64,000 bases of DNA, from the IMG/VR virus record IMGVR_UViG_2864653697_000002; one strand, 5' to 3'. Made by a program: the position numbers and the translations under genes. This document shows, in pieces, positions 1-64,000 of this stretch. This DNA comes from a virus. Its lineage: Duplodnaviria; Caudoviricetes. Every line of letters starts with the position of its first letter. Position 1 is the first letter of the stretch. The notes under the pieces were generated by a model, which searched no databases, was not told where the DNA came from, and was given only the letters and a program-made list of their open reading frames with translations.

Positions 1-483
1 CACGACGACGCACTGTCCGCCTTTGCGGGCTCCCTGGACGACCCGTCCAATCAAGACGAAGGAGAAAGAGAGATGTCCACTCCGGACAACTCGGCGGTCG
101 ACCAGGCCGCCCATGAGAAGGCCATCGCCGATGCCGCGACCACTGCGGCCGCAGCGATGCAGGCACGCATCGGCGGTATCCTGCAGCACGAGGAAGCGAA
201 GGGGCGCGAGGAACTCGCCAACCATTTCGCGTTCGCGACCGACATGAGCGTCGAGGCGGCCGCCGCTGCGCTCGCCACGGCTCCCAGGAAGGTCGAGGCT
301 CCGCAGGCTCAGCAGACGCAGGCCGAGGCGACCAATCACCTGGACGCTGCGATGAGCAACATCGACCAGCCCAACATCGATGCCGGCGGATCGGGCAACG
401 ATCGCCAGGCCAACCCCGACGACGCGTCGGCCGATCTCGCGCTTGCCAAGCAGTTCGGTCTGCGCGGCTTCGTGCAGGCATAA
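1..483 (+). CDS. C-terminal part of head maturation protease/scaffold (lambda gpC/Nu3-like), truncated by window edge
   Basis: Frame 1 is open from base 1; Ala-rich scaffold-like tail; internal RBS GAAGGAGA before ATG 73; lies just upstream of decoration and capsid genes. Confidence 0.75.
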   Translation, partial: HDDALSAFAGSLDDPSNQDEGEREMSTPDNSAVDQAAHEKAIADAATTAAAAMQARIGGILQHEEAKGREELANHFAFATDMSVEAAAAALATAPRKVEAPQAQQTQAEATNHLDAAMSNIDQPNIDAGGSGNDRQANPDDASADLALAKQFGLRGFVQA

Positions 484-495
484 GGAGAATTCGCG

Positions 496-954
496 ATGGC
501 CAACATCATTATGTCCTACAAGAACGCCCACGTCCGCGGCGTTCCCGCCTTCGAGGTGATGGATCTCTACACCGACAGCAATCTGCTGGCCGGCGCCGAA
601 CCGGCGGTGCAGGGACCGCGCCGCATCCTGCTCGGCGACAGCCTCACTCTCGCGCCGTTCAGCGTGGTCGGCCTCTCCAGCGGAAAGCTCGTCATGGCGA
701 CGTACAACGCCACCCTGTCGAGCGCCATCAAGCCGATCGGCGTCCTGCTGCACGGCGCGACGTCCGGCTCGAGCAACACGACCGTGTTCGGCGAAGTGCT
801 GCTCACCGGCAACTTCAACGCAGGCGTCAATGATACCGGCGATGACAGCCCGCTGGTCTGGCATGCGTCGTTCGACACGCTCGCCAAGAAGACGACCTGG
901 GAAGGCGTGGTCGGAAACCCGCTGCTGGTCTTCCGCCAGCGCCGCATCGTCTGA
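496..954 (+). CDS. Head decoration protein (lambda gpD-like)
   Basis: 152 aa between protease and capsid; RBS AAGGAG. Confidence 0.75.
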   Translation: MANIIMSYKNAHVRGVPAFEVMDLYTDSNLLAGAEPAVQGPRRILLGDSLTLAPFSVVGLSSGKLVMATYNATLSSAIKPIGVLLHGATSGSSNTTVFGEVLLTGNFNAGVNDTGDDSPLVWHASFDTLAKKTTWEGVVGNPLLVFRQRRIV

Positions 955-993
955 CGTTCGCCCAACTTGTCAACATTATAGGGATTTCGCACT

Positions 994-2094
994 ATGACCA
1001 CCTATGCTTCGGCGAACCCGTATGAGCTGTGGACTTCGCGTCGACTGCTTGGCGTGTTCCGCCAGAATCGCCCCGAGACCTGGGCGTTCGGCCGCTACTT
1101 CACGAACCAGATGCGCTCCACCGAGGAGTGGATCGACTTCGAGAAGCTCCCCATCCGCAGCCGCTCGCTGGCCCCGTTCGTGAAGCCGAAGGGTGAAGGC
1201 CACGGCGTCTTCACCGATCGCGTCCAGGGCTACCGCTTCAAGCCGGCGAACATCGTTGTGCAGGATGCCGTCGACGAACTCCGTCCGCTGACGCAGCAGC
1301 CCGGCATCGACTATTCGATGCTGTCGCTCGGCACCCTGACTCCGATGCAGCGCATCGCTCTCATCAAGATGGCGATGGCCGCCGAATTCCAGCTCGCCGT
1401 CGAACGTCGCTGGGAGTGGATGAAGGCGCGCGCCATCATCGACGGCAAGGTGACCTGCGTCTATCGCGATGGCACCAGCGTGGAAGTCGACTTCCAGCGC
1501 GCGTCCGGCCACACCGAGGTGCTGTCGTCCGGCAATCGCTGGGGCGATTCCGGCGTGTCGATCTACAGCAAGTTCCAGTCGGTCATGGACACCATGAACA
1601 ACGCGGCTTTCGGCGGCACCATGGTGCATGCCGAGATGGGACAGGGCGTCGCCAACGTGCTGCTGGCTGACACCGAGATCAAGGCGAAGATGGAACAGTA
1701 CCATCCGGTGCCCGGCGTCAACGTCGAGCGCGGCCTTATCAACGGTTCTGGCGAGAAGCGCTACTCGATCGGCTCGTTCACTGTTGGCGGCAACAGCGGC
1801 CAGCGCATCGAACTGTGGGTGAACAACGAGACCTACACGGCCGACAACGGTTCGGCGGCGCGTTATCTCGGCACCAACGAGATCGTGTTCACGTCCACGC
1901 CGGAAGCGATCAACGGCTACGAGTGCTTCGGCATGATCGTCGACAAGGATGCCGAGTATCAGGCGCTCCCGATGTTCCCGAAGAACTTCGTGACCGGCGA
2001 GCGCGTGAAGACCGAGCACATCTCGATCGAGAGTGCGCCGCTGTTCGTGCCGATCAACCCCGACGCGACCTACAAGCTCACGCCGATCGCATAA
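994..2094 (+). CDS. Major capsid protein (lambda gpE family)
   Basis: 366 aa; SLAPFVKP, RWEWMKARAIIDGK and ESAPLFVP motifs typical of the gpE family; synteny. Confidence 0.9.
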   Translation: MTTYASANPYELWTSRRLLGVFRQNRPETWAFGRYFTNQMRSTEEWIDFEKLPIRSRSLAPFVKPKGEGHGVFTDRVQGYRFKPANIVVQDAVDELRPLTQQPGIDYSMLSLGTLTPMQRIALIKMAMAAEFQLAVERRWEWMKARAIIDGKVTCVYRDGTSVEVDFQRASGHTEVLSSGNRWGDSGVSIYSKFQSVMDTMNNAAFGGTMVHAEMGQGVANVLLADTEIKAKMEQYHPVPGVNVERGLINGSGEKRYSIGSFTVGGNSGQRIELWVNNETYTADNGSAARYLGTNEIVFTSTPEAINGYECFGMIVDKDAEYQALPMFPKNFVTGERVKTEHISIESAPLFVPINPDATYKLTPIA

Positions 2095-2103
2095 ATCATC
2101 TGC

Positions 2104-2126
2104 GGCGGGCGGCTTCGGCCGCCCGT
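2104..2126 (+). terminator. GC hairpin after capsid gene
   Basis: GCGGGCGGC-TTCG-GCCGCCCGT stem-loop; U-tract weak. Confidence 0.6.
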
Positions 2127-2158
2127 CTCGTCAACATTATCGTGATTGAGGATCTTTT

Positions 2159-2551
2159 ATGGCCAACACAACCAAGACTCCGGCGGCTCCCGCCGAAACG
2201 ACGCCGCCCGCTCCCGCTCCCGAGAAGGCGAAGATCGCGCCGGTGAAGAGCGTCCTGCGCATCGACTCCGTAATCATGCCGGACACCATGTTCGTTCCGG
2301 ACAGCGCCGAGCAGCGCGAAGAGCTTTTCGCGCTGAACGCAGTCGTCGAACTCGACGAGGCCGAAGCGGCCCTGGCCGAGAAGATCGCGGTGCTCAGCTA
2401 CGGTGAGCTCACCGTCGCCAACGACATCGCGCGCAAGCGGATCATCGCCGAGCAGGAAGAGAAGCAGCTCGCGAGGGACTTCGCGAAGAAGGCGCTGCTC
2501 GACGCCGTCAAGGCCGTCGCCCCCATCGCCGCTGCGTCGGACGACTTCTGA
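2159..2551 (+). CDS. Head-associated protein (gpFI-like position)
   Basis: 130 aa Ala/Pro-rich, follows the capsid gene. Confidence 0.5.
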   Translation: MANTTKTPAAPAETTPPAPAPEKAKIAPVKSVLRIDSVIMPDTMFVPDSAEQREELFALNAVVELDEAEAALAEKIAVLSYGELTVANDIARKRIIAEQEEKQLARDFAKKALLDAVKAVAPIAAASDDF

Positions 2552-2553
2552 CG

Positions 2554-2928
2554 ATGGCAAGCCGCGCGCAAATTGCGATGCGGCGCATGCGCCGGGACGC
2601 CCATTCGCAGTGGGCTGTCCCGGCGCTCTACATTGCATTTGCAGGCGCAGAGCCGCGCGACGTTACCGTGCGCCTGTGGCTGAAGTCCGACAACAACATG
2701 GTCGGGGCGCTTCAGGGCATGTCGTCGGCAGAGATGGCCGAGCCCTCCGACCGCATCCGCTTTGATCTCAAGGAAATTTCAGCGGTACGCCGCAACGCAA
2801 TCGTCTCCGTCGAGGATGGCGAGGCGTACCGGATCGACTTCCAGTATCCGCCGTATCGCGGTTTCCAGACTGCTCGCGTAACCCGCTTGAGCACAGAGGA
2901 AGCCGAAGGACTTCCGGTGCCGGAATGA
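2554..2928 (+). CDS. Head-tail joining protein (gpFII-like)
   Basis: 124 aa; synteny in the neck module. Confidence 0.6.
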   Translation: MASRAQIAMRRMRRDAHSQWAVPALYIAFAGAEPRDVTVRLWLKSDNNMVGALQGMSSAEMAEPSDRIRFDLKEISAVRRNAIVSVEDGEAYRIDFQYPPYRGFQTARVTRLSTEEAEGLPVPE

Positions 2929-3536
2929 GCGAGGCTTATGTCATCGCCATCGAAGGTTTCGCGTCGGATCGGCCGTTCGAAACTCTTCCCGCTGCAATCA
3001 AGACCGCAGCGCGTCGCGCCGTCAATCGCACGGCCGATCGCGCGCGAACCGATGCGGCGCGACGAATGCTGCAGCAGGTGAAGCTGCCGCCAAGCTACCT
3101 GCAACCATCGCAGGGCCGCCTCACCGTATCGAAGCGCGCCTCCGGCGACGACATGGAAGCCATCGTGACCGGACGGCAGCGTCCGACGAGCCTGGCTCGC
3201 TTCGCGCGCGGCAATGCACCTAGCAAGACCGGCGTATCGGTGGAAGTGGCGCCGGGTTTCGCCAGGTTCATGCGTCGCGCTTTTCTCATCCGCCTGCGCG
3301 CAGGTTCCGCTGATCTCGACACGAAGTCGAACCTCGGCCTCGCCATCCGCCTCAAGCCCGGAGAGAGGATCGAGAGCAAGCGCCAGATGATCCGCATGAA
3401 GGGGAATCTCTATCTCCTTTACGGCCCCAGCGTCGATCAATTGTTCAATACGATCCGCGAAGACATCGCGCCGGACACGCAGGATTTCCTCTCCGCAGAG
3501 TTCCTGCGGCTCGTCGAACTGGACGGTATCCAATGA
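2925..3536 (+). CDS. Tail completion protein (lambda gpZ-like)
   Basis: Basic protein with RAVNRTA and LYGPSVDQLF motifs; ATGA overlaps. Confidence 0.7.
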   Translation: MSEAYVIAIEGFASDRPFETLPAAIKTAARRAVNRTADRARTDAARRMLQQVKLPPSYLQPSQGRLTVSKRASGDDMEAIVTGRQRPTSLARFARGNAPSKTGVSVEVAPGFARFMRRAFLIRLRAGSADLDTKSNLGLAIRLKPGERIESKRQMIRMKGNLYLLYGPSVDQLFNTIREDIAPDTQDFLSAEFLRLVELDGIQ

Positions 3537-4078
3537 GCGACCCCTTCAAGCTACGGGTCTTGAAGGCGCTGACTGCTGCCCTCAAGACCATCACGCCGGC
3601 CAATGGCTACGATCATGATCTGTCCGACGGGACGCACGGCGACGGCGCTGCGCTGGAACGTGTCTTCCGAGGCCGCGAGTGGTTCGGCGATTCCGATCCA
3701 ATTCCGATGCTCTGCGTGCTCGAAGCCACGAGCGGCGAAGACGAACTGCTCGCGATGTCGCAGACAGCCGCATCGCAGTACGACTGGCCGATCCTCATCC
3801 AGGGCTTCGTCAAGGACGATCCGGCGCACCCGACCGACCCGGCGTACAAACTTCTCGCCGACGTGCGGCTGTGTCTGGCGCGGGAGAGCACGCGCACGCT
3901 CGAAGGCAGTCGCGGCATCAAGGATCCTCTGGGCCTCGGCTCGGGAGCGAACCGCATCGAGAAGATGGCCATCGGCGCCGGGACCGTGCGTCCGGCGGGC
4001 GACGTGTCAGCCAAGGCCTACTTCTGGCTGATCGTGACGCTCACCGTGATCGATCAGGCGGGAAGTCCATACGCCTGA
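3533..4078 (+). CDS. Tail terminator protein (gpU-like)
   Basis: 181 aa directly before the tail tube gene. Confidence 0.6.
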   Translation: MSDPFKLRVLKALTAALKTITPANGYDHDLSDGTHGDGAALERVFRGREWFGDSDPIPMLCVLEATSGEDELLAMSQTAASQYDWPILIQGFVKDDPAHPTDPAYKLLADVRLCLARESTRTLEGSRGIKDPLGLGSGANRIEKMAIGAGTVRPAGDVSAKAYFWLIVTLTVIDQAGSPYA

Positions 4079-4139
4079 ACCGTCTAGTTTTACCATCAAA
4101 TCACTATTATAGTGATAATACGCAAGGAGTGTGTAGCAT

Positions 4140-4904
4140 ATGAGCACCCATAACGACAATCTCACGCTCGGGCGTGGCCAGCTCTGGTTCAAGAAGGACG
4201 GCATGTCCGGCTTCCGGTTCCTGGGCAACGCTCCGGCGTTCAACATCAACGTGACCAGCGAAAAGCTGCCGCATTACCGGTCGACCCGGGGAATTCGCGA
4301 GAAGGACCGCGACATCGTCGTGCAGACCAATCGTACGTCGACGCTGCAACTCGAGGACATCTCCGAGGAGAACCTGGCCCTGTATCTGCTCGGCAGCACC
4401 TCCGAGATCGCGCAGACGTCAGCGACCGCGCAGAGCGAGACCTTCACCGATGTCAATCTCGGCGGTCTCTATCAGGTCGGCGCGACGACCGCCAATCCGA
4501 CCGGCATTCGCAAGCTGTCGAATTTCGTGCTGAAGAAGGGGGCCACGACTCTCGTTCTCAACACGGATTACGAAGTCGATCTGGACCGCGGCACCTTCGA
4601 GGTTCTGGCAACCAGTTCGACCGTCGATGAAGGTGACGATCTGACGGCCGAGTTCGACCGGGCAGCGATCAAGCGCAAGCAGACGGTATCCGGTTCCAAC
4701 TCGGCCGCGGGCGAGATCAAGTTTGTGGCTTTCCCCGCCGAAGGTGAGCCGCGCGATTTTCTCATGCCGTCGGCAACGATCAGTCCGAACGGGGAATTCG
4801 CGCTGATCGCCGAGAACACCCTCCAGTCGATCCCGCTCACGGTGGAGATCCAGACCAAAGGGAATCTCAGCGCCATCTACTGCGACGGCGCGCCTTACGC
4901 GTAA
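4140..4904 (+). CDS. Major tail tube protein
   Basis: LGRGQLWF and FLGNAPAFN motifs; 254 aa; synteny. Confidence 0.85.
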   Translation: MSTHNDNLTLGRGQLWFKKDGMSGFRFLGNAPAFNINVTSEKLPHYRSTRGIREKDRDIVVQTNRTSTLQLEDISEENLALYLLGSTSEIAQTSATAQSETFTDVNLGGLYQVGATTANPTGIRKLSNFVLKKGATTLVLNTDYEVDLDRGTFEVLATSSTVDEGDDLTAEFDRAAIKRKQTVSGSNSAAGEIKFVAFPAEGEPRDFLMPSATISPNGEFALIAENTLQSIPLTVEIQTKGNLSAIYCDGAPYA

Positions 4905-4919
4905 GGAGAACCAGGGGCT

Positions 4920-5402
4920 ATGACTTCCTCGCTCAGAAAAATCTCGAACCCGATCCCGACTATGGCCGTGCCCGTCTCCGATGAGGAGTCGTTCACGGTC
5001 AGAGGGGTCGGGCCGAACGACATCATGCATGTCTATTATCGCCATGTCGGAGCCATTTCGACGGCGTTCGACAAACTGGCGGATCGCTACCGTCAGATCG
5101 GCGAAGTCGGTCAGACCGACGTCTCTGCGCTTATCGCCGGCATCGTGGAGGATGCTCCGACCGTTGTGGCCGAGATCATCGCCATCGCGTCCGGCTCCGA
5201 TCCGACCGCCGAGGCGGAATTCGAAGAGGACGTGAAGCTCGCCCTTTCCCTGTCGTTCGGCACAACGGTGTCGGCGCTCGAGAAGATCGGTCAGCTCACC
5301 TTCACGACGGAGATGCCGGCGGGAAAGTTCTTCGCCCTGATCGCAAGGATGGTGCCGGCGAGACTGGGCGAAACGGCGGCACCGAGCGACGACGCGAACT
5401 GA
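4920..5402 (+). CDS. Tail assembly chaperone (gpG-like)
   Basis: Between tube and tape measure genes; carries slippery G GGA AAG at 5321-5327. Confidence 0.8.
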   Translation: MTSSLRKISNPIPTMAVPVSDEESFTVRGVGPNDIMHVYYRHVGAISTAFDKLADRYRQIGEVGQTDVSALIAGIVEDAPTVVAEIIAIASGSDPTAEAEFEEDVKLALSLSFGTTVSALEKIGQLTFTTEMPAGKFFALIARMVPARLGETAAPSDDAN

Positions 5403-5647
5403 AGGACTGGCTCTGGGAGATCCGGCAGAAGGTCAATCTTCTCCTCGATCATGGGCACCCAGACGCAGCGAACTACACCTTGGGGCGCTTGTCGGACGAA
5501 GCGGCACTGGTCGTTGAGCGATTGAACCGAAGCACTGTCGCGACGGCCATCGCCTTCCAGACTGCATATATCTCGTCACGCGCCGAGGCCGACAAGGGCC
5601 AGAAACTGATGGGGGACTTCATAGCGCGGCTGTTGCCGGGAGAATGA
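5321..5647 (+). CDS. -1 frameshift extension of the tail chaperone (gpGT-like); absent from the ORF track
   Basis: -1 frame is open from the slippery site to TGA 5645-5647 (KVLRPDRK...LLDHGHPDAANYTLGRL...LLPGE), ending 1 nt before the tape measure start. Confidence 0.85.
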   Translation, partial: GKVLRPDRKDGAGETGRNGGTERRRELKDWLWEIRQKVNLLLDHGHPDAANYTLGRLSDEAALVVERLNRSTVATAIAFQTAYISSRAEADKGQKLMGDFIARLLPGE

Positions 5648-5648
5648 A

Positions 5649-8600
5649 GTGGCCACAGTAAACTCTCGCGACGTCTCCCTTGTTATCAAGGCCCGTGACG
5701 AGGCATCGCGCGCGCTCGACACCATCGCGGAGTCCATGAACAAGCTCTTCTCCGGTCAGGAGAAGGTTGCCGGCTCTGCGCGCAGCACCGGCGCGAGCAT
5801 GGCCGAGATGGTGGCGGCGTTCGCTACTGTCGATCGGGCAGCGGCCACTGTCGCCTCGGCCGCCGATAAGGCCGAGCGCTCCCTGAATGCCCTGACGAGC
5901 TCGATCACCAAGCGTCGTCAGGAGCTCGCCGATTATCGTCGCCAGGCCGAAGAGGCTGCGCGCGCAATCCAGTTGTTGAGCAGCGCCGATGCGATCGTCG
6001 ATGCAGGACGCAATCAGGCTGGCCGTCTGACTTCGCTCCGCGAGCTTCAGGCGACCTACGACGGCCTGCAAAACAAGATCACGGCTGTCACCAAAGTCCT
6101 CGACGCCGAGGAGCAGAGGCTCGCTTCCAGTCGCTCATCGTTGCAGCAGCTCGGCTCAACGGCCATTGCCGCCGCCGATCAGCAGGAAAAGCTCACCCGC
6201 GCGCTGAATGACCGGCGCGAGGCACTGGCAGCCATCGCAGCAGAGGAAGAGCGCGCCGCGCGCGCCCAGGCCAATGTCGCTGCGCTCAACGCCCGCATTT
6301 CTCCCGCATTGGCCGGACGTTCGGCCAAGGACAACGGCGCAACGACCAGCGCACTGGACGCACGAGAAGAAGCGCGTGTTCTCCGGGAAGCGGCTGTCGC
6401 CCACGAACTCTTCGAGGCGCGCGTCAAGCAGGGCGTGCGTGAAATGCGCAGCGCCGAAGCGGCGACGAAGGCCTACGATAACTCCATCGAAGAACTGAAG
6501 CGCGAGCTCAATCCGCTGATCGCCCTTGAGGAGCGCTATCAGGCGAAACTTGCGCTGCTCAAGAAGGCATACGCCGACGGAAAGCTCGGCGCCAAGGAAC
6601 TAGGGGACGCCGAACGCCTTCTTGCCAACGAGCGGAAGCGCGCCGAAGCGGATATCGCGCGAAACGGGCGCCAGGGCGTAACGCTGTTCGGGCTGCGCCC
6701 TTACGAACTGACCAATCTCAGCTACCAGATCAACGACGTCGTCACCCAGCTCGCATCCGGAACTTCGCTGACGCAGACTCTGGCGCAGCAGGGCGGCCAG
6801 ATCCTGCAGCTTTTCCCGCGCGCCGGTTCGGCCATCGCCGCGGCGTTTTCGAGCAAGGCGTTCATCGGCGCATCGGTCGTTATCGCCGGCATCGCGTTGG
6901 CGATCAAGGGCGCCGCGGACGAAGCCGAGCGCCTGCGCACCATCACCGGCAATCTCGAACTTGATGCGGCCGGCGGCAATTACAACGCCACTGCCATCTC
7001 GGCGGTCGTCGATAACATGCGCAGCCTCGGCGCCTATGCCAAGGACGCCATGGCCGCCGTCAAGACGTTCACGGACGAAGGGCTTCGGCAAGATCGCTTC
7101 GATCAGTTCGGTCAGACTGCCATCAATATGTCGCGTGTGCTTGGCATCGAAGTGGTGGACGCCGCCAAGCAGATGGCCGAAGCCTTCTCGGGCGGCTACG
7201 ATGCGATCGTCAAGCTGGACGAAGCGACCAACTTCCTCACGGCGCAGCAGCGCGAGCGCATCCGCACATTGTTCGAGGAAGGTGATGCCGAACGCGCCCG
7301 CGCCATGGCGCTCGACCTCTACACGACGAAAATGGACGCCGTCGCCGACAAGCAGCGCGGTAGCTGGGAGCAGTCCACGCAGGCGCTGAACCGTGGCTGG
7401 CAGAACCTCAAGGACACAATCGGCGACACGGCATTCATTCAGGGCGCCTACAACGCCCTTGAATCGCTCGGCAACCTGCTCGATCGCATCGCCAACAAGC
7501 TGAGCAGCACGCGTACCGTCGGTGTCATTAATCAGGACATCGGCGATGCCACGGCAAAGCTGACGCGCGCGCAGCAGGAACTCGAGAAGGCCAGAACGCC
7601 GCTTGAGCGCTCCTACTATCAGCAGACGATCGCCCAGCTTGACGCGCGCATCCTGGAACTCACCTTCGAGCGTGCGCGCGCCGCCGCGCGCGGCGGTGGC
7701 GGTGTTACGAACGAGAGTGACGCCGACAGCCGGGCCGCAAAGGCGCGTTCCGACAAGCTGCGCGAGATTAATCTCGAGCGGGAACTGGAAGAGCTTCGCC
7801 GCAAGAGCGACAAGGAACGCCTTTCTCAGAGCGAAAAGGCCCGGCGCGAAGAGATCGCCGGCATCCTGGCTGCGAAGAGTGCGCAGGACACCCAGGTCGC
7901 TGCCGCGCTGCGTCGCAACGCCATCGAGAAAGAACACGCCGCGATCCTCAAGGATGAGGAGAAGGTTATCAAGGCCGGCGCATCGGCCATGAAATCCGCC
8001 GCCGCCGAGCGCGAGCGAGCCATCCAGCAGTTCAACAGCCGGGTGGTCGGCGCAGAGGGCGGAACGGCGAAGAACCCCAACTCGTCTGCGGTTGGCTTCG
8101 GTCAGTTCATCGACAGCACCTGGCTCGACCAGTTCAAGCGCGTCTTCTCCGAGCAGTCGAAGTCGATGAGCGATCAGCAGATTCTCGCGCTTCGCAACAA
8201 CCAGCAGGTCGCGCGCGCGATCATCGACAACTATGCGCGCGAGAACGCAAGGTTTCTCGAACGCTTCGGCCAGAAGGTCACGGCGGCCAACCTCTATCTG
8301 GCGCACTTCCTCGGTGCCGGCGACGCTCTCAAGGTGCTGCGAGCCGACGGCGACACGCCGGTGGATCAGATACTGAGCCGCAGAGTCATGCAGGCGAACC
8401 GCGGCTACCTTTATGAGAACGGCCGCGCGCGCACCGCAGACGAACTCGAGCGCTTCATCGCCAATCGCATCGGCGATACCGGTGCGGCGCAAACCGCCGG
8501 ACAGGCTGAAATCGAGCGTCTCACGCAGGAAGCCGCAGAGGCGCAGGAGCGCTTCAACCGGGAGATCGAGAAGGCGAACGATGAGCGCGAGCGGAGCATC

Positions 8601-9755
8601 GCCGCGCTGCGCACGCAGAACGAGCTCCAGGACAGCGCACTCATCGCCGCCGAGAAGGAAATCGCTGTCGCCAAGGCGGAGTTCGATCTCCGTCAGCGCG
8701 TGGCGGACATCAACACGCGTCTGAAGCCCGGGCAGGACGCAATCCAGCTCACCGAGGCGCAGATCCAGCGCACCCGCGAACTGGCGGCCGCCGAGTTCGA
8801 TCTGGCCAAGGCGCGCGATCTCGCGCAGGCGCAGACGCGCGAAGTTCAGGCGCCGATCGATCGCCTCACCGCAGAGCGCGACGCATTGCAGGCGCGTATC
8901 GACTACCTCAACGAGAATGGTCTCTACGATCAGGCGCGCTCCCTTGTCCCCGACCTGACTGCGACGAACAGCGAACTGCGCGACGCCATCGCCGCGGCGA
9001 TCGAGTTTTATGAGGCGCTGGATCTCTCCAATGATGCGCTTCATCGCACGCCGGAGGAAATTCGCGCCATCATCGAGCGTCTCAAGACCGCCAATGACGA
9101 GACCCGGCAGTGGGTGACAGTCATGGGGATCGGCGGCAAGACGATCGCCCAGACGTTCAGCGGCAGCGCGGTCAGCGCGATCGACAGTTTCGCGCAGGCA
9201 ATCGCGCAGGGGCAGAACGCCTTCGGTGCGCTCTGGTCGTCGTTCCGCCAGTTCGCTGCGGACTTCCTGCTGCGGATCGCACAGATGATCCAGCAGCAGC
9301 TCATCTTCAATCTGGTCAGCGGATTGCTTGGCGGTCTTGCCGGAGGGCTGGCAGGTGGCGCCGCAGGCGGTGGCTTCGGGGCTTCGAACCCCTTCGTCCC
9401 CACCAGCATCGCGCATAGCGGCGGCGTCGTCGGCCATGGGCTGCAGCAGCGCATGGTTGCCCCTCAGTGGTTCAATAACGCCACGCGTTACCATAGCGGC
9501 GGCATCGCAGGACTGGCACCCGATGAGGTGGCGACAATCCTGCGCAAAGGCGAAGAGGTGTTGACCGAAACCGATCCGCGTCACCGCTACAATGGCGGCG
9601 GCAGCGCCGGTCGACCGCAGGATGTCACCGTCATCAACGCCTTCGACGCGGCCGACATGCTGGTTCGCGCTCTCGAAACGAGAGAAGGCACACGCGCGAT
9701 CCTCAATTTCGTCGGGTCCAACGCCCGGGCCTTCTCTCAGGCGATGGGGGGCTGA
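5649..9755 (+). CDS. Tape measure protein with internal lysozyme/transglycosylase-like domain
   Basis: 1368 aa, Ala-rich helical; QLASGTSLTQTLAQQGGQI motif; AEGG...SSAVGFGQFIDSTW...LYLAHFLG segment. Confidence 0.92.
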   Translation: MATVNSRDVSLVIKARDEASRALDTIAESMNKLFSGQEKVAGSARSTGASMAEMVAAFATVDRAAATVASAADKAERSLNALTSSITKRRQELADYRRQAEEAARAIQLLSSADAIVDAGRNQAGRLTSLRELQATYDGLQNKITAVTKVLDAEEQRLASSRSSLQQLGSTAIAAADQQEKLTRALNDRREALAAIAAEEERAARAQANVAALNARISPALAGRSAKDNGATTSALDAREEARVLREAAVAHELFEARVKQGVREMRSAEAATKAYDNSIEELKRELNPLIALEERYQAKLALLKKAYADGKLGAKELGDAERLLANERKRAEADIARNGRQGVTLFGLRPYELTNLSYQINDVVTQLASGTSLTQTLAQQGGQILQLFPRAGSAIAAAFSSKAFIGASVVIAGIALAIKGAADEAERLRTITGNLELDAAGGNYNATAISAVVDNMRSLGAYAKDAMAAVKTFTDEGLRQDRFDQFGQTAINMSRVLGIEVVDAAKQMAEAFSGGYDAIVKLDEATNFLTAQQRERIRTLFEEGDAERARAMALDLYTTKMDAVADKQRGSWEQSTQALNRGWQNLKDTIGDTAFIQGAYNALESLGNLLDRIANKLSSTRTVGVINQDIGDATAKLTRAQQELEKARTPLERSYYQQTIAQLDARILELTFERARAAARGGGGVTNESDADSRAAKARSDKLREINLERELEELRRKSDKERLSQSEKARREEIAGILAAKSAQDTQVAAALRRNAIEKEHAAILKDEEKVIKAGASAMKSAAAERERAIQQFNSRVVGAEGGTAKNPNSSAVGFGQFIDSTWLDQFKRVFSEQSKSMSDQQILALRNNQQVARAIIDNYARENARFLERFGQKVTAANLYLAHFLGAGDALKVLRADGDTPVDQILSRRVMQANRGYLYENGRARTADELERFIANRIGDTGAAQTAGQAEIERLTQEAAEAQERFNREIEKANDERERSIAALRTQNELQDSALIAAEKEIAVAKAEFDLRQRVADINTRLKPGQDAIQLTEAQIQRTRELAAAEFDLAKARDLAQAQTREVQAPIDRLTAERDALQARIDYLNENGLYDQARSLVPDLTATNSELRDAIAAAIEFYEALDLSNDALHRTPEEIRAIIERLKTANDETRQWVTVMGIGGKTIAQTFSGSAVSAIDSFAQAIAQGQNAFGALWSSFRQFAADFLLRIAQMIQQQLIFNLVSGLLGGLAGGLAGGAAGGGFGASNPFVPTSIAHSGGVVGHGLQQRMVAPQWFNNATRYHSGGIAGLAPDEVATILRKGEEVLTETDPRHRYNGGGSAGRPQDVTVINAFDAADMLVRALETREGTRAILNFVGSNARAFSQAMGG

Positions 9756-9758
9756 CGC

Positions 9759-11024
9759 ATGGCCGACGATCTTGCCAGGGTCCGCTACCCATTTCCCCAC
9801 AACTGGGCGAACCAGTATCGGGTCAAGTGGGAATATCTGACGGAGATCATAACGAGCGAGGCCGGCGTCGAACAGCGCATCGCGCTGCGCAGCACGCCGA
9901 GGCGCAGCATCTCGACATCCGTGCAGGCGAACCAGGCGGATTTTCGCAAGTTCATGCGCATCGTCGCTGCTGCGCAGAACCTCCCACTGGTGGCGCCGGA
10001 CAGATCGTGGTCGACGACGGTGAGCGATTCCGCTTCCGCAGGCGCGATCAGCTTTCAGTGTGCCTCTGTGGACCGTCTCTATATCGGCCAGGAGATACTG
10101 ATCGGAGAAGGCGCGGAGGCGCAACTCGCGGTGATCGACGATATCACCGGCCTCACCGTCATCGTCGTCGATCCGCTGGGTGCCATCGCCGCCGACACGC
10201 CCGTCTACGGCGCAGTGACGGCGCAGTGGCCGCAGCAGTTCAGTGCGCGCGCCTCGACAAACAATCTGATCGAAGCCGATCTCGAGTTTCGGGTAATGCC
10301 GCTGAAAGAGCGCGACGTTCCCTCGTCTCCGGGCGCGACGTTCAATGGTCGCGAAGTGTTCCCGTTCAATGTGAACTGGGCCGGAGCGGTCGAGATCGAC
10401 TTCTCATGGCCGACGGTGAGCATCGATTACGAGCGCGGCGCCGTCGCGGTGTTCCGCCCGATCGACTTCCCGTCTTTCACGCCGAAGGGGCAGTATCTGT
10501 TCGCGAGCAGCGCGGATGCACTCGCGTTCGTCGATTTCTTCAAGCGCATGAAGGGTCAGCGCACTGCCTTCTACAAGCCCAATGAAACCGAAGACATGCG
10601 ACTGGTCGGCACGGTTTCCATCGGGGACAGCAACTTCTTCGTGGAAGGGGTCGAACTCGCGAACGACTTCTCCGGGCATCCCGTTTTCAACGCCGTGCAG
10701 ATCGATCTCAACGACGGCTCGACTCTACGGCGCAATATCACTATTATAGTGACATCGTTCAGTAACAGCCGCCTGACAGTGGACGTCCCGTTCGATCGAG
10801 CGTTCGGTGCGGCCGACGTCAGAAAGATCAGTTGGTTGCTGTATTCGCGCTTCGCCACAGACGGGATCGAGATGAGCTTCGAGACGGATCAGGTCGCCAA
10901 ATCGTCCGTAGCCATTCGTTCGCTGCCCGCGCCGACGGACGAGTTCGCCGATCTGCGTTCAACCCTTGAAGGCGACGATCGCGAGACTGTTCCGGGCGAC
11001 GATCGCGTCGTCTTTACGATCTGA
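9759..11024 (+). CDS. Distal tail/baseplate protein
   Basis: 421 aa after tape measure; EQRIALRSTPRR motif. Confidence 0.7.
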   Translation: MADDLARVRYPFPHNWANQYRVKWEYLTEIITSEAGVEQRIALRSTPRRSISTSVQANQADFRKFMRIVAAAQNLPLVAPDRSWSTTVSDSASAGAISFQCASVDRLYIGQEILIGEGAEAQLAVIDDITGLTVIVVDPLGAIAADTPVYGAVTAQWPQQFSARASTNNLIEADLEFRVMPLKERDVPSSPGATFNGREVFPFNVNWAGAVEIDFSWPTVSIDYERGAVAVFRPIDFPSFTPKGQYLFASSADALAFVDFFKRMKGQRTAFYKPNETEDMRLVGTVSIGDSNFFVEGVELANDFSGHPVFNAVQIDLNDGSTLRRNITIIVTSFSNSRLTVDVPFDRAFGAADVRKISWLLYSRFATDGIEMSFETDQVAKSSVAIRSLPAPTDEFADLRSTLEGDDRETVPGDDRVVFTI

Positions 11025-11029
11025 TCGCC

Positions 11030-14000
11030 ATGGCGCTTCGCAAAACAATCGGCCAACTGCCGCTGATCGAGCCTGGCAATATTGTCGGCGATGTTGACAT
11101 CGAGATCGAAGCCGGCGGATCCAGTTGGCGCGCAAAGCTCTCCCAGCTTGGCAATTTCATTCTGCCGGGTGGCGTGCCGTCGACCGACGATCTCGAGACG
11201 CAGATCACCGACATATCCGAGCGCGTCGAGGAACTGTTCGCAGCATATGACCAGACGGTCAGCGCGGAGGCCGCTGCGACCGCTGCGGATAATGCCAGAC
11301 TGGCGGCCGTGGAGCAGCGTGGCATTGCGACGCAGATGGCCCAGTACGCCACGGTCGCGCGGGAAGCCGCCGATATTGCAGCCTCGGTCGCAGCGGCGGC
11401 GTCGAGCGGCTCGCAGGCATCAAGGCTGGCGGCAGAGGCCGCTCGCGATGCGGCGCAACTGGCGCGCGACGAAGCGCAGGAATATGCCAGCAACGCCGAT
11501 GGGTCCGCTACGGCATCCGCTGGATGGGCGGCGCTCGCGAACACCAGTGCGACTGAGGCTGAGAATTCCGCCTCCGCCGCCGAAGCGCATGTCATCGCAG
11601 CGCAGGCGGCATCGGACCAGGCCGGCGTTCAGGCGGCGGCCGCCGTAGAATCGGCAAACACTTCTGGCACTTACGCTAGCGCGGCCGAGCAATCCGCTAC
11701 GGCCGCAGCGGCATCCGAGGTAACAGCGTCACTCAACGTCTCAACCGGAATTTTCCCAAGCGATTTTCAGCGCGATGGGAAGTTCTTTTTCGGTGGCGTA
11801 AATGCCTATAACGGCGACCCTGCAACCAGAAGTCCGATCACCCCAAACGCAACCTTCTCGTTCGCCACCGTAACTGGTATCGGGCGAGTGCTTCAGATCA
11901 ATACGGCCGCTGGGAATATCGATGTCTCGACAATCGGTGTGCGGAAACTGATAGCGAATCGTACATATAGGGTGACGGCGCTCGTGCGCACCAGGAGCGC
12001 GAGCGGAACGCGGACAGCGCAAGTTATCCTGACAGGACTTCTTGCAAACTACAACTATCATGGCACCGCATCCGCCGGCAGCAGCGTTACCAATCTGACG
12101 CAGGATGCATGGACTGAAATCACCTTCACGCTCTCCGCAGCAATAGTCAACTCATGGCTGGCTCTCGCCACTCCGCCGGTATACCTGCGTGCGCATGTGC
12201 GTTTCGGTGGGACGACTTCAACATACGAAGCCGCGTCGCTGTTGTTCGAAGACATTACCGAGAGCGCTGCAGCAGGAAGTTACGCCTCTGCCGCCGCCAG
12301 CAGCGCGTCAACCGCCACGACGCGTCGGAATGAGGCCAGCGACTTTGCTGCGGCCGCCAGTGGCAGTGCGACTGCGGCGTCGACCTATAGCAGCAACGCT
12401 CAGGGGCATGCGAACACTTCCCAGAGCTGGGCGAGCCAGTCCGAGGCGTTCCGGAACAGCGCAGAGCAATATTCTCAGTCGGCGTCGCAGTCGGAAGTTT
12501 CCGCGCGTCTGACGGCAGCGAGCATGCTGCCCAGTGATTTTCAGCAGGATGGAAACTTCTGGTGCGGCACTGTGATTACAGGCTCACCCGCAAGCCAGAG
12601 TCCGATCACTGCGAACAGCACATATTCATTCCTCGATGTAACTGGCGTCGGCCGTGTCATTCAGGTATCGACGCAGCCGTGGACCTACGTTGACGTGACT
12701 GCGATTGGGGTCGTCAGACTAAGCGCCGGAAGAACCTATAGAATTTCTGCCAGGGTGCGCTCGCTGACAAGTGTCGATGCCCCAGTGGCTACGATCTACG
12801 GCATAGGGCAGACATCCTCCTATGGCTATAACAGCCGAACAGTCAACAGCACGAGCTCGGTACTCACCGCCAACCAATGGGCGGAAGTATCGGTAACCCT
12901 GACTCCGCCCATCATTGCCACCTGGTTGGCCGATGCGACGCCGTCGGTCTACGTTCGTCCGAAACTGCGTCTCTTCGGTATCAACGACATCTACCAGGTC
13001 GCCGAGATTCGCATCACGGATGTAACCGAGAGTACGGCAGCCGGAGACTACGCCACTGCCGCCGCCAGCAGCGCGTCAACCGCAACGACGCGGCGGAATG
13101 AGGCCAGCGACTTTGCGACCGCAGCGAGCGGGAGCGCCACCGCAGCGTCGACGGCGAGCGGCACTGCCCAGAGTCATGCGAGCACCGCCCAGAGCTGGTC
13201 TTCGCAGGCTGAGACGTTCCGTAACCAGGCCGGCGGTTATGCCACGGCGGCGAGCGGTAGCGCCATAGCGGCGAGCAATTCCGCTGGTCAATCGTCGACA
13301 TATGCCGGGCAATCGAACGACGCGCGTGTGCTGGCGGAACAGTCGGCTGCGGCTGCATTCAACAGTCAGGTGCTTGCGGCGTCAGTTGGTCTTAATTCTA
13401 TCAATCGCAACCCGGTATTTTCGGCATGGTCCAATGCATCTGGTCCGCCGGATAGCTACGTCGCTGAAGAGGTGGCGGGGGGATCAAGTTACAGTCGGGT
13501 AGCTGCGCCGCGCGGTGGTTACGCCCTGCGCATCGTGGCCGCAGCCAATGCGAATGCTTATTTCAGGCAGGCTTGGTACGAGAGCCCGCCATTCGACCAA
13601 GGTAACATTTCATCCGGCTATTATGTGCTCGAGGCCGAAGTCAAACTGGAGAGCGGTTCGCTTCGCGGCGCAGGTCTGTGGTTTTCGAGCACTAATTCCA
13701 GTTACGGAGCACTGGAAGGGCGCGCTCTCAACTTCTATAGCGATCCTGACAGCAGTGGCTCGCCGGTTGGAAATGGCACAGTCGGAAAGACTTATCGTTT
13801 CGCCAAGCTCGTTCGTCTGACCGATACGGCCGCCTCGGCCGGCGCATTCTACCCGATGGCAAATTGGGACGGACTGGACACGCGCGTCGCCAAGACGATC
13901 CAGTTCATCAGAGCCAGCGTGCGTTCAGCCACTCAGGAGGAGATCGCCAAGCTCACCGTCCTCGAACCCCTGGGCGTCACGGTGTCGCAGAACAGCGGTG

Positions 14001-14635
14001 CCATAGCCGAAGTCTCCGGGCGTGTTGCCGGCTACTGGGCTTTCAAGCTGGACGCCGGCGGCGTTGTGACTGCGATCGAGGCTATGGCTGAGGGCGGCGG
14101 CGTGCCGGTATCGAAAATCAAGTTCACTGCTGCCAAGGCCGAGTTCACCGGCGATGTTATGGTCGATGGCTCACTGGTGGCCAGCAAGTTCATGACCAAC
14201 GCGGGTGTCGACCTGGCAGCCATCGTCCCCGGTTCGATCAACACCGCCACCAGTGCGACGCAGGTGAGCCCGGTCAATATGAACGATACGAGCAGTTCCA
14301 GCCTACCGCTGCTCGCGACATCCGGCATCGCGTGCGGCGCCGATGACTTCATTTATCTCAGAATTCGCGCGCAGATCACTGCGGCTTCAAGTTTCATCGG
14401 CGGCGTCTACGTCGACCGCTACGTCAATGGCGTTCTGAGCTCGACGCTCGGCGGCTACATCGGGGACAGCACCGGCTTCCTGAGCGTCTCTGCACCCACC
14501 ACGCGAACGTTCACTGTTGAGGACGGCACCCATCCGGCCGGACTGATTCACTATGTGCTGCGTGCTGTATGCGCTGGCGGGACTGCCACCTTCAACGGCT
14601 CCTACATCTCATATCGAAGGTTTGCGATGAAATGA
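11030..14635 (+). CDS. Tail fibre with Ala/Ser-rich stalk repeats and three carbohydrate-binding-like modules
   Basis: 1201 aa; duplicated PSDFQ..GxF...GIGRVxQ module; J-like C-terminal region. Confidence 0.8.
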   Translation: MALRKTIGQLPLIEPGNIVGDVDIEIEAGGSSWRAKLSQLGNFILPGGVPSTDDLETQITDISERVEELFAAYDQTVSAEAAATAADNARLAAVEQRGIATQMAQYATVAREAADIAASVAAAASSGSQASRLAAEAARDAAQLARDEAQEYASNADGSATASAGWAALANTSATEAENSASAAEAHVIAAQAASDQAGVQAAAAVESANTSGTYASAAEQSATAAAASEVTASLNVSTGIFPSDFQRDGKFFFGGVNAYNGDPATRSPITPNATFSFATVTGIGRVLQINTAAGNIDVSTIGVRKLIANRTYRVTALVRTRSASGTRTAQVILTGLLANYNYHGTASAGSSVTNLTQDAWTEITFTLSAAIVNSWLALATPPVYLRAHVRFGGTTSTYEAASLLFEDITESAAAGSYASAAASSASTATTRRNEASDFAAAASGSATAASTYSSNAQGHANTSQSWASQSEAFRNSAEQYSQSASQSEVSARLTAASMLPSDFQQDGNFWCGTVITGSPASQSPITANSTYSFLDVTGVGRVIQVSTQPWTYVDVTAIGVVRLSAGRTYRISARVRSLTSVDAPVATIYGIGQTSSYGYNSRTVNSTSSVLTANQWAEVSVTLTPPIIATWLADATPSVYVRPKLRLFGINDIYQVAEIRITDVTESTAAGDYATAAASSASTATTRRNEASDFATAASGSATAASTASGTAQSHASTAQSWSSQAETFRNQAGGYATAASGSAIAASNSAGQSSTYAGQSNDARVLAEQSAAAAFNSQVLAASVGLNSINRNPVFSAWSNASGPPDSYVAEEVAGGSSYSRVAAPRGGYALRIVAAANANAYFRQAWYESPPFDQGNISSGYYVLEAEVKLESGSLRGAGLWFSSTNSSYGALEGRALNFYSDPDSSGSPVGNGTVGKTYRFAKLVRLTDTAASAGAFYPMANWDGLDTRVAKTIQFIRASVRSATQEEIAKLTVLEPLGVTVSQNSGAIAEVSGRVAGYWAFKLDAGGVVTAIEAMAEGGGVPVSKIKFTAAKAEFTGDVMVDGSLVASKFMTNAGVDLAAIVPGSINTATSATQVSPVNMNDTSSSSLPLLATSGIACGADDFIYLRIRAQITAASSFIGGVYVDRYVNGVLSSTLGGYIGDSTGFLSVSAPTTRTFTVEDGTHPAGLIHYVLRAVCAGGTATFNGSYISYRRFAMK

Positions 14636-15228
14636 CCGTTCACCTGTTCATCGTCGACGAAGAGACCGGAGAATCGCGCAGTCGTGTCGAGGTTCCGTCC
14701 ATGGATTTCGTCCCGCATTACCCAACACCCGACGGATGCGTTCTATTCGAGTTCGACACCGCGCTCGGCGATCCGGCAGACTTCCGCACGGAGAAGGACG
14801 GCGACGATATCGTGTTCGTTCCGATCGTAGCCGATCCGGTGGAGGCGTTGAGCGCGGCCAAGCTGAGCAAGCGCGCCGCGCTCAACGCTATCCGGGACGC
14901 GAAGATAAACGGCGTCTGCTCGACGGACTTCGGCCTGGTCGACATGGACGACTCCTCGCCGCGAGAGAGCCGCCGTAAACTCCATGGTGCCGTGAGCGGA
15001 GCTATGATCGCGCTCCAGTTCGGACAGCCGTTCAGCGTCACATGGACGATGGCCGACGATCAGGACGTCACCCTGGACGCACAGCAGACCATCGCAATGG
15101 GCATGGCCGTGTTTGCTTTTGTCGACGCATGCCACCGGAACGCTCGCGATATCAAAAGCCTCATCGACGAAGCGCCGGACATGGCGGCGCTCGAAGCCAT
15201 CGATATCAGCAGCGGGTGGCCGGCATGA
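14632..15228 (+). CDS. Tail fibre assembly protein (DUF4376-like)
   Basis: AKLSKRAALNAIRD...WTMADDQDVTL...ISSGWP pattern; ATGA overlap with the fibre gene. Confidence 0.7.
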   Translation: MTVHLFIVDEETGESRSRVEVPSMDFVPHYPTPDGCVLFEFDTALGDPADFRTEKDGDDIVFVPIVADPVEALSAAKLSKRAALNAIRDAKINGVCSTDFGLVDMDDSSPRESRRKLHGAVSGAMIALQFGQPFSVTWTMADDQDVTLDAQQTIAMGMAVFAFVDACHRNARDIKSLIDEAPDMAALEAIDISSGWPA

Positions 15229-15485
15229 TCCGTCGCATCGGCCATGTAATGATCGCAGCGCTCATCGTGCTGGACATTATCGCCTGCTTTGTCTGGCTCG
15301 CGCCGCTCTATCTCCTGGGGCTGGCCTCACGGCCGAACGGTCGCCAACTCATTTCGGCCTACACCGGCCGCGCCGCCATCAATGGCCATCGCTGGGCTCT
15401 GCGCCTCGAGAGGGTCATCGATCGTGTCCTCGGTAAAGGGCACTGCCGACAAACCGCCGAAGCCTACGCCGGCTTCGCTGACTGA
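15225..15485 (+). CDS. Small phage membrane protein
   Basis: ATGA overlap; hydrophobic N-terminus; ISAYTGR...GHC pattern. Confidence 0.55.
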   Translation: MIRRIGHVMIAALIVLDIIACFVWLAPLYLLGLASRPNGRQLISAYTGRAAINGHRWALRLERVIDRVLGKGHCRQTAEAYAGFAD

Positions 15486-15498
15486 AAGGAACCAGACT

Positions 15499-15771
15499 AT
15501 GACGATTGATGCACGACAAGCCTTCGAAGAAGCCAAGGCAAATCTGCGCGAAGCCGAAAAGCGCTGCGCCCAGGAGTGGCTCGATTTCCTCGAAACGAGT
15601 GAAGCATCCGACCTCATCGACAAGATCCGCAGCTTCGAAGGATCGACCGTCGAGAACAGCCCGTTCGAACAGTTATGCATCAGCATCATTTCGTGCCTGG
15701 GCTCGCTCGAAAACTGCGCGCGTGACATGGTGGCGCCAGTACCCAGCCTCCCCGTTCCCCCGTCCGCCTGA
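15499..15771 (+). CDS. Hypothetical protein
   Basis: RBS AAGGA before ATG 15499; 90 aa. Confidence 0.55.
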   Translation: MTIDARQAFEEAKANLREAEKRCAQEWLDFLETSEASDLIDKIRSFEGSTVENSPFEQLCISIISCLGSLENCARDMVAPVPSLPVPPSA

Positions 15772-15777
15772 GTTCGA

Positions 15778-15814
15778 GAGGCGCAAAGTTCCATGACCTG
15801 TAGCTTTGCGCCTC
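15778..15814 (+). terminator. Hairpin ending the fibre cassette
   Basis: GAGGCGCAAAG...CTTTGCGCCTC inverted repeat, followed by a palindromic site. Confidence 0.45.
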
Positions 15815-15838
15815 CACTATCACTATTATGGTGACACC

Positions 15839-16762
15839 ATGGCTTTCGGCACGCACGAGAACAGCAGAGACCTGGGCGAACCGATCCAGCTATTCCTGTT
15901 CAGGTATGGACCTGATCCGGAGCACATCTACGCGTACACGAACGGCGAGACTGCGATCGAGATGGCCGTCGGTGACGATATGGTCGAGTTCGTTCCGGCC
16001 CCCATCGCCAGAGGCGAAATCAGCAGTTCCGGAACGCTGGACAACCAGCGCCTGACAGTCGTCTTTCCGGAGAGTCTCCTGGTCTACGAGCTGTTCCGCG
16101 ACCGCTCGCCATCGTCAGTGGTCAACATCATCATCTGGCGCGGCCATGCGAACGATCCTGACGAGCAGTTCGTCATCGAATGGAGCGGGCGCGTCGTCTC
16201 GTTCAACGACACGAATTACGAGGTAGAGCTCTCCTGCGAAGCTGTCGCGACGATGATGGGCCGCAACGCTCTGCGTCGCCGCTGGCAGTATGGATGCGCG
16301 CACGCGCTCTACTCGCAGGGACCGGGCATGTGCAATGCGAACCGCGCGGCGGCCACCACGCCATTCGTCATTGGAGCGGTAAGCGGAACCTCCGTGACGA
16401 TCGATCTCGCGGCCAGTGAGGCGGCTTACGGAGCGCTGCCGCGCTACGCCGATTTCGCCACGCCAAAGCGACTATACTATGTCGGCGGCGTTCTTGAATA
16501 TATCGACGACGCCGGCCGCAAGGCGCTCCGCTCGATCATTCATGTGATTGACGCCACGTCGATCCGTATCGGTGCACCGGTCCCCGGCATGGCGGCCGGC
16601 GCGCATGTGAAGCTGGTCTTCGGCTGCAATCACAAGACCGGCATCTCGTCGCTCAACGATGGTGGCCATTGCGGCCCGGTCCACAACAACATCCAGAACT
16701 TCGGCGGACAACCATGGATTCCGCTCAAGAGCCCGATCGGGCTCCGCAACATCTATCGGTAG
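15839..16762 (+). CDS. Baseplate hub protein (DUF2163/BR0599 family)
   Basis: RRRWQYGCAHALYSQGPGMC and GCNHK...C...NNIQNFGGQPWIP Cys motifs. Confidence 0.85.
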   Translation: MAFGTHENSRDLGEPIQLFLFRYGPDPEHIYAYTNGETAIEMAVGDDMVEFVPAPIARGEISSSGTLDNQRLTVVFPESLLVYELFRDRSPSSVVNIIIWRGHANDPDEQFVIEWSGRVVSFNDTNYEVELSCEAVATMMGRNALRRRWQYGCAHALYSQGPGMCNANRAAATTPFVIGAVSGTSVTIDLAASEAAYGALPRYADFATPKRLYYVGGVLEYIDDAGRKALRSIIHVIDATSIRIGAPVPGMAAGAHVKLVFGCNHKTGISSLNDGGHCGPVHNNIQNFGGQPWIPLKSPIGLRNIYR

Positions 16763-16768
16763 GCGCAC

Positions 16769-17113
16769 ATGATCCTGCTCAACCTTATCTTCTCGTCCGC
16801 CGTGGCGCTGTGGATCACATCCAGGCTGTGCCGCTCGTCTCGCTGGCGCATCCTCCGCACCGCGTCGAACAGCATCACCCAGCTCGGGTGGTTCGGCATG
16901 CTGCTGATCTCCGTGGCTGTGTCCGCTGCAAGCTACGTCATCATGCCGAAGCCGAAGCAGGCCAGACCTGCGGCCGCCAAGGAGATGGACAGCCCCGTCG
17001 CAGAGGCCGGCAAGCCGATCGCCGTTGTCGCCGGAACCATAACTTGCAGCGAGCTCAACGTGCTGTGGACCGGCGACAAGTCGATCAAGAGTTACGACGT
17101 GACCGTGTCATGA
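16769..17113 (+). CDS. Tail tip assembly protein
   Basis: PVAEAGKPIAVVAGT motif typical of this conserved small tail gene. Confidence 0.7.
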   Translation: MILLNLIFSSAVALWITSRLCRSSRWRILRTASNSITQLGWFGMLLISVAVSAASYVIMPKPKQARPAAAKEMDSPVAEAGKPIAVVAGTITCSELNVLWTGDKSIKSYDVTVS

Positions 17114-17304
17114 TCATTCGCATCGAAGATGTTCGGCGGACGGGCTTTTGCGTTCGCGGCGCGCGCGACTGGGCGAACCAGAACGGCATCGACTTCAATC
17201 GTTTCCTGCGCGACGGCATTGATGCCGCAGAGCTCGAAGCGACCGGCGACGCCATGGCGAGCAGGGTCATCCAGAACAAGATTTCCCGGGAGAGCGAGGC
17301 GTGA
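17110..17304 (+). CDS. Small conserved tail protein
   Basis: FCVRGARDWANQNGIDFNRFLRDGI; ATGA overlap. Confidence 0.7.
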   Translation: MIIRIEDVRRTGFCVRGARDWANQNGIDFNRFLRDGIDAAELEATGDAMASRVIQNKISRESEA

Positions 17305-19718
17305 GCGCTGGCGGCAAAGGCTCTGGGAAACAGAGGGTAAACGAGTATTACCTGTCCATCCACTATGGCATCTGCCAGGCGCCGTTCATCTTCAAGAAGA
17401 TCACCTACAAGGACAAGGTGATCTGGTCCGGATCGGTCTCATCGCCGAGCTATGTCGACGTCCATCTGCCAAATCTCATGGGCGGCAGAACGCAGGAGGG
17501 CGGCGTCTCCGGGCGCATCTACTTCATGCCCGGAACGCCCGACCAGGTGGCGCCGGACGCGCTTGCTCGCCGTCTCGGCCTGACGCCAGAGACCTGCCCG
17601 GCGTTCCGCGGCGTCGCCTCTGTGTTCTTCACCGGCGGAGCGCTGCAGATATTCAATCCGAACCTGCCTTACGGGCAAGGGGATATCATCTACAACGACA
17701 TCTCGACGATCCAGAGCGAGGCCGGCTTCTACTGGACGGCCAACAACCCCTTCCTCGAAGGCGTAAAGATCGAAGGTGAATCGATTCATGGTGCCCTCGG
17801 TAGCACCTACTCGGTTATCGGCAGCGGCCAGCATAATCCGGCGCATTTCATCTATGCGGCTCTGATCAGTCAATCATGGGGCATGGGTGGCGCGGAATGG
17901 TTTATCGATAAGCCGGCCTTCCTCGATGTGGCCGAAGCGCTCTACATTGAAGAGTTCGGACTATCGCTGAAATGGAATCAACAGGAGCCGATCGAGACGT
18001 TCGTCGGAGAGGTACTCGACCACATCCAGGCGACGATATTCGTCAACCCGACGTCAGGTCTCCTGTCGATAAAGCTGCTGCGTGGCGACTACGATCTGAA
18101 CGACCTGCCGCAGATCAACGCCGGCAATGCAAAGCTCGTCAAGTACGAGCGCAAGCTGTACGGGCAGACGGCGAACGAGGTGGTCCTCTCATGGACGAAC
18201 CCGGAGAACGAGCAGACCGAAACGATCAGCGCCCAGGATCTCGCCAATGTCGAGATACAGGGTTCTCCGGTTTCAACGAACCGCGATTATTACATGATCC
18301 GATCGGCAGCTCTCGCGCAGCGCATCCTCGATCGCGATCTTCGCACGGTTTCCGCACCGCTCGCCTCGCTGGAAATCGAGGTGGACCGCAGGGGGAGCAA
18401 ACTCGTCCCTGGCGGTCTCGCGCGGGTCGATTTCCCGGAACGTAAGATCTACGACATGATCTGCCGGATCGGCCGGATCGATTATGGCAAGCCACTGGAT
18501 TCGCGCATCAAGATTTCCTTGATCGAGGATATCTTCGCGCTCGATCTCCCCGAGCCGACGACGCCGCCGCGCTCAGCATGGGAGAATGTGCAGGTTCCGC
18601 CCTCCCCGGTCGACCACTCGCAGGTCATCACAATCCCGGCCTTCTTCGCCAACAGGCTAGCCGCGAACATGCAGTATCCCGAAGTGATCGGCGGCGTTCT
18701 GGCGGCGAAGGACGGCATGGACGTGATCGGTTTCGATCTGCTGTCGGAAGCCGTCGATGTGACCGGCGCGTCGCAGTGGGCGAACCAGGGCGAAAAGACC
18801 ATGCTCGGCCGAGCGCAGATTCTCACGCCGCTCTATCAGGAGGCACAGAGCCTCATCACCGGTATTCCGCTCACACGCTCCCTGCGCAACCCACACGTCG
18901 GTGCCTTCGTTGCGATCGGCAGCGGCGGCGACCATGCGATGGAGTTCGCGCTCATCAGCGCCTATGACGAAGAGGCCAACGCGTGGGTGCTTGAGCGCGG
19001 GATCCTCGACACGGTGCCGCGGTCGTGGGAAGTCGGAACCCCTGTATGGTTCATCCCGATCGATGCGAACATTGCCGACACGAAGGACTTCAAGGCCGTC
19101 GGCGAAACGGTGAGCTTCAAGCTGCTGACCAGGACATCGCTGGGCACTCTCCCGTTCGATGACGCCGATGAGGTTTACGGCATGATGTCGGCGCGGCCGC
19201 ATGCGCCTCTGCGGCCGGCAAACGTAAAGATCAACGGCGTTGGTTTCGGCAAGGTCGACGCCACCGGCGCCACCGAGCTGGTCGTGTCGTGGTCGAACCG
19301 CAATCGGCTATATGAAGACGGCCAGGTCGTGCGCTGGAATGAAGGCAACGTGACGCCTGAGTATCTCCAGCAGACGATCATCACCGTTTTCCGCCAGAAC
19401 GGCGATCTGATGTATTACCGCAAAGGGCTCTGGACCGAGACGCAGTTCACCATCCCGATCGCGTGGGTGCAGAGCGAAACGAAGATATTCGTTCGCGTGT
19501 CGTCTCAGCGCAAAGGGCTGGCATCGATTCAGTCCTACGGTCTGTGGGTCGAGAACATCCCGCAGGTAGCCGATCCTGCGCCGCCGCCGGCATCAGACGA
19601 TGGACCTGCGCCGCCGCCTCCGCCGGATGATCCCGAAGACCCGACGCCTGACCCGATCGATGGCATCGAGGATCCGCCGCTGCCAGATCTCGGCGGAGGA
19701 CCGGGCGGCTGGAACTAG
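17301..19718 (+). CDS. Tail tip/central hub protein (gpJ-like) with Pro/Asp-rich C-terminus
   Basis: GGKGSG start; NPAHFIY and IKLLRGDY motifs; 805 aa. Confidence 0.85.
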   Translation: MSAGGKGSGKQRVNEYYLSIHYGICQAPFIFKKITYKDKVIWSGSVSSPSYVDVHLPNLMGGRTQEGGVSGRIYFMPGTPDQVAPDALARRLGLTPETCPAFRGVASVFFTGGALQIFNPNLPYGQGDIIYNDISTIQSEAGFYWTANNPFLEGVKIEGESIHGALGSTYSVIGSGQHNPAHFIYAALISQSWGMGGAEWFIDKPAFLDVAEALYIEEFGLSLKWNQQEPIETFVGEVLDHIQATIFVNPTSGLLSIKLLRGDYDLNDLPQINAGNAKLVKYERKLYGQTANEVVLSWTNPENEQTETISAQDLANVEIQGSPVSTNRDYYMIRSAALAQRILDRDLRTVSAPLASLEIEVDRRGSKLVPGGLARVDFPERKIYDMICRIGRIDYGKPLDSRIKISLIEDIFALDLPEPTTPPRSAWENVQVPPSPVDHSQVITIPAFFANRLAANMQYPEVIGGVLAAKDGMDVIGFDLLSEAVDVTGASQWANQGEKTMLGRAQILTPLYQEAQSLITGIPLTRSLRNPHVGAFVAIGSGGDHAMEFALISAYDEEANAWVLERGILDTVPRSWEVGTPVWFIPIDANIADTKDFKAVGETVSFKLLTRTSLGTLPFDDADEVYGMMSARPHAPLRPANVKINGVGFGKVDATGATELVVSWSNRNRLYEDGQVVRWNEGNVTPEYLQQTIITVFRQNGDLMYYRKGLWTETQFTIPIAWVQSETKIFVRVSSQRKGLASIQSYGLWVENIPQVADPAPPPASDDGPAPPPPPDDPEDPTPDPIDGIEDPPLPDLGGGPGGWN

Positions 19719-19778
19719 CATGTTTGCATTATCACTATTATAGTGATATTTCCTCCGTGAAAGCGGAGAACTGCAACC

Positions 19779-20048
19779 ATGAGCTTTATCGATCGCATCC
19801 GGGATCGGATGGCCGATGGATGGGAGACAGCATACCGCTGGGCGTCCATCCGTATTTCAGCCGCAGGCCTGACCATCTTCAGCGTTCTGGCGGCGTTCCC
19901 GGGCCTCGTCTCGGAGATGTGGAATGCGCTGCCGCCTCCGCTGCGGGACCGTCTTCCGGACAACTTCGGCTACGTTGTGGCTGCCGTCATCTTCGCCGGC
20001 ACGATCGCCGGTCGCCTTCACAAGCGGAAGGATCGCAACGATGGGTGA
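19779..20048 (+). CDS. Holin
   Basis: 89 aa with two hydrophobic segments directly before the endolysin. Confidence 0.7.
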   Translation: MSFIDRIRDRMADGWETAYRWASIRISAAGLTIFSVLAAFPGLVSEMWNALPPPLRDRLPDNFGYVVAAVIFAGTIAGRLHKRKDRNDG

Positions 20049-20541
20049 GCCGCTGAGCCCCAAAGGCGCAAAGGTCGTCAAGGCCACGACCACCTCCGGA
20101 GCCTTGATCGCATTGGCGATGGCGCTCGCGGTGCCGACCATCGAGAAGTGGGAGGGGACGAAGACGACTCCCTACCGCGACGTGGTCGGCATCTGGACGG
20201 TTTGCACCGGCGAGACGCGCGTCAAGATGCGCACATACACCAAGGCCGAATGCGAGACGATGCTCAAGAGCACCCTCGACAACGAATTCGCGCCCGCCGT
20301 GCGCAAGGCCGTCCCGAAGATCGTCGAACATCCGCACGCATACGCGGCGTCCATCAGTCTCTCCTACAACATCGGCAACGCGGCCTTCGCTCGCTCGACG
20401 GTGGCGCGGCGTTTCAATGCCGGCGACTGGAAGGGGGGCTGCGACGCGTTCCTGATGTGGAACAAGGCCGGCGGCCGCGTCGTCCAGGGTCTGGTCAATC
20501 GCCGCCAAGCTGAGCGCAAGCTCTGCCTTACGGGTCTGTAA
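20041..20541 (+). CDS. SAR endolysin, GH24 lysozyme
   Basis: Weakly hydrophobic N-terminal anchor, then the E-8x-D-5x-T triad (WEGTKTTPYRDVVGIWT); GLVNRRQAER end. Confidence 0.92.
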   Translation: MGEPLSPKGAKVVKATTTSGALIALAMALAVPTIEKWEGTKTTPYRDVVGIWTVCTGETRVKMRTYTKAECETMLKSTLDNEFAPAVRKAVPKIVEHPHAYAASISLSYNIGNAAFARSTVARRFNAGDWKGGCDAFLMWNKAGGRVVQGLVNRRQAERKLCLTGL

Positions 20542-21005
20542 TGAGCCCCATCCTCCTGCGCTTCCTGCCCCACGGACTGGTCGCTGTTGCCGTCATCGGC
20601 GCGTATCTATGGATCGACCATCGCGGCTATGAACGCGCGACACGGGATCGCGAATTCGAGCGCCAGGTCACAGCGCTCATGCTGACGCGCGCCGCGCGCG
20701 ACGTCGAACAGAACCTCGGCGCCTCCATGGCGAAGCGCGACGAAGAATATGCGGCGCAGCGTCGCTCCATCGAAACCGTTCGAACCACCCATCAGTCCAT
20801 TATCACGAAGGAGATCGGCCGAGATGCGCGCCTCTCTGATCCTGCTCTCGGCATTACTGACGAGCTGCGGGAAGCCCTCAACGCCGCCCGCCGGGAGACT
20901 GGCGCCTGTGCCCCCACCGCTGCCGGCGGAATTCGCTGCGCCCTGCCCGCCCCTGACGGAACTGGCCGGGAAGAGCATCGGCGAACTGACGCAGGCGGAC
21001 TTTGA
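20541..21005 (+). CDS. i-spanin (Rz-like)
   Basis: N-terminal TM helix, coiled-coil periplasmic part, follows the endolysin. Confidence 0.8.
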   Translation: MSPILLRFLPHGLVAVAVIGAYLWIDHRGYERATRDREFERQVTALMLTRAARDVEQNLGASMAKRDEEYAAQRRSIETVRTTHQSIITKEIGRDARLSDPALGITDELREALNAARRETGACAPTAAGGIRCALPAPDGTGREEHRRTDAGGL

Positions 21006-21108
21006 CGCCGTGCTGATCTACGCGATATGCCAGAGGCGACACGCCGCTGTGGTCAACGCCTATGTCGGTGCACGACAGGCGGCCGTTGACTGGAACGCCG
21101 GTCAGTGA
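20824..21108 (+). CDS. o-spanin lipoprotein (Rz1-like), overlapping the i-spanin
   Basis: RBS AAGGAG; MRASLILLSALLTS-C lipobox; Pro-rich mature region; different frame. Confidence 0.85.
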   Translation: MRASLILLSALLTSCGKPSTPPAGRLAPVPPPLPAEFAAPCPPLTELAGKSIGELTQADFDAVLIYAICQRRHAAVVNAYVGARQAAVDWNAGQ

Positions 21109-21416
21109 GCGAGGACTCGGTGGCGTATCAGGCCCTCAATCTCGCCCACAGCGTCGACCAGGCCGTGAAGAGCCACGAGGCGATATGCGCAGAGCGCTAC
21201 GCCGGCATTCACAGCGCCATCAAGGACATCAAGGCTGTCCTATGGAAGGCCGGCGCCGGTGCGTTCGGAATCATCCTGAGCATGCTGGCCTACCTGGTCG
21301 TGCAGCAGATCGCCACCAACGACAAGCTGCACGATGAGCGGGAAAGCGCGATCCGAGCGCTGCAACAGCAGCTCAGCGACGAACGCATGGTGAGGGCAGC
21401 GGAGAACCGTCGTTGA
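21105..21416 (+). CDS. Single-TM protein after the lysis cassette
   Basis: Coiled-coil, TM, coiled-coil layout; GTGA overlap. Confidence 0.55.
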   Translation: MSEDSVAYQALNLAHSVDQAVKSHEAICAERYAGIHSAIKDIKAVLWKAGAGAFGIILSMLAYLVVQQIATNDKLHDERESAIRALQQQLSDERMVRAAENRR

Positions 21417-22645
21417 TAGATGAAGCCCTTCGCGAGTTCGCGACTCCGCGGCAGATCGAGTTCATCGACGCCATCAACAAGCACGGCAGCGCTGGCGCGG
21501 CCGAGCGCGCTCTTGAACTGAGCGACGGACTGATCAGAAAATCAATGCGGCGTCTCAAGGCGAACGCTGCGCGCAAAGGCTATGCGCCTGGTCACTGGGA
21601 AGGCGGCACAGCGCCCGGCTACCTGATGGGCAAGGTGACGGTCCATCGCACGCCAAAAGGCGTCGTTCAGCAGTGGGAGCGCCAGCATCCCGATCTCGAA
21701 CTATTCGAGCAGTTCAAGGAAGGCGTCAAGACCTTCATCGGCGACACCGTCGGCCCGATTGTCCCTGCGCCGCCGGTTGCCGGCCGGGATAATGATGTCA
21801 TCCCGTGGATCAACATCGGAGACGGCCACCTCGGCATGCTCGCCCACGAGGCAGAGACCGGCGCCAATTTCGATCTGAAGATCGCCGAGCGCGAACTCTG
21901 CGCCGCGATTTCGATCGCCGTTGACGATATGGTCCACCATGACCGCGCTGTCCTCCAGGACATGGGAGACATGACGCACTACGAGAATTTCTCCGGGACG
22001 ACGGAGGCCAGCGGCCACGCGCTGGACTATGATACCCGGTTTCCGAAGATGATCCGCGTCTACAGCCGCGTGATGCGCTTCATCATCGACAAGCTGCTCG
22101 AGAAGGTCAACACGCTCGACGTCATCATCAACCAGGGCAACCACAGTCGCACGAACGACATCTGGATGGCCGAGCTTGTCCGCGTCGCCTACGGTGCGAG
22201 CGGGCGCGTCAACGTGCTCGACAACGACAACAAATTCATTGCCTATCGCATGGGCAACACGTTCGTGATGTGCCATCACTCCGATAAGTGTCGCCCTGCG
22301 CAGCTCGCTCATGTCATGGCGACCGACTTCGCGCGCGACTGGGGCGAGTGCCAGTATCGCTACATCGATATTGGCCACATCCACCATAACATGGTGCTCA
22401 AGGAGCACCCGGGCGTCGTGATCGAGTCCTTCAACCAGTTGGCGAACAAGGATCTCTGGGCTCACGACGGCGGGTATCGATCCAGGCAGTGCCTGACGAT
22501 CATCAAGCGCAGCCGCACCTACGGCGATATCGGCCGGCGCATCATTCCTATCGGTGAAGTGCGGGACAGGATCGCAGCAGCCCATGCTGCCGTTGGTTCC
22601 GCCGCCCCCTATGTCCCAAAGGAGCGGCGGGCGTTCACCGTTTAA
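21413..22645 (+). CDS. HTH-fused calcineurin-like metallophosphoesterase
   Basis: GDGHLG, DMGDMTH, GNHS, HHSD and GHIHH metal motifs; N-terminal HTH-like segment. Confidence 0.75.
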   Translation: MIDEALREFATPRQIEFIDAINKHGSAGAAERALELSDGLIRKSMRRLKANAARKGYAPGHWEGGTAPGYLMGKVTVHRTPKGVVQQWERQHPDLELFEQFKEGVKTFIGDTVGPIVPAPPVAGRDNDVIPWINIGDGHLGMLAHEAETGANFDLKIAERELCAAISIAVDDMVHHDRAVLQDMGDMTHYENFSGTTEASGHALDYDTRFPKMIRVYSRVMRFIIDKLLEKVNTLDVIINQGNHSRTNDIWMAELVRVAYGASGRVNVLDNDNKFIAYRMGNTFVMCHHSDKCRPAQLAHVMATDFARDWGECQYRYIDIGHIHHNMVLKEHPGVVIESFNQLANKDLWAHDGGYRSRQCLTIIKRSRTYGDIGRRIIPIGEVRDRIAAAHAAVGSAAPYVPKERRAFTV

Positions 22646-22905
22646 GGCAGAACGTGTTCACCGAGTCTGTGGAAGAATGCGCGTTCCATCGGTCCGATCT
22701 GCCCGACCCTGGCTATCGCGTCAGCCACGAACGGAAGCATGATCGGGTGTCCGCTCACCCGCATGGCGATGACAAGTGCGTCAGCGCGGGATTTTCCCTC
22801 GAAAATGAGATCCTGCCCACTCTTGTCCGAAGGGGGCCAATAATTTATCAACCCCTCCCGGGAACGTTCTGCGAAGTAGGGTGTTTCCAGCTTAACTTGA
22901 TCCAT
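22642..22905 (-). CDS. Hypothetical protein
   Basis: 87 aa with RBS AGGA. Confidence 0.5.
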   Translation of the reverse strand: MDQVKLETPYFAERSREGLINYWPPSDKSGQDLIFEGKSRADALVIAMRVSGHPIMLPFVADAIARVGQIGPMERAFFHRLGEHVLP

Positions 22906-22943
22906 GATGCAGTCCTAAGTGCATTGGTTGGAGATGGTTTACG

Positions 22944-22978
22944 AAGACGTCACCCGCGGCAACGGGTGACGTCTTTTT
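22944..22978 (+). terminator. Rho-independent terminator
   Basis: AAGACGTCACCCG-CGGCAA-CGGGTGACGTCTT followed by TTT. Confidence 0.8.
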
Positions 22979-23017
22979 GCTGTCACATTAACCGGCCATG
23001 ATGTTGACCCCTCTCTT

Positions 23018-23046
23018 AAGACGCCGACTCGCGGCGTCTTTATTTG
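23018..23046 (+). terminator. Second rho-independent terminator
   Basis: AAGACGCCG-ACTCG-CGGCGTCTT followed by TATTT. Confidence 0.65.
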
Positions 23047-23056
23047 TGCCCCATAG

Positions 23057-23085
23057 TTGCACATGTCTTCCTAAAAAAGTAGAAA
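23057..23085 (+). promoter_or_regulatory. Candidate sigma70 promoter for the HTH gene
   Basis: TTGCAC-N17-TAGAAA in an AT-rich spacer. Confidence 0.45.
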
Positions 23086-23113
23086 TATCTGCGTCGCAAC
23101 GGGGGAATCCAGA

Positions 23114-23563
23114 ATGTATGCGTGGCTGATGCAGGGGGCGCAAACCGTCATAGCCGAGTGGATGAAGGCCTATCTGGCCAGATCCGGGAAAACTGCGAGC
23201 GAATGGTCCGCGTCCGCCGGCCTGCACAAGACGACCGTAAGCCGCGCGATGAAGGACGACTTCAACTCGGTCACGTCGATACCCACCCTGCACCGCCTCG
23301 CCTCCGCCGCAGGAATTCCTTCCGTGCTCGATTTTCTCAGAGCGCAGGCGGTGGAGCAGGAACTCCCCGATCTTACGATAGAATTGCTCAGAGAGACGCT
23401 GGCGATGCTCGGATGCACGCTTACCGATGCCGATTTCAACTGGCTTAGCACCGTGATGCTCTCGGCCAGGGCTATGATCGACAAGCTCGAGCCCGACATG
23501 CGTTCCAACCCGACCTTCAGAAAGGCCGTGCTGAAAGCCGTGGTCGAGAAGGCGAATCGATGA
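23114..23563 (+). CDS. XRE-like HTH regulator (moron-like)
   Basis: TASEWSASAGLHKTTVSRAM helix-turn-helix; own candidate promoter, opposite to flanking genes. Confidence 0.7.
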   Translation: MYAWLMQGAQTVIAEWMKAYLARSGKTASEWSASAGLHKTTVSRAMKDDFNSVTSIPTLHRLASAAGIPSVLDFLRAQAVEQELPDLTIELLRETLAMLGCTLTDADFNWLSTVMLSARAMIDKLEPDMRSNPTFRKAVLKAVVEKANR

Positions 23564-23577
23564 CATGGCCTGAGTTT

Positions 23578-23592
23578 GTTCTATTTTTGTTC
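23578..23592. promoter_or_regulatory. Alphaproteobacterial LexA (SOS) box
   Basis: GTTC-TATTTTT-GTTC, an exact GTTC-N7-GTTC in an AT-rich intergenic spacer. Confidence 0.65.
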
Positions 23593-23615
23593 CTGTAGGA
23601 AATAGGCTTTTTCAG

Positions 23616-24818
23616 CTAGACCAGAATATCGTCGAACTCCGACGACGCCCCCTCTCCCCCGATGATCTCGTCAAATTCGTAATCGAACGAGGTGAAAATA
23701 TCCCTGCAGGATATGCCGAATCTTTTTCGAATGTCAGTAACATATGTTAGATCAGCCTCCATCAGAATGCAGTCGAAGCCTTCCTCCTGCGCAGCGGCGC
23801 CGGTGGTTCCACTGCCAGCGAATGGGTCCAGGATCGTACCGCCCGGTGGCGTTACGAGGCGGCACAACCACTGCATGAGACGCTTCGGCTTCACTGTCGG
23901 ATGCTTTGATCCGGCGCGATCGGCTTTGCCTGCCTTGGCGTGGTAGAAGATCGGATTTGATTCGATCGATTCGACCAGTCCGAGTTCGATCATCATGTCG
24001 ATGTCGTCCTCGCTCAGCGGGAAGCCGTTGAAGAACCTGGCCGCGCTGCCGCTGTCGCCTCGCGGTTCCATCTCTGCGCCCGGCGCGCCGCGACGCATCT
24101 CGCCGTAGGTGTTCTGGTTCTCGCGGGACTCGCTGCTGCTGCTGCGTGCGAGTTGTCCCTTGGAGTCCGGAAACATCGCGACGACATCGGCCGAGCCGTC
24201 GTGAAGCAAGTTGGCTGGAATGCGTCCGACGCCACCGACCGTTTCGACTCGACAACCGTCGATATTTATTCCGCCAACTCCATGCTTGCACCAATTCGAC
24301 GTCCCGTTTTTCTCGCTGAACGCCCTCTGCGCAAAATAGATAGGCTCAAGCGCAGGCTTTGTGGCCTGCGCTCCGTACTGCCATCCATCGGCTGCCCCGA
24401 GTTGGAATTTGTGCCCCTTTGGCATTCCTGTTCCATAAACCCACCCAAAGAACGGATGCATGACGAAACCCGCCATCTCCATGGCGCAGGCCTGCCAGTG
24501 GCCGGTGCGCGGAGACGAGAAGGCCAGCACGTAGCCACCTGGCAGCAGGATATCGTAGATCAGCTTCCAGAACTCGGGGTCGCGCTCGATGCCGGACGCG
24601 TCCCACTGCTGGTTCATGAAGCCGCCGGACGCGCGCTTGAAAACGCCGGTCGGCCCGTTCGACTTGGCGGCAGCGCTGCCCTCCTTCCCGAACCGCTTGA
24701 CGGTCGAGACCAGACCATATGGCGGATCCGTGACGACAGAATGCACGCGCACACCCTGGTCGATCAGGCGACGCAAAGACTCGCGGTTGTCGCCTTCGTA
24801 AAGGGTGATGCTGCTCAT
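23616..24818 (-). CDS. Orphan amino (N6A/N4C) DNA methyltransferase, beta class
   Basis: VVTDPPYG; HPTVKP; ILDPFAGSGTTG. Confidence 0.92.
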   Translation of the reverse strand: MSSITLYEGDNRESLRRLIDQGVRVHSVVTDPPYGLVSTVKRFGKEGSAAAKSNGPTGVFKRASGGFMNQQWDASGIERDPEFWKLIYDILLPGGYVLAFSSPRTGHWQACAMEMAGFVMHPFFGWVYGTGMPKGHKFQLGAADGWQYGAQATKPALEPIYFAQRAFSEKNGTSNWCKHGVGGINIDGCRVETVGGVGRIPANLLHDGSADVVAMFPDSKGQLARSSSSESRENQNTYGEMRRGAPGAEMEPRGDSGSAARFFNGFPLSEDDIDMMIELGLVESIESNPIFYHAKAGKADRAGSKHPTVKPKRLMQWLCRLVTPPGGTILDPFAGSGTTGAAAQEEGFDCILMEADLTYVTDIRKRFGISCRDIFTSFDYEFDEIIGGEGASSEFDDILV

Positions 24819-25117
24819 CCGATCAGATCCTCGAATTCGGCGGAGGCGATCGCCTCTTCAATGTCGGTCTGCGCCGCGGCTCTGGGCGCAGAGGCGTAGC
24901 GGCGCTCCATGTCACGGGTCTTCCGCGCATCTTCCAGGAGCGCCTTGCGCAGCGCCTCGACCGGATCAGCGAACACCTTGCTGTCGGTCTGCCGCATCGC
25001 CTCAGTCGTATCCGCCGGGTAGTGGCAGACACTTGCCTGCCACCCGCCATTGTCACGAAAGAGCTGGATGTGCCCGTAAACCAGGGTGCATTCACGCAGC
25101 AGGGTTTCGAGGCTCAT
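24815..25117 (-). CDS. Hypothetical protein ending EFEDLIG
   Basis: ATGA-coupled to the methyltransferase. Confidence 0.6.
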   Translation of the reverse strand: MSLETLLRECTLVYGHIQLFRDNGGWQASVCHYPADTTEAMRQTDSKVFADPVEALRKALLEDARKTRDMERRYASAPRAAAQTDIEEAIASAEFEDLIG

Positions 25118-25349
25118 CGGCCGCCCTCCCCAAAACACGATGCGACCAGTAGAGACCTTCCGGCCCGCATCGGTCCTTGTTGAAGAAGCGGCCGGGTGAT
25201 TTGCGCTGCTCGCGCGCATATCGCAGATCGACGGTATCCCCCTCGACGAGATCAAATCGCTTGATTCGTGCGCATAGCGGCGAGCCTGGGTGAGGCTGCG
25301 GGCGATAGTGAACGCATGTCACGCATGCCGGAGGACGAAGCTGGCTCAT
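25092..25349 (-). CDS. Hypothetical Cys-containing protein
   Basis: CVTCVH...C...C pattern; ATGA-coupled to gapR. Confidence 0.55.
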
Positions 25350-25606
25350 TCGATCATGCCCAGCGCGATCATGTAGGTTTCGAGGATAGCCTCCGCATTC
25401 TGGCGATCGTCCGCCGGTATCTTCCGCAGCCGGATGATCTGCCGCATGATCTTGACGTCGTAGCCGGTGGCCTTGGCTTCGAGATAGACGTCCTTGATGT
25501 CGTCGGCGATGCCCTTCTTCTCTTCTTCCAGGCGCTCGACGCGCTCGATGAGAAGGCGCAACTGATCCGCAGCGACGGCGTCGCTATTGTGTCCGATGGT
25601 GCTCAT
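25346..25606 (-). CDS. gapR: GapR-like nucleoid protein (DUF2312)
   Basis: [51 protein letters not shown] signature. Confidence 0.92.
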
Positions 25607-25770
25607 CTTTGTTTCCTCCGTTCATATGCTTGCAGTGCAGCGAGCAGGCGCGCTGAACCGGTGGTCGCTTGCCTTTCGAAAATTTTCTGATCGCGCGTTC
25701 CGATTGGATCGCCGGCAACGCCAGACTCGATCGTCTTCCGGTTGTGCCCCGGCTTGCGACGACTATGCAT
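25603..25770 (-). CDS. Small hypothetical protein
   Basis: 55 aa basic ORF filling the gap, overlapping neighbours at both ends. Confidence 0.45.
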
Positions 25771-26083
25771 GCGCCTGATCCATGCCGGCGCGGATGTCCG
25801 TCGCGCGCGCCCGGTAGAGGATTGCCACCATGCGATGGAACGACTCCGGATTCTCCGCGTCTTCGGATGCGACCGCATCGCGGTGGGCGGCGCGCTCATC
25901 GAACCAGCGCGCGATGGCGTCGCCGTCGAGCGGCTCCATGCCTTCGATGTCCTTCGCCCTGTTCTGGTAGAGCACAGCGACGCCGCGATAATAAGACGCA
26001 CCGCGCGGATCGCTCTCGGCAAGACGCAGCGACGCCGCGCTCATATCGCGCAGCCAGCGCGCAACGGAGTTGTTTCGTGTCAT
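25763..26083 (-). CDS. Hypothetical protein with internal duplication
   Basis: VAVLYQNRAKDIEGM and VAILYRARATDIRAGM; RBS AGGGA. Confidence 0.6.
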   Translation of the reverse strand: MTRNNSVARWLRDMSAASLRLAESDPRGASYYRGVAVLYQNRAKDIEGMEPLDGDAIARWFDERAAHRDAVASEDAENPESFHRMVAILYRARATDIRAGMDQAHA

Positions 26084-26090
26084 TTTATCC

Positions 26091-26870
26091 CTAAAATGTT
26101 GACACCCAGGTGTCGACAGCGACCAACAGGTCCGACAATCTGGATGTGTTGTAGAATTCGTCCATCCGGACGGCGTCGAGTTGCCCCTCCGAGGCATGGC
26201 CACTCGTGACCTGAGCGCCAGGGCGCACGATGCGCCACGGCTCTCCGCCGTGGTAGATCACCGCCGCCAGTTCGTTGGGGAAGCGCATATCGTCGATGAC
26301 GACATGGTGACCTTCGTCGCGGAGCCTCTGCGCCGCTGCCATAGTGATGTCGCTCCACAGCGACTGGCGGATCATCTCCCGTCCGAACTCGGTGCCGATC
26401 CGCTGCTGAAGCTGGCGGCATGTTATCGGCGCCGGGCCGAAAACGTGTCGGTGCAGAAAAACGCGGAACAACCTGGATATCTCGATCGTCGCAAACAGCA
26501 CTCCGGGGACGATATCGCTGCGCCCGGCGCCGTACATGCGTTCGACCACTTCGGCCGCGGTCATGCCGAGCGCATCGAGCAGGCCTTCGATCGCCATGTT
26601 GACTGCGCGATCAATATCCAACGGCCGGCCGCCGAGCCGATGCAAATCCGGGATCGGCTCTTCCTTGCGGTCGCCGTAGACCCGATCCCGGATTTCTTCG
26701 AGGGGTAAGATATCGAGCGATTCGAGCAGCCCCTCGGTCATCTGCTTGAGCGGCGTCGCAAAGGCGATGCGCTTGAAGCCGTGCCGCTCGACCAGTCGAT
26801 TGGCGAATGTCGTCTTCCCGCTGCCCATGGCGGTGGCGCAGAGCGCAACGAGGCGTGGTCCCCTAGTCAT
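26091..26870 (-). CDS. Deoxynucleoside monophosphate kinase
   Basis: MGSGKTT P-loop; FATPLK; RQLQQRIGTEFGR; IDDMRFPNE; HASE. Confidence 0.9.
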   Translation of the reverse strand: MTRGPRLVALCATAMGSGKTTFANRLVERHGFKRIAFATPLKQMTEGLLESLDILPLEEIRDRVYGDRKEEPIPDLHRLGGRPLDIDRAVNMAIEGLLDALGMTAAEVVERMYGAGRSDIVPGVLFATIEISRLFRVFLHRHVFGPAPITCRQLQQRIGTEFGREMIRQSLWSDITMAAAQRLRDEGHHVVIDDMRFPNELAAVIYHGGEPWRIVRPGAQVTSGHASEGQLDAVRMDEFYNTSRLSDLLVAVDTWVSTF

Positions 26871-27322
26871 CCGATCAGATCCTCGAAATCATCTTCGTCA
26901 TCGGCGGCAGGAGCGCCGCCGAGCAGTTCTTCGAATTCGTCGATCGCGGCCGGCGGAGGTTGCGGCGGCGCAGGAGCGTCGGGGGTCCAGCCATCGCGAA
27001 GCCGCTGCGCCCATAACTCCGTTTCCTCGTTGCGATATTTCGCAGCGGCTTCGCTCTCATAGGCGTTGAGCACGGCCTCGATCGGACTTCGCGCTTCGCC
27101 ATCGGCGACGTGATATGACCACCACTGGTCGCGCACCTTGCCGAGTGTGAAGGCCACCGCGCCATAGACGCGCGTTTTGCCCTTGCGCTCGACATGGTCG
27201 AAGAACAGGTCGCGCTTGCCGCACGCTCGATGGAAGTGTCGCCACGCCGGAACGCGCCGCGCCTCTTCGACAAGGGGGTCCACTTTCCAGAGCACTTCAG
27301 GTATCGTGGTGTATGGGCGCAC
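26867..27322 (-). CDS. Hypothetical protein ending DFEDLIG
   Basis: 151 aa with acidic tail; ATGA-coupled. Confidence 0.65.
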   Translation of the reverse strand: MRPYTTIPEVLWKVDPLVEEARRVPAWRHFHRACGKRDLFFDHVERKGKTRVYGAVAFTLGKVRDQWWSYHVADGEARSPIEAVLNAYESEAAAKYRNEETELWAQRLRDGWTPDAPAPPQPPPAAIDEFEELLGGAPAADDEDDFEDLIG

Positions 27323-27331
27323 GGACGATGC

Positions 27332-29145
27332 TCATGAGCGAGCTCCCTGCCAGGTGAAGATGTCACGGCGATAGATCGCTCGCCGGTAGACGTGGTTGCG
27401 GAGGATCATCGGATCGGTCGCGATGGTCCGAAGGCTCGGCGCCTCCAACTCGATGAAGTCGCCGCCGTCGTGCTGGACGGTCTTTCCGTCCGCCGGGCCA
27501 CCGAGCAGCGTGATCGTTTCGCTGTCAGTCATCGACGTGGCTGCTGTAGATCGGGTGGTCGGCGGGAAGCTGGTATTCAGCTACGTACCTCCAAAAGGAA
27601 GTCGCGAAGCCACCGTCCAAGTCGCCTATAGTGGGTTCCTGCCACTTCGACTGACCGGCCCATCGCCAGCGGAATCGAACGAACGGGTGGATGTAGTTTG
27701 GTGCGCGCAGAGACGTGTTGAAGATGGACGCGCCCCATTTGATAGGCGCGGGCTCCTCCGATTTGAGGGACGCTGCGACCCGCTCGGCGAGCCGTTTCGA
27801 CAGTTCGGTCAGATCGGACTGCTGCTTGAAAGGTTTGGCGCCCATGTCCTCAGAAACTTCAGCCGGCTTGGCGGTTTTGCCTTCTTGCTCGGCGGACCCT
27901 CTGGTCTTCAATTTGAGTTGCCATATGAGCTTCTCGATGTCGGCCGTGGAGGGCACGGTAACGCTGATGGGCGGTGATGCCGCCAGCTTCATCCGCTCCT
28001 TCACCCATTCGTCGTAGCTGCGTCCTGTCGACTTCGACGCCTTCAGCGTTCGGTTCTCTTCGACGAGGCGATTGTTGGCTTCCAGCAGATCCTGGACACG
28101 AACGCGCAGCCGATCGACTTCGTAGACGAGTCCGGCGATCTCGCGCTGGCCGGGTGTGGGGTAATCCATGGTCGAGCCTCCTCAGCGAAACATGCGAAAG
28201 GTCTGCCACCCGCCGGGCATCGACGGCTCCTCGGGCTGTTTGAGCAGCACCGGGTTTCCATGCTGAGCGGCGGCGCGCGCGATGTCGGTCGCGTCGCTCA
28301 TCGTGAAGTCGGAACGCAGCAGCAGGATCGGCTCGGCCGGGATGAGGCGCGCCGGGTTCATGCATCGCACCATGATGTGCGTGTCGTTCACTGCCAGCAG
28401 CTCGAAGAAGTGGCCGGCGAACGATGCATCGCGCTTGGGCACCAGGGTGTAGAAGCGCCCCGGCTTCATGTCGTCATCGGACTTGGCGCGGCTGGGCTCT
28501 TCGACTGCCGTCACTACCGAATAGGCCGGCAGCGAACATTCGCCGACGTAGCTGCCGCTGAACATCTTGAGCAAGTTCGATGGTGTTGGCCACGCTTCAT
28601 TCGGGAGCGCCACAGCGCTCTGCGTCTGTCGCTTGTGTTTCCGTTTCGCCATGTTGTTCAATCCCTATAATGTTGACACCTTGGTCACGCAGAAATATCG
28701 GCCTCGGTCGCGCGTGCGTCTCACGGATGAGAGCGCGAGGCCTATTCGAGATATCCTGACGCGCCAGAGCTTTGCCGTCGCGCATCTGAATATGGCACAC
28801 GTCGTAGCCTTGACTGCGCAACAGGTCTGCGATCGAGTCACCGACACCCTGTTCGCTCGTGATCTCGATCGTGATGTCGTAACCGCCCATCTTATCGCCC
28901 CTTCAAACTCCAAGACGCTCGCGCGCCCAGCGGTACGGCGAACGGCCGTTGCAAATCCTGCGGATCACGTACTGCCGCGCGACCGAAACCACGGTGAATG
29001 CCGCGACGATGCCGAGGTGTGAGCCAACACCGACGTGGATCCCGTAGAGCGGAAAGATCACAGCCTGGGCGGCCAGCGACACGGCGGCGCCTATCAGGAT
29101 ATTCACCGCCACTTCGATCGCCGAGTCCACTCGCGACTGCTTCAT
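27332..29145 (-). CDS. Run of five small early genes (27332-27532, 27525-28169, 28182-28652, 28665-28913, 28903-29145; last is DUF7220-like membrane protein)
   Basis: Tightly packed co-oriented ORFs with RBSs; last has MKQSRVDSAIEVAVNILIG pattern. Confidence 0.6.
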
Positions 29146-29272
29146 CTGCCCCGCTCCGAATCACTATGATGGTGACAGTATCAATCCTGAGCGGCGTTGT
29201 CACTATCAGATTCGACTTATCACTATGATAGTGATAATTCTGGCCATCCTTCCATGGCTTCGGGAGTGGCCT

Positions 29273-29524
29273 GTGCCCCTTCAAATCGTAGAGTTCAACG
29301 ATCTCACGCCGCTGCACAATGGCGTCGCCCAGGTCACGCTGGGCGCCCCCATCGCCAACACCGATGGCGAAATCACCGGCGAAGTGACGCTGAGCGCGAA
29401 GACCCGGCTCATCAAGATCGTGGGCGACGGAACGATCGACTGGGGCAACGACACCCATCCGGAGCCGTTCCGCGGCGTCGAGTTCCGCGGCGTTACGCCC
29501 GGCATCCAGTTCACGGTCGCCTGA
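29273..29524 (+). CDS. Small beta-rich virion protein, possible head-fibre base
   Basis: GTG start after GGGAG; ends EFRGVTPGIQFTVA; TGATG-coupled to the giant gene. Confidence 0.55.
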   Translation: MPLQIVEFNDLTPLHNGVAQVTLGAPIANTDGEITGEVTLSAKTRLIKIVGDGTIDWGNDTHPEPFRGVEFRGVTPGIQFTVA

Positions 29525-32500
29525 TGTTCGGAACGCTCGGAACCGGTGGCGCCAGCGGCGTCTCGACGCGTGCGCGCAACGTTCGCGTCGCTGCGAACTC
29601 GACGGGCATCGTCTACACCGTGCGCCGCCTGCTCGGCAGCACCTCGACGATTTCTCTGACCGCAGCGACCAATGCGAACCTCAGCCTCGACGGGGACAAT
29701 ATCGAGGCTGAGAGCGGCATCGCGCTGAACGAGACGCAGAAGGCTGTCGTCCGCGAAGAGCTCGGCGATCAGGCCGTCGAATATGCGGTCAACGTCACCG
29801 GTATCCCGGCACTGGTCGATCTGACCATTTCTCCGGATACTGTCGTGAACGGCGTTGAGACCGAAATCGATATCGTTGGTGCGGCCGCAGGCTCGACGAT
29901 CACCGGAGCCGTGCCCGCAGGTCTCACGCTGAACTCGGGATCGCGCACGATCACCGGAACGCCGAGCGCCAGCGGAACATACGAAATCACACTGGTCGAA
30001 ACGCTCGCCGGAGCCATCGGATCTCCGCGCGTCTCGACGATCACGCTCACCGTCGAGACGGTCGAACCCCCGGCCGCGATGACAATCGATACGATCACGC
30101 CCGGTCCCGGTTCGCTGACGCTCGGCGTCACGGAGGGTGCTGCGGGCGACGCTCCGATCACCGATCACCGAATTTACCTGTCCTTCGACGGCATTGATTT
30201 CTTCCTGTTCGACACGCGCGCCCCTGCCACCGAACACGAACTGACAGGCCTTGCTGGATATGGCGAAGTCCATATCTACGTCACCGCGCTGAATATCGGC
30301 GGCGAAGGTCCACACTCCAATGTCGTCAGCGGGACGCCAGGCGCTACGGCGCCTCTCGCAGGCACGCTGTCCCTCGAACCGGGGGTGGGTGAGATCATCG
30401 CGCGTCCGACCAGTGGCGATGACGGCGGTTCCCCTGTGACGCAGCGCGTTTTCTACATCGGCGATACGGCCGGCACTCTTGTTCGCCAGACTCCGACGAC
30501 TGTCGGCGCCGAATACCCGTTCCTCTACGCTGGTGGCACGACCAAATATTTCGCGTTCGCCGATATCAACATAGTCGGAGAGGGTGCGCTTTCCAATATC
30601 GTCAGCGAGACATCTCTGTCCTCGGCGACGATACCGGGCGCATTCACCGGACCGATGTGGGATCTGGACAATGTCGGAGACGGGACGAGCCTGCGCGCCG
30701 TCATCAACGGCTATCCTTCTGCAAACGGCAGCGAAATCAACGATATCGAATACTCGCTCGACGGCGGCGTGACTGAAATCAGCAGTGGCGGAATCGTTGA
30801 TTTCGATATCGGCTCGCTGGCAACCAGTGTTCCTCAAAATACGGTCATTCGCGCAGTCAATGGTGTCGGCCCCGGCCCATGGAGCGACGTGAAGACGCGC
30901 GCACCAGAAGTCGCAGTGGATGGTATGCGTCTCGGCATGGGGCTTGCTGGCGTTTCGAGCTTCAGCCGCGCCATTCCGTTCCGCAATATCCTGTGGACTG
31001 CTGCCAACTGGTCGAAGGACGAACCTTCGATGTCCGGCACGATCTCGCGCGGGTTCGTCACTGGCACGACGGGCTATAGCGACACATTCTATCGCCTCAT
31101 CAAGAAGGACACCGTCGCAACAGCTCTCAAGACGGGCACCTATCACGTCCTCCAGTTGACGGAAGGGCCGAAAGCGTCGCTTCGGGTAAACGTCTCTGGC
31201 CAGCCCAACGGCGCGTGGTACACGTCGGACTTCACCTTCGAGGTAGTCGGCGGGCAAAATCAGGTAATGCTCAACCTGCGCGGCGATCTGACGCACCAGA
31301 TCGCTATTGTTCACGCCGACGACCTGGCGGCCTATCTTGCGGGCGGCGCAGACAAGGAGTTCACGCCCGAGTTTATCGAGGCGATCCAGGCGTGCAACCT
31401 GACCGGCCCGTTGCGCATGATGGACTGGCTGGGAACCAACGGAAACTTCATCCGCGAGTGGTCGCAGCGCACGGCTCTCACCGACAACGCCCGCTCGTTC
31501 GGCATGATGCCCTACGAGATCGTGATCGACGCCTGCAATCTGCTCGGACTCGATCTGTGGCTCAACATTCCCGGCATGGCGTCAAACGACTATGTCGCGA
31601 ACCTCATTGCCTTGATCAAAACACGCCTCGATCCGGCGCTTAAGGTGCACGTCGAACTGCACAATGAAATCTGGAACAACGGCGACGCGTTCCTGATGAA
31701 TACGCTGTGGTTCACCTATGCGGACTACACGCGCTATAACACTCCACGGGTCGAAGGCGAGGACGCCTATTATCTCGAAGGCCATGGCTTCGCCGATCTC
31801 GATCCGGTCGCGGTGTGGTATGGCCCGGCGCAGAACGGCACCTATAACATGGTGCTGCGGGTCATCGACGAGAACAAGTTCCGCTTCCAGCGCAGCGGCT
31901 CTCCGAACCCTGCAAGCGGCACGGGGAATGCCGTTTTTGTGCGCACCAACGAAGCCGGCAAGTCACCGAACCACAACGGCAACATCGGCTATGCTGTCCG
32001 GTCCATGGAAATCTGGGCGCTCTTCGACGATGAGGTTGATGGCCTCGGTCGTGCTCGCGTCATCCACGAGATGGGCAGCATGCTCACAAATTCATCGGGT
32101 GTCGCCAAGCAGCGCGTTCAGCAACCCGGCGCACTTGCGGCGCTCGATCACCTTTCGGTCGCGCCTTACAACCGGACATACTATGTCTGGGGCAACTGCG
32201 TCGACGTGTCCGACGGTGCAATGACGCTGAAATCCTGGCTCGGTTTCCCGGGCAGCGGGTCGGCAGCGCGCACAATCAAAGCACTTGTCTATGAGCCCGG
32301 CAGCGTACCGACGACGCGCCAGCTCATCAATGGAACGGGTGCCGGCTTTGTTGCCACTCGCGATATCGCAGTCCCTGCCTCGCCTGCGGACTTCGTTGCC
32401 GGAACAGCAATCACTGGCCTCGACAATACGAAGGCCTATGAGGTGTTCTTCGTCTACGAGAGCCGCTGGGTAGCCCACAAGTCCATAACGCCGAACTCCA

Positions 32501-33834
32501 CGCGGACGGAAGGCGTCATGGAGGACTTCAAGGACCATCTATACCGCAGCCGCAGTCACCTGTGGGGCACCATTGTCAAGGCACTGGATGACAATATCGC
32601 CCTGATCGGCGACAAGCCCCTATCGCTCTATGAGGGCAACAAGGATGACCAGACGTCGGCCGAGATGCCGCCGCTCATGGAACAGTACATCGCAGAAATG
32701 GTCGATAGCGATGTCGGCTCCGATTATTTCATGGAAATTCTGAAGGCCTGTGCAACACGCAACGTGGATGTCGCGTGCTGGTTTACCGACCTCACGGCCA
32801 ACTGGTACGGCGTGTTCGACCTGTTCTCCAGCTATCTGGACTATGATAGCCCGCGTCAGCAGAAGCTCGCGGCATTCAATGGTGTCGTGCCGCGCGATCA
32901 GGCGCTCATTGTGGCGAATCCGTCCGATATTACGCTCAACTCGGCGCCCGGTTCATACCCCCATCTTCTGCTGACGATGCCTGATGATAGCCTGACCTAT
33001 CGGTTCGCCGGATCCAACGTGGACGGCTATTTCGCCTGGCTCGGAAACCAACTCTACCTGACAGGCGACGTCGGACTGAACTGGTCGATCGTGAACGATA
33101 TTGCGCTTTCATGCGATGCCTATAGCGACAATTCTGGCGCCAATTTCTCGGTGAGATGCCTGCTTGGTGGAAGCTGGGCCAGCCCGTATTCCGTCTTCGT
33201 CTTCGACGCTGAAGAGGATGCCGACACGGCTGCGCTCAATCCGATTGTAGGCGGAACGCTGGCACTTACTGGGACGGCGGCAACTTACGATTCCACCAAC
33301 AAGATGTGGAATTTCAACGCTGCCGGGCGCTATTCGAACACGTCCACGGCGACGAGCGCTACGGTATCCAAGAGCCTGCCGTTGTTCATCGCGATGGTTC
33401 TCGACAAGGACGACCAGAACGAAGGCTTCACCCGCACCGTGGCGCGGTTCGGCAACGTCACAAACAGCGTCGTATTCGAACGCACGGGCGCGAATCTCCT
33501 ACGTGCACGCTGGGTCGACAACGACGCAGGATTTAACGTGGCAATGAACTGCCACAGTGCCATGCCGAGCGGAAAGCTGGTCGCCTGGACGTTCAGGGCG
33601 GCCGATGGAAGAATCTACGCTGGCTATAATTCCAGTGGTGCGAATCACACGTCAAGCAGCCTCTATCTCGGCAGTTCGACAGCGTTCCCCAGAGAAGTCT
33701 CCATCGGAGGCACGTCCAGTTCGACGGAAAGCCGGATGAAGCACGGTTCTATTGTCATCGTCTCTCAGGCTGATCTCGATCTTACTTCTGTTCTACTCCA
33801 TGTCGCCACCCTGGAGGCAAAGGAACTGGCTTAG
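29524..33834 (+). CDS. 1436-aa multidomain fibre: Ig/Fn3-like repeats, GH-A-like glycoside hydrolase region, C-terminal LamG-like domain
   Basis: Gly-rich start MFGTLGTGG; Fn3 motifs (VTALNIGGEG, RAVNGVGPGPWS); LRMMDWLGTN, LWLNIP, VELHNEIWN, LYEG. Confidence 0.75.
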   Translation: MFGTLGTGGASGVSTRARNVRVAANSTGIVYTVRRLLGSTSTISLTAATNANLSLDGDNIEAESGIALNETQKAVVREELGDQAVEYAVNVTGIPALVDLTISPDTVVNGVETEIDIVGAAAGSTITGAVPAGLTLNSGSRTITGTPSASGTYEITLVETLAGAIGSPRVSTITLTVETVEPPAAMTIDTITPGPGSLTLGVTEGAAGDAPITDHRIYLSFDGIDFFLFDTRAPATEHELTGLAGYGEVHIYVTALNIGGEGPHSNVVSGTPGATAPLAGTLSLEPGVGEIIARPTSGDDGGSPVTQRVFYIGDTAGTLVRQTPTTVGAEYPFLYAGGTTKYFAFADINIVGEGALSNIVSETSLSSATIPGAFTGPMWDLDNVGDGTSLRAVINGYPSANGSEINDIEYSLDGGVTEISSGGIVDFDIGSLATSVPQNTVIRAVNGVGPGPWSDVKTRAPEVAVDGMRLGMGLAGVSSFSRAIPFRNILWTAANWSKDEPSMSGTISRGFVTGTTGYSDTFYRLIKKDTVATALKTGTYHVLQLTEGPKASLRVNVSGQPNGAWYTSDFTFEVVGGQNQVMLNLRGDLTHQIAIVHADDLAAYLAGGADKEFTPEFIEAIQACNLTGPLRMMDWLGTNGNFIREWSQRTALTDNARSFGMMPYEIVIDACNLLGLDLWLNIPGMASNDYVANLIALIKTRLDPALKVHVELHNEIWNNGDAFLMNTLWFTYADYTRYNTPRVEGEDAYYLEGHGFADLDPVAVWYGPAQNGTYNMVLRVIDENKFRFQRSGSPNPASGTGNAVFVRTNEAGKSPNHNGNIGYAVRSMEIWALFDDEVDGLGRARVIHEMGSMLTNSSGVAKQRVQQPGALAALDHLSVAPYNRTYYVWGNCVDVSDGAMTLKSWLGFPGSGSAARTIKALVYEPGSVPTTRQLINGTGAGFVATRDIAVPASPADFVAGTAITGLDNTKAYEVFFVYESRWVAHKSITPNSTRTEGVMEDFKDHLYRSRSHLWGTIVKALDDNIALIGDKPLSLYEGNKDDQTSAEMPPLMEQYIAEMVDSDVGSDYFMEILKACATRNVDVACWFTDLTANWYGVFDLFSSYLDYDSPRQQKLAAFNGVVPRDQALIVANPSDITLNSAPGSYPHLLLTMPDDSLTYRFAGSNVDGYFAWLGNQLYLTGDVGLNWSIVNDIALSCDAYSDNSGANFSVRCLLGGSWASPYSVFVFDAEEDADTAALNPIVGGTLALTGTAATYDSTNKMWNFNAAGRYSNTSTATSATVSKSLPLFIAMVLDKDDQNEGFTRTVARFGNVTNSVVFERTGANLLRARWVDNDAGFNVAMNCHSAMPSGKLVAWTFRAADGRIYAGYNSSGANHTSSSLYLGSSTAFPREVSIGGTSSSTESRMKHGSIVIVSQADLDLTSVLLHVATLEAKELA

Positions 33835-33915
33835 GGTCATCCTTCAAAAGGTAAGTTATCCAACTCACAGCGAAAAAGAACAGCGTGAACCACAGGAAGC
33901 AACCGTCAGTTTTCA

Positions 33916-34038
33916 TCAAAACATTGCCCCGTTACACGGGCCGCAATGTTCATTGGTGCCGCGCTTCTGTCCGCATTGGCCGCAATAGGTCAGATCGGCC
34001 GCGATGGTTCGCAGCATGATAAAAATACGACGAATCAT
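33916..34038 (-). CDS. 40-aa zinc-ribbon peptide; absent from the ORF track
   Basis: RBS GGAGG; MIRRIFIMLRTIAADLTYCGQCGQKRGTNEHCGPCNGAMF. Confidence 0.55.
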   Translation of the reverse strand: MIRRIFIMLRTIAADLTYCGQCGQKRGTNEHCGPCNGAMF

Positions 34039-34100
34039 AACTTCCTCCGTGGTTTGAAGCATAACATTACGCCTTCGCGTTAGGAAAGCGGTAATTTCCG

Positions 34101-35478
34101 CTATCCGTCATCTTCTGACACAAGAACCTTAATCGTTTCGACGTGCCCAGGATAAGTGCCAGCGCACACCTTGCGAGGAACGATGAATTGCGGCATTTCC
34201 CATTGCTGGTGGCAGTTGGGGCACTCTACAGCGTCGGCGAAGTCACCGTCATAGTGTGATTGTTCGCCGCAATCGCAGCGGAAGTCCATGCAGATATTGG
34301 TATTCTTATACTGGATAAACGCGTGCGTGCTGGCGATCACGGGGTTTGGCTGACCATCTTCGTTGTCGATGAAATTGCTCATTTCCACTCCATAACTCTG
34401 AGATTAGAAGCAAGAGCACGCTCGATCTCGTCGGCCATCGGCATCCGATCATCAGCCTTCCGATCGTCATAGGTCACGATCATTGACCGGATATAGCCGG
34501 TCGGCTTGAAGCGGCTGAGCACGTCTGCATTGCTGAGCGGTAGGATCATTTCCCTTCCTTTTCGATGATGGCGCGGACGGCTTTGCCTAGCTCGGTGAGT
34601 AGTCCGCGCTCATACAAGCCCTTCTCACGAAGGGAGCGTATTGTGCTTTTATGGTGATGGCCACCTAGGTAGAATATCGCGTTTTTCTGCGCCTCGCTCA
34701 GCCGCGCAGCTATCTCGGCAGGGGATGGGGTTGTCATCCGAATGTCTCCCGGCGCACAGCAGGTTGTGGCGTCGATGCTGCGAGTGTTTCACCAGTTAGG
34801 CGTAGCGCCATGAGATCAGCGGCAAAGGCCCCAATCCGCTCCAGATCGGCGGGCGTAATATGCGGGTACGCCTTTTCAAAGAAATGCCGCGTTTCCGTGG
34901 CCACCTGTTGAACGCGATCGAGGTGCGTTTCCCCGCTCACCCTTCCCCTCCCTCGGTCTGCGCTGTGCGAACATAACCGGCAGCGTCGAGCGCCAGCTTC
35001 CCTCGTTCGAAAGCTCGTTGGTAAAGTTCGATGATATCGACGTTCATCGCCTTTCCTATTTCTACCAAAACAGCGGGGTTGCACGCCTCAGCTAGCTGCT
35101 TCTCGGCACGCTCTGCGCGTTGGCGTTCGGCTTGGCGATGGCGCGCCGCCAACATGGCAGCGTCCCGCACCGCTACGACGCTGCCGATCTGCGCCCCACG
35201 AAAGTGTAACTTTACGATCTCGATAGCAAGCGCGTAGTCTTCGTCGCTCGGCTCCACCGCAGCATCTGTGGTCTGGTCGGTCATTTGAAGCACCCCTTTA
35301 TGCAGCGTTTGCAGGTGTGTGCGCTATCAATTGCCTGAACGAATTTTGTATCGGCGACCGTCCAGTCCTCGCACTCGCGTCCGCAAAATGTCCGATAATC
35401 TCCGGCCAACCTTATGTGCAGCGCCGCATTCGGGTTCCCATATGGGATGACGACTTCATTGCCACTACGATCGCTCAT
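34101..35478 (-). CDS. Run of small early genes (34101-34388, 34546-34737, 34734-34940, 34937-35284, 35281-35478)
   Basis: ATGA-coupled short ORFs; two carry Cys pairs. Confidence 0.55.
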
Positions 35479-35963
35479 GACGACTGTTCTCCTGCGAGAG
35501 AGCGGATGGCAGCAAGCATTGCCCTGTACGCCTCGCCACCAGTGCGGTATAGATCGGCGTTGGTGCCGCGCAGCTTCTCGTATGCATCCTCCAGAGCCTT
35601 TGCCCTGATTGATGAGGTGGCGGCAGAAAGGGCGGCGCGAGCAGCATCGCGGCAGAAGTCTGCGTAGTCGTAATTCAAACCGCCCTGCACATCATTGATC
35701 GCCTTCGCTACCTTCTCCACCAGCCCCTCATCCGGTTCTGCGGTAGGGGTGGAGGATGTGCGGGTGTTCCATGCGCGGACTGCATCAGCTTTGCTATGAA
35801 AGCCTTGGGCAAGCTCCTGCGCGCCACTGTAAAACGAGTGACAGCTGTGGCTGATCCCGAATTGGCGATACCATCCATAAGGGCCAAACACCTTTACGTT
35901 CTCACCACCACAGAACGGGCACGGAGATAGCTGCTCTACAGGCACCAATTCATTCTCGCTCAT
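35475..35963 (-). CDS. Lar-like restriction alleviation protein with C-terminal extension
   Basis: LSPCPFCGG...HSC...AVRAWNTR signature. Confidence 0.7.
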   Translation of the reverse strand: MSENELVPVEQLSPCPFCGGENVKVFGPYGWYRQFGISHSCHSFYSGAQELAQGFHSKADAVRAWNTRTSSTPTAEPDEGLVEKVAKAINDVQGGLNYDYADFCRDAARAALSAATSSIRAKALEDAYEKLRGTNADLYRTGGEAYRAMLAAIRSLAGEQSS

Positions 35964-38097
35964 GACTGATCTCCCTTGGGCTGGCGGATTTGGGCGAGGG
36001 CTTTGGTGGCGACATTGCGGCAATGGACAATGCTTCCGCCATCCATTGCGGATGGCGCAAATTTGATCCGCTCCAGCGTCTCCTCCGCTATAGCCAGCTT
36101 GCGCAGAGCGTCGTTCCATTCGTCAGCGAGCACGTCGTTCTTGCGATCGGCTTCGATCAGTGCTTGCTCAAGCTCGGCTTCTCGGGAGGATGCGAGGCGT
36201 TCGATGGCCTTTTGTAGGGCGCCGTTTTCAACATAAAGCCGCCATGATTTTTCCGCGTCGACATGCTGCACATCGCGGCGAAGCTGGTTGCCTCGCCAGC
36301 CATCCCCATGGGCAGTTATGAAGATTTCGCGATATAGCTCCACCTCCTGCGCAGGCTTTGCGGGCGTGGCGACGCGGAGGCGATGAATGCATTCCGGCCT
36401 GTTGCAATCGCCCGAAAGTTTATCTGGCGCGAGCATTCCGCAAGCTTGGCATTTTGTTCCAAGCTCCACTTGCGCAGGCTTTGGCCGCTCTGCAGGGACC
36501 GGTTCGGAGGCGGTATCGAGCGCGGCAATCGCGGCGTCGCGCGCGATATACCAGTCATGCATCCTGTCAGCCTCATTCGCGTAGCCGTCGGCATCCTCCG
36601 TGATGGTCAGATCGGCAGCCTGCTTTGCAATCTCGCTCTTGAGGCGCTTCATGGCCTCGGTGTGGTCAGTCATTTTTCCACCTCCCATCACTCAGACAAC
36701 AAATCGTTGTGATCATCATCCCCGCTAACCCGAGGATCCCGAGAATCCCCAGCACCAGAGAGTCGAACGCAAAGCTCGCAGCCATGACGAGCGGCGCCAG
36801 ATAGAACACATCGAACCAGCGCAGCCCGTCCCAGAGGCGTCTCGGCTCCCACATCAGTCCCTCTTCGCCGCACAGGGTATCGTCGGGGTGGCCCCATCGC
36901 CTGGTGCGCTGGAGCGGCACATGTGGCGGAATGCCCCCTTCACTGATGCCGTCGCTCTTGACGTAGTTGAGCACCCGGAACGCAGGGTTTGTGCAACGAT
37001 GCCGCTCATAGCCCCTGAAGTCGTTCAGGTAGTAGCGGCAGGCCCGGCAAGAGTGCCTGGTTGCCGTCCGGTCGTCCTTGATCCGAGCCTCTGCGGCGTC
37101 AATCTTCGCTTTGAGATCGTCGAAGGCGCGTTCGGTATCAGTCATTTTTCCACTCCGCCTCGGCGTACTCGCGCCATTTCGTGAGCAAAACTGGTAGCAG
37201 TTCTTCGAATTCGCCCACTGGGAAACAGCATCTCGGGCTTATACCATAATCTGCGAAGCCGAACGTGCAGAGCACCTCACGGAACATCTCGTGAGCCAGA
37301 TTTTCGCCTTCGAGTGATCCCCATTTACGTTCCTGCATATTACTGAGAACGAGAATGGCCATATCGTCGAAAGCGGACGAATAGCTTCCGTAGAAGCACG
37401 GGAATATATTCCACGGATCGAAAACATCATCTGTCCCGCGCTGCCATCTTTCAGTCAGTTGCGGCTTTGCGATCTCGCTCTTCAGGCGCTTCATGGCCTC
37501 GGTGTGGTCAGTCATTGACAGCCTCCAGTTCGTCGCGCACGCGCCGTCCCCAGGCTTCAATCCAGTAGCCTCTGCCCATCAGCGCGCCGCTGTCTTCGTC
37601 GTGAAGCGGGCCATAGTCACAGAGTCCCTCCCGATTCAGCCACTGCAATGTGGCGCGCGCTTCGCCCATGGATATATCGAGATCGACAACCATGTGGCTC
37701 GGCCCTTTGCCATAGTGGCAGTCGAGAGCCAGAAGGACGTTGCGCTGCACCGGGGTAAGGGAGGCCGCCACCGCTGCTGGATCCGGGGTGGGGGTCATGA
37801 CCACGCCCCTCTGATCCAGTCGTCATTTTCGTCGTGGCAGCGCTGCCACTTCGCCACGTCTTCCTCGCTGACCGGCATGCACTGACCATGGTAGCGCCCG
37901 GTCGATGCGCGCTCCTCGCCATTGTCGTAGTGGCTGATCGTGTCGTGAAAGGCGCGACCATAGTAGCGCCAGCGATTCATTCCATACGGCGCGCAGCCGG
38001 GTTGATCAGGCCCCATGTCGTGCACATAGTTGATCCGCATGACGGCGCTCGGGCCATAGTCGTAGCGAACCAGATCGCCGACTTTCCACGGCTCCAT
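35960..38097 (-). CDS. Run of early genes (35960-36673, 36666-37145, 37138-37515, 37508-37804, 37795-38097)
   Basis: Linked by ATGACTGA overlaps; two share the first 17 aa. Confidence 0.65.
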
Positions 38098-38127
38098 GCG
38101 GCCCGCTGCGGTTTTCGCCGTACCAGG

Positions 38128-38811
38128 TCATGCTGCATCCATGCCGTCGATGTGAGCGAAGAGTTCCTCGCGCGTCGGACAAACGTCGATCATCGAAGTC
38201 GTATAGAGCCTGCGGGCCGTATAGCCGCCGCCCGACACGGCGTTCCAATGCCAACCCTTATATTCGCCGGACAGCGCCTCCGGCACTATCTTATCCGCCC
38301 GCGCCTGCGCCGCCTGGTCGCTGTACCCATCGGCGTAGCGCTTCGACAGCTTGGCGATGTTGTGCTCGATCGTCTGCTCGCGGGTGAGGCCGTAGTCTCT
38401 GCGGATTCTGTCCATGACCCAGTCGAGGCCGGCAATGGCGCGACCGAGCGCTTCGACGTCGAGTTCCTCGTTATAGAGCACCCACTTCTTCACGGCGTCG
38501 AACACGTCGGCCGCCACACCTGGGAGTCTGTGCTCAGGTGGGCCGAAGCGCACCTTGTTCGGTATCTCGTAGCGATTGTAGCCGATGATCGGACGCGCGA
38601 GCCCCTCGATATAGAACTCCAGATCGCCGAGCTCTTCGATCAAATTCTCGAAATCGGCCGTCATGATCGCGTCGTAGAGCTCTCCCGCTTCGCCCGGGAT
38701 GCACGAAGCCATGTGCCAGGCATGCGCCTTCTCGGGGGTGAGGCTGGCGAGGATGTCAGCGCCGGGCTTGGCGAGCGATGCGACGAATTCGGAATAGGTG
38801 GGGGTGGTCAT
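38128..38811 (-). CDS. MazG-like nucleotide pyrophosphohydrolase 1
   Basis: GEAGELYD...EELGDLEFY...NIAKLSKRY. Confidence 0.85.
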   Translation of the reverse strand: MTTPTYSEFVASLAKPGADILASLTPEKAHAWHMASCIPGEAGELYDAIMTADFENLIEELGDLEFYIEGLARPIIGYNRYEIPNKVRFGPPEHRLPGVAADVFDAVKKWVLYNEELDVEALGRAIAGLDWVMDRIRRDYGLTREQTIEHNIAKLSKRYADGYSDQAAQARADKIVPEALSGEYKGWHWNAVSGGGYTARRLYTTSMIDVCPTREELFAHIDGMDAA

Positions 38812-39170
38812 GAGAACAGAATCCTTGCTGGCGAGAAGGCTGCCCAGGATACGGGCACGAAGAACCAGAGCGCCTTGCACGCGAGGTGGATCGCTTGGTC
38901 CTGGTTGATGTCGATGCGGCCCCGACATTTGGCATCGTCGGTCCAGAAGTGGATCAGCGCTTCGGCGAAGAAGAGCCACCAAACTCCGGTGATGAGAGCG
39001 ACGGCCGCGCCGTGGATGGCAGCATGGGCGCCAAGCGCCTGCCACCATGGGAAGCCTGTGATTGGCGCCGTCCGGTTCTTCGCCTTGGAGATGAAGTCCC
39101 CCTGCAGCGGATAGTCCGCCACGAAGTGGGCACCGATCAGGGCAATGAGGATGAGGTGTGGGTCCATCAC
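38808..39170 (-). CDS. DUF3307-like membrane protein
   Basis: HFVADYPLQ...HAAIH...HFWTDDAK...DQAIH. Confidence 0.85.
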   Translation of the reverse strand: MMDPHLILIALIGAHFVADYPLQGDFISKAKNRTAPITGFPWWQALGAHAAIHGAAVALITGVWWLFFAEALIHFWTDDAKCRGRIDINQDQAIHLACKALWFFVPVSWAAFSPARILFS

Positions 39171-39689
39171 TCAAACCTCCAAGCGCTGCGGCAGGCCGAC
39201 AGCGTCACTCGTCTTGTTGAACTTGCGCGCCGTCACCTCGGCGAGGCTCAGCCCGTAGCTGCGCGCGATGCTGTCCAGGCAGATGATGGCGTCGCCGATC
39301 TCGTCGCCCAGCTTCTCGATGGTGGTCCGGCTGCCGCGCCAGCCACGCGCCTCGCGGACCAGCTTCTTCACCTCGTTGAGGACTTCGCCCGCCTCGCCGC
39401 CGAACTCGTTCGCCATGTAGAGGGGGTCTTCCGGGGAGCCGTTCGACCATGCCGCGTAGCGCTCGCCGTTGATGCGGCGGAGTTGGTCGAGGAAGTCTTC
39501 ACCGGTGGTATTGCGCGCCATCGACAAGCGGCAATATGCCGAGGCAATCAGAACACGACCGCCCAAAGCGATCTCGTGCTCCTGAAACTCCCTGTCGTCA
39601 ATGCGTCGGATCATATGCGCAAGTGCCGAACGAAGACGCTCTGTATCGCCGAGGAACTCGTCGGTGATGGGTTCGCTGGTGGTGGTCAT
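39171..39689 (-). CDS. MazG-like nucleotide pyrophosphohydrolase 2
   Basis: GEAGEVLNEVKK...DEIGDAIICL...KFNKTS. Confidence 0.85.
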   Translation of the reverse strand: MTTTSEPITDEFLGDTERLRSALAHMIRRIDDREFQEHEIALGGRVLIASAYCRLSMARNTTGEDFLDQLRRINGERYAAWSNGSPEDPLYMANEFGGEAGEVLNEVKKLVREARGWRGSRTTIEKLGDEIGDAIICLDSIARSYGLSLAEVTARKFNKTSDAVGLPQRLEV

Positions 39690-40052
39690 GCCGATTTCTC
39701 CGTGAGTTCGCGAAGCCTCAGCATCGCTGACGTTTGATCTCGGACGCCGAGGAGCGCCCATATCTCTGACAAGGCGGTGGTTTTCACCAGCGCCGCGACG
39801 CTGTCGCTCGAGTATCCCTTCGCCCAGTGGGGCCGCAGCGCTTCGAGGCGCTGGATCTTCTGTTCAGCCTTCGCCAGCTTGCCGCGCAGCTCGTCGAGCT
39901 CATAGGCCATGGCGAGCCAGCATTTGGCGCCGGCAGGCAGTTGGCCGAGCCATGCTTCGCCGTAGCGGAGCACATAGGCGTCGCCTCCCTCCCTCCCCCT
40001 GAATCAGCGTGTACTTGCCGTCGTCGATGTCGATGCGCAGCAGGTCTGTCAT
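39686..40052 (-). pseudogene. Small phage gene split by a 4-bp GGGA duplication
   Basis: Removing one GGGA joins MTDLLRIDIDDGKYTLIQGEGG to DAYVLRYGEAW. Confidence 0.65.
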
Positions 40053-42943
40053 AGCTCGATCCACACCGCCTGGTCGCCCCAGACCCTCTGGCGGCGACGC
40101 AAAATGTTACCGAGCAGCCCCTCTTCCGTTTTCAGGCCGACGAGCTCTCCCGGGATGGTGACGCGAAGCGGCGACCGACCTGCCAAGGCGCGCACGCCGA
40201 GACTCGGCCAGTATGCGATCAGATGCTTGTGCACCGGATGGCGCTGCCCCTCGAAGCCAGCGTCCCTGGCCCTGTATTGGTTGTGGAAGACGATCATCTC
40301 CAAGGGCAGCGGCCGCGGACGTTCGAAGCCGAAGCGCGCGGCGATACGTTCGATCAGGGTCACAGCTCAACTCCTTCAAAAACAGTTCGGATAGATATTT
40401 CGCCGGATCGCCGCCGAGCGCGATGCACGCGCCGTTCCATGCGGCCTCCCATTCCTTGGCGACGCGTCCGGAGCATGACAGGGCAGGCTTGGTCTCGTCG
40501 CGGTAGCGCGGCACCACCTGGTCGGCGATTTCCGTGCAGCGGCTGGATAGGGTTTCGGGCGTCAGCGCGATGCGCTCGCCTGGCATGAGCCGTTCGATCG
40601 TCACCATGACGTCGGCACTCCATAGGCGTTGCCGACGAGGTTCAGAAACTGCTCGATCCGATGCCGCGCGTGATCAGGTGTCATCCGGTCGTAGAGCCCG
40701 TCGAGCGAAGGCGGAACGCGCGACCCGACGCGGCGCCAAGCCTGCGTGGGCACATCGATCGGGAGCTCGTCGGCGAACTGCTCGAGAAGCAGCACCGTTC
40801 CCTCGCAGCGGATGTTGAGCGTGTGTATCTGATCGGCGCGCGATCGGTAATAGTCGCCACGCGTGAAGACCCGGCTGCGCCCCTCTTCGACAAGGAACTC
40901 TTCGCGCTCCCACGTAAAGCCGTCACCACCGTTCAGAGGCGTGCGATACGAGAAACGGTCGTAGCGCGAGCTATGGAACATGTATTTGCTGAGTCTGGCT
41001 CCGTCCCCGTCCCCGATCGAGAAATATGTACGGTTCCGCACTGCGCCGGCCATCACCGTCGTCACGAAGGCGTAGCGGTGGTTGTGCGGGATCACCAGTT
41101 CCGGCAGGTGCGCCAGATCGCCGTCGAAGAAATAGACCTTGCGGGTCAACTCCAGCGTGCGGCTGAGGCACAGATAGTCGAACCCGCGAACGTGGAAGTT
41201 ACGGTACGAGTTCGCACAGATCGTCTCGATGTCGTTCATCCCCAGAACCCTCCGGCGCCGAGCAGAACGATCCAGATGACGGCAGCGCCCGTCGCCGCGG
41301 GAAAGCTATACGGTTCGCGCGGCTGGCCGTGCTTGGCCAACTGGATACCAAGGCTCAGCGCGATGAGCACGATGGCGGTAATCTGCGGCCAGTTCATGAT
41401 ACCGGAACTCCTTTCCAGTTGATGTCGCTGCTGAGCAGCTCGCGTGTCGCGTTGAGCCATCGCGGCGAGAGCTGGCCGGCCTTGATGGCGACGGACACTG
41501 CGTCTCTGCGCGTCAGGAACCGGCCCGTGGACGACATGAAGCCGTCGATGTCGCCGGGCTGGCCGAGGTACGGGTTTTGATCGCCCAGAGCCATGCGCAG
41601 GTCGACGTGCGACTTGAAGGCACTGCTGGTGAGAGTGGGGCCGCGCTGGATCGCTACGGCGATGAGGCGTTCGACCGGCGCGCTCACAGCGTCTGCTCCC
41701 GTGAGGTCTTGATGGCTTTGAGTGCAGCGGTGAGCCTGCGCGCTTTGTCGTAGCGACCGGAGCGGTAATCGATCGCGCGCTCAAGACGCCCGATACCCTC
41801 GACCTGCGCCGCGCAGATTTCGCGGGCGAGCAACAGATCGGCGTCGGGCGGTGCGGCTTCGTGCTCTTCGATGTATTCGGCGAAGACGAGGATCGTCTGG
41901 GCTGAGATCATTGGATTTGACAACCTGGTGGCGCGCTTCACGTCCTCTGCTGTGAGCATGCTCGCTATGCTGGGATACAGCTCGGAGGAGTCGATCCTCT
42001 TGAGCACGCGCTCGATCGCCCAGTCGGCTGGGAGTTTCGCTTCCATGGTCATTTCTCCTTCCTGCCTCAGCCCCGCACCGCGCCAGCGATGACAACGCCT
42101 TGCGGCGGGACGACGTTGGTGATCAGCGCGTCGGCCACGAGCGCGTAGAGCGCCAGGACGATCAGCGCCGCGATGCATTCGCGCGGGGTCACGGCTGAAT
42201 TTCCTGCATCGATACGATGTTCGGCTTCATGGAAAGCCATGGGACACGCCAGCCGATCGTCTCGACCCGGTAGCGCTTTCCGACCTGGAAGCGCGCCTGC
42301 ATCGAGGCGCTGTCCCACTTGCCGTTGAGAATGCCGCTGTCACGGTTCTCGAAGACTTCGCCGTTCGTGCCGAAGACGACATAGTAGCAGTCCATGTCAT
42401 CGCCGCTCGCGTCGCACTGACGCTCTTTGCTGCTGACCGTGAAGTCGTGCGTCTCGCGATGATTGTTCTTCACCACAGCGAAACCTACGCCGCATAGCGC
42501 AACGGCTGCGAAGAGGATCAGCAGCCCCGTGCAGCCGAAGGGATCATCGGACCTCATGCCTCAACACTCCGCGAGCAGAACCGGCCGCGGCGCTTCGCCT
42601 TCTCGCGCGCACCCTCGTGCGGCTTTCCGGTGTGGCGGTTGATGTGGGCGGAGTCGGAGCGCGGCGAGAGCGTCTTGCGCACGCCCTTCGTCGCCCGGTC
42701 GAGCATCATGCCCATGAGCTGCTGCGCCTTTGCGCGCTTGTAGCTGACCTTCTTCCAGCCGCGCGTCGGATGCAGTGTCTGATAGCCCGTTTCGCCGATG
42801 CGGGTCGGCTGCGGACGAACAGGCTTGTCTTCGCGCTCTGCCATCTTGCGCTCAAGGCGGCTCATGTGGCTGCCGGGGCTGTCCGGTACGATCTGGACCT
42901 TTGCATTCTTGCCGATCAGCGCCGAGTTCTTCATGTCGTCCAT
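40049..42943 (-). CDS. Run of early genes (40049-40363, 40360-40607, 40601-41239 cupin-like, 41236-41397 membrane, 41394-41687, 41684-42052, 42189-42557 exported, 42554-42943)
   Basis: Coupled co-oriented ORFs; PHNHRYAFVTTVMAG...IHTL in 40601-41239. Confidence 0.6.
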
Positions 42944-43267
42944 CGGTTCAACCTTCCGCTATGCTTGGAATCACTATAATCGTGATATGGCACCGACTCG
43001 CTGAGGCTGTCAACATAATAGTGACATCCTTCGATTTCTCCGGTGGGCCTGGCGACGCCGCCGGTCTCCAATTTCTCTGAGGTTTACCGATTTCCCCGAG
43101 AGGGGTGGCGCGGTGCGGCCTACCTCCGATTTCCCCGGGAGGGTTGACGCGGTGCGCTGTCACGTTTATAGGGATTGTCGCTTGTCATAGCGTTTCACCT
43201 GCCAGCGTTGCAACCGCGGGCAATAACCCCCGGATGGCCTTGCACGGCTGTCTGGGGGTTTCGCTTT

Positions 43268-46200
43268 TCAGTCTTCGTCAGACGTCGCGCGCAGCAAGCA
43301 CAGGCGACACGTCACCTTCGCCGGATCCGCGGTAACCAGGATGGCCCTTACGCCCGACGCGTGACGCCTCACGGCCGTTTCGATCGGACGCGGGAAGGCC
43401 GAGCCGATGGCCATATGACAATGCGTTCTGTCATGCGTCTTTGCGCCGTGGATTGCTCGGGGACGGCCGCCGGCAGTGGCGTCGCGGGGCTTCCATGGGG
43501 CGCTATGGATTGGACAGCGCACGATACCAGGGCGCACGATCCAGCCGTCTGCCCGGGCGGAGGCTTCCAGTTCGCGAAGGCTTGACGTGCTGATGCCGCG
43601 GCGCGCGCCACATATGTCGCATTCGAGATCGTGAAGGCGCCCCATGGTTGCGCCTCTTAGCTTTGCGGGCTGGAATCGAAAAGGGCGCCCCGTGAGGCGC
43701 CCCCGTCGATCGATCGGGCTGGCAGGATCAACGCACGAGCGAGACCAGGATGAAAAGCCCTATCACGCTCAATATCGAGATCGGGATCCATTCGAGGCGC
43801 TTCACCATTGCGCGCGCTTCGCTTCGTTGCTCGGGCGTTGCGATGGCGTTGCCCATGAGCGCAAGCACGGCTACCAGGATTATGATTTTCAGCATGGCGG
43901 CGACTCCTGGCGCAGTCTCGCTATAACGCGATATCCTATAAAGTCCGCGTCGTCCGGATCGTCCGACCATTCCGGTTGCTCGTTGATTTCTTCCGATGTG
44001 CGTACCAATTCGAATTCCGGAAAAGCCGCCTCGAATCTTTTGATCAGACGATTTATGCAAGTGGTGCAACCGCCATCCGCCGTGCCGATTATATCAGCCG
44101 CCTTCTGTGCCTCTTCCAGTGTCATTTCTTTCCCTCTCTACCAGTCGAAGCCGGTGCAGGCTTCACGCGGGGCGCTGGCCGCAATGAATGCTTCCAGCTT
44201 GGCGATGCGGCCTGGCATAGCCTCATAGGCGGCGCGGACTTGTTCGGGGGATTCGCATTCCCTGCCGTCCGCCCATTTCGTCCCCTGCCCCGCGCCGACC
44301 AGACTCTTAGCATAGTCCATGCCGTCGCGCTCGAGCTCGATTTTATCCCTGGCGCGCTTCATTGCGCGCTCGGCGCAGTAGCCGCGGCCGCTCAACAGGG
44401 TTTCGATATCGTCGGCGATGACGTTGCATAGTGCCGTGAAGCCCTTCGCGGCGCGGCTTGCCTTGGTGAAATGATACGCGTTGACGTCTCCGAAAGCCGA
44501 TGAAAAGGCCCATAGACTCCCGTGGTCAACGTTCCATGTAAGATCGTAATAGTCGGGAGACGGCGCCGAGCCGTCAAACTCGACGTGCACATAGGGGCCG
44601 CCCTCGACTTCGATTTTCAGGCGGATTTCGCGCGGATGCAGGGAATCCGGGCGCGTCACCTTTGCGCCCTTTTCGGTCGCGAGGGCTTCCAGGATATCGG
44701 CCATTTTCGCGCGATCGGCTTTGCGCTTTTCGGTCAGTTGCATGTTGATTTTCCCTCTCATGTTGACGGGTTAGGCGAGCGGAGACCAAAGCAGGCCGGC
44801 CGCTGACATGTCAGCACGGAAGGCCTCAATGAGCGCCGGCAGTCGCGCCTCAAGCGCCGCTTTCAACTCGTCCGGTTCGGCGCTCAACTCTTCGTCAGTC
44901 GCATCCGGCCATGCGGCGGATTGGCGCGCCGCGTCTAGGTCGCGCGCCTTCCCCTCCCCTTCGCGATACAGGGGAACCCATTTCAAAACCGGCGCTGGCG
45001 GTAAGTCTTCCTGCTGTCCGTCAAAGCCTTTTTCGAGGATGAACAACGGGACGGTTTCCGCGCCCCGATACATGTCACCGGTCGGCGTGCTCGAAATGCG
45101 AACCCCTTCCGCGTTGACCGCTTCAAGAGTCCAACACGGTTGTTTCGTGCGCCCATTGATGATTTGGCGCCGCTCTCCCGCCCGCAGGCCGTTATGGTCT
45201 CGATCGCCGGCATGGTAGATGGTATTGCTGATATAGTGCATCGGCCCGTCAGTACTGCACAAATGCCATTTGATGAGATGCGCCAACTCCGGAAAAGTCT
45301 CGGCGATTGCCTCATGGTGACAGCCGATTGAACCGTCATCGATGCGGCGCGCGGCGCCCGAAATTTCGGCGGTTATTGCGAATGACTGGTGCCCATTTTT
45401 GCAACTGTCATCGAATCGAATGACCGCATGCAGTCGAGCATTTGGGCCATATATCCGCGCCTCTCGGCCGCGGCGCCCTTCGCTTATCCACTTTTGAGCG
45501 CTGAAAAGATGCGGCGCATCCGGGCGAACATGACGGGCATATAGGCGCCCATCAATTCCGTTGATCGCATGGCGGGTTTCGTCGCTGAACGGCTTATTCA
45601 TGTTTCATTCTCCCTATAATGTTGACAGGTTAGGCGCGCGAATCCGACCATGGAGCGCGCGTTGCGGTCTCGCCGTAGCGGCGCTGTCCGGCCGCAATGG
45701 CGTCCATCATCCGCGTGTAATAGCGGGCGCTGCATTCGCCTTCGGCCATGACGTAGCAATCACTGCCGGGCTTCGACCAGCACAAGCGCCAGAAACGCGG
45801 GTGCATGATGTCGCGCATGACGTAGAGGCGCTCCGACTGATCGGGCTGCAATCCTCTGTCTGCGGCCATGGCATAGGGGCGCATTAGCGTTGCCCCTTTT
45901 CGGCAGGCAGTTCCACCAGTCGCGCGCCACGGCCTTCAGACCAAGTGAAGCGAAGTCCCGAGCCATCCGAATAGCGCGCTTCCGTGAGCGTTACGCGCCC
46001 GGCGCCGTTGCGCTTTTCCTTGATGATCTTCGCGGCCTCAAAGAGGGTGCGGGCCGCCGCCGTAGTGGACGGCATAGCCGCCTTGCAGCGTGTAAGCCGC
46101 TGCGCCGCTGCAGGCCTTCGCGACGTCCAGTGCAATGCTCATTTCCCAAATCCTTCCATGTCGAGCGAGCGCAGCGCCTTGACGGCTTTTCTCCAGTGAG

Positions 46201-48240
46201 CGCGCGTCGCGTGAATGATTACGGCGATGGCGATCAGGCTTATCGTCGCTGCGCCTATGAGGTGGGCGATATGGTTCATTTCACGCTCTTGGCGCGCAGG
46301 CCGTTGCCGACTCCGACATCGTCGAGATATTTGCCTTCGCCGTGGAAGGTCGCGAAGCCGGGATAACCCTGGAAGATCGCGCGGACTTCGCGAAGTGCAG
46401 CTTTGCGACTGAGCCATTCCGGCGAGCTGAGCGTCAGCGTGACGACAATTTCTTTCCGCTTGGTCATGTTCCAGTATCCCCATTATATTGACGACTCGGA
46501 TAGTCCGCGCCGTTTCCGTGACGCCATTTGCTCTTAAATCTTAGCGTCTGTCAACATTATAGTGACACGCTGTGCACGATCATGTGGTGCGAGTTTCTGC
46601 GCGTCCTGCATCCTGCGCCGCTCGGCCCATGTGCGGCCGGACGCGTCGCGCAACGGCCATGCGCTATCGGGCGATTTGCGTTTCATGTGCCGGACCCTTC
46701 CGTCTATCGTTGAGGCAGGCGCAGCAAGCGCCCGTCGACGTGTAGCGCTCGCCGTCATGGCCGCGCTTGCACATGGGGCCGACGTAGCGCGTTACGCCAA
46801 GTAGCCTGGCGGCTTCGCGCTCGCGGTCTATGGGGCGGCCTTTCATGCCACGAGACTCTTTGCCGCGTTAAGAACTTCGCGCCCTAGGTCTGTTATGGCG
46901 ACTTCGCGCCAAATCTCATGAACCCTTCCACGCAACGGATCAGGGGTCGATATATCGAAGTCGCCGCGCAAAATCTCTTTGTCGATAAGCGTTCCGATGG
47001 AACGTGCAGCCTGAGCGTGAAAACAATGCGCGCCGCGAGAAACTAGCAACAGCTTTTCGTACTGCGCCAATGTCATTGCGCGCGCCAAACGTTCAGCCCG
47101 AGTCATTGCAACGTGCTCCCGATTACTTCGCGCTCTGCCGTGGCGCAGATGATCCTTACCGCTTCGCGCTCGCGGTCTATGGGGCGGCCTTTCATGGACG
47201 GCCGCAGCGCTCTGCAGCGCGCAGCTCGGCGGCTTTGAGGCGCAATTCCTCAAATGCGATGCGGGCAGCAGGATCAGAACGATCGATGCGCCCGTGCATC
47301 TTTTCGTCGACGAACGCGGCGAATTCGACGGCTGAGGCTTTGCGCTTGAAGCGGCTGGCGTAACCGTCACCGCTATCGCCCGTGACGGCGAAGGCATTGC
47401 TCGGCTCTTCGCCGTCAGTGAAGCGCCCCATGACAATCCACGGCGCCGCGCCGTTGCGCTTTTCGATATAGGTTTCAAACGTGCGGACCATGTCTCTATG
47501 CCTTCCATTTGGCGAAGAGCGTGCCGATTGGGCGCCCCTTGCGGTCATGCAAATCAGCATCGCAGCATGTCGGCGCATTCGATATCCCATGATGCACGCT
47601 GCAGTGCTTGGCGGACGGTCGGCGCCAATGACGGCGCCAGCACGCTGAAATCCGGAATGCGTGCCATGCTGCGATGCTTATAGGCGGGCACGCCATTATG
47701 AGTTTGGCGCAGCAATCCGCCGCTATGATATTCAACCGTGAACATGTTGATTATCCCTCTTGTGTTGACAGGCTGGGCGCGCGTTTAGCGTCAGTGGAAC
47801 GTGAGGCCTCCGAGCGTCTTCCGGTCTAGCGCGGCGCAGATGGCCCTTGCGGCTTCGATCTCGGGCGCCGAGAAATACGGCGCTTCCTGCCCCAATTCGG
47901 CGAGCAACTCGGGCTCTTCCACCCATGTGATGATCTCAATGGCCCGATCTTCGTCCATGGACGTGGCGGCCATCTCGAGCACCTGCGCCCAATCGTCGGT
48001 TTCGAGCAGCGGCAGGGCGTCAGTGCTATGCTGCCCTTCCACCATGCGGATGACGGCGAAGCGCGGAGTATCGGGGAACTCTTTCTGCGCCGGATCGACA
48101 TAGTCGATGAACACGCCCATGCTCTGACTGATCAGCCAGAACGGGCATGGATCGTTGTGCCAGCTTGCGTCCTGCCAATGGGCCGGGATGGCCGGCAGGC
48201 TTGACGCGTCATAGTCGGGGAATTCCGTGGCGTAGGTCAT
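43268..48240 (-). CDS. Cluster of small immediate-early-type genes (43268-43645, 43889-44125, 44138-44743, 44771-45601, 45630-45884, 45884-46135, 46276-46467, 46664-46846, 47554-47745, 47791-48240 and others)
   Basis: Short co-oriented ORFs, several with an RBS inside the dispersed palindrome; no function recognised. Confidence 0.6.
43679..43704 (-). terminator. Leftward rho-independent terminator
   Basis: GGGGCGCC-TCAC-GGGGCGCCC-TTTT on the minus strand. Confidence 0.6.
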
Positions 48241-48384
48241 TTCGAATCACTCCGTTTCCTTGTCCCTATTTGCTCTTAAATCTTAGCGCCTGTCAACATT
48301 GTAGTGACAGGACTGCGAGCTCCGAGCTGTGCCGGCTGCAGCTCTGCAGCGCCTGGCGCCTTGGGGACGCGTGAGCTGTGCGCC

Positions 48385-49100
48385 TCTTAGTGCGTTTGCG
48401 TGTCTGTGCGTGTCTGAGGGGTGGCGAGGTGGAGGCTTGGCGCCTTTGCGGCTTTGCGTGTCTGTGCGTGTCCTGACGTGTCTGTGCGTGTCATCGTGAA
48501 GGCTTTGGGTCTCTTAGCCCTGCCTCGCAGTGTCCTGACGTGTCTGTGCGTGTCTGTGCGTGTCTGAGGCTTTGCGCGCTCTTAAGAGTTAAGAGTTAAG
48601 AGAAAAGCCTTTTATCCTTTGATCTCAATGGCTTAAGGTACTATGCCGTCGACCGCGGCAAGGGCGGGGAGCGCTGAGCGCGATTCTCGCAAGGTTCCGG
48701 AGGTGCCGCTGAGACAAATGCACCTTTTGCTAAGATAAAATAGCCTGGCACGCACAGACACGTCAGTGGAATGGGTCATCTGAACAGGGTGCAACAGGTG
48801 AACAGCCTCTGAAAAAAGCTGTTCACCCTCAAACCCGCAGAAATCCTTGAGTTTGAACAGGTGAACAGGTGAACAGCTTTTCCTATAACTTCTCTACAGG
48901 GAGGGGTATTTTGAATAAGCCGTAAAGGCACGGCACTGGTAGACCTCAGAGGCGCGAAAAAAAAAACACCCCTGTAGAGAAGTTATAGGAATCGGCCAAA
49001 AAGCTGTTCATCCTGTTCACTTCGCCATAACACATTGATTTTACAGTTAAAAATCCGCACAGGGTGGGTGCACAGGGTGCGCACAGGGTTCCGACCCTGT
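48385..49100. repeat. Repeat-rich non-coding region, candidate replication origin and/or cos region
   Basis: GTGTCTGTGC iterations, (TTAAGAG)x3, GAACAGGT repeats, perfect 21-bp inverted repeat at 48881-48901 and 48970-48990, A-tract; next to the primase gene end. Confidence 0.7.
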
Positions 49101-49170
49101 TGCACCTCACGCGCAACGAGAAAGGGCGCCGATCGCTCGACGCCCTCTTCGGTTCAGATGCGGTGGAACA

Positions 49171-51663
49171 TCAACGCCTCAACTCTTTGCGCCGATAGAC
49201 CCGCTGGCGCCCGATACCCTTCTTGAAGGTGATAAAGCTGCCCGGAGCTTCCCAGTTGGACAGCTTCGCCATAGCGCGTCCAAGCATCTGGGCGTTCTGC
49301 TGCGTATAGTCTTTGCGTTCGCGCTCGAGCGCTTCGCACCAGATCTCGACGAGGCAGGTCTCCTTGCGGATTTGCCCTTCATCCTCGCCGTCGATGCTGC
49401 CGGAACGGATCGGCGCGTCAAGCCATGCCTCGATCTGCCCGGCCATCGCGTCCTCGACCGTCTCCACCCTGGCGGATTCTTGAAGCCGTGCGGCGATATC
49501 CTGGGCTTCGGCTTCCGCCAGATAGAGCGGCAGCACGCCGCGCGGCTGGATCCGGCGCATCTCGCGGTAATGGACGACGGCCTCGGCCCAAAGCTGATCG
49601 ACTTCGCGCTCAAGGCGATCCGTGTCGATGCTATCGACCTCGCAGACGATCGGCCAGAAGCGTCGGTTGCCGGTATCGTCCTTCAGGTACTTGAAGTCGT
49701 TGGTCGATCCGAAGAATATGCATTGGCGGTGGAATTCCTGCGCGCGCTTCGCATAGGCGAGACGCACCTTGTCCGAGCGGCGGCTGAGGAACGCCTTGAT
49801 GTGGCGGACGTCGGCCCTGACGAAGCCGCCAAGCTCGGGCATCTCGAGTATCCATGCCCCCTGCATCGCCTCAACCATGGCTCTCGCGTCTTCGAACTCA
49901 CCTTCGAGCTCAGCGAACCAGCTCTTCGCGAGGATGCTGATGAAGGTCGACTTGCGCTTGCCCTGCAAGCCCTGAAGAATGACCGCGCTGTCGAACTTCG
50001 CGCCCGGCTCGTACACACGCGTGACGCCGGCCGTCAGGATCAAGCGCGCAACGCTGCGAGTATAGGCGTCGTCAGGGGCGCCGAGATAGTCGACGAACAG
50101 ACGTTCCAGGCGCGGAACCCCATCCCATTCGAGCGTGTTGAGATATTCGCGCACCGGATGGAAGGCGCTTTTGCGGGCAGTGATGTCGATGGCAGCGCGC
50201 AGGTCGCGATCGGACACCTTGATGCTGTAGCCACCCTGGGTTTTCGGCGCCTCGATCAACGACCTGATGGCGTTGTCCTTGTCCTCGGTCCAGAAATCTC
50301 CGTTCACGTTGTCGCGCAACGACCATGACGGCCCATCGAGCTGCAAGGTCGGCTTGGCGGACTTCTTGCGGGACGGCTTGACGCCCGGAACCCCGCGCTG
50401 GACGACCTCCTGGGTGAACTCGTTGAACTGCATGACGCCGGTGAACCGAACATCGTTCGCCACCAGCAGCCTGATATTGTGAAGGGTGGCTTTGATGCCG
50501 CCCTCTTCGGTGATTTCGAGCAGCGATTTCCACTCGAGATCGGGCGTTTCGTCCTTCGGTGCCTTGGCGTCGGCCTTGTCGAACTCATCCGCGTCATCGT
50601 CGTCGAGCGAATCGGCCTCAACCCCTAGCAAATCTGCGAATTCTTCGTCGATTTTGCTCGATTGCGCATCATCATCCGAGCCGGCCGTGTCGTCGTCCAG
50701 GTCATCGAGATCGTCGAGCTCGGCGGCCATAGCCGCGGCGCGGGCGTCCTGCGCCCACTGGCGGATCGTCGCCATCGTGACCGGGCGGCCGCGGTAGCGA
50801 CCAAAGCTGCGCCACTTGATGCGGCGCATCTCGCGGTCCTGACGATCCCCGGTATATTTCTTCGAGCGCTTCGTGTGGTGTAGCCACAGATCGAAGCCTT
50901 CCTGACTGCCGCCCATCTGGTGGTGGATAGCCTGGCCGAGACGGATCCAGTCGTCATAGTGAAGATCAGAGACGTCGATCGCATCGAGATCGCGCTCCAT
51001 CTGGCCAGGCTTGAAGTCCAGAGGCGGAACGGCCTCAAAGGCGTAAGCCGCATCCTCGACGACGCCCAGCGCCTCGACGTGCGAAGCCGAAACGAGCGGC
51101 CCGAACCCCAGATCGAGCATGTCGAGATCGAACGGGCGCTCCCAGCGATAAGGCTCACCGGTGTTTGGGTGGATCGACGGCGGCAGCACGACCTGCTTTC
51201 CCGAGCCGAACAGTTCCACTTCCCACTCGCAGGACCAGACGTCCTTGTCCTGAGCCTTGTCGAACCGGCGGAACTTCTCGGCAGAGGCGGCAAGGCGCCG
51301 GCTGCGGAATGGCTTTTCGGTGACGAAATAGAGGTGCCGGCTGGCGCCGCCGCTGCCCGATATGACAGAGGGGAACGACATGGCGTCCGGAAACAGCTCG
51401 AGCAGCTTCGCCATGGCCTCTTCGACCATGTCCGGCACGCGGATGTCGACGTCGAGCACATGCAGGTAGCCGCCTTCGACCTGCGACGGCTCTCCAAGTC
51501 GCACGCCTGCGTTCAGACCATCCCGATAGCTCGCGCGCAGAGCGTCAAGCGTCGCGACCGGGATGTCTGACCAGTTGTCCTTGATGGGACGTTTTGAGCG
51601 GGGTGCGAGCCAATGAACGGCGAACCCCGCGCGCACAAAAGGCGCGATCTGATCGAGCATCAC
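49171..51663 (-). CDS. Primase-helicase (Prim-Pol, PriCT-2 and VirE/SF3-like P-loop)
   Basis: VLDVDIR; SGSGGASRHLYF; VVLPPSIHPNTG; WIRLGQAIH; LQGLQGKRKSTF; DDTGNRRFWPI. Confidence 0.92.
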   Translation of the reverse strand: MMLDQIAPFVRAGFAVHWLAPRSKRPIKDNWSDIPVATLDALRASYRDGLNAGVRLGEPSQVEGGYLHVLDVDIRVPDMVEEAMAKLLELFPDAMSFPSVISGSGGASRHLYFVTEKPFRSRRLAASAEKFRRFDKAQDKDVWSCEWEVELFGSGKQVVLPPSIHPNTGEPYRWERPFDLDMLDLGFGPLVSASHVEALGVVEDAAYAFEAVPPLDFKPGQMERDLDAIDVSDLHYDDWIRLGQAIHHQMGGSQEGFDLWLHHTKRSKKYTGDRQDREMRRIKWRSFGRYRGRPVTMATIRQWAQDARAAAMAAELDDLDDLDDDTAGSDDDAQSSKIDEEFADLLGVEADSLDDDDADEFDKADAKAPKDETPDLEWKSLLEITEEGGIKATLHNIRLLVANDVRFTGVMQFNEFTQEVVQRGVPGVKPSRKKSAKPTLQLDGPSWSLRDNVNGDFWTEDKDNAIRSLIEAPKTQGGYSIKVSDRDLRAAIDITARKSAFHPVREYLNTLEWDGVPRLERLFVDYLGAPDDAYTRSVARLILTAGVTRVYEPGAKFDSAVILQGLQGKRKSTFISILAKSWFAELEGEFEDARAMVEAMQGAWILEMPELGGFVRADVRHIKAFLSRRSDKVRLAYAKRAQEFHRQCIFFGSTNDFKYLKDDTGNRRFWPIVCEVDSIDTDRLEREVDQLWAEAVVHYREMRRIQPRGVLPLYLAEAEAQDIAARLQESARVETVEDAMAGQIEAWLDAPIRSGSIDGEDEGQIRKETCLVEIWCEALERERKDYTQQNAQMLGRAMAKLSNWEAPGSFITFKKGIGRQRVYRRKELRR

Positions 51664-52007
51664 GCAAACAGGAACTTCGAGAACTCTTCACGCGCAGGTG
51701 CGGTGCCGGGACTGAGTCGAACCGCGTATCCGTGGAGGGTCTCCACGCCAGCTTTGGACAGGCGGCCGCTGCGCATCCACTTATAGACGCCCTCCCGGCT
51801 CATCCCCATGTCTTCGGCGAGCTTGACGATCAGCAGGCCTCCCATCTCGTCGGCATAGGCCGGAAACACGCCAACCAGGAAGTCATGTAGCGGCGTGCCT
51901 ATCCACTGGCCGGACGAATATCGATTTGAAGCGTAAGCCACAGGCACCCCATCGTGAAAACTTGCGTCCTTAAGAGGGTAGATAGCCCATCTCGACGGCG
52001 TTGTCAC
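51660..52007 (-). CDS. Cro-like HTH protein
   Basis: KLAEDMGMSREGVYKWMRSG; divergent from the replication operon with two palindromic sites upstream. Confidence 0.7.
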   Translation of the reverse strand: MTTPSRWAIYPLKDASFHDGVPVAYASNRYSSGQWIGTPLHDFLVGVFPAYADEMGGLLIVKLAEDMGMSREGVYKWMRSGRLSKAGVETLHGYAVRLSPGTAPAREEFSKFLFA

Positions 52008-52102
52008 TATTTTGTTGATTGTGTCACGATAATGTTGATATATACCCCTCGACTCGCCGGGTTGGCGGGCATCGATATTCGGAAAGAAGGGACACGGGGC
52101 TT

Positions 52103-52654
52103 ATGGCACTCGAAGAAGCACTGCTGGAAGCGACGAAGGGCATGGCCGCCCTCACGGAAATGCTGAAGATCACTGCGCAGAACCAGGAACGACTGATCGC
52201 CGGCCAGGCGGCCGCCATCGAGAAGGTGCAGCCGGAGACGCGCACGCGCACGCGCGCCAAGAAGGACGAACCGACGCCAGCCGCTGCACCCGCCGAGACC
52301 GAGACCGCCGAAGCGCCGCCGCCGGCATCGACCGACAGCTCGCCGACGTTCACCACCGAGGTGTCGGACGACGAGCTCAAGATCGTGGCCAGCACCTATC
52401 TCGCGGGCGAGAAGGACAAGGGCATGGAAGCCCTGCAGATCGCGAAGGACTTCATTCCCTCGATCGCGGCGGAATTCGGATCGCCGAAGCTGTGCGGCCC
52501 CGAATCCAAGCTCACCCCGGCCGAGCGCGTCAAGGCCTGGTTCTTCCTCAAGCGCAAGAGCGCCGGCCTGCCCGTCGATTTCAACGGTGACTACGATTTC
52601 GACGGCGATCCGACGCAGGGCGGCGAACCCGCCGCTCCCGAAGACGACTTCTGA
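52103..52654 (+). CDS. Hypothetical replication-operon protein with acidic tail
   Basis: First gene of the rightward operon; coiled-coil N-terminus, Ala/Pro linker. Confidence 0.7.
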   Translation: MALEEALLEATKGMAALTEMLKITAQNQERLIAGQAAAIEKVQPETRTRTRAKKDEPTPAAAPAETETAEAPPPASTDSSPTFTTEVSDDELKIVASTYLAGEKDKGMEALQIAKDFIPSIAAEFGSPKLCGPESKLTPAERVKAWFFLKRKSAGLPVDFNGDYDFDGDPTQGGEPAAPEDDF

Positions 52655-52820
52655 CGCAACCGGATCGGGCGGCACGGTTAGATTGGCCGCCCGGTTTCCG
52701 GAGAGCTGTGAGGCGTGGGCCGTTCCCTGCGCTGCCTGACTCTGGCCCGGCACGGAGGACCATTGCTCAGCCGCCGTTTCTTAGCGGTGTTCACAGCTCC
52801 CCCGAAACTGATGCGAGGTT

Positions 52821-53117
52821 TTGATGACCATGCCCGTCTACGTCAACTCCACCGCCTGGACTGGCCGCGCGCCGTGGGCCGGATCGCCGATCGATGTCGC
52901 TCGCCGCGTCGTCAGAAGCTGGCTCTACCCGACATTCGACTGCGAGAACTGCATCGGTATGCCGGAGCACGGCTGCTACTGCGCGGCCACCGGCGCCACA
53001 TCGCCGAACGAAGGACCGGGCATGCTGCGCGCATGGCTGCGCATCGAACTGGACTGGTTCCTGAATCCGCCCACTCGACGCTGGGATGTGCTGTCTGACA
53101 ACTGGACGGGGTGCTGA
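52821..53117 (+). CDS. Small Cys-rich hypothetical protein
   Basis: CENC...CYC. Confidence 0.5.
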   Translation: MMTMPVYVNSTAWTGRAPWAGSPIDVARRVVRSWLYPTFDCENCIGMPEHGCYCAATGATSPNEGPGMLRAWLRIELDWFLNPPTRRWDVLSDNWTGC

Positions 53118-53119
53118 TC

Positions 53120-53605
53120 ATGGGCGCGATATTTCACCAGTCACAACTGGCACCATCTGAAAATAAGTTCCACGTCGGCAACGGCGATGACGGCAAGCAT
53201 TACTGGCTGACCCCGCCGGAGCTTTACGCTGCGCTCGACGCCGAATTTCATTTCGACTTCGACCCCTGTCCATACCCGCTTCCCGATGGCTTCGACGGCC
53301 TCACATGTGAATGGGGGCAGTCGAGCTACGTCAACCCACCTTTCGGTTCGATCATGCACCAGGGTAAAAAGAAGGGACCGACCGCTTGGGTGCGTAAGGC
53401 AATCGAGGAGTGGCGCAAGGGCAAGCGCGTCGTTCTTGTCTACCCGGTAGACAAGTGGGTGTTGATGCTCATGTCCGCCATCCTTGGCGACCATGCGCAG
53501 GTCCGCAATCTCGGTGATGTGAAGTGGCTTGCCACCGAAGACGGTTCGGTCGGCAAGGGGACCGGCCGCCATATCGCCTGTGTTATCCTTGAACCGGTTC
53601 AATGA
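53120..53605 (+). CDS. Phage-type DNA N6-adenine methyltransferase (small Dam family)
   Basis: WLTPPELY...FDFDPCP...WGQSSYVNPPFG. Confidence 0.85.
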   Translation: MGAIFHQSQLAPSENKFHVGNGDDGKHYWLTPPELYAALDAEFHFDFDPCPYPLPDGFDGLTCEWGQSSYVNPPFGSIMHQGKKKGPTAWVRKAIEEWRKGKRVVLVYPVDKWVLMLMSAILGDHAQVRNLGDVKWLATEDGSVGKGTGRHIACVILEPVQ

Positions 53606-54840
53606 CCCTCCCCGCACACGCCAAGCTCGCTCCCAGCGGCGCCGACACATGGATGACGTGCCCCGGCTCAGTCGAGGCGCAGGACGGCCTGCCCGACGAC
53701 ACCACCGAGTGGTCGAGCGAGGGGACGATGGCGCACGACGTCTCCGATTTCTGCCTCAGCTACGGCCTCGACGCCTATTTTTTCGTCGGCGCAACGTTCC
53801 GCGTTCCTGGCACCGAACTGGTTCGCAACGAGCACGGCCTTATCACCGGCCGGCGCAACCGCGTCTGGACCTACACCTGGTCGAACGAAGACGCGGACTT
53901 CCTGCAATCCGGCTTCGATCATCTGCTCGAGATGGGCGGAGAGCTTTACGGCGAACACAAGGTCGACATCTCCAACTGGCTGGGCGAGAACCAGTTCGGT
54001 ACGCTGGACCGCGCGATCGTGTGGCGCGACGCCGACGTCTTCCTCATCAACGATCTCAAGTGGGGGCGCGGCATCCCTGTCAGCGTTCGCGACAGCAAGC
54101 AGTTGCGGCTCTACGCGCTGGGCTTCTGGTGGAATGTCGCCCGCTACTTCGAGAACATGAAGTCTGTGATCCTTGAGATCGATCAGCCGCGAAGCTGGGT
54201 GCAGGGCGGCCGCATCGAACTGACCATGGATGAGCTTCTGGAGTTCGGCGAGGAGGTTCGTCCTGCCGCTGAGCGCGCGCTGAAGCCCGGCGCAGAGCGC
54301 ATCCCATCCAAGGCCGGCTGCTACTGGTGCAAGCGCCGCAAGGCGTTCCGCGGATGCTACGCCTACGACGCATGGATGCTCTCGCTGCTCGGCCTCACGC
54401 GCGCCGAAGTCATTGACATCGAGGAGTTTATCTTGGGCAAGACCTTCACGCAGGAAGAGCGCGCCAATCTCGTTCTGCACAAGACGCTGATCGTTTCGTG
54501 GCTGGAGAAGCTGCAAGACGATGCGGTGCAGGATGCGCTGACCATCGGCGACGTCCCGGGCGTTGCCAAGGCGATCGAGGGGCGCAAGCTCCCCGACGCG
54601 TGGGAGGACAAAGGTGCAGCCGACATCGCGCTCGCCAAGAAGCTGGGAGATCGTCGTTATAAGGCGCCCGCCCTCATCACGCCGCAGCAGGCGCTGAAAC
54701 TCGTCGCGGGCGAAGACCGCAAAGACGTCGAGGCGCTCATCAAATTCGGCCTTCGAAAGACCGAGCTGGTGCCGATCGACCACCCGAAACCGTCGATCAA
54801 ATCCCTGAACGATCAACTCGCTGAAATGGAGGACTTTTGA
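53602..54840 (+). CDS. DUF2800/Cas4-like PD-(D/E)XK exonuclease
   Basis: HAKLAPSGADTWMTCPGS; EGTMAH; FGTLD; DLKWGRG; QLRLYALG; GCYWC. Confidence 0.88.
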   Translation: MTLPAHAKLAPSGADTWMTCPGSVEAQDGLPDDTTEWSSEGTMAHDVSDFCLSYGLDAYFFVGATFRVPGTELVRNEHGLITGRRNRVWTYTWSNEDADFLQSGFDHLLEMGGELYGEHKVDISNWLGENQFGTLDRAIVWRDADVFLINDLKWGRGIPVSVRDSKQLRLYALGFWWNVARYFENMKSVILEIDQPRSWVQGGRIELTMDELLEFGEEVRPAAERALKPGAERIPSKAGCYWCKRRKAFRGCYAYDAWMLSLLGLTRAEVIDIEEFILGKTFTQEERANLVLHKTLIVSWLEKLQDDAVQDALTIGDVPGVAKAIEGRKLPDAWEDKGAADIALAKKLGDRRYKAPALITPQQALKLVAGEDRKDVEALIKFGLRKTELVPIDHPKPSIKSLNDQLAEMEDF

Positions 54841-54842
54841 CT

Positions 54843-55499
54843 ATGGCCGAACGTGATCCCAGGACCGTGCTGCTCAAGCGCGTCCGTCTGTCGTTTCCCG
54901 ATATCAAGGAACCTGGGCAGGCCGTCAAGGACGGCAAGCTGCGCTACGGGGCCAAACTCGTCATCGAGTTCGAGGGCGATGATTCCAAGGCGAAGGCTCT
55001 CGCCGCCGAGAACAAAGCCAAGGCCATCGCCGCCATGGAAGCCGCTGGCGATCAGGCGTGGAAGAACACCGCTGCCTACAAGGGCATCATGGAAGATGAC
55101 CCTAAGAGGGTGTCGTTTCGCTCGGGCAAGCGTTTCAAGAACAAGGAGACCGGCGAAGTATACGCTGGATACGATGGGAATTTCGTCATTTCCGCATCAG
55201 GACCGGCTGGCGGCAAGAAGCGTCCCCAGCTCAAGGACCGCATGAAGCGCGACGTGGTCGAGAAGGATATCGAGGACGTCTTCTACCCCGGCACCTATGT
55301 CGACGCCTATGTCTCGTTCTACGGCACCGACGAGGGTGGCCGCGGCCTTTTCGCCTCGATCGATCTGCTGCGATCACACCAGGAAGGCAAGGTCACGGCC
55401 CGCACATTCACCTTCGATGACGACGAGCTCGACGATCTCGACGACGACACGCCCGAGCCCGGCGCAAAGGCTTCCGGCGACGATCTCGACGACTTCTGA
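54843..55499 (+). CDS. ssDNA-binding protein (DUF2815 family)
   Basis: LKRVRLSFP; FYPGTYVDAYVSFY; acidic tail. Confidence 0.88.
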   Translation: MAERDPRTVLLKRVRLSFPDIKEPGQAVKDGKLRYGAKLVIEFEGDDSKAKALAAENKAKAIAAMEAAGDQAWKNTAAYKGIMEDDPKRVSFRSGKRFKNKETGEVYAGYDGNFVISASGPAGGKKRPQLKDRMKRDVVEKDIEDVFYPGTYVDAYVSFYGTDEGGRGLFASIDLLRSHQEGKVTARTFTFDDDELDDLDDDTPEPGAKASGDDLDDF

Positions 55500-55507
55500 C
55501 CTCTGTC

Positions 55508-55531
55508 CCGGGGCGGCTTCGGTCGCCCCGG
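55508..55531 (+). terminator. GC hairpin after SSB gene
   Basis: CGGGGCGGC-TTCG-GTCGCCCCG. Confidence 0.6.
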
Positions 55532-55550
55532 CTGTCAACATAATGGGGAT

Positions 55551-55895
55551 ATGACTGTGGCTTGCTGTCCGAATTGCGGCTTTGACATCACGAAGGACGA
55601 CCTTGTCGAGCGAGATGGCTTCAAGCTGCACCCGCGCGAAGGGCTTGGATCATATCTCGGCCGTTCCATCGGACTGACTGGCTCAGAACTCGTGCTGCTC
55701 CACACCATCGGACAAGCCAAGCGCACGATCAGCCGCGAGGCGCTGCACAACCGTGTTTCTGACTGCGAGACCTTCCCTGAGATCGTGGGCACCTTCGTCT
55801 GCAAGATCCGCAGCAAACTGCGAACGGCCGGCGTTCCAGACCCCATCGAGACGGTGCGAGGCAAGGGATACCGTTGGAAGTCGGTGGCAGCATGA
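55551..55895 (+). CDS. Stand-alone OmpR/CtrA-like winged-helix DNA-binding protein
   Basis: LTGSE...IVGTFVCKIRSKL...IETVRGKGY; N-terminal CPNC; no receiver domain. Confidence 0.8.
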   Translation: MTVACCPNCGFDITKDDLVERDGFKLHPREGLGSYLGRSIGLTGSELVLLHTIGQAKRTISREALHNRVSDCETFPEIVGTFVCKIRSKLRTAGVPDPIETVRGKGYRWKSVAA

Positions 55896-57247
55896 CCGCC
55901 TTCTACAACGAGTGCGACCCCTACGCGGCGCAGTGGCTCCGCAACCTGATCGACGCCGGCCACATCGCGCCGGGCATCGTCGACGAGCGCGACATCCGAG
56001 ACATCACGCCAGCGGAGCTATTCGAATATGACCAATGCCATTTCTTCGCTGGGATCGGCGTTTGGCCTTACGCGCTCCGTCGCGCCGGATGGGCGGACGA
56101 TCGTCGGATCTGGACTGGATCGTGCCCTTGCCAACCATTCAGCGCGGCGGGCCGAGCAGGAGGGTTTGCTGACGAGCGGCACCTTTGGCCCCACTGGTTC
56201 CACCTCATTTCGCAGTGCAGTCCTCCAGTCATCCTTGGAGAGCAGGTTGCGTCGAAGGACGGCCTCGCATGGAACGATCTTGTATCGGTTGACATGGAAG
56301 CAGCGGGTTACGCCTTCGGGGCGGTCGATATCTGCGCTGCGGGCATCACCGTGGACTGGGAAAGCAGCCAAGCCGGGGAATGGTTACGCCGGGCCATTCA
56401 CGATTGCTCAGATCCCGGCGTCACAGCCATGCTTCGCGATTTTGCCGATTGGGCTGGCGCAGGAAATCTCGGCGATGGCGGCGAGCACATTCGACAGCGG
56501 CAATACTTTGTCGGGGTGGCCGACGCCAGCAGCTCACGAGCCGGGCGGCACACCGGAGCAGCATCTGGCGCGGAAGCGCGCAGCGGCAGCACGTGGCATC
56601 CAGATGGGCACGACGGCGGTGACACACTGTTCACTGGTAGCTCAACTGGCAGGCTGGACCACCACCACCACCAGGGACCACAAGGACTCGCCGGGAATGA
56701 CGGCGAAGCGCTCGGACAACGGCAAGGATCGGAACGACCAGCTTCCGAGGCAGGCGTATCTGACGGGCTGGACGACGACGACGACGACAGACGCGCTTCG
56801 GCATCCGTCACCGGACTTCGCGACGCCGAACATCACGCTGAACCACGCGGGGGTGCTCAGCGGATGGCCGACGGCCCGCACAGCGGACGGGGAGAAGAAC
56901 GTCCGGACGTTGGAGGGATCGCTGTCGGAGATCGGACGCAAGGGCTCCCCGCAGGACACAGCAGCAGCAGCAGCAGCGATCACGACGCCAATGCGCCTCA
57001 GCGCGGACGGCCGGCTGTCGACTGGCTCTTCTGCCGGGATGGAAAGTGGCGGGCAGTTGAATCCGGCACATTCCCGTTGGCTCATGAAGCTCCCGCGCGA
57101 GTGGGACGCCTGCGCGCCTACGGCAACGCGCTCGACGCCGAAACGGCGACCGAGTTCATCAGCACCATCAAGGCGATCCTCGACGGTGAACCGGATGCTG
57201 CTGTTCGCAGCGATGGCGGCATAGACTTCGAGGATTTGATCGGATGA
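55892..57247 (+). CDS. C5-cytosine DNA methyltransferase, alpha polypeptide
   Basis: FFAGIG (I), GSCPCQPFS (IV), GEQV (VI), [10 protein letters not shown] (VIII), RLRAYGNA (X); no motif IX in this frame. Confidence 0.88.
56028..57224 (+). CDS. Nested alternative-frame beta polypeptide of the C5 methyltransferase (start uncertain; ATG 56475 possible)
   Basis: Four GW[PT]T units and motif IX-like [18 protein letters not shown]. Confidence 0.75.
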
Positions 57248-57930
57248 CTGAACGCGAAAAGATCGCTGCGCGCATTCGTGCGCTGCGCGCCAAGACCGTC
57301 GAGAACGGTTGCACAGAGGACGAAGCCATTGCGGCCGCCGAGATGCTGGCCAAGCTCCTCGCCAAGCACAACATGACCATCGACGAAGCGGAGATGCGCG
57401 CATCTCCGTTCGAGCAGCACAGCCAGTCCCACGAAGACCGCGTCGGCGAGAGGCTCTGGAAGATCGCGGCCACCGTCTCGGAACTGACCGGAACGCGCTA
57501 CTGGACGTCACGACCCGGAGTGTATCCGATCGAAATCACCTTCTTCGGCTTTGCGCACGAAGTCGAGGTGGCGCGTTACATGCTCGAGATCTGCGCTGGC
57601 GCCATGCGCCGCGAGCATGCCCGCCTGGAACGTGAAGCATGGCCTCGCATCCTGCGGCGCAGCAAGCTGCTTCCCTTCCTCGACGGCATGGCAGATCGTC
57701 TCGCCCTGCGCATCCGCGACCTGATCCCGCCGAAGCCGGTAGGCACCGGCCTCATGGTGCTCCATGACGAACTGGGCGCGGCGGCATCCCCGAAAACCGA
57801 GCCTTTGCGTGCACGCGGCAGTCGCAATCTTGAGACAGGCTATCTCGACGGCTTGGCGGCCGCTGACCGCGTCGCACTCAACAAGGGACTGACCGGCGGC
57901 GCGCGCCAGGCGGAGGCGCTGATCGGATGA
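57244..57930 (+). CDS. DUF2786-like protein
   Basis: REKIAARIRALRAKT...EAIAAAEMLAKLLAKHNM. Confidence 0.75.
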   Translation: MTEREKIAARIRALRAKTVENGCTEDEAIAAAEMLAKLLAKHNMTIDEAEMRASPFEQHSQSHEDRVGERLWKIAATVSELTGTRYWTSRPGVYPIEITFFGFAHEVEVARYMLEICAGAMRREHARLEREAWPRILRRSKLLPFLDGMADRLALRIRDLIPPKPVGTGLMVLHDELGAAASPKTEPLRARGSRNLETGYLDGLAAADRVALNKGLTGGARQAEALIG

Positions 57931-59924
57931 GCAACCGCGAAGAAATCGCCGCAATTATCGACGCCGCCGGCTTCGACCCGGCGCGCACGCTCGTGTGCGA
58001 CACCGAGTGCTATCCGAACTTCTGGTCAATCGGCTTCTGGCGCGTGAGCGACGGCAAGACACTGGTCATGGAGCATTCGGAGCGCAAGCCGTTCACCGAC
58101 GCCAATCGCGACCGCATCCGCAACCTCATGCGGTCGAACACGATGATCGGCTACAATTTCCTGAACTATGACCAGGGCATGATCGCGCACGCGATCGACG
58201 GCGCCACTAACGCGCAGCTCAAGTCCCTCAATGACCGCATCATCCTTGGAAATCTGCGCTACTGGCAGCTCCGCGATCTCGACATCTACATCCCGGAAAG
58301 CTGGGACGTTGTCGATCTGATCGAGCCGCAGCCCAACGCCATCGCGTCGCTTAAGACCCTCGCCGGCCGCATGCACGCACCGCTGATGCAGGATCTACCA
58401 TTCCATCCCGATCAGGTGCTCACCGAGGAGGAGATGGACAAAGTCCTGTTCTATATGGGCAACGATCTCCAGAACACCGATCTGCTGCGCCAGCACCTGA
58501 TAGACGCGCTCCAGATGCGCCGGGCGATCGGCGCTGACTTCGGCCTCAACTTCATGTCAAAGTCCGACGCACAGATGGGCGAGGCAATGATCAAGAGCCG
58601 CGTCGAGCGCATGACCGGTTCGCGCGTCTACAAGGTCGAGACGCCGCCGGGCACGACCTTCAACTACAATCCCCCGAAGTGGCTCAAGTTCGAAACACCG
58701 CAGCTTCAGGCCATTCTCGAGCGCGTCCGCGGCAGCGAGTTCTATATCAAGGGCGGCAAGGACGCGGGCAAGGTCCAGGCGCCGAAGTGGCTCGAAGAGG
58801 AAAGCCGCATCGTCATCGGCGAGACCGAATATGCGATGGGCATCGGCGGTCTGCACTCGACAGAGAAGAACCGCGCAGTTCACAGCGATGAGGATTATGT
58901 CCTCTTCGACTTCGACGTTGCCTCCTACTACCCGGCTATCATTCTCAACGCCGGTCTGTATCCGAAGGCGCTCGGCCGCGAGTTCATCGACGTCTACCGC
59001 GAGATCCGCGACGAGCGCGTGGCCGCCAAGCGCGCGGGCGATAAGACGAAGGACAAGGGGCTCAAGATTGCCCTGAACGGCTGCTTCGGCAAGCTCGGCT
59101 CGAAATATTCGGTGCTCTACGCGCCGCACCTGATGATCGCGATCACGCTCGGCGGCCAGCTCGCCCTGCTCATGCTGATCGAGCGCGCCGAGCGCGCCGG
59201 CATCCAGGTTGTATCGGGCAACACGGATGGCGTCGTCTTCCGCTGCCCGCGCGAACTGGCCGGGAACGTCGTCAAACAGCGCCTCGACGGCGGCCTCCTC
59301 GCCGAGATCGTCGAAGAGTGGGAGCGAGAGACCGGCTTCGAGCTTGAAGCAACGGAATACAGCTCGCTCTACAACGAGTCCGTGAACAGCTATCTGGCCT
59401 TTCAGCCCGATGGGAAGGTCAAGGTCAAGGGCAAAGGCTGGACGGGCCGGCACGACAACGACATCCGCACCCAGCTCATGAAGAACCCCTTCGCCGAGGT
59501 GGTTACGCTGGCTGTCATCGCCTACATCCGCGACGGCGTCCCGCTCGAAGAGACGATCCGCGCTTGCACCGATCTGCGCGATTTCGTCAGCGTGGTGAAC
59601 GTCAAGGGTGGCGGCACCTGGCGCGGCGAATATCTGGGCAAGGTGGTCCGCTACTACTGGTCTACGGACGGCGACGGCATCTTTTACAAGGAGGCCAACG
59701 AGTCGACGGGCAACCATAAGCAGGTGTCGAACACGGACGGCGCCAAGCCGCTGATGAACCTGCCCGCTGACGGCGCCTTGCCCGACGACATCGACTATGA
59801 TCGCTACGTCCACGAGGCGCGCGAGAAGCTGATGAACATCGGCTTCGACAAGCGGCCCGAGAAGGTCCGCCCGCTGCGGATCTACAAATGGTCCGCCATG
59901 GCGTGGTTCGCAGTGGCGGTATGA
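57927..59924 (+). CDS. Family B DNA polymerase with 3'-5' exonuclease
   Basis: DTECY (ExoI); DFDVASYYP; KIALNGCFGK; NTDG. Confidence 0.92.
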   Translation: MSNREEIAAIIDAAGFDPARTLVCDTECYPNFWSIGFWRVSDGKTLVMEHSERKPFTDANRDRIRNLMRSNTMIGYNFLNYDQGMIAHAIDGATNAQLKSLNDRIILGNLRYWQLRDLDIYIPESWDVVDLIEPQPNAIASLKTLAGRMHAPLMQDLPFHPDQVLTEEEMDKVLFYMGNDLQNTDLLRQHLIDALQMRRAIGADFGLNFMSKSDAQMGEAMIKSRVERMTGSRVYKVETPPGTTFNYNPPKWLKFETPQLQAILERVRGSEFYIKGGKDAGKVQAPKWLEEESRIVIGETEYAMGIGGLHSTEKNRAVHSDEDYVLFDFDVASYYPAIILNAGLYPKALGREFIDVYREIRDERVAAKRAGDKTKDKGLKIALNGCFGKLGSKYSVLYAPHLMIAITLGGQLALLMLIERAERAGIQVVSGNTDGVVFRCPRELAGNVVKQRLDGGLLAEIVEEWERETGFELEATEYSSLYNESVNSYLAFQPDGKVKVKGKGWTGRHDNDIRTQLMKNPFAEVVTLAVIAYIRDGVPLEETIRACTDLRDFVSVVNVKGGGTWRGEYLGKVVRYYWSTDGDGIFYKEANESTGNHKQVSNTDGAKPLMNLPADGALPDDIDYDRYVHEAREKLMNIGFDKRPEKVRPLRIYKWSAMAWFAVAV

Positions 59925-60391
59925 CGATCCTCGCGGTAACGGGTCATCGCCCCGACAAACTTGGCGGATATGGCCCCGAAGCAAAGGAGAAGCTCTGCAA
60001 TTTTGCAGAAACCGTTCTCGCAGAGCTTTGCCCGAGGAAGGTGATCACCGGCATGGCGCTCGGTTGGGACCAAGCGGTCGCAAAAGCGTGCATCCTGTTC
60101 GACATTCCCTTCGTCGCCGCCCTGCCATTCCCAGACCACGGCAGCAACTGGCCTGAAGAGGCTCGGCGCATCCACGGGTTCTTGCTCGACCATGCCGTCG
60201 AAACAATCGTGGTGTGCCGCACCTATTCGACGACCGCCATGCAGCTTCGAAACATGGAGATGGTCGATCGCGCCGATGAGGTTCGCTCGCTTTGGGATGG
60301 ATCGTCAGGCGGCACGGGCAACTGCGTGCGATATGCCAAGAGGCGTAAGAAATTCGCCGGAAATCACTGGAACGCATGGACCCAGCTCTAG
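59921..60391 (+). CDS. SLOG/YspA-family protein
   Basis: VTGHRP; ITGMALGWDQ; RNMEMVD; WDGSSGGTGNCVRYA. Confidence 0.85.
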   Translation: MTILAVTGHRPDKLGGYGPEAKEKLCNFAETVLAELCPRKVITGMALGWDQAVAKACILFDIPFVAALPFPDHGSNWPEEARRIHGFLLDHAVETIVVCRTYSTTAMQLRNMEMVDRADEVRSLWDGSSGGTGNCVRYAKRRKKFAGNHWNAWTQL

Positions 60392-61899
60392 CTGCCGCCG
60401 GCCTCGTCGTTCCACCCTGGGTGATCGACCGCCGCGATATCCCCGTCCACCCTGCCCTGCTGCTCGACATCGGGCTGCGGGACTATCAGTGGAACCTGCT
60501 GCTGCGGATCGCCGCGGCCATGCGCGCAGGCTACCGGCGAATTCTCGTCGTGGCGCCGACCGGCGCCGGCAAGACGGTGCTCGCCTCAGCGCTCATGATG
60601 TCGGCGGCGACGCTCGGGCTGACCTCTGAGTTCATTGTCCACCGCAAAGAGCTCATCAAGCAGACATCGCGCAGCTTCACCGAACGCGGGCTCGAACATG
60701 GGTTCGTCACCGCCGAAACGGCGTTCGGCTTCAACCCGCAGCAGATCACACTGGCCGGCGTGCAGACGCTCGTCACCCGGCTGCGCGATCTGTTCCCGCC
60801 GAACCTCGTCATCCTGGATGAAGCGCACCACGCCGTCGCCGGCACCTGGGAGCAAGTGCTCGAAGCCTATGCTGGCGCCTTCATCATCGGCCTGACCGCC
60901 ACGCCTCAGCGACTGGACGGTCGCGGTCTCGGCGCGCAGTTCGACATCCTGATCGAGGGTCCGACCGTCGCCGAATTGATCCAGCGCGGCTTCCTCTCTC
61001 GCTATCAGTATTTCGCCTTCGTGGCCGACGATATGAAAGGCGTCAGCGCAACGCAGGCCGAGGAGAAGGCGGAGCGCCCGAAGCTGATCGGCGACATGGT
61101 CGAACACTATCAGCGCCTCGCTGCCGGCGAACAGGGCATCATCTTCGGGCAGAACCGGGCGCACAGCCTCAAGATCGCCCAGATGTTCAATGCGGCCGGC
61201 ATCAAGGCAATGCACGTCGACGGGTCGATGAGCCAGAAGGAGCGCGACTATTTCGACGACGCCTTCCGCGCGCGCGACATCACGATCGGCTGCAACGTCA
61301 ATCTGTTCGGCGAGGGCTACGACGTCCCGGGCATCACATATCTCGGCATCGGCGCGGTCACGCGCTCGCTGGTGAACCATAAACAGTGGTGCGGCCGCGT
61401 GCTGCGACCGGACGGCACGATCGCTACGATCTGCGACCACGTCGGCAACGCTCTGCCGGTTGCTCTCGGCGGCCGCGGCCTTGGACTACCCGACGACGAC
61501 GTGGAATGGTCACTGGAAGGCGGCGCCCGGCTGAAGACCGGTGTGAGCGACGACGCCATCTCGATCACCCAATGCCTCGACTGCTATCGGATATACCCAT
61601 CATCTGCGCCGCAGTGCCCTGGCTGCGGCGACGTGCGCCGCGTGAAGACCCGTGCGCATATCCAGCAGGAAGCCGGCATTCTCACCAAGCTCGAGCGCGA
61701 AGAGCTCAAGAAGCGCGAGGCGGCCCGCCGCAAAGACGAAGAGCGCTCCGTCACCAGCTTCGAGCAGATGGCGTCGCTCGGGCCGCGCGCGCGGCTACAC
61801 CAACCCACGCGCATGGGCGTGGCGGCAGTGCAAATTCCGCCGCATCGCCATCCCAGGAAATTGGAGAACGATCAGTGTCCAGTGAAAAATCCATCATGA
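60376..61899 (+). CDS. SF2 DEAD/H helicase with C-terminal zinc finger; probable frameshift near the 3' end
   Basis: APTGAGKT; DEAHH; TATP; EGYD; GRVLR; CLDC...CPGC. Confidence 0.9.
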   Translation: MDPALAAAGLVVPPWVIDRRDIPVHPALLLDIGLRDYQWNLLLRIAAAMRAGYRRILVVAPTGAGKTVLASALMMSAATLGLTSEFIVHRKELIKQTSRSFTERGLEHGFVTAETAFGFNPQQITLAGVQTLVTRLRDLFPPNLVILDEAHHAVAGTWEQVLEAYAGAFIIGLTATPQRLDGRGLGAQFDILIEGPTVAELIQRGFLSRYQYFAFVADDMKGVSATQAEEKAERPKLIGDMVEHYQRLAAGEQGIIFGQNRAHSLKIAQMFNAAGIKAMHVDGSMSQKERDYFDDAFRARDITIGCNVNLFGEGYDVPGITYLGIGAVTRSLVNHKQWCGRVLRPDGTIATICDHVGNALPVALGGRGLGLPDDDVEWSLEGGARLKTGVSDDAISITQCLDCYRIYPSSAPQCPGCGDVRRVKTRAHIQQEAGILTKLEREELKKREAARRKDEERSVTSFEQMASLGPRARLHQPTRMGVAAVQIPPHRHPRKLENDQCPVKNPS

Positions 61900-62255
61900 A
61901 CCAGACGCTCATCGACGTGACGGCTCTGCCCGACACGATGGCGTACAGGCAGAATACCGGACAAGCCTGGCAGGGGGATGTCGTCGACAAGCCCGTCGGC
62001 CATTATGTCCGCATCGAACCAGGAATGAAGGTGCTGAGGAACGCGCGCCCGATCAGTTTCGGCATCCCCGGAGGCGGCGACATCGTCGGAACAAGGAAAG
62101 GCAAGGCGTTCCAGATTGAAACAAAAACGCTCACAGGTCCGCATGCGCAGCAACAAAAGACGTTCCAGAAAGTGTGGGAAAAGTGCGGCGGAATCTACAT
62201 TTTGTGCCGCTCCTCCGCCGCAGCGCAAAAAGAATTGTTGACAAAAATCCCCTGA
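61875..62255 (+). CDS. VRR-NUC family nuclease
   Basis: GTG start after GGAG; RQNTG...FGIPGGGDIVG...IETKT...QQQKTF...GGIYIL. Confidence 0.85.
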   Translation: MSSEKSIMNQTLIDVTALPDTMAYRQNTGQAWQGDVVDKPVGHYVRIEPGMKVLRNARPISFGIPGGGDIVGTRKGKAFQIETKTLTGPHAQQQKTFQKVWEKCGGIYILCRSSAAAQKELLTKIP

Positions 62256-62297
62256 AACGCCACTTTGTCACCGAAATAGTGACAAGGAGTAAAAACT

Positions 62298-62993
62298 GTG
62301 GCGCGTGCTCGGACGGACGAAGGAACCTGGAAGAAGCTCAGGGATCCTGGATATGGGATCAGGCTCAGAGAAGCCTGTGACAATAGCCCGCATTGTCCGG
62401 ACGAGAACTACGGTCGCGGACCATGGCTGCAGGAGGAACTGAAGAAGCGCGACATCATCGCGAGCAGGGAGTCCATCAAGCGCTGGCTGCATGGCGAGGT
62501 GCGCCCTCGCGAAGCGAAGTCGGACGCGCTGGCCGATATTCTCGGCGTCGACCGCACATGGCTGTTCGTCGGCAACTACAACACCATCGCGCCGCGAGAT
62601 CGCAAGCAGTTGGCCTCATCCGCCTCCGGATATGTCAACATCGTTGCCGGGCTGATCCAGATCGATGGAAACTCGATCGCCTTTCCACAGACTGGCGACA
62701 AGAGGGCCGATCAGGAGAAGGTCGACTTCTACGCGATCATTCAGGGCGCCAACTACGCGATTCATGTCAGCGTCGGTGAAGCGCGAGAGGGCGGAACGAT
62801 GTTCCGGCTGCCGTCCAACAATAGCGAACTGATCGTCATCGGGCTTATCCGCGACGGCATGAACTTCACGCTCATCGATATCGACCAGGACACCATCGCC
62901 GAAGGGAACGCCCGCGGTAGCTGGGTGGAAGTGACGCTCGACGAGCAGGCCGTGAGCCGGCGCCGCCTTCAGAACTTCACCAAGCGCTTCTGA
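62298..62993 (+). CDS. XRE-family repressor-like regulator next to att
   Basis: SRESIKRWLHGEVRPR...LADILGVDRTWL HTH; no recognisable S24 peptidase. Confidence 0.75.
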   Translation: MARARTDEGTWKKLRDPGYGIRLREACDNSPHCPDENYGRGPWLQEELKKRDIIASRESIKRWLHGEVRPREAKSDALADILGVDRTWLFVGNYNTIAPRDRKQLASSASGYVNIVAGLIQIDGNSIAFPQTGDKRADQEKVDFYAIIQGANYAIHVSVGEAREGGTMFRLPSNNSELIVIGLIRDGMNFTLIDIDQDTIAEGNARGSWVEVTLDEQAVSRRRLQNFTKRF

Positions 62994-63009
62994 TGCCATC
63001 GAGATCGGA

Positions 63010-63029
63010 TGTTGGTAGCTTTGTTGGTA
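63010..63029 (+). repeat. Integrase arm-type direct repeats
   Basis: TGTTGGTA twice, 12 bp apart, about 45 bp inside the att core. Confidence 0.6.
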
Positions 63030-63073
63030 TGATGACGAGGAAATTGCCATAAATCGGCAGAAATACGTCGTCA

Positions 63074-63096
63074 TTCGAATCCAACTCGGGGAGCCA
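63074..63096 (+). repeat. attR core: 3' fragment of a tRNA, probably tRNA-Asn
   Basis: TTCGAAT (T loop)-CCAAC-TCGGGGA-G-CCA; 5' part of the tRNA is absent here. Confidence 0.8.
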
Positions 63097-63220
63097 CTTC
63101 TTCTCTCGCAGGCCTTGGCCCGCGACTTTCCAGGCAGCAGATATCCCCCGCAAAAAGCACGTCGGCCCGCTGCGCCTTGAGCCCAGCGCCAGAGAGACGC
63201 CCCTCCCCGGCAACGCACCT

Positions 63221-64000
63221 TCAGTTCTGCCCCGCCGCGTCCAGAATCAGGCGCGCAATGGCGTCGGGCTGTGAAATGAGCGAGACATGGCTCGCCTTGA
63301 GCTCGATCGTCGTCGCGCCCATCCGCTTCGCCATGAAGCGCTGGAGATCGGGATCGATCGTGCGATCGTCCGCCGAGACGGCATAATAGCTGGGCTTGCT
63401 CCGCCAGGCCGCGCTGGCGACCCGTCCGGTGAGGAGCTCCCGTCGGAAGGGCTGCTGGACCGCATGAAGCGCTTTCGCTTTCGCTGCGGGCAGGTCCCCG
63501 GCGAAATCCCGCACGAAGGCCTCCTCGCTCAGCCGTCCTTCATCGCCATCATAGATGATGCCCGCGCTTGCAGGGGGCGTCGGGAACCTTGCCGCCAAGG
63601 CACCATAATCCTCGCCCGCATCAGGCGCGCGGGCCGCGACGTAGACCAGCGCCGAGACGCTCGGATGCATGCCTGCTTCGGTGACAATCATCCCGGAGAA
63701 GCTGTGGCCCGCCAGCACCGTGGGACCATCCTGCCTGTCCAGAACCCGTCGCGCCGATGCAATGGCCTCAGGCAGCGTCGTCAGCGGATTCTGGACCGAT
63801 GTGACGGTGAGCCCCTTCGCCTGCAGGATGGGGATCACCTCGGACCAGGACGAACCGTCGGCGAACAGGCCATGCACGAGGACGACGTTGCGCGCCCTGC
63901 CCCCGGTCGCTGCCCTGACGGTCGCCGCCGGTCCGGCCAATGCCACTGTCGCGCCCAGGGCAATGGCGGCGTTCGTGAAGCCGCGTCGATCAATGCTCAT
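63221..64000 (-). CDS. Host alpha/beta hydrolase with Tat signal peptide
   Basis: DRRGF twin-arginine signal; VLVHGLFADGSSW; GHSFSG nucleophile. Confidence 0.9.
   Translation of the reverse strand: MSIDRRGFTNAAIALGATVALAGPAATVRAATGGRARNVVLVHGLFADGSSWSEVIPILQAKGLTVTSVQNPLTTLPEAIASARRVLDRQDGPTVLAGHSFSGMIVTEAGMHPSVSALVYVAARAPDAGEDYGALAARFPTPPASAGIIYDGDEGRLSEEAFVRDFAGDLPAAKAKALHAVQQPFRRELLTGRVASAAWRSKPSYYAVSADDRTIDPDLQRFMAKRMGATTIELKASHVSLISQPDAIARLILDAAGQN

Follow-up and report, generated by a model that had tools for sequence, protein, structure and literature searches.

A putative LexA-controlled promoter behind the repressor-like gene of a sphingomonad prophage and its possible role as an antisense switch

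What is a predicted binding site for the host's SOS repressor doing at the point where two convergent phage genes meet? The question is posed by a prophage of about 70 kb in a sphingomonad host; the window considered here, the whole stretch of DNA that was analysed, comprises 64,000 nucleotides. The initial annotation had reported an exact GTTC-N7-GTTC at 23578-23592 between convergent gene ends, and we find it there on the plus strand, in a gap of 52 bp that runs from the stop codon of an HTH gene (TGA, 23561-23563) to the stop of a leftward methylase gene. The elements immediately concerned are as follows:

23578..23592, no strand assigned: predicted LexA operator, the direct repeat GTTC-N7-GTTC as read on the plus strand
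23114..23563, plus strand: HTH gene, 149 aa, with a CI-type repressor domain and a helical C-terminal domain
23616..24818, minus strand: DNA methylase gene (Pfam N6_N4_Mtase, E 2.8e-23)
23597..23619, no strand assigned: degenerate TAGGAA-type inverted repeat, situated where the leftward early operon ends
23594..23602, minus strand: putative upstream promoter element, TGTAGGAAA on the plus strand, containing TCCTAC on the minus strand, 2 nt from the box
23564..23602, minus strand: P_SOS, the inferred SOS promoter, made up of the upstream element, the LexA box and the distal half-site GAACAA

The earlier estimate that about two such motifs would occur by chance in 64 kb was correct for the bare motif, with 6 found in the window against 1.9 expected; the 4.2-Mb genome holds 95 where about 85 are expected by arithmetic. 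The five remaining copies in the window lie within coding sequence, and each scores less than 14 bits. Under a matrix trained on 14 host SOS sites, some of them selected for AT-rich spacers, the phage box reaches 21.3 bits and ranks 14 in the 4.2-Mb genome, above the boxes of the host's own recA (18.6 bits) and lexA (17.5 bits), and it is the sole strong LexA site that the matrix finds in the window. GTTC-N7-GTTC is the alphaproteobacterial LexA motif, as the initial annotation stated, and it is present in the host itself, where one exact box stands 20 bp before lexA and another upstream of recA, and where sites of the extended motif adjoin genes of the SOS type (MmcB, SRAP, radical SAM and S24).

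Conservation in relatives had been named as a check, and it favours the site. In all five close relatives, whose HTH proteins are 51-67% identical, the box keeps its position and orientation while its 7-nt spacer varies, and box and TGTAGGAAA together stand 3' of the HTH gene in every one of them, though spacers and neighbouring genes differ. Two distant relatives with S24-less homologues (G032 and G073) have both box and TGTAGGAAA there as well; a homologue fused to Peptidase_S24 (G080, E 3.6e-15) lacks it, and it was not found at four small S24-less HTH homologues, all from one AT-rich genus. A search of 60 relatives at the DNA level yielded little or nothing, as did scans of genome contigs and viral contigs with the HTH alignment, and in the phage collection the exonuclease and the methylase are the only genes in common with this phage. 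The scores and the conservation support the prediction of a high-quality, conserved operator of the host type, which LexA would bind at 23578-23592 and from which it would be released upon DNA damage.

It is the sequence beside the box that suggests what such an operator would control. The element TGTAGGAAA is invariant in six of six phage relatives, and the 10-mer at this place is unique in the 4.2-Mb genome; we had considered TGTAGGAAA as an operator repeated in the phage, or as a host repeat, and rejected both on account of that uniqueness. Elsewhere in the window TAGGAA is unremarkable. The same neighbourhood recurs in front of a gene for a 30-aa peptide in sphingomonads. Among 30 loci taken without bias, through a profile of the peptide (a query unrelated to the phage box), TCCTAC lies upstream on the gene strand in 25, against 0.01 expected per locus, and in 18 it lies 3-4 nt before the LexA box. 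A scan of the genome collection for the composite of box and element returned 60 loci, about 54 of them alphaproteobacterial, where about 13 were expected, and at some 45 the start of the 30-aa peptide gene follows the box by 20-36 nt, on the opposite strand. These homologous promoters are followed by a Shine-Dalgarno site and an ATG 20-36 nt past the box, and some genuine peptide promoters likewise have the GAACAA variant. In the window TCCTAC lies 2 nt from the box, within the 2-4 nt upstream on the transcribed strand that mark this type of promoter, and an ATG stands beyond the box, at 23566-23564 on the minus strand; no 30-aa peptide gene lies there, its place being taken by the antisense of the HTH gene, and a search of the host genome found no chromosomal copy of the peptide gene. 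These observations support the view that the phage site is a copy of a sphingomonad SOS promoter, marked by the adjoining TCCTAC. The literature searched makes no mention of this element, and the work reveals, quite apart from the phage, a widespread 30-aa SOS peptide gene of the Sphingomonadaceae with a conserved and unexplained upstream element; the peptide may inhibit division in the manner of SidA or act as a toxin like TisB.

Because the orientation of the homologous peptide promoters is known (25 of 30 loci), P_SOS is taken to fire leftward. The initial annotation had read the locus as a possible switch of this kind on an HTH moron, and the two parts of that reading fared differently: the leftward orientation, antisense to the HTH gene, is supported by the TCCTAC-type promoters, while the moron label is not borne out, the HTH gene and a leftward 87-aa gene forming a conserved module of this phage family. 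The box would overlap the spacer and −10 region of the leftward promoter, with the distal half-site GAACAA as the likely −10; neither the putative −35 (TTTCCT) nor the putative −10 (GAACAA) matches sigma-70 well, and the assignment of hexamers is a guess. Into P_SOS, and in the same direction, runs the leftward early operon, of which the methylase is the last gene; relatives have other genes in the position of the methylase. The TAGGAA-type repeat at the operon's end, a clear palindrome in relatives, is of phage type and absent from the host peptide loci, and may serve as a weak hairpin, an insulator or a second binding site.

A promoter in this place would face the whole of the HTH gene and the signals that precede it:

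23057..23085, plus strand: predicted HTH gene promoter (TTGCAC, 17 nt, TAGAAA), kept in four relatives
22946..23047, plus strand: two hairpins with T-runs, which would end rightward (late operon) transcripts; conserved
22988..23566, minus strand: antisense open frame of 192 aa, codon-aligned, which starts 12 nt past the box and spans the entire HTH gene
22642..22905, minus strand: 87-aa gene, the first in sense orientation past P_SOS

The HTH domain is, judging by its homologues, that of CI-type repressors. Pfam finds no Peptidase_S24 in the protein, whose AlphaFold model is all-helical (pLDDT 78); there is a weak match to the PHROG family 'transcriptional repressor', and the best folds in the PDB, Stl and SinR, match weakly too (E about 0.1, TM 0.4). 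The protein is putatively the immunity repressor. In G032 and G073 the homologues face cro-like genes (HTH_3/HTH_31); in the window it is the 87-aa gene, instead of one like cro, that is encoded divergently. Another protein than the HTH protein may act as master repressor, given a network of about 23 palindromes in the phage and a 231-aa regulator (62298-62993) that adjoins the right prophage end (attR) and for which, in keeping with the earlier remark that it lacked an obvious autocleavage domain, Pfam gives no hit. The HTH gene had also been credited with its own promoter behind two terminators, and both are present and conserved; a terminator scan flags the hairpin at 23018-23040, and on the minus strand neither hairpin carries a U-tract (RNA fold). 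This promoter and P_SOS would converge from about 470 bp apart. At the HTH promoter we also tried TTGCACATGT as an operator and rejected it, since it is not enriched in the window.

How far would a leftward transcript run? Some 660 nt separate it from its first sense gene, and Rho could end transcription early in an antisense leader that is not translated. On the stretch from the box to the 87-aa gene, scan and RNA fold reveal neither a leftward terminator nor a further leftward promoter-like site, so that a transcript reaching 22642-22905 is plausible. Along the way the antisense frame is open in five of five relatives, and the codons TTA, CTA and TCA are absent from every HTH gene; the joint chance of such openness is about 0.006-0.016, assuming that the relatives are independent. 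As an ordinary gene the 192-aa frame was rejected on composition, for it has the look of a shadow frame (GC3 0.53, against 0.77 in the HTH gene).

Every close relative keeps the 87-aa gene in synteny with HTH gene and box, and among the homologues is that of Sphingobium sp. SYK-6, with 80% identity. A profile search found 76 clusters, none with a Pfam family, and 400 sampled alphaproteobacterial genomes gave no hit. The protein itself has no Pfam or PHROG family, no fold match (BFVD included) and no similarity to known antirepressors, and its AlphaFold model consists of three helices (pLDDT 69). In the related phage L070 the same module, palindrome included, lies in front of a 90-aa gene that runs leftward and has a Shine-Dalgarno site. 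We regard the 87-aa protein as a candidate SOS-induced effector or antirepressor.

On balance we lean towards a mechanism in which a LexA-repressed leftward promoter at 23564-23602 would run antisense through the repressor gene to the 87-aa gene and so switch the prophage on. P_SOS would be a copy of the promoter that drives the gene of a 30-aa SOS-induced membrane peptide in many Sphingomonadaceae, with the layout TCCTAC, 2-4 nt, and a GAAC-N7-GAAC operator whose distal half is probably the −10. In the lysogen, host LexA would occupy this operator, and the CI-like, S24-less HTH repressor would be made from its own insulated promoter. Upon DNA damage LexA would cleave itself and P_SOS would become active; RNA polymerase would then cross the whole repressor gene and the convergent promoter in the antisense direction, and less repressor would be made, through collision and antisense RNA. 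Continuing leftward past the two hairpins, which would act as terminators on rightward transcripts only, the polymerase would express the 87-aa candidate antirepressor. The transcript, its reach and its effect on lysogeny are all predictions from the DNA. A fuller version, which we consider unlikely, would have the phage capture a host SOS promoter as a nested antisense switch, in which damage-induced transcription would begin 12 nt from an ATG, the long leader would be protected from Rho because it is translated through the open antisense frame, the repressor would be silenced by both collision and antisense pairing, the 87-aa protein would found a new family of small antirepressors, and TCCTAC would bind an unknown sphingomonad SOS factor.

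Other arrangements of the same parts have to be weighed. One has P_SOS firing leftward with only a non-coding antisense RNA and interference as its output, while the 87-aa gene has a promoter of its own and no relation to induction. This sits uneasily with the strict synteny of the 87-aa gene with HTH gene and box in every close relative, with a crude scan that gives no leftward promoter upstream of it, and with the lack of a leftward terminator between it and P_SOS; we think it rather unlikely, even granting the ~660 nt that separate the two, a weakly conserved −10-like hexamer seen by eye after hairpin 1 on the minus strand of all relatives, an 87-aa protein that resembles no antirepressor, and the precedent of colicin operons, in which a LexA-controlled promoter interferes with a convergent immunity gene (PMC5001618). 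Or the box might control a rightward promoter (ATGACA, 16 nt, TATTTT, 23560-23587) that opposes the end of the early operon as an antisense RNA or collision device. A consensus scan flags this hexamer pair; yet its spacing varies from 14 to 16 nt among relatives, one of them lacks a usable −10 (both by eye), and a conserved rightward promoter at the box, for which we looked, was rejected for this inconsistency. Many host SOS sites do have a −10-like hexamer in the spacer and a gene downstream in the GTTC direction, and in G032 and G073, where a gene lies beyond the box on that side too, in the direction of the HTH gene, the promoter may be rightward or bidirectional. In general, however, the right-hand genes differ between relatives, and there is therefore no common antisense target for a rightward transcript, while TCCTAC, invariant and elsewhere a mark of leftward promoters, would be left without a role. 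We judge this reading quite unlikely.

Improbable, too, is the notion that LexA binds here without any promoter, whether to halt read-through from the early operon or the HTH gene in lysogens, as a roadblock or insulator, or to anchor a loop to other sites. The entire module has its homologue in a genuine promoter, which tells against the notion, and the window holds no second strong LexA site with which to loop, even if the site lies exactly at the junction of two transcription units with no strong terminator, and the TAGGAA-type palindrome next to it might be a binding site for another protein. That the box is a chance match without function is scarcely credible. About two bare motifs are indeed expected per 64 kb, but the extended matrix places this one 14th in the genome, and it adjoins a unique 10-mer and has been kept in seven related elements with varied spacers, a conservation that contradicts chance.

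If the preferred mechanism, leftward and antisense from P_SOS, is confirmed, it would represent a compact means of bringing a phage repressor that cannot be cleaved under the SOS signal of its host. The borrowed LexA promoter behind the repressor gene would have two uses, one in interference and antisense action and the other in driving an effector farther downstream. The mechanism would carry LexA-dependent induction over to the little-studied prophages of alphaproteobacteria and would aid in predicting which sphingomonad prophages are inducible by DNA damage.

Among known systems the closest are the LexA-controlled antirepressors, Tum of coliphage 186, AntC of N15 and those of the Salmonella Gifsy phages (PMC3121763). 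As there, the repressor lacks RecA-dependent self-cleavage, and host LexA would hold down a phage promoter, the product or transcript of which is proposed to abolish immunity once DNA is damaged. Here, however, the promoter is placed behind the repressor gene, at its 3' end, and would transcribe antisense through it; the candidate does not resemble the Tum or Ant proteins; and the operator is the alphaproteobacterial direct repeat, recognised from its sequence. In modules of the Tum and Gifsy type the LexA box belongs to the promoter immediately before the antirepressor gene; at this locus some 660 nt and the repressor gene separate the box from the 87-aa gene, and the scan gave no other leftward promoter. 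Interference between convergent promoters is known from pR and pL of 186 and P2, and from the LexA-controlled colicin promoter that opposes an immunity gene (PMC5001618). The likeness lies in promoters set face to face, one of them expressing an immunity function, and, for colicin, in LexA control of the interfering one; in this sphingomonad prophage the two would stand at a distance of about 470 bp, with the repressor gene complete between them, and interference would be the expected outcome. The donor-like promoter recalls the SOS-induced small membrane peptides, SidA of Caulobacter and TisB and DinQ of E. coli (PMC12700426, PMC4211646, PMC3567139). Like sidA, the 30-aa gene encodes a single-helix hydrophobic peptide and stands directly behind GTTC-N7-GTTC, whereas the phage has the promoter without a peptide gene.

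Direct repression of phage promoters by host LexA is known in Bacillus phage GIL01, where LexA with gp7 is the lysogeny repressor. The phage studied here encodes a CI-like repressor of its own and has one strong LexA site in the window; a likeness is seen in the relative G032, which has a second box 25 nt before a GapR-type early gene. Stl (SaPIbov1) and SinR, the latter paired with SinI, are repressors inactivated by partner proteins, and like the HTH protein, which matches their folds weakly, they join an HTH_XRE-type domain at the N terminus to a helical domain behind it. Taken with these systems, the locus is plausibly a variant of LexA-controlled prophage induction, new in the antisense placement of the promoter behind the repressor gene.

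The window (G000:C1:2058132-2122131) lies in a complete host genome of 4.2 Mb with a G+C content of 65.6%, and the host is a sphingomonad, since the related sequences belong to Sphingobium, Erythrobacter, Novosphingobium and related taxa. The prophage that encloses the window measures about 70 kb, with a tyrosine integrase about 7 kb to its left and a return to host DNA near 63200, and the features that matter here are arranged as follows:

1-22645, rightward: head, tail and lysis genes, and an exonuclease
22642-22905, leftward: gene of 87 aa
22988-23566, minus strand: codon-aligned antisense frame of 192 aa, overlying the HTH gene
23114-23563, rightward: HTH gene, its stop on one side of the box gap
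23616-24818, leftward: methylase gene, its stop on the other side of the box gap
23616 to about 29145, leftward: early operon (methylase, GapR, dNMP kinase, DUF7220)
right of the early operon: primase-helicase, DNA polymerase and other replication genes

As the initial annotation had described, an exact GTTC-N7-GTTC, the published LexA box of Caulobacter (PMC12700426), lies at 23578-23592 in the 52-bp gap between two convergent gene stops. Its caution that chance alone would yield the bare motif was also sound, with 6 copies in the window against 1.9 expected and 95 in the genome against about 85 (our own arithmetic). Exact boxes precede the host lexA gene, at a distance of 20 bp, and the host recA gene. 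Genomic copies with A+T-rich spacers have flanking bases in common and adjoin MmcB-like, SRAP, two radical-SAM and S24 peptidase genes, typical members of alphaproteobacterial SOS regulons. When a scoring matrix was built from 14 host sites of this type, with the phage site left out, the phage box scored 21.3 bits and ranked 14th in the genome, above the boxes of recA (18.6 bits) and lexA (17.5 bits), and it was the only strong LexA site in the window.

Of the two overlapping frames, GC3 marks the HTH frame as the real gene, with a value of 0.77 compared with 0.53 for the antisense frame of 192 aa. The HTH gene product found no match in Pfam, weak “transcriptional repressor” matches in PHROGs, and only four relatives (51-67% identity) among 5.8 billion proteins, and a family profile search recovered further, more remote homologues within the same bacterial family. 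One of these, in genome G080, is fused to Peptidase_S24 (L098:1198-2181), the classical self-cleaving CI/LexA architecture, and no LexA box was found nearby. Those in genomes G032 and G073 have no S24 domain, face a Cro-like HTH_3 gene and have a LexA box about 100 nt past their stop, joined in G032 by the conserved element TGTAGGAAA; an exact box is lacking in four small homologues that belong to a single A+T-rich genus. The AlphaFold model is all-helical (pLDDT 78), and its best matches in the PDB, both weak, are Stl and SinR, two repressors that partner proteins turn off. The gene therefore encodes a conserved CI-type repressor without self-cleavage, although other regulators may act beside it, and the earlier label of “moron” has to be given up. 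The G080 fusion allows self-cleaving and LexA-coupled members of a single repressor family to be compared as they occur in nature. In the related prophage of G032, a second LexA box lies 25 nt before a GapR-type early gene, a GapR-FtsK-gamma fusion (L036:2130-2805), and host LexA may directly repress the early operon there.

One layout recurs on the contigs of all four close relatives: a late exonuclease gene is followed by a leftward gene that encodes 86-89 aa, by two terminators of rightward transcription, by a promoter (TTGCAC, 17 nt, TAGAAA) and by the HTH gene. Beyond the HTH gene, a leftward early operon comes to its end with a gene that varies between contigs. The initial annotation had named absence of the motif from close relatives as grounds for refutation, and this check did not refute it: in all five sequences the gap 3′ of the HTH gene holds TGTTC-N6-TGTTC with varying spacers. 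An unvarying TGTAGGAAA begins 1-2 nt further on, and past it lies a TAGGAA-type inverted repeat.

Since the box is a direct repeat it gives no direction, but the adjacent element, TGTAGGAAA on the plus strand and TCCTAC on the minus strand, does. A scan for the composite (TGTTC-N6-TGTTC, 1-3 nt, TGTAGGAAA) in one genome per species found 60 loci against roughly 13 expected in random sequence (our own arithmetic), about 54 of them from Sphingomonadales and other Alphaproteobacteria. At about 45 of these, a 30-aa hydrophobic peptide is encoded by a gene that has a Shine-Dalgarno site and starts 20-36 nt past the box, in the strand order TCCTAC, box, gene. A second search, by peptide profile, did not force the 9-mer as the first had done; among 301 genomes sampled from the Sphingomonadaceae, it detected the gene in 48. 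TCCTAC occurred within 110 nt upstream on the gene strand at 25 of 30 fetched loci (0.01 expected per locus), GAAC-N7-GAAC with at most one mismatch at 23, and TCCTAC 3-4 nt ahead of the box at 18. The TCCTAC and box module is therefore the promoter of an SOS peptide gene that bears comparison with Caulobacter sidA (PMC12700426, PMC4211646). In a related phage of Sphingobium sp. MK2 (L070), module and palindrome lie inside a co-directional early operon, where the module stands ahead of a 90-aa gene whose Shine-Dalgarno site is good.

Carried over from these homologous loci, the predicted promoter in the window (P_SOS, 23564-23602) points leftward, antisense to the HTH gene. Sequence comparison supports the core of the initial annotation's reading. 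The likely −10 of P_SOS consists of the distal half-site and the AT or AA next to it, with TTTCCT, tentatively assigned as the upstream hexamer, 15-17 nt before it; the GAACAA variant of the window also occurs in genuine peptide promoters. A rightward promoter at the box could be read from ATGACA, 16 nt and TATTTT; however, this spacing is not conserved and such a promoter would have no common target. The box might still act purely as a LexA roadblock, and in G032 and G073, where a gene also follows it on the far side, the module may be bidirectional.

The peptide itself (alignment A5; L038-L133, e.g. L039:7203-7350, L104-L133) is a single hydrophobic helix with a basic tail at its end, found also in some Alphaproteobacteria beyond the sampled Sphingomonadaceae, and its gene resembles SidA- or TisB-type SOS genes, although it is not annotated as one. 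For the TCCTAC element, no known binding factor is obvious. At many Sphingobium loci (L066:918-1253, L092:2491-2826 and about 20 others), a conserved 111-aa protein without a Pfam family is encoded divergently from the peptide gene, in two copies in some genomes; it is probably LexA-controlled too, since its gene starts 12-13 nt after TGTAGGAAA.

Leftward of the presumed promoter, between 23560 and 22905, neither a leftward terminator-like site nor another leftward promoter-like site was found, and the hairpins at 22946-22973 and 23018-23040 have T-runs on the plus strand only. The first leftward sense gene is the conserved 87-aa gene, whose family of 76 clusters includes none with a Pfam family or source name, and whose product is modeled with low confidence as a three-helix bundle with no fold match. 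A distant homologue in genome G388 (L031:1395-1728) lies in an island beside an apparent tRNA gene (by eye); a TTCCCTACA element precedes the start of the homologue by about 55 nt, and there is no clear LexA box. An ATG 12 nt past the box (12-20 nt across relatives) begins the antisense frame, which is open across the HTH gene in five of five relatives (window, L011, L012, L013, L015) because the codons TTA, CTA and TCA are absent from every one of the HTH genes. Jointly, this has a probability of about 0.006-0.016 if the relatives are independent, which they are not fully. The open frame hints at selection or at translation of the leader, but it may also reflect codon bias.

The TAGGAA palindrome near the box resembles the CI/Cro operators of a second mobile element in the same genome (G000:C1:3866400-3867350; L025:566-1540). 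That element has an S24 CI-like repressor, a 61-aa cro-like gene with a top-ranked LexA box inside its 3′ end, and three TAGGA..TCCTA palindromic operators. Elsewhere in the window, a 16-nt repeat ending in TAGGAA forms an inverted pair about 100 bp apart (48880-49001) in the gene-free 48241-49170. Similar acidic C-terminal tails (F-E/D-D-L/I-I/L type) occur on unrelated early proteins, namely the methylase, a 146-aa and a 151-aa protein, and the ThyX of L070 (window 23616-23645, 24815-24840, 26867-26890; L070 about 2995-3024), and may be a shared docking motif.

By sequence comparison, on which all functional steps are based, LexA would hold P_SOS off in the lysogen until DNA damage released a leftward transcript. 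By collision and by pairing, this transcript would oppose the expression of the repressor from a convergent promoter some 470 bp distant, and would then express the 87-aa protein, a candidate antirepressor; during lytic growth, read-through from the early operon would have the same effect. Interference between convergent promoters has precedent in P2 and 186. LexA-controlled antirepressors are found in 186 (Tum) and the Gifsy phages (PMC3121763), small antirepressor proteins have been described (bioRxiv 10.1101/2025.11.23.689978), and a LexA-controlled colicin promoter acts against a convergent immunity gene (PMC5001618). Set beside these systems, the locus appears to be a new form of LexA-coupled prophage induction, whose key part would be a borrowed host SOS promoter.

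Follow-up and report, generated by a model that had tools for sequence, protein, structure and literature searches.

Two nested same-strand reading frames in a prophage probably encode a two-subunit DNA cytosine-5 methyltransferase with a variable unit array in the inner frame

The window, the whole 64,000-nucleotide stretch of viral DNA that was analysed, contains a pair of overlapping genes on its + strand, which carries all the features described here. The outer gene, alpha (frame A; 55892-57247), runs in the ORF listing from an ATG at 55892 to a stop at 57247 and encodes 451 amino acids, while the inner gene, beta (frame B; 56028-57224), runs from an ATG at 56028 to a stop at 57224 and encodes 398. 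Frame B is A+1, and beta is nested wholly inside alpha, with an overlap of 1,197 nt; measured from stop to stop, frame B begins at 55950 and spans 424 codons. The alpha gene shares ATGA overlaps with each of its two neighbours. No other C5 methyltransferase (PF00145) gene was found in the host genome, and the enzyme is an orphan prophage gene rather than half of a restriction-modification pair.

The first-pass annotation had described two frames open together for about 1.2 kb, and this is borne out by the length of the overlap and by simulation: when frame A was shuffled synonymously, the longest +1 ORF averaged 194 codons, and none of 1,000 shuffles matched the 424 codons observed. A GC3 frame plot along the locus switches from A to B and back to A. 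The window has a GC content of 62% and numerous long spurious ORFs on both strands, a background that would favour an opening of frame B by chance in GC-rich DNA. Against this, among relatives frame B is also open and conserved where gene GC is 53%, with E-values down to 1e-116, and in phage epsilon15 it is open over 348 codons; the probability of a chance frame is practically negligible.

Alpha was identified as the catalytic chain of a C5 cytosine methyltransferase from its ORF, profile matches and predicted structure. It matched phrog_363 (2e-62) and Pfam PF00145, the latter with 28.3 bits against a cut-off of 22 and confined to residues 73-119, while a profile search matched M.HhaI (8e-16) over motifs IV-VIII. 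The alpha model, which also resembles M.HaeIII, superposed on M.HhaI with a Z of 13.8, model residues 1-433 aligning to HhaI residues 34-325. In this AF2 model residues 1-216 and 376-430 are confident and residues 217-363 disordered, which suggests that alpha corresponds to the large, catalytic domain of C5 methyltransferases, with a disordered linker replacing the recognition domain.

Residues invariant in 60 alphas mark the catalytic elements. Motif IV with the catalytic cysteine (PCQ; 56117-56143; C80 and Q81), the ENV-like motif VI, which reads GEQV (56237-56248; G116, E117 and Q118), and motif VIII (RxR; 56486-56509; R201 and R203) align respectively to motif IV, ENV and QxRxR of M.HhaI. 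Further downstream lie the C-terminal hairpin and motif X helix (57017-57181; W378, D383, R387, G411 and N412), modelled as strands at residues 376-390 and a helix at 416-430, aligned to M.HhaI through residue 325, and overlapping the motif-IX-like end of beta in the other frame. Motifs I-VIII and X had at first been assigned to this frame; motifs IV, VI, VIII and X stand, but motif I is not where the chain starts. The first residue of alpha pairs with residue 34 of M.HhaI and with position 25 of TIGR00675, and the N-terminus is the equivalent of motif II. The FxGxG-like, motif-I-like segment (56042-56065; residues 51-58), whose G54 and G56 are invariant in the 60 alphas, aligns weakly to M.HhaI motif I and is placed after the motif II/III equivalents and before motif IV.

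Between motif VIII and the hairpin preceding motif X, alpha is unconserved and modelled as disordered, containing neither a recognition domain nor motif IX. This low-complexity linker (56540-56982; residues 217-363, roughly 150 residues, AF2 pLDDT about 35) shows a frame A identity of 0.05-0.29 and lacks a conserved sequence of its own because it is the out-of-frame reading of beta. Frame A is stop-free across the beta unit array in 83 of 84 loci, about 3 stops being expected, and only 7.6% of synonymous shuffles of beta left the alpha frame stop-free over the array. The alpha read-through of the array is under selection.

Beta was recognised from its ORF, its homologues, its conserved +1 nesting and its matches to phrog_31772 and phrog_1008, PHROGs labelled DNA methyltransferase. 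Its ATG at 56028 is the sole start codon that follows the upstream stop and precedes the conserved domain, and a candidate Shine-Dalgarno site, GGAG (56014-56017), lies 10 nt upstream; in relatives an ATG with AGGAG or GGAG recurs at a similar place. The first ~45 beta codons show no constraint beyond that which alpha imposes, and the true start is therefore uncertain. The N-terminal conserved domain (56133-56351), with nearly invariant columns in 68 betas, overprints alpha motifs IV-VII and is modelled as a helix (residues 64-80) and a beta-hairpin (86-108), with pLDDT of 70-91. At the other end, a segment of the form LNPxxxxWLMxxPxxW (57057-57104), whose L28, W35, L36 and P40 (numbered as in alignment A4) do not vary across 48 loci, resembles motif IX. 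The first-pass annotation had located motif IX in this frame, and the pattern fits, but it went undetected in profile searches: Pfam found PF00145, motif IX included, in none of 68 betas, and PDB profile searches with the whole of beta and with its C-terminal segment returned nothing meaningful. On pattern resemblance, the segment may be motif IX.

Between the beta N-terminal domain and motif VIII of alpha, the locus carries a subfamily-specific insertion of 46 codons (56348-56485), a gap in 95-100% of 21 aligned loci. An insertion of about 40 residues before motif VIII had been noted as a feature of alpha; it is real, but it is conserved in both frames (in loci L035 and L042) rather than in alpha alone, and in the beta of 13 relatives. 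It is modelled as a helical hairpin in alpha and as two strands and a helix in beta.

In more than 200 phage records the hits of the two frames coincide, B being A+1 every time, and in 103 of 104 fetched loci, whose gene GC ranged from 0.53 to 0.69, the +1 nesting is kept over 700 nt or more. The beta family comprises 9,661 cluster representatives at E<=1e-3, and more than 4,600 beta homologues all lack a Pfam domain. Fused long forms were limited to four proteins of more than 697 aa, apparently read-throughs. No copy of the locus was found in 60 same-genus and same-order genomes, and single-protein scans of the genome and viral contigs gave only distant relatives. The layout is found in Firmicute phages as well, with a canonical alpha. 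For a few phages the inner gene already has a GenBank annotation, as with ORF29/ORF28 of Escherichia phage K1ind1, annotated as a nested methyltransferase gene pair, and gp55/gp56 of Paenibacillus phage Shelly, the inner gene being named 'g55 internal gene'. Like the pair described here, both show +1 nesting and an inner ORF with WxTP-type units and an LNP...W.M/LMG.P end; the K1ind1 beta has one unit, against four here, and the Shelly alpha has a canonical N-terminus, unlike alpha here. The papers on K1ind1 and Shelly list two methyltransferase genes and do not discuss the nesting. A literature search of a limited collection found no description of a widespread nested layout. The two-frame arrangement is known from one E. 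coli enzyme, yet it is widespread and mostly unannotated in phages.

Conservation by codon position points to double use of the same nucleotides. In dual-conserved regions, alpha third codon positions are as conserved as first positions (0.68-0.74, vs 0.49 where alpha alone is read), and conservation of the +1 translation exceeds that of a +2 control. Within 56222-56345 the third positions of alpha reach an identity of 0.68 and the +1 identity is 0.58, compared with 0.45 for +2; dual constraint is likewise seen at 57020-57125, within the segment where the C-terminal hairpin and motif X helix of alpha overlap the motif-IX-like end of beta. Comparison among relatives thus indicates that both frames are under purifying constraint wherever both carry conserved sequence. 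A GC artefact is refuted by these comparative data, that is, by nesting in 103 of 104 loci, dual constraint and the absence of any matching shuffle among 1,000.

A single polypeptide could also be imagined, made by two programmed ribosomal frameshifts: a +1 shift past motif VIII would carry the ribosome into frame B, and a -1 shift past the motif-IX-like segment would return it to frame A. The product would be a canonical chain of motifs I-VIII, recognition domain, IX and X. Along the DNA the conserved pieces (A, B, A) do follow the canonical motif order, and the GC3 plot switches accordingly. However, frame B is already open, conserved and dually constrained over the ~115 codons that precede any such shift, and conservation in frame A sets in ~30 codons ahead of the return point, where it overlaps a conserved segment of frame B. 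Beta moreover has its own start codon and Shine-Dalgarno site, and the open alpha read-through, not needed under a frameshifting model, is nevertheless kept. This single chain is very unlikely, and it was rejected on the finding that 102 loci, scanned from motif IX to the beta stop, contain no canonical -1 slippery heptamer.

Beta might instead be a real protein that is no methyltransferase subunit, such as a DNA-binding or anti-restriction protein with a role of its own. Overprinted viral genes are often functionally unrelated to the frame that hosts them, no profile connects beta to C5 methyltransferases, and beta folded alone gave a poor model (pLDDT 58) for which Foldseek returned no significant fold match. 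Set against this are the missing recognition domain of alpha, with nothing conserved between motif VIII and the hairpin before motif X, and the end of beta, which fits the textbook motif IX pattern and is correctly placed relative to motif X of alpha. The persistence of nesting in 103 of 104 loci, together with its presence in Firmicute phages with a canonical alpha, and the precedent of M.EcoHK31I also speak for a subunit, and an unrelated function for beta is unlikely.

According to published accounts, M.EcoHK31I, from E. coli HK31 (YGGCCR), is a heterodimeric C5 methyltransferase (Lee, Kam and Shaw, 1995; PMC2836561; PMC3404938). Its beta is encoded inside the alpha gene in another frame, both chains are required for activity, and the alpha is described as carrying the motifs up to VIII, motif X and the recognition domain, with motif IX in the beta (PMC2836561; PMC3404938). 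Compared by published description, the two systems share a beta ORF that lies wholly within alpha, on the same strand and in the other frame. They differ in that alpha here has a disordered, unconserved linker where that of M.EcoHK31I has a recognition domain, in that beta here extends to 398 aa with an N-terminal domain and a unit array rather than motif IX only, and in that the present enzyme is an orphan prophage gene. The analogy with M.EcoHK31I, drawn in the first-pass annotation, is apt (PMC2836561; PMC3404938), though alpha here keeps no conserved recognition domain. M.AquI (CYCGRG) is another two-chain C5 methyltransferase, in which motifs IX and X both belong to the small subunit (PMC3404938). 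It resembles the present enzyme as a natural C5 methyltransferase split in two chains within the variable region, whereas alpha retains motif X in the present pair, whose genes overlap fully, no nested frame being reported for M.AquI (PMC3404938).

We consider it probable that the locus encodes a nested C5 methyltransferase of two subunits, akin to M.EcoHK31I except that target recognition lies entirely with beta. A heterodimer made from two frames had been proposed from the first reading of the sequence, and comparison strongly supports it through the conserved nesting, the constraint on both frames and the start codon with its Shine-Dalgarno site. One stretch of DNA would thus give two proteins that jointly form an orphan prophage DNA cytosine-5 methyltransferase. 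Alpha would supply the SAM-binding region, the catalytic PCQ cysteine, the ENV-like and RxR motifs and the motif X helix, reading through about 150 unconserved codons, as a disordered linker, to reach motif X. Beta would initiate at its own ATG at 56028, with the GGAG site inside alpha, and would provide the equivalent of the small domain, comprising the N-terminal domain, four GWxT units and a motif-IX-like end that docks on alpha. The likely benefit would be the shielding of phage DNA from host restriction.

The four units of beta, each with a common GWxT(P) head and ~30-45 residues long, follow one another in the order E-A-G-C. Unit 1 (type E; 56511-56648) has a best same-type match 88% identical, found in backbones 56-65% identical, and unit 2 (56649-56762) belongs to type A, the commonest, and is 95% identical to that unit in P0001, one of the nearest relatives of beta. 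Unit 3 (type G; 56763-56858) has a best match of 90% in a backbone of 63% identity, and unit 4 (type C; 56859-56975) one of 85% in backbones of 55-65%; E, G and C all match best in distant backbones. The four units had been recognised at first reading, with starts that agree with these except for the first, then given as 56512. Clustering of short sequences, by which the units were typed, yielded at least 14 recurrent types and 187 architectures among 225 proteins. A beta contains 1-7 units in variable order; none of the types is found throughout, and few proteins carry the same type twice. Close relatives differ in unit content and order, and by sequence comparison the units are shuffled in number and order even between them. 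An expandable array, as previously suggested, is in this sense supported at the sequence level, and relatives would draw on a repertoire of at least 14 types, adding, dropping and rearranging units.

The Bacillus phage SPR, phi3T, rho11s and H2 enzymes studied by Trautner and co-workers are single-chain, single-frame multispecific C5 methyltransferases, in which tandem recognition modules, each with proven independent specificity, follow the catalytic core and precede motif IX. The array resembles these in having tandem units upstream of a motif IX(-like) segment that vary in number and order among relatives, with a recognition role that would be analogous; it differs in that the core is read in frame A and the units in frame B, rather than within a single polypeptide. 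The units are probably DNA target-reading parts, the set of which would determine the methylated sequence or sequences. Methylation of several targets by one enzyme, a possibility raised in the first-pass annotation, is plausible, if short of an even chance.

A two-subunit enzyme with a single target is a plausible alternative, also below an even chance, the units then forming one composite DNA-binding surface or acting as spacers or docking repeats. The GWxT(P) head shared by all units is what structural repeats would show, and some betas have just one or two units. Nor was any sequence resemblance between the units and the Bacillus phage TRDs detected: a tblastn search with beta against 50,697 phage records, which could miss short divergent units, listed no Bacillus phage among its named organisms. 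Free order, the lack of a universal type and the rarity of repeated types within a protein nonetheless sit less well with a composite surface, and the movement of units between backbones better fits independent cassettes. We tentatively entertain the possibility that the GWxT units are independent, swappable DNA-reading cassettes with which phages reprogram and widen the range of one catalytic chain. Cassettes of ~100 nt would then be shuffled while each also stays open in the alpha frame. The result would be a naturally occurring cytosine methylase, combinatorial and multispecific, whose gene is dual-coded throughout; on the models, the 46-codon insertion would similarly add a folded element to both chains at once in its subfamily.

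With its 1.2 kb, the overlap ranks among the longest stretches that code twice on one strand under clear purifying selection in each frame. The family to which the locus belongs counts thousands of genes in phages and prophages. Standard annotation mostly gives one gene, and the methylase is therefore routinely misread: as a complete single chain, as a pair of unrelated 'methyltransferases' or as a broken gene. If beta does act as the recognition subunit, the hidden frame has to be read to predict specificity across this large group of orphan phage methylases. Since the host genome has no other C5 methyltransferase, the enzyme can be tested simply. Should the units be independent cassettes, the family would offer a natural toolkit for programmable cytosine methylation and a clean case of selection handling insertions that work in two frames.

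The alpha frame (frame A), which carries the catalytic chain of the candidate C5 cytosine methyltransferase, runs on the + strand from an ATG at 55892 to a stop at 57247 (451 aa), and the nested beta frame (frame B, A+1) runs on the same strand from an ATG at 56028 to a stop at 57224 (398 aa; 424 codons stop-to-stop from 55950), with 1,197 nt in common. The outer coordinates proposed by the first-pass annotation proved to be real gene limits, since the start codon of alpha shares an ATGA with the stop of the gene before it, and at the other end the alpha stop runs into the ATG of the next gene at 57244; ATGA-type overlaps at both ends also suggest translational coupling along an operon. Given the 62% GC of the window and its many spurious long ORFs, an open frame is no proof of a gene by itself. 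Frame B is nevertheless open beyond chance: after synonymous codon shuffling of alpha, the longest +1 ORF averaged 194 codons against the observed 424, a length reached in 0 of 1,000 shuffles. No start codon other than ATG 56028 occurs from the upstream stop to the conserved beta domain; this ATG has a GGAG 10 nt upstream, and in relatives an ATG with AGGAG or GGAG recurs in a similar position.

Searched separately by tblastn against 50,697 phage records, the two frames were co-located in more than 200 phages, B always lying one base downstream of A. In the annotated methyltransferase gene of Salmonella phage epsilon15 (locus GC 0.52), the +1 frame stays open through 348 codons and has clear homology to frame B, and an Aeromonas phage likewise carries such an open homologous frame inside its annotated methyltransferase gene. 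Among 104 loci drawn from phage records, GTDB genomes, IMG/VR and metagenomes, +1 nesting with an overlap of at least 700 nt was found in 103. The sole exception, from an uncultured Burkholderiales MAG (L013:1501-2543), comes from misassembly or represents a broken copy: a 1-base shift puts the first ~90 alpha residues (through PCQ) in frame with beta, and the remainder of alpha follows as a separate start-less ORF. Database homologues of frame B number more than 4,600; they lack a Pfam domain and are mostly unnamed. An exhaustive search returned 9,661 cluster representatives at E<=1e-3.

GenBank already marks the inner ORF in a few phages, namely Escherichia phage K1ind1 (ORF28) and Paenibacillus phage Shelly (gp56, 'g55 internal gene'), in both of which the two nested ORFs are entered as DNA methyltransferases. 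In Erythrobacter phage R6L, the annotation labels just a C-terminal part of the beta frame as the methyltransferase and overlooks alpha. Within a limited literature search, the phage papers left the nested layout undiscussed, and no paper was found on a wide distribution of the layout or on the module array. A giant form occurs on an IMG/VR contig (L024:193-2045; alpha 607 codons, beta 587 codons, overlap 1,735 nt), its beta having one unit and, after it, a short tandem repeat of NTP. Two further IMG/VR loci (L025:1027-2160 and L026:994-2766) hold diverged ORFs of beta type whose units are WPxP and whose end reads LN..FVEWLMGWP, and no partner was matched there by the window alpha at E<=1e-5. 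Single-sequence searches may not show the full extent of the nested family.

Per-region identity, mapped onto the window from 21 aligned loci with the +2 translation as control, indicated that constraint shifts between frames. At 55892-56160, frame A is constrained alone (third-position identity 0.49 vs 0.76-0.82 at positions 1 and 2), the +1 translation being conserved no better than the control. At 56222-56345 and 57020-57125 both frames are constrained, with third-position identity in frame A rising to 0.68-0.74 and +1 vs +2 values of 0.58 vs 0.45 and 0.66 vs 0.53, respectively. Between 56520 and 57000 frame A is unconserved (identity 0.05-0.29) and frame B is conserved at its units; the GC3 plot was consistent with this pattern. 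Although its sequence there is free, alpha is stop-free across the array in 83 of 84 loci, whereas synonymous shuffles of beta codons gave ~3 alpha-frame stops and just 7.6% were stop-free; selection therefore keeps alpha reading through to its C-terminus. Production of a single chain by double frameshifting was rejected, as conservation in both frames continues through the points where a shift would have to occur and 0 of 102 loci have a canonical -1 slippery heptamer in the stretch from motif IX to the beta stop.

Alpha passes the PF00145 cut-off, its Pfam match being limited to motifs IV-VI, and a profile of 60 alphas matched M.HhaI at 8e-16 across motifs IV-VIII. Invariant positions in the 60 alphas include the catalytic Cys, the Glu of the ENV-like motif, both arginines of RxR and the motif X GN. 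The AlphaFold model, confident at residues 1-216 and 376-430 and disordered at 217-363 (pLDDT ~35), resembles M.HaeIII and M.HhaI structures; with VIA-align, model residues 1-433 were placed on M.HhaI 34-325 (Z 13.8; 160-190 residues). On these grounds alpha amounts to the large domain alone, a linker occupying the place of the small (recognition) domain. In its N-terminal region (55892-56070) alpha opens with the motif II equivalent, residue 1 aligning with M.HhaI residue 34 and TIGR00675 position 25, and an invariant FxGxG-like segment follows only after the motif III equivalent, which suggests that the SAM-binding subdomain is permuted relative to canonical C5 methyltransferases. The alpha of phage Shelly has the canonical motif order.

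Beta matched no Pfam or NCBIfam family and had no sequence relative in the PDB; it matched two PHROGs labelled DNA methyltransferase. Its four parts are a conserved N-domain (residues 36-108; helix and hairpin, pLDDT 70-91), encoded over alpha motifs IV-VII, the units, a tail that is likewise conserved, and a motif-IX-like end. That end, with an LNP...WLM..P..W segment at 57057-57104 (+, frame B), agrees with the motif IX pattern of textbooks and, as in single-chain enzymes, is found just upstream of alpha motif X; since no profile search supported the assignment, it is treated as a putative motif IX. The insertion of about 40 aa previously described in alpha before motif VIII is present (56348-56485, +; 46 codons) and missing from most relatives. 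It is dual-coded rather than an alpha-only feature: it is common to a subfamily of beta homologues with many invariant beta-frame residues, and in two other loci (L035, L042), which also have it, the degree of conservation is about the same for both frames (45-67% in A, 45-52% in B). Structure models give a helical hairpin in alpha and two strands plus a helix in beta.

The four repeated units noticed at first pass were recovered in frame B (+), starting at 56511, 56649, 56763 and 56859. Their heads are alike over merely 12-33 nt in DNA, which rules out recent duplications and marks the units as diverged cassettes. Counting GWxT heads in 120 homologues gave 1-7 units per beta (mode 3), and clustering 697 units from 225 betas yielded at least 14 types that recur, each with its own consensus sequence, and 187 distinct architectures; no type occurs in all betas, types seldom appear twice in a protein, and their order varies. 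The window array reads E-A-G-C; its closest relatives, which have the insertion too, include B-A-M, I-K-A-E-B, B-A-E-C and K-B-A-J. Units E, G and C find their best matches (85-90% identity) in betas whose N-domain is just 55-65% identical, and P0001, the homologue with the nearest backbone (84%), shares just unit A. These comparisons support the units as expandable, exchangeable modules, the first-pass annotation having proposed an expandable array. Trinucleotide runs at 56655-56672, 56769-56789 and 56951-56978 encode poly-Thr/poly-Ala in beta and His4, Asp6 and Ser6 in alpha; length change by threes could leave both frames open.

The gene lies in the prophage replication module with no adjacent restriction gene, in the order DUF2800 nuclease-like gene, Enc34-type ssDNA-binding protein, small winged-helix protein, methylase, DUF2786/DUF7168 protein and large polymerase-like ORF. 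The winged-helix protein (55551-55895; 114 aa) has a CxxC pair and an OmpR/CtrA-type domain (PF00486, 4e-10) without a receiver domain, and the 665-aa ORF at 57927-59924, polymerase-like by eye, had no Pfam match at E<=1e-3. The gene is present once in the 4.2-Mb host genome, which contains no second PF00145 match, and a beta homologue was found in 0 of 60 same-genus or same-order genomes searched.

Experimentally, the nested layout is known from one enzyme; in M.EcoHK31I, the beta subunit is encoded within the alpha gene in a different frame, and activity depends on it (PMC2836561, PMC3404938). On that model, alpha and beta would assemble as one enzyme split at the domain boundary, alpha supplying the large domain and motif X helix and beta the entire recognition half, and a two-subunit enzyme is the probable reading. 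Two readings of the modules are about equally likely, each at somewhat less than even odds: every module may read a target of its own, which would make the enzyme multispecific as in Bacillus phages, or the modules may together form one composite surface. As regards the two-subunit enzyme, the small domain of C5 methyltransferases supplies all sequence-specific contacts (PMC3404938), so beta should set the target.
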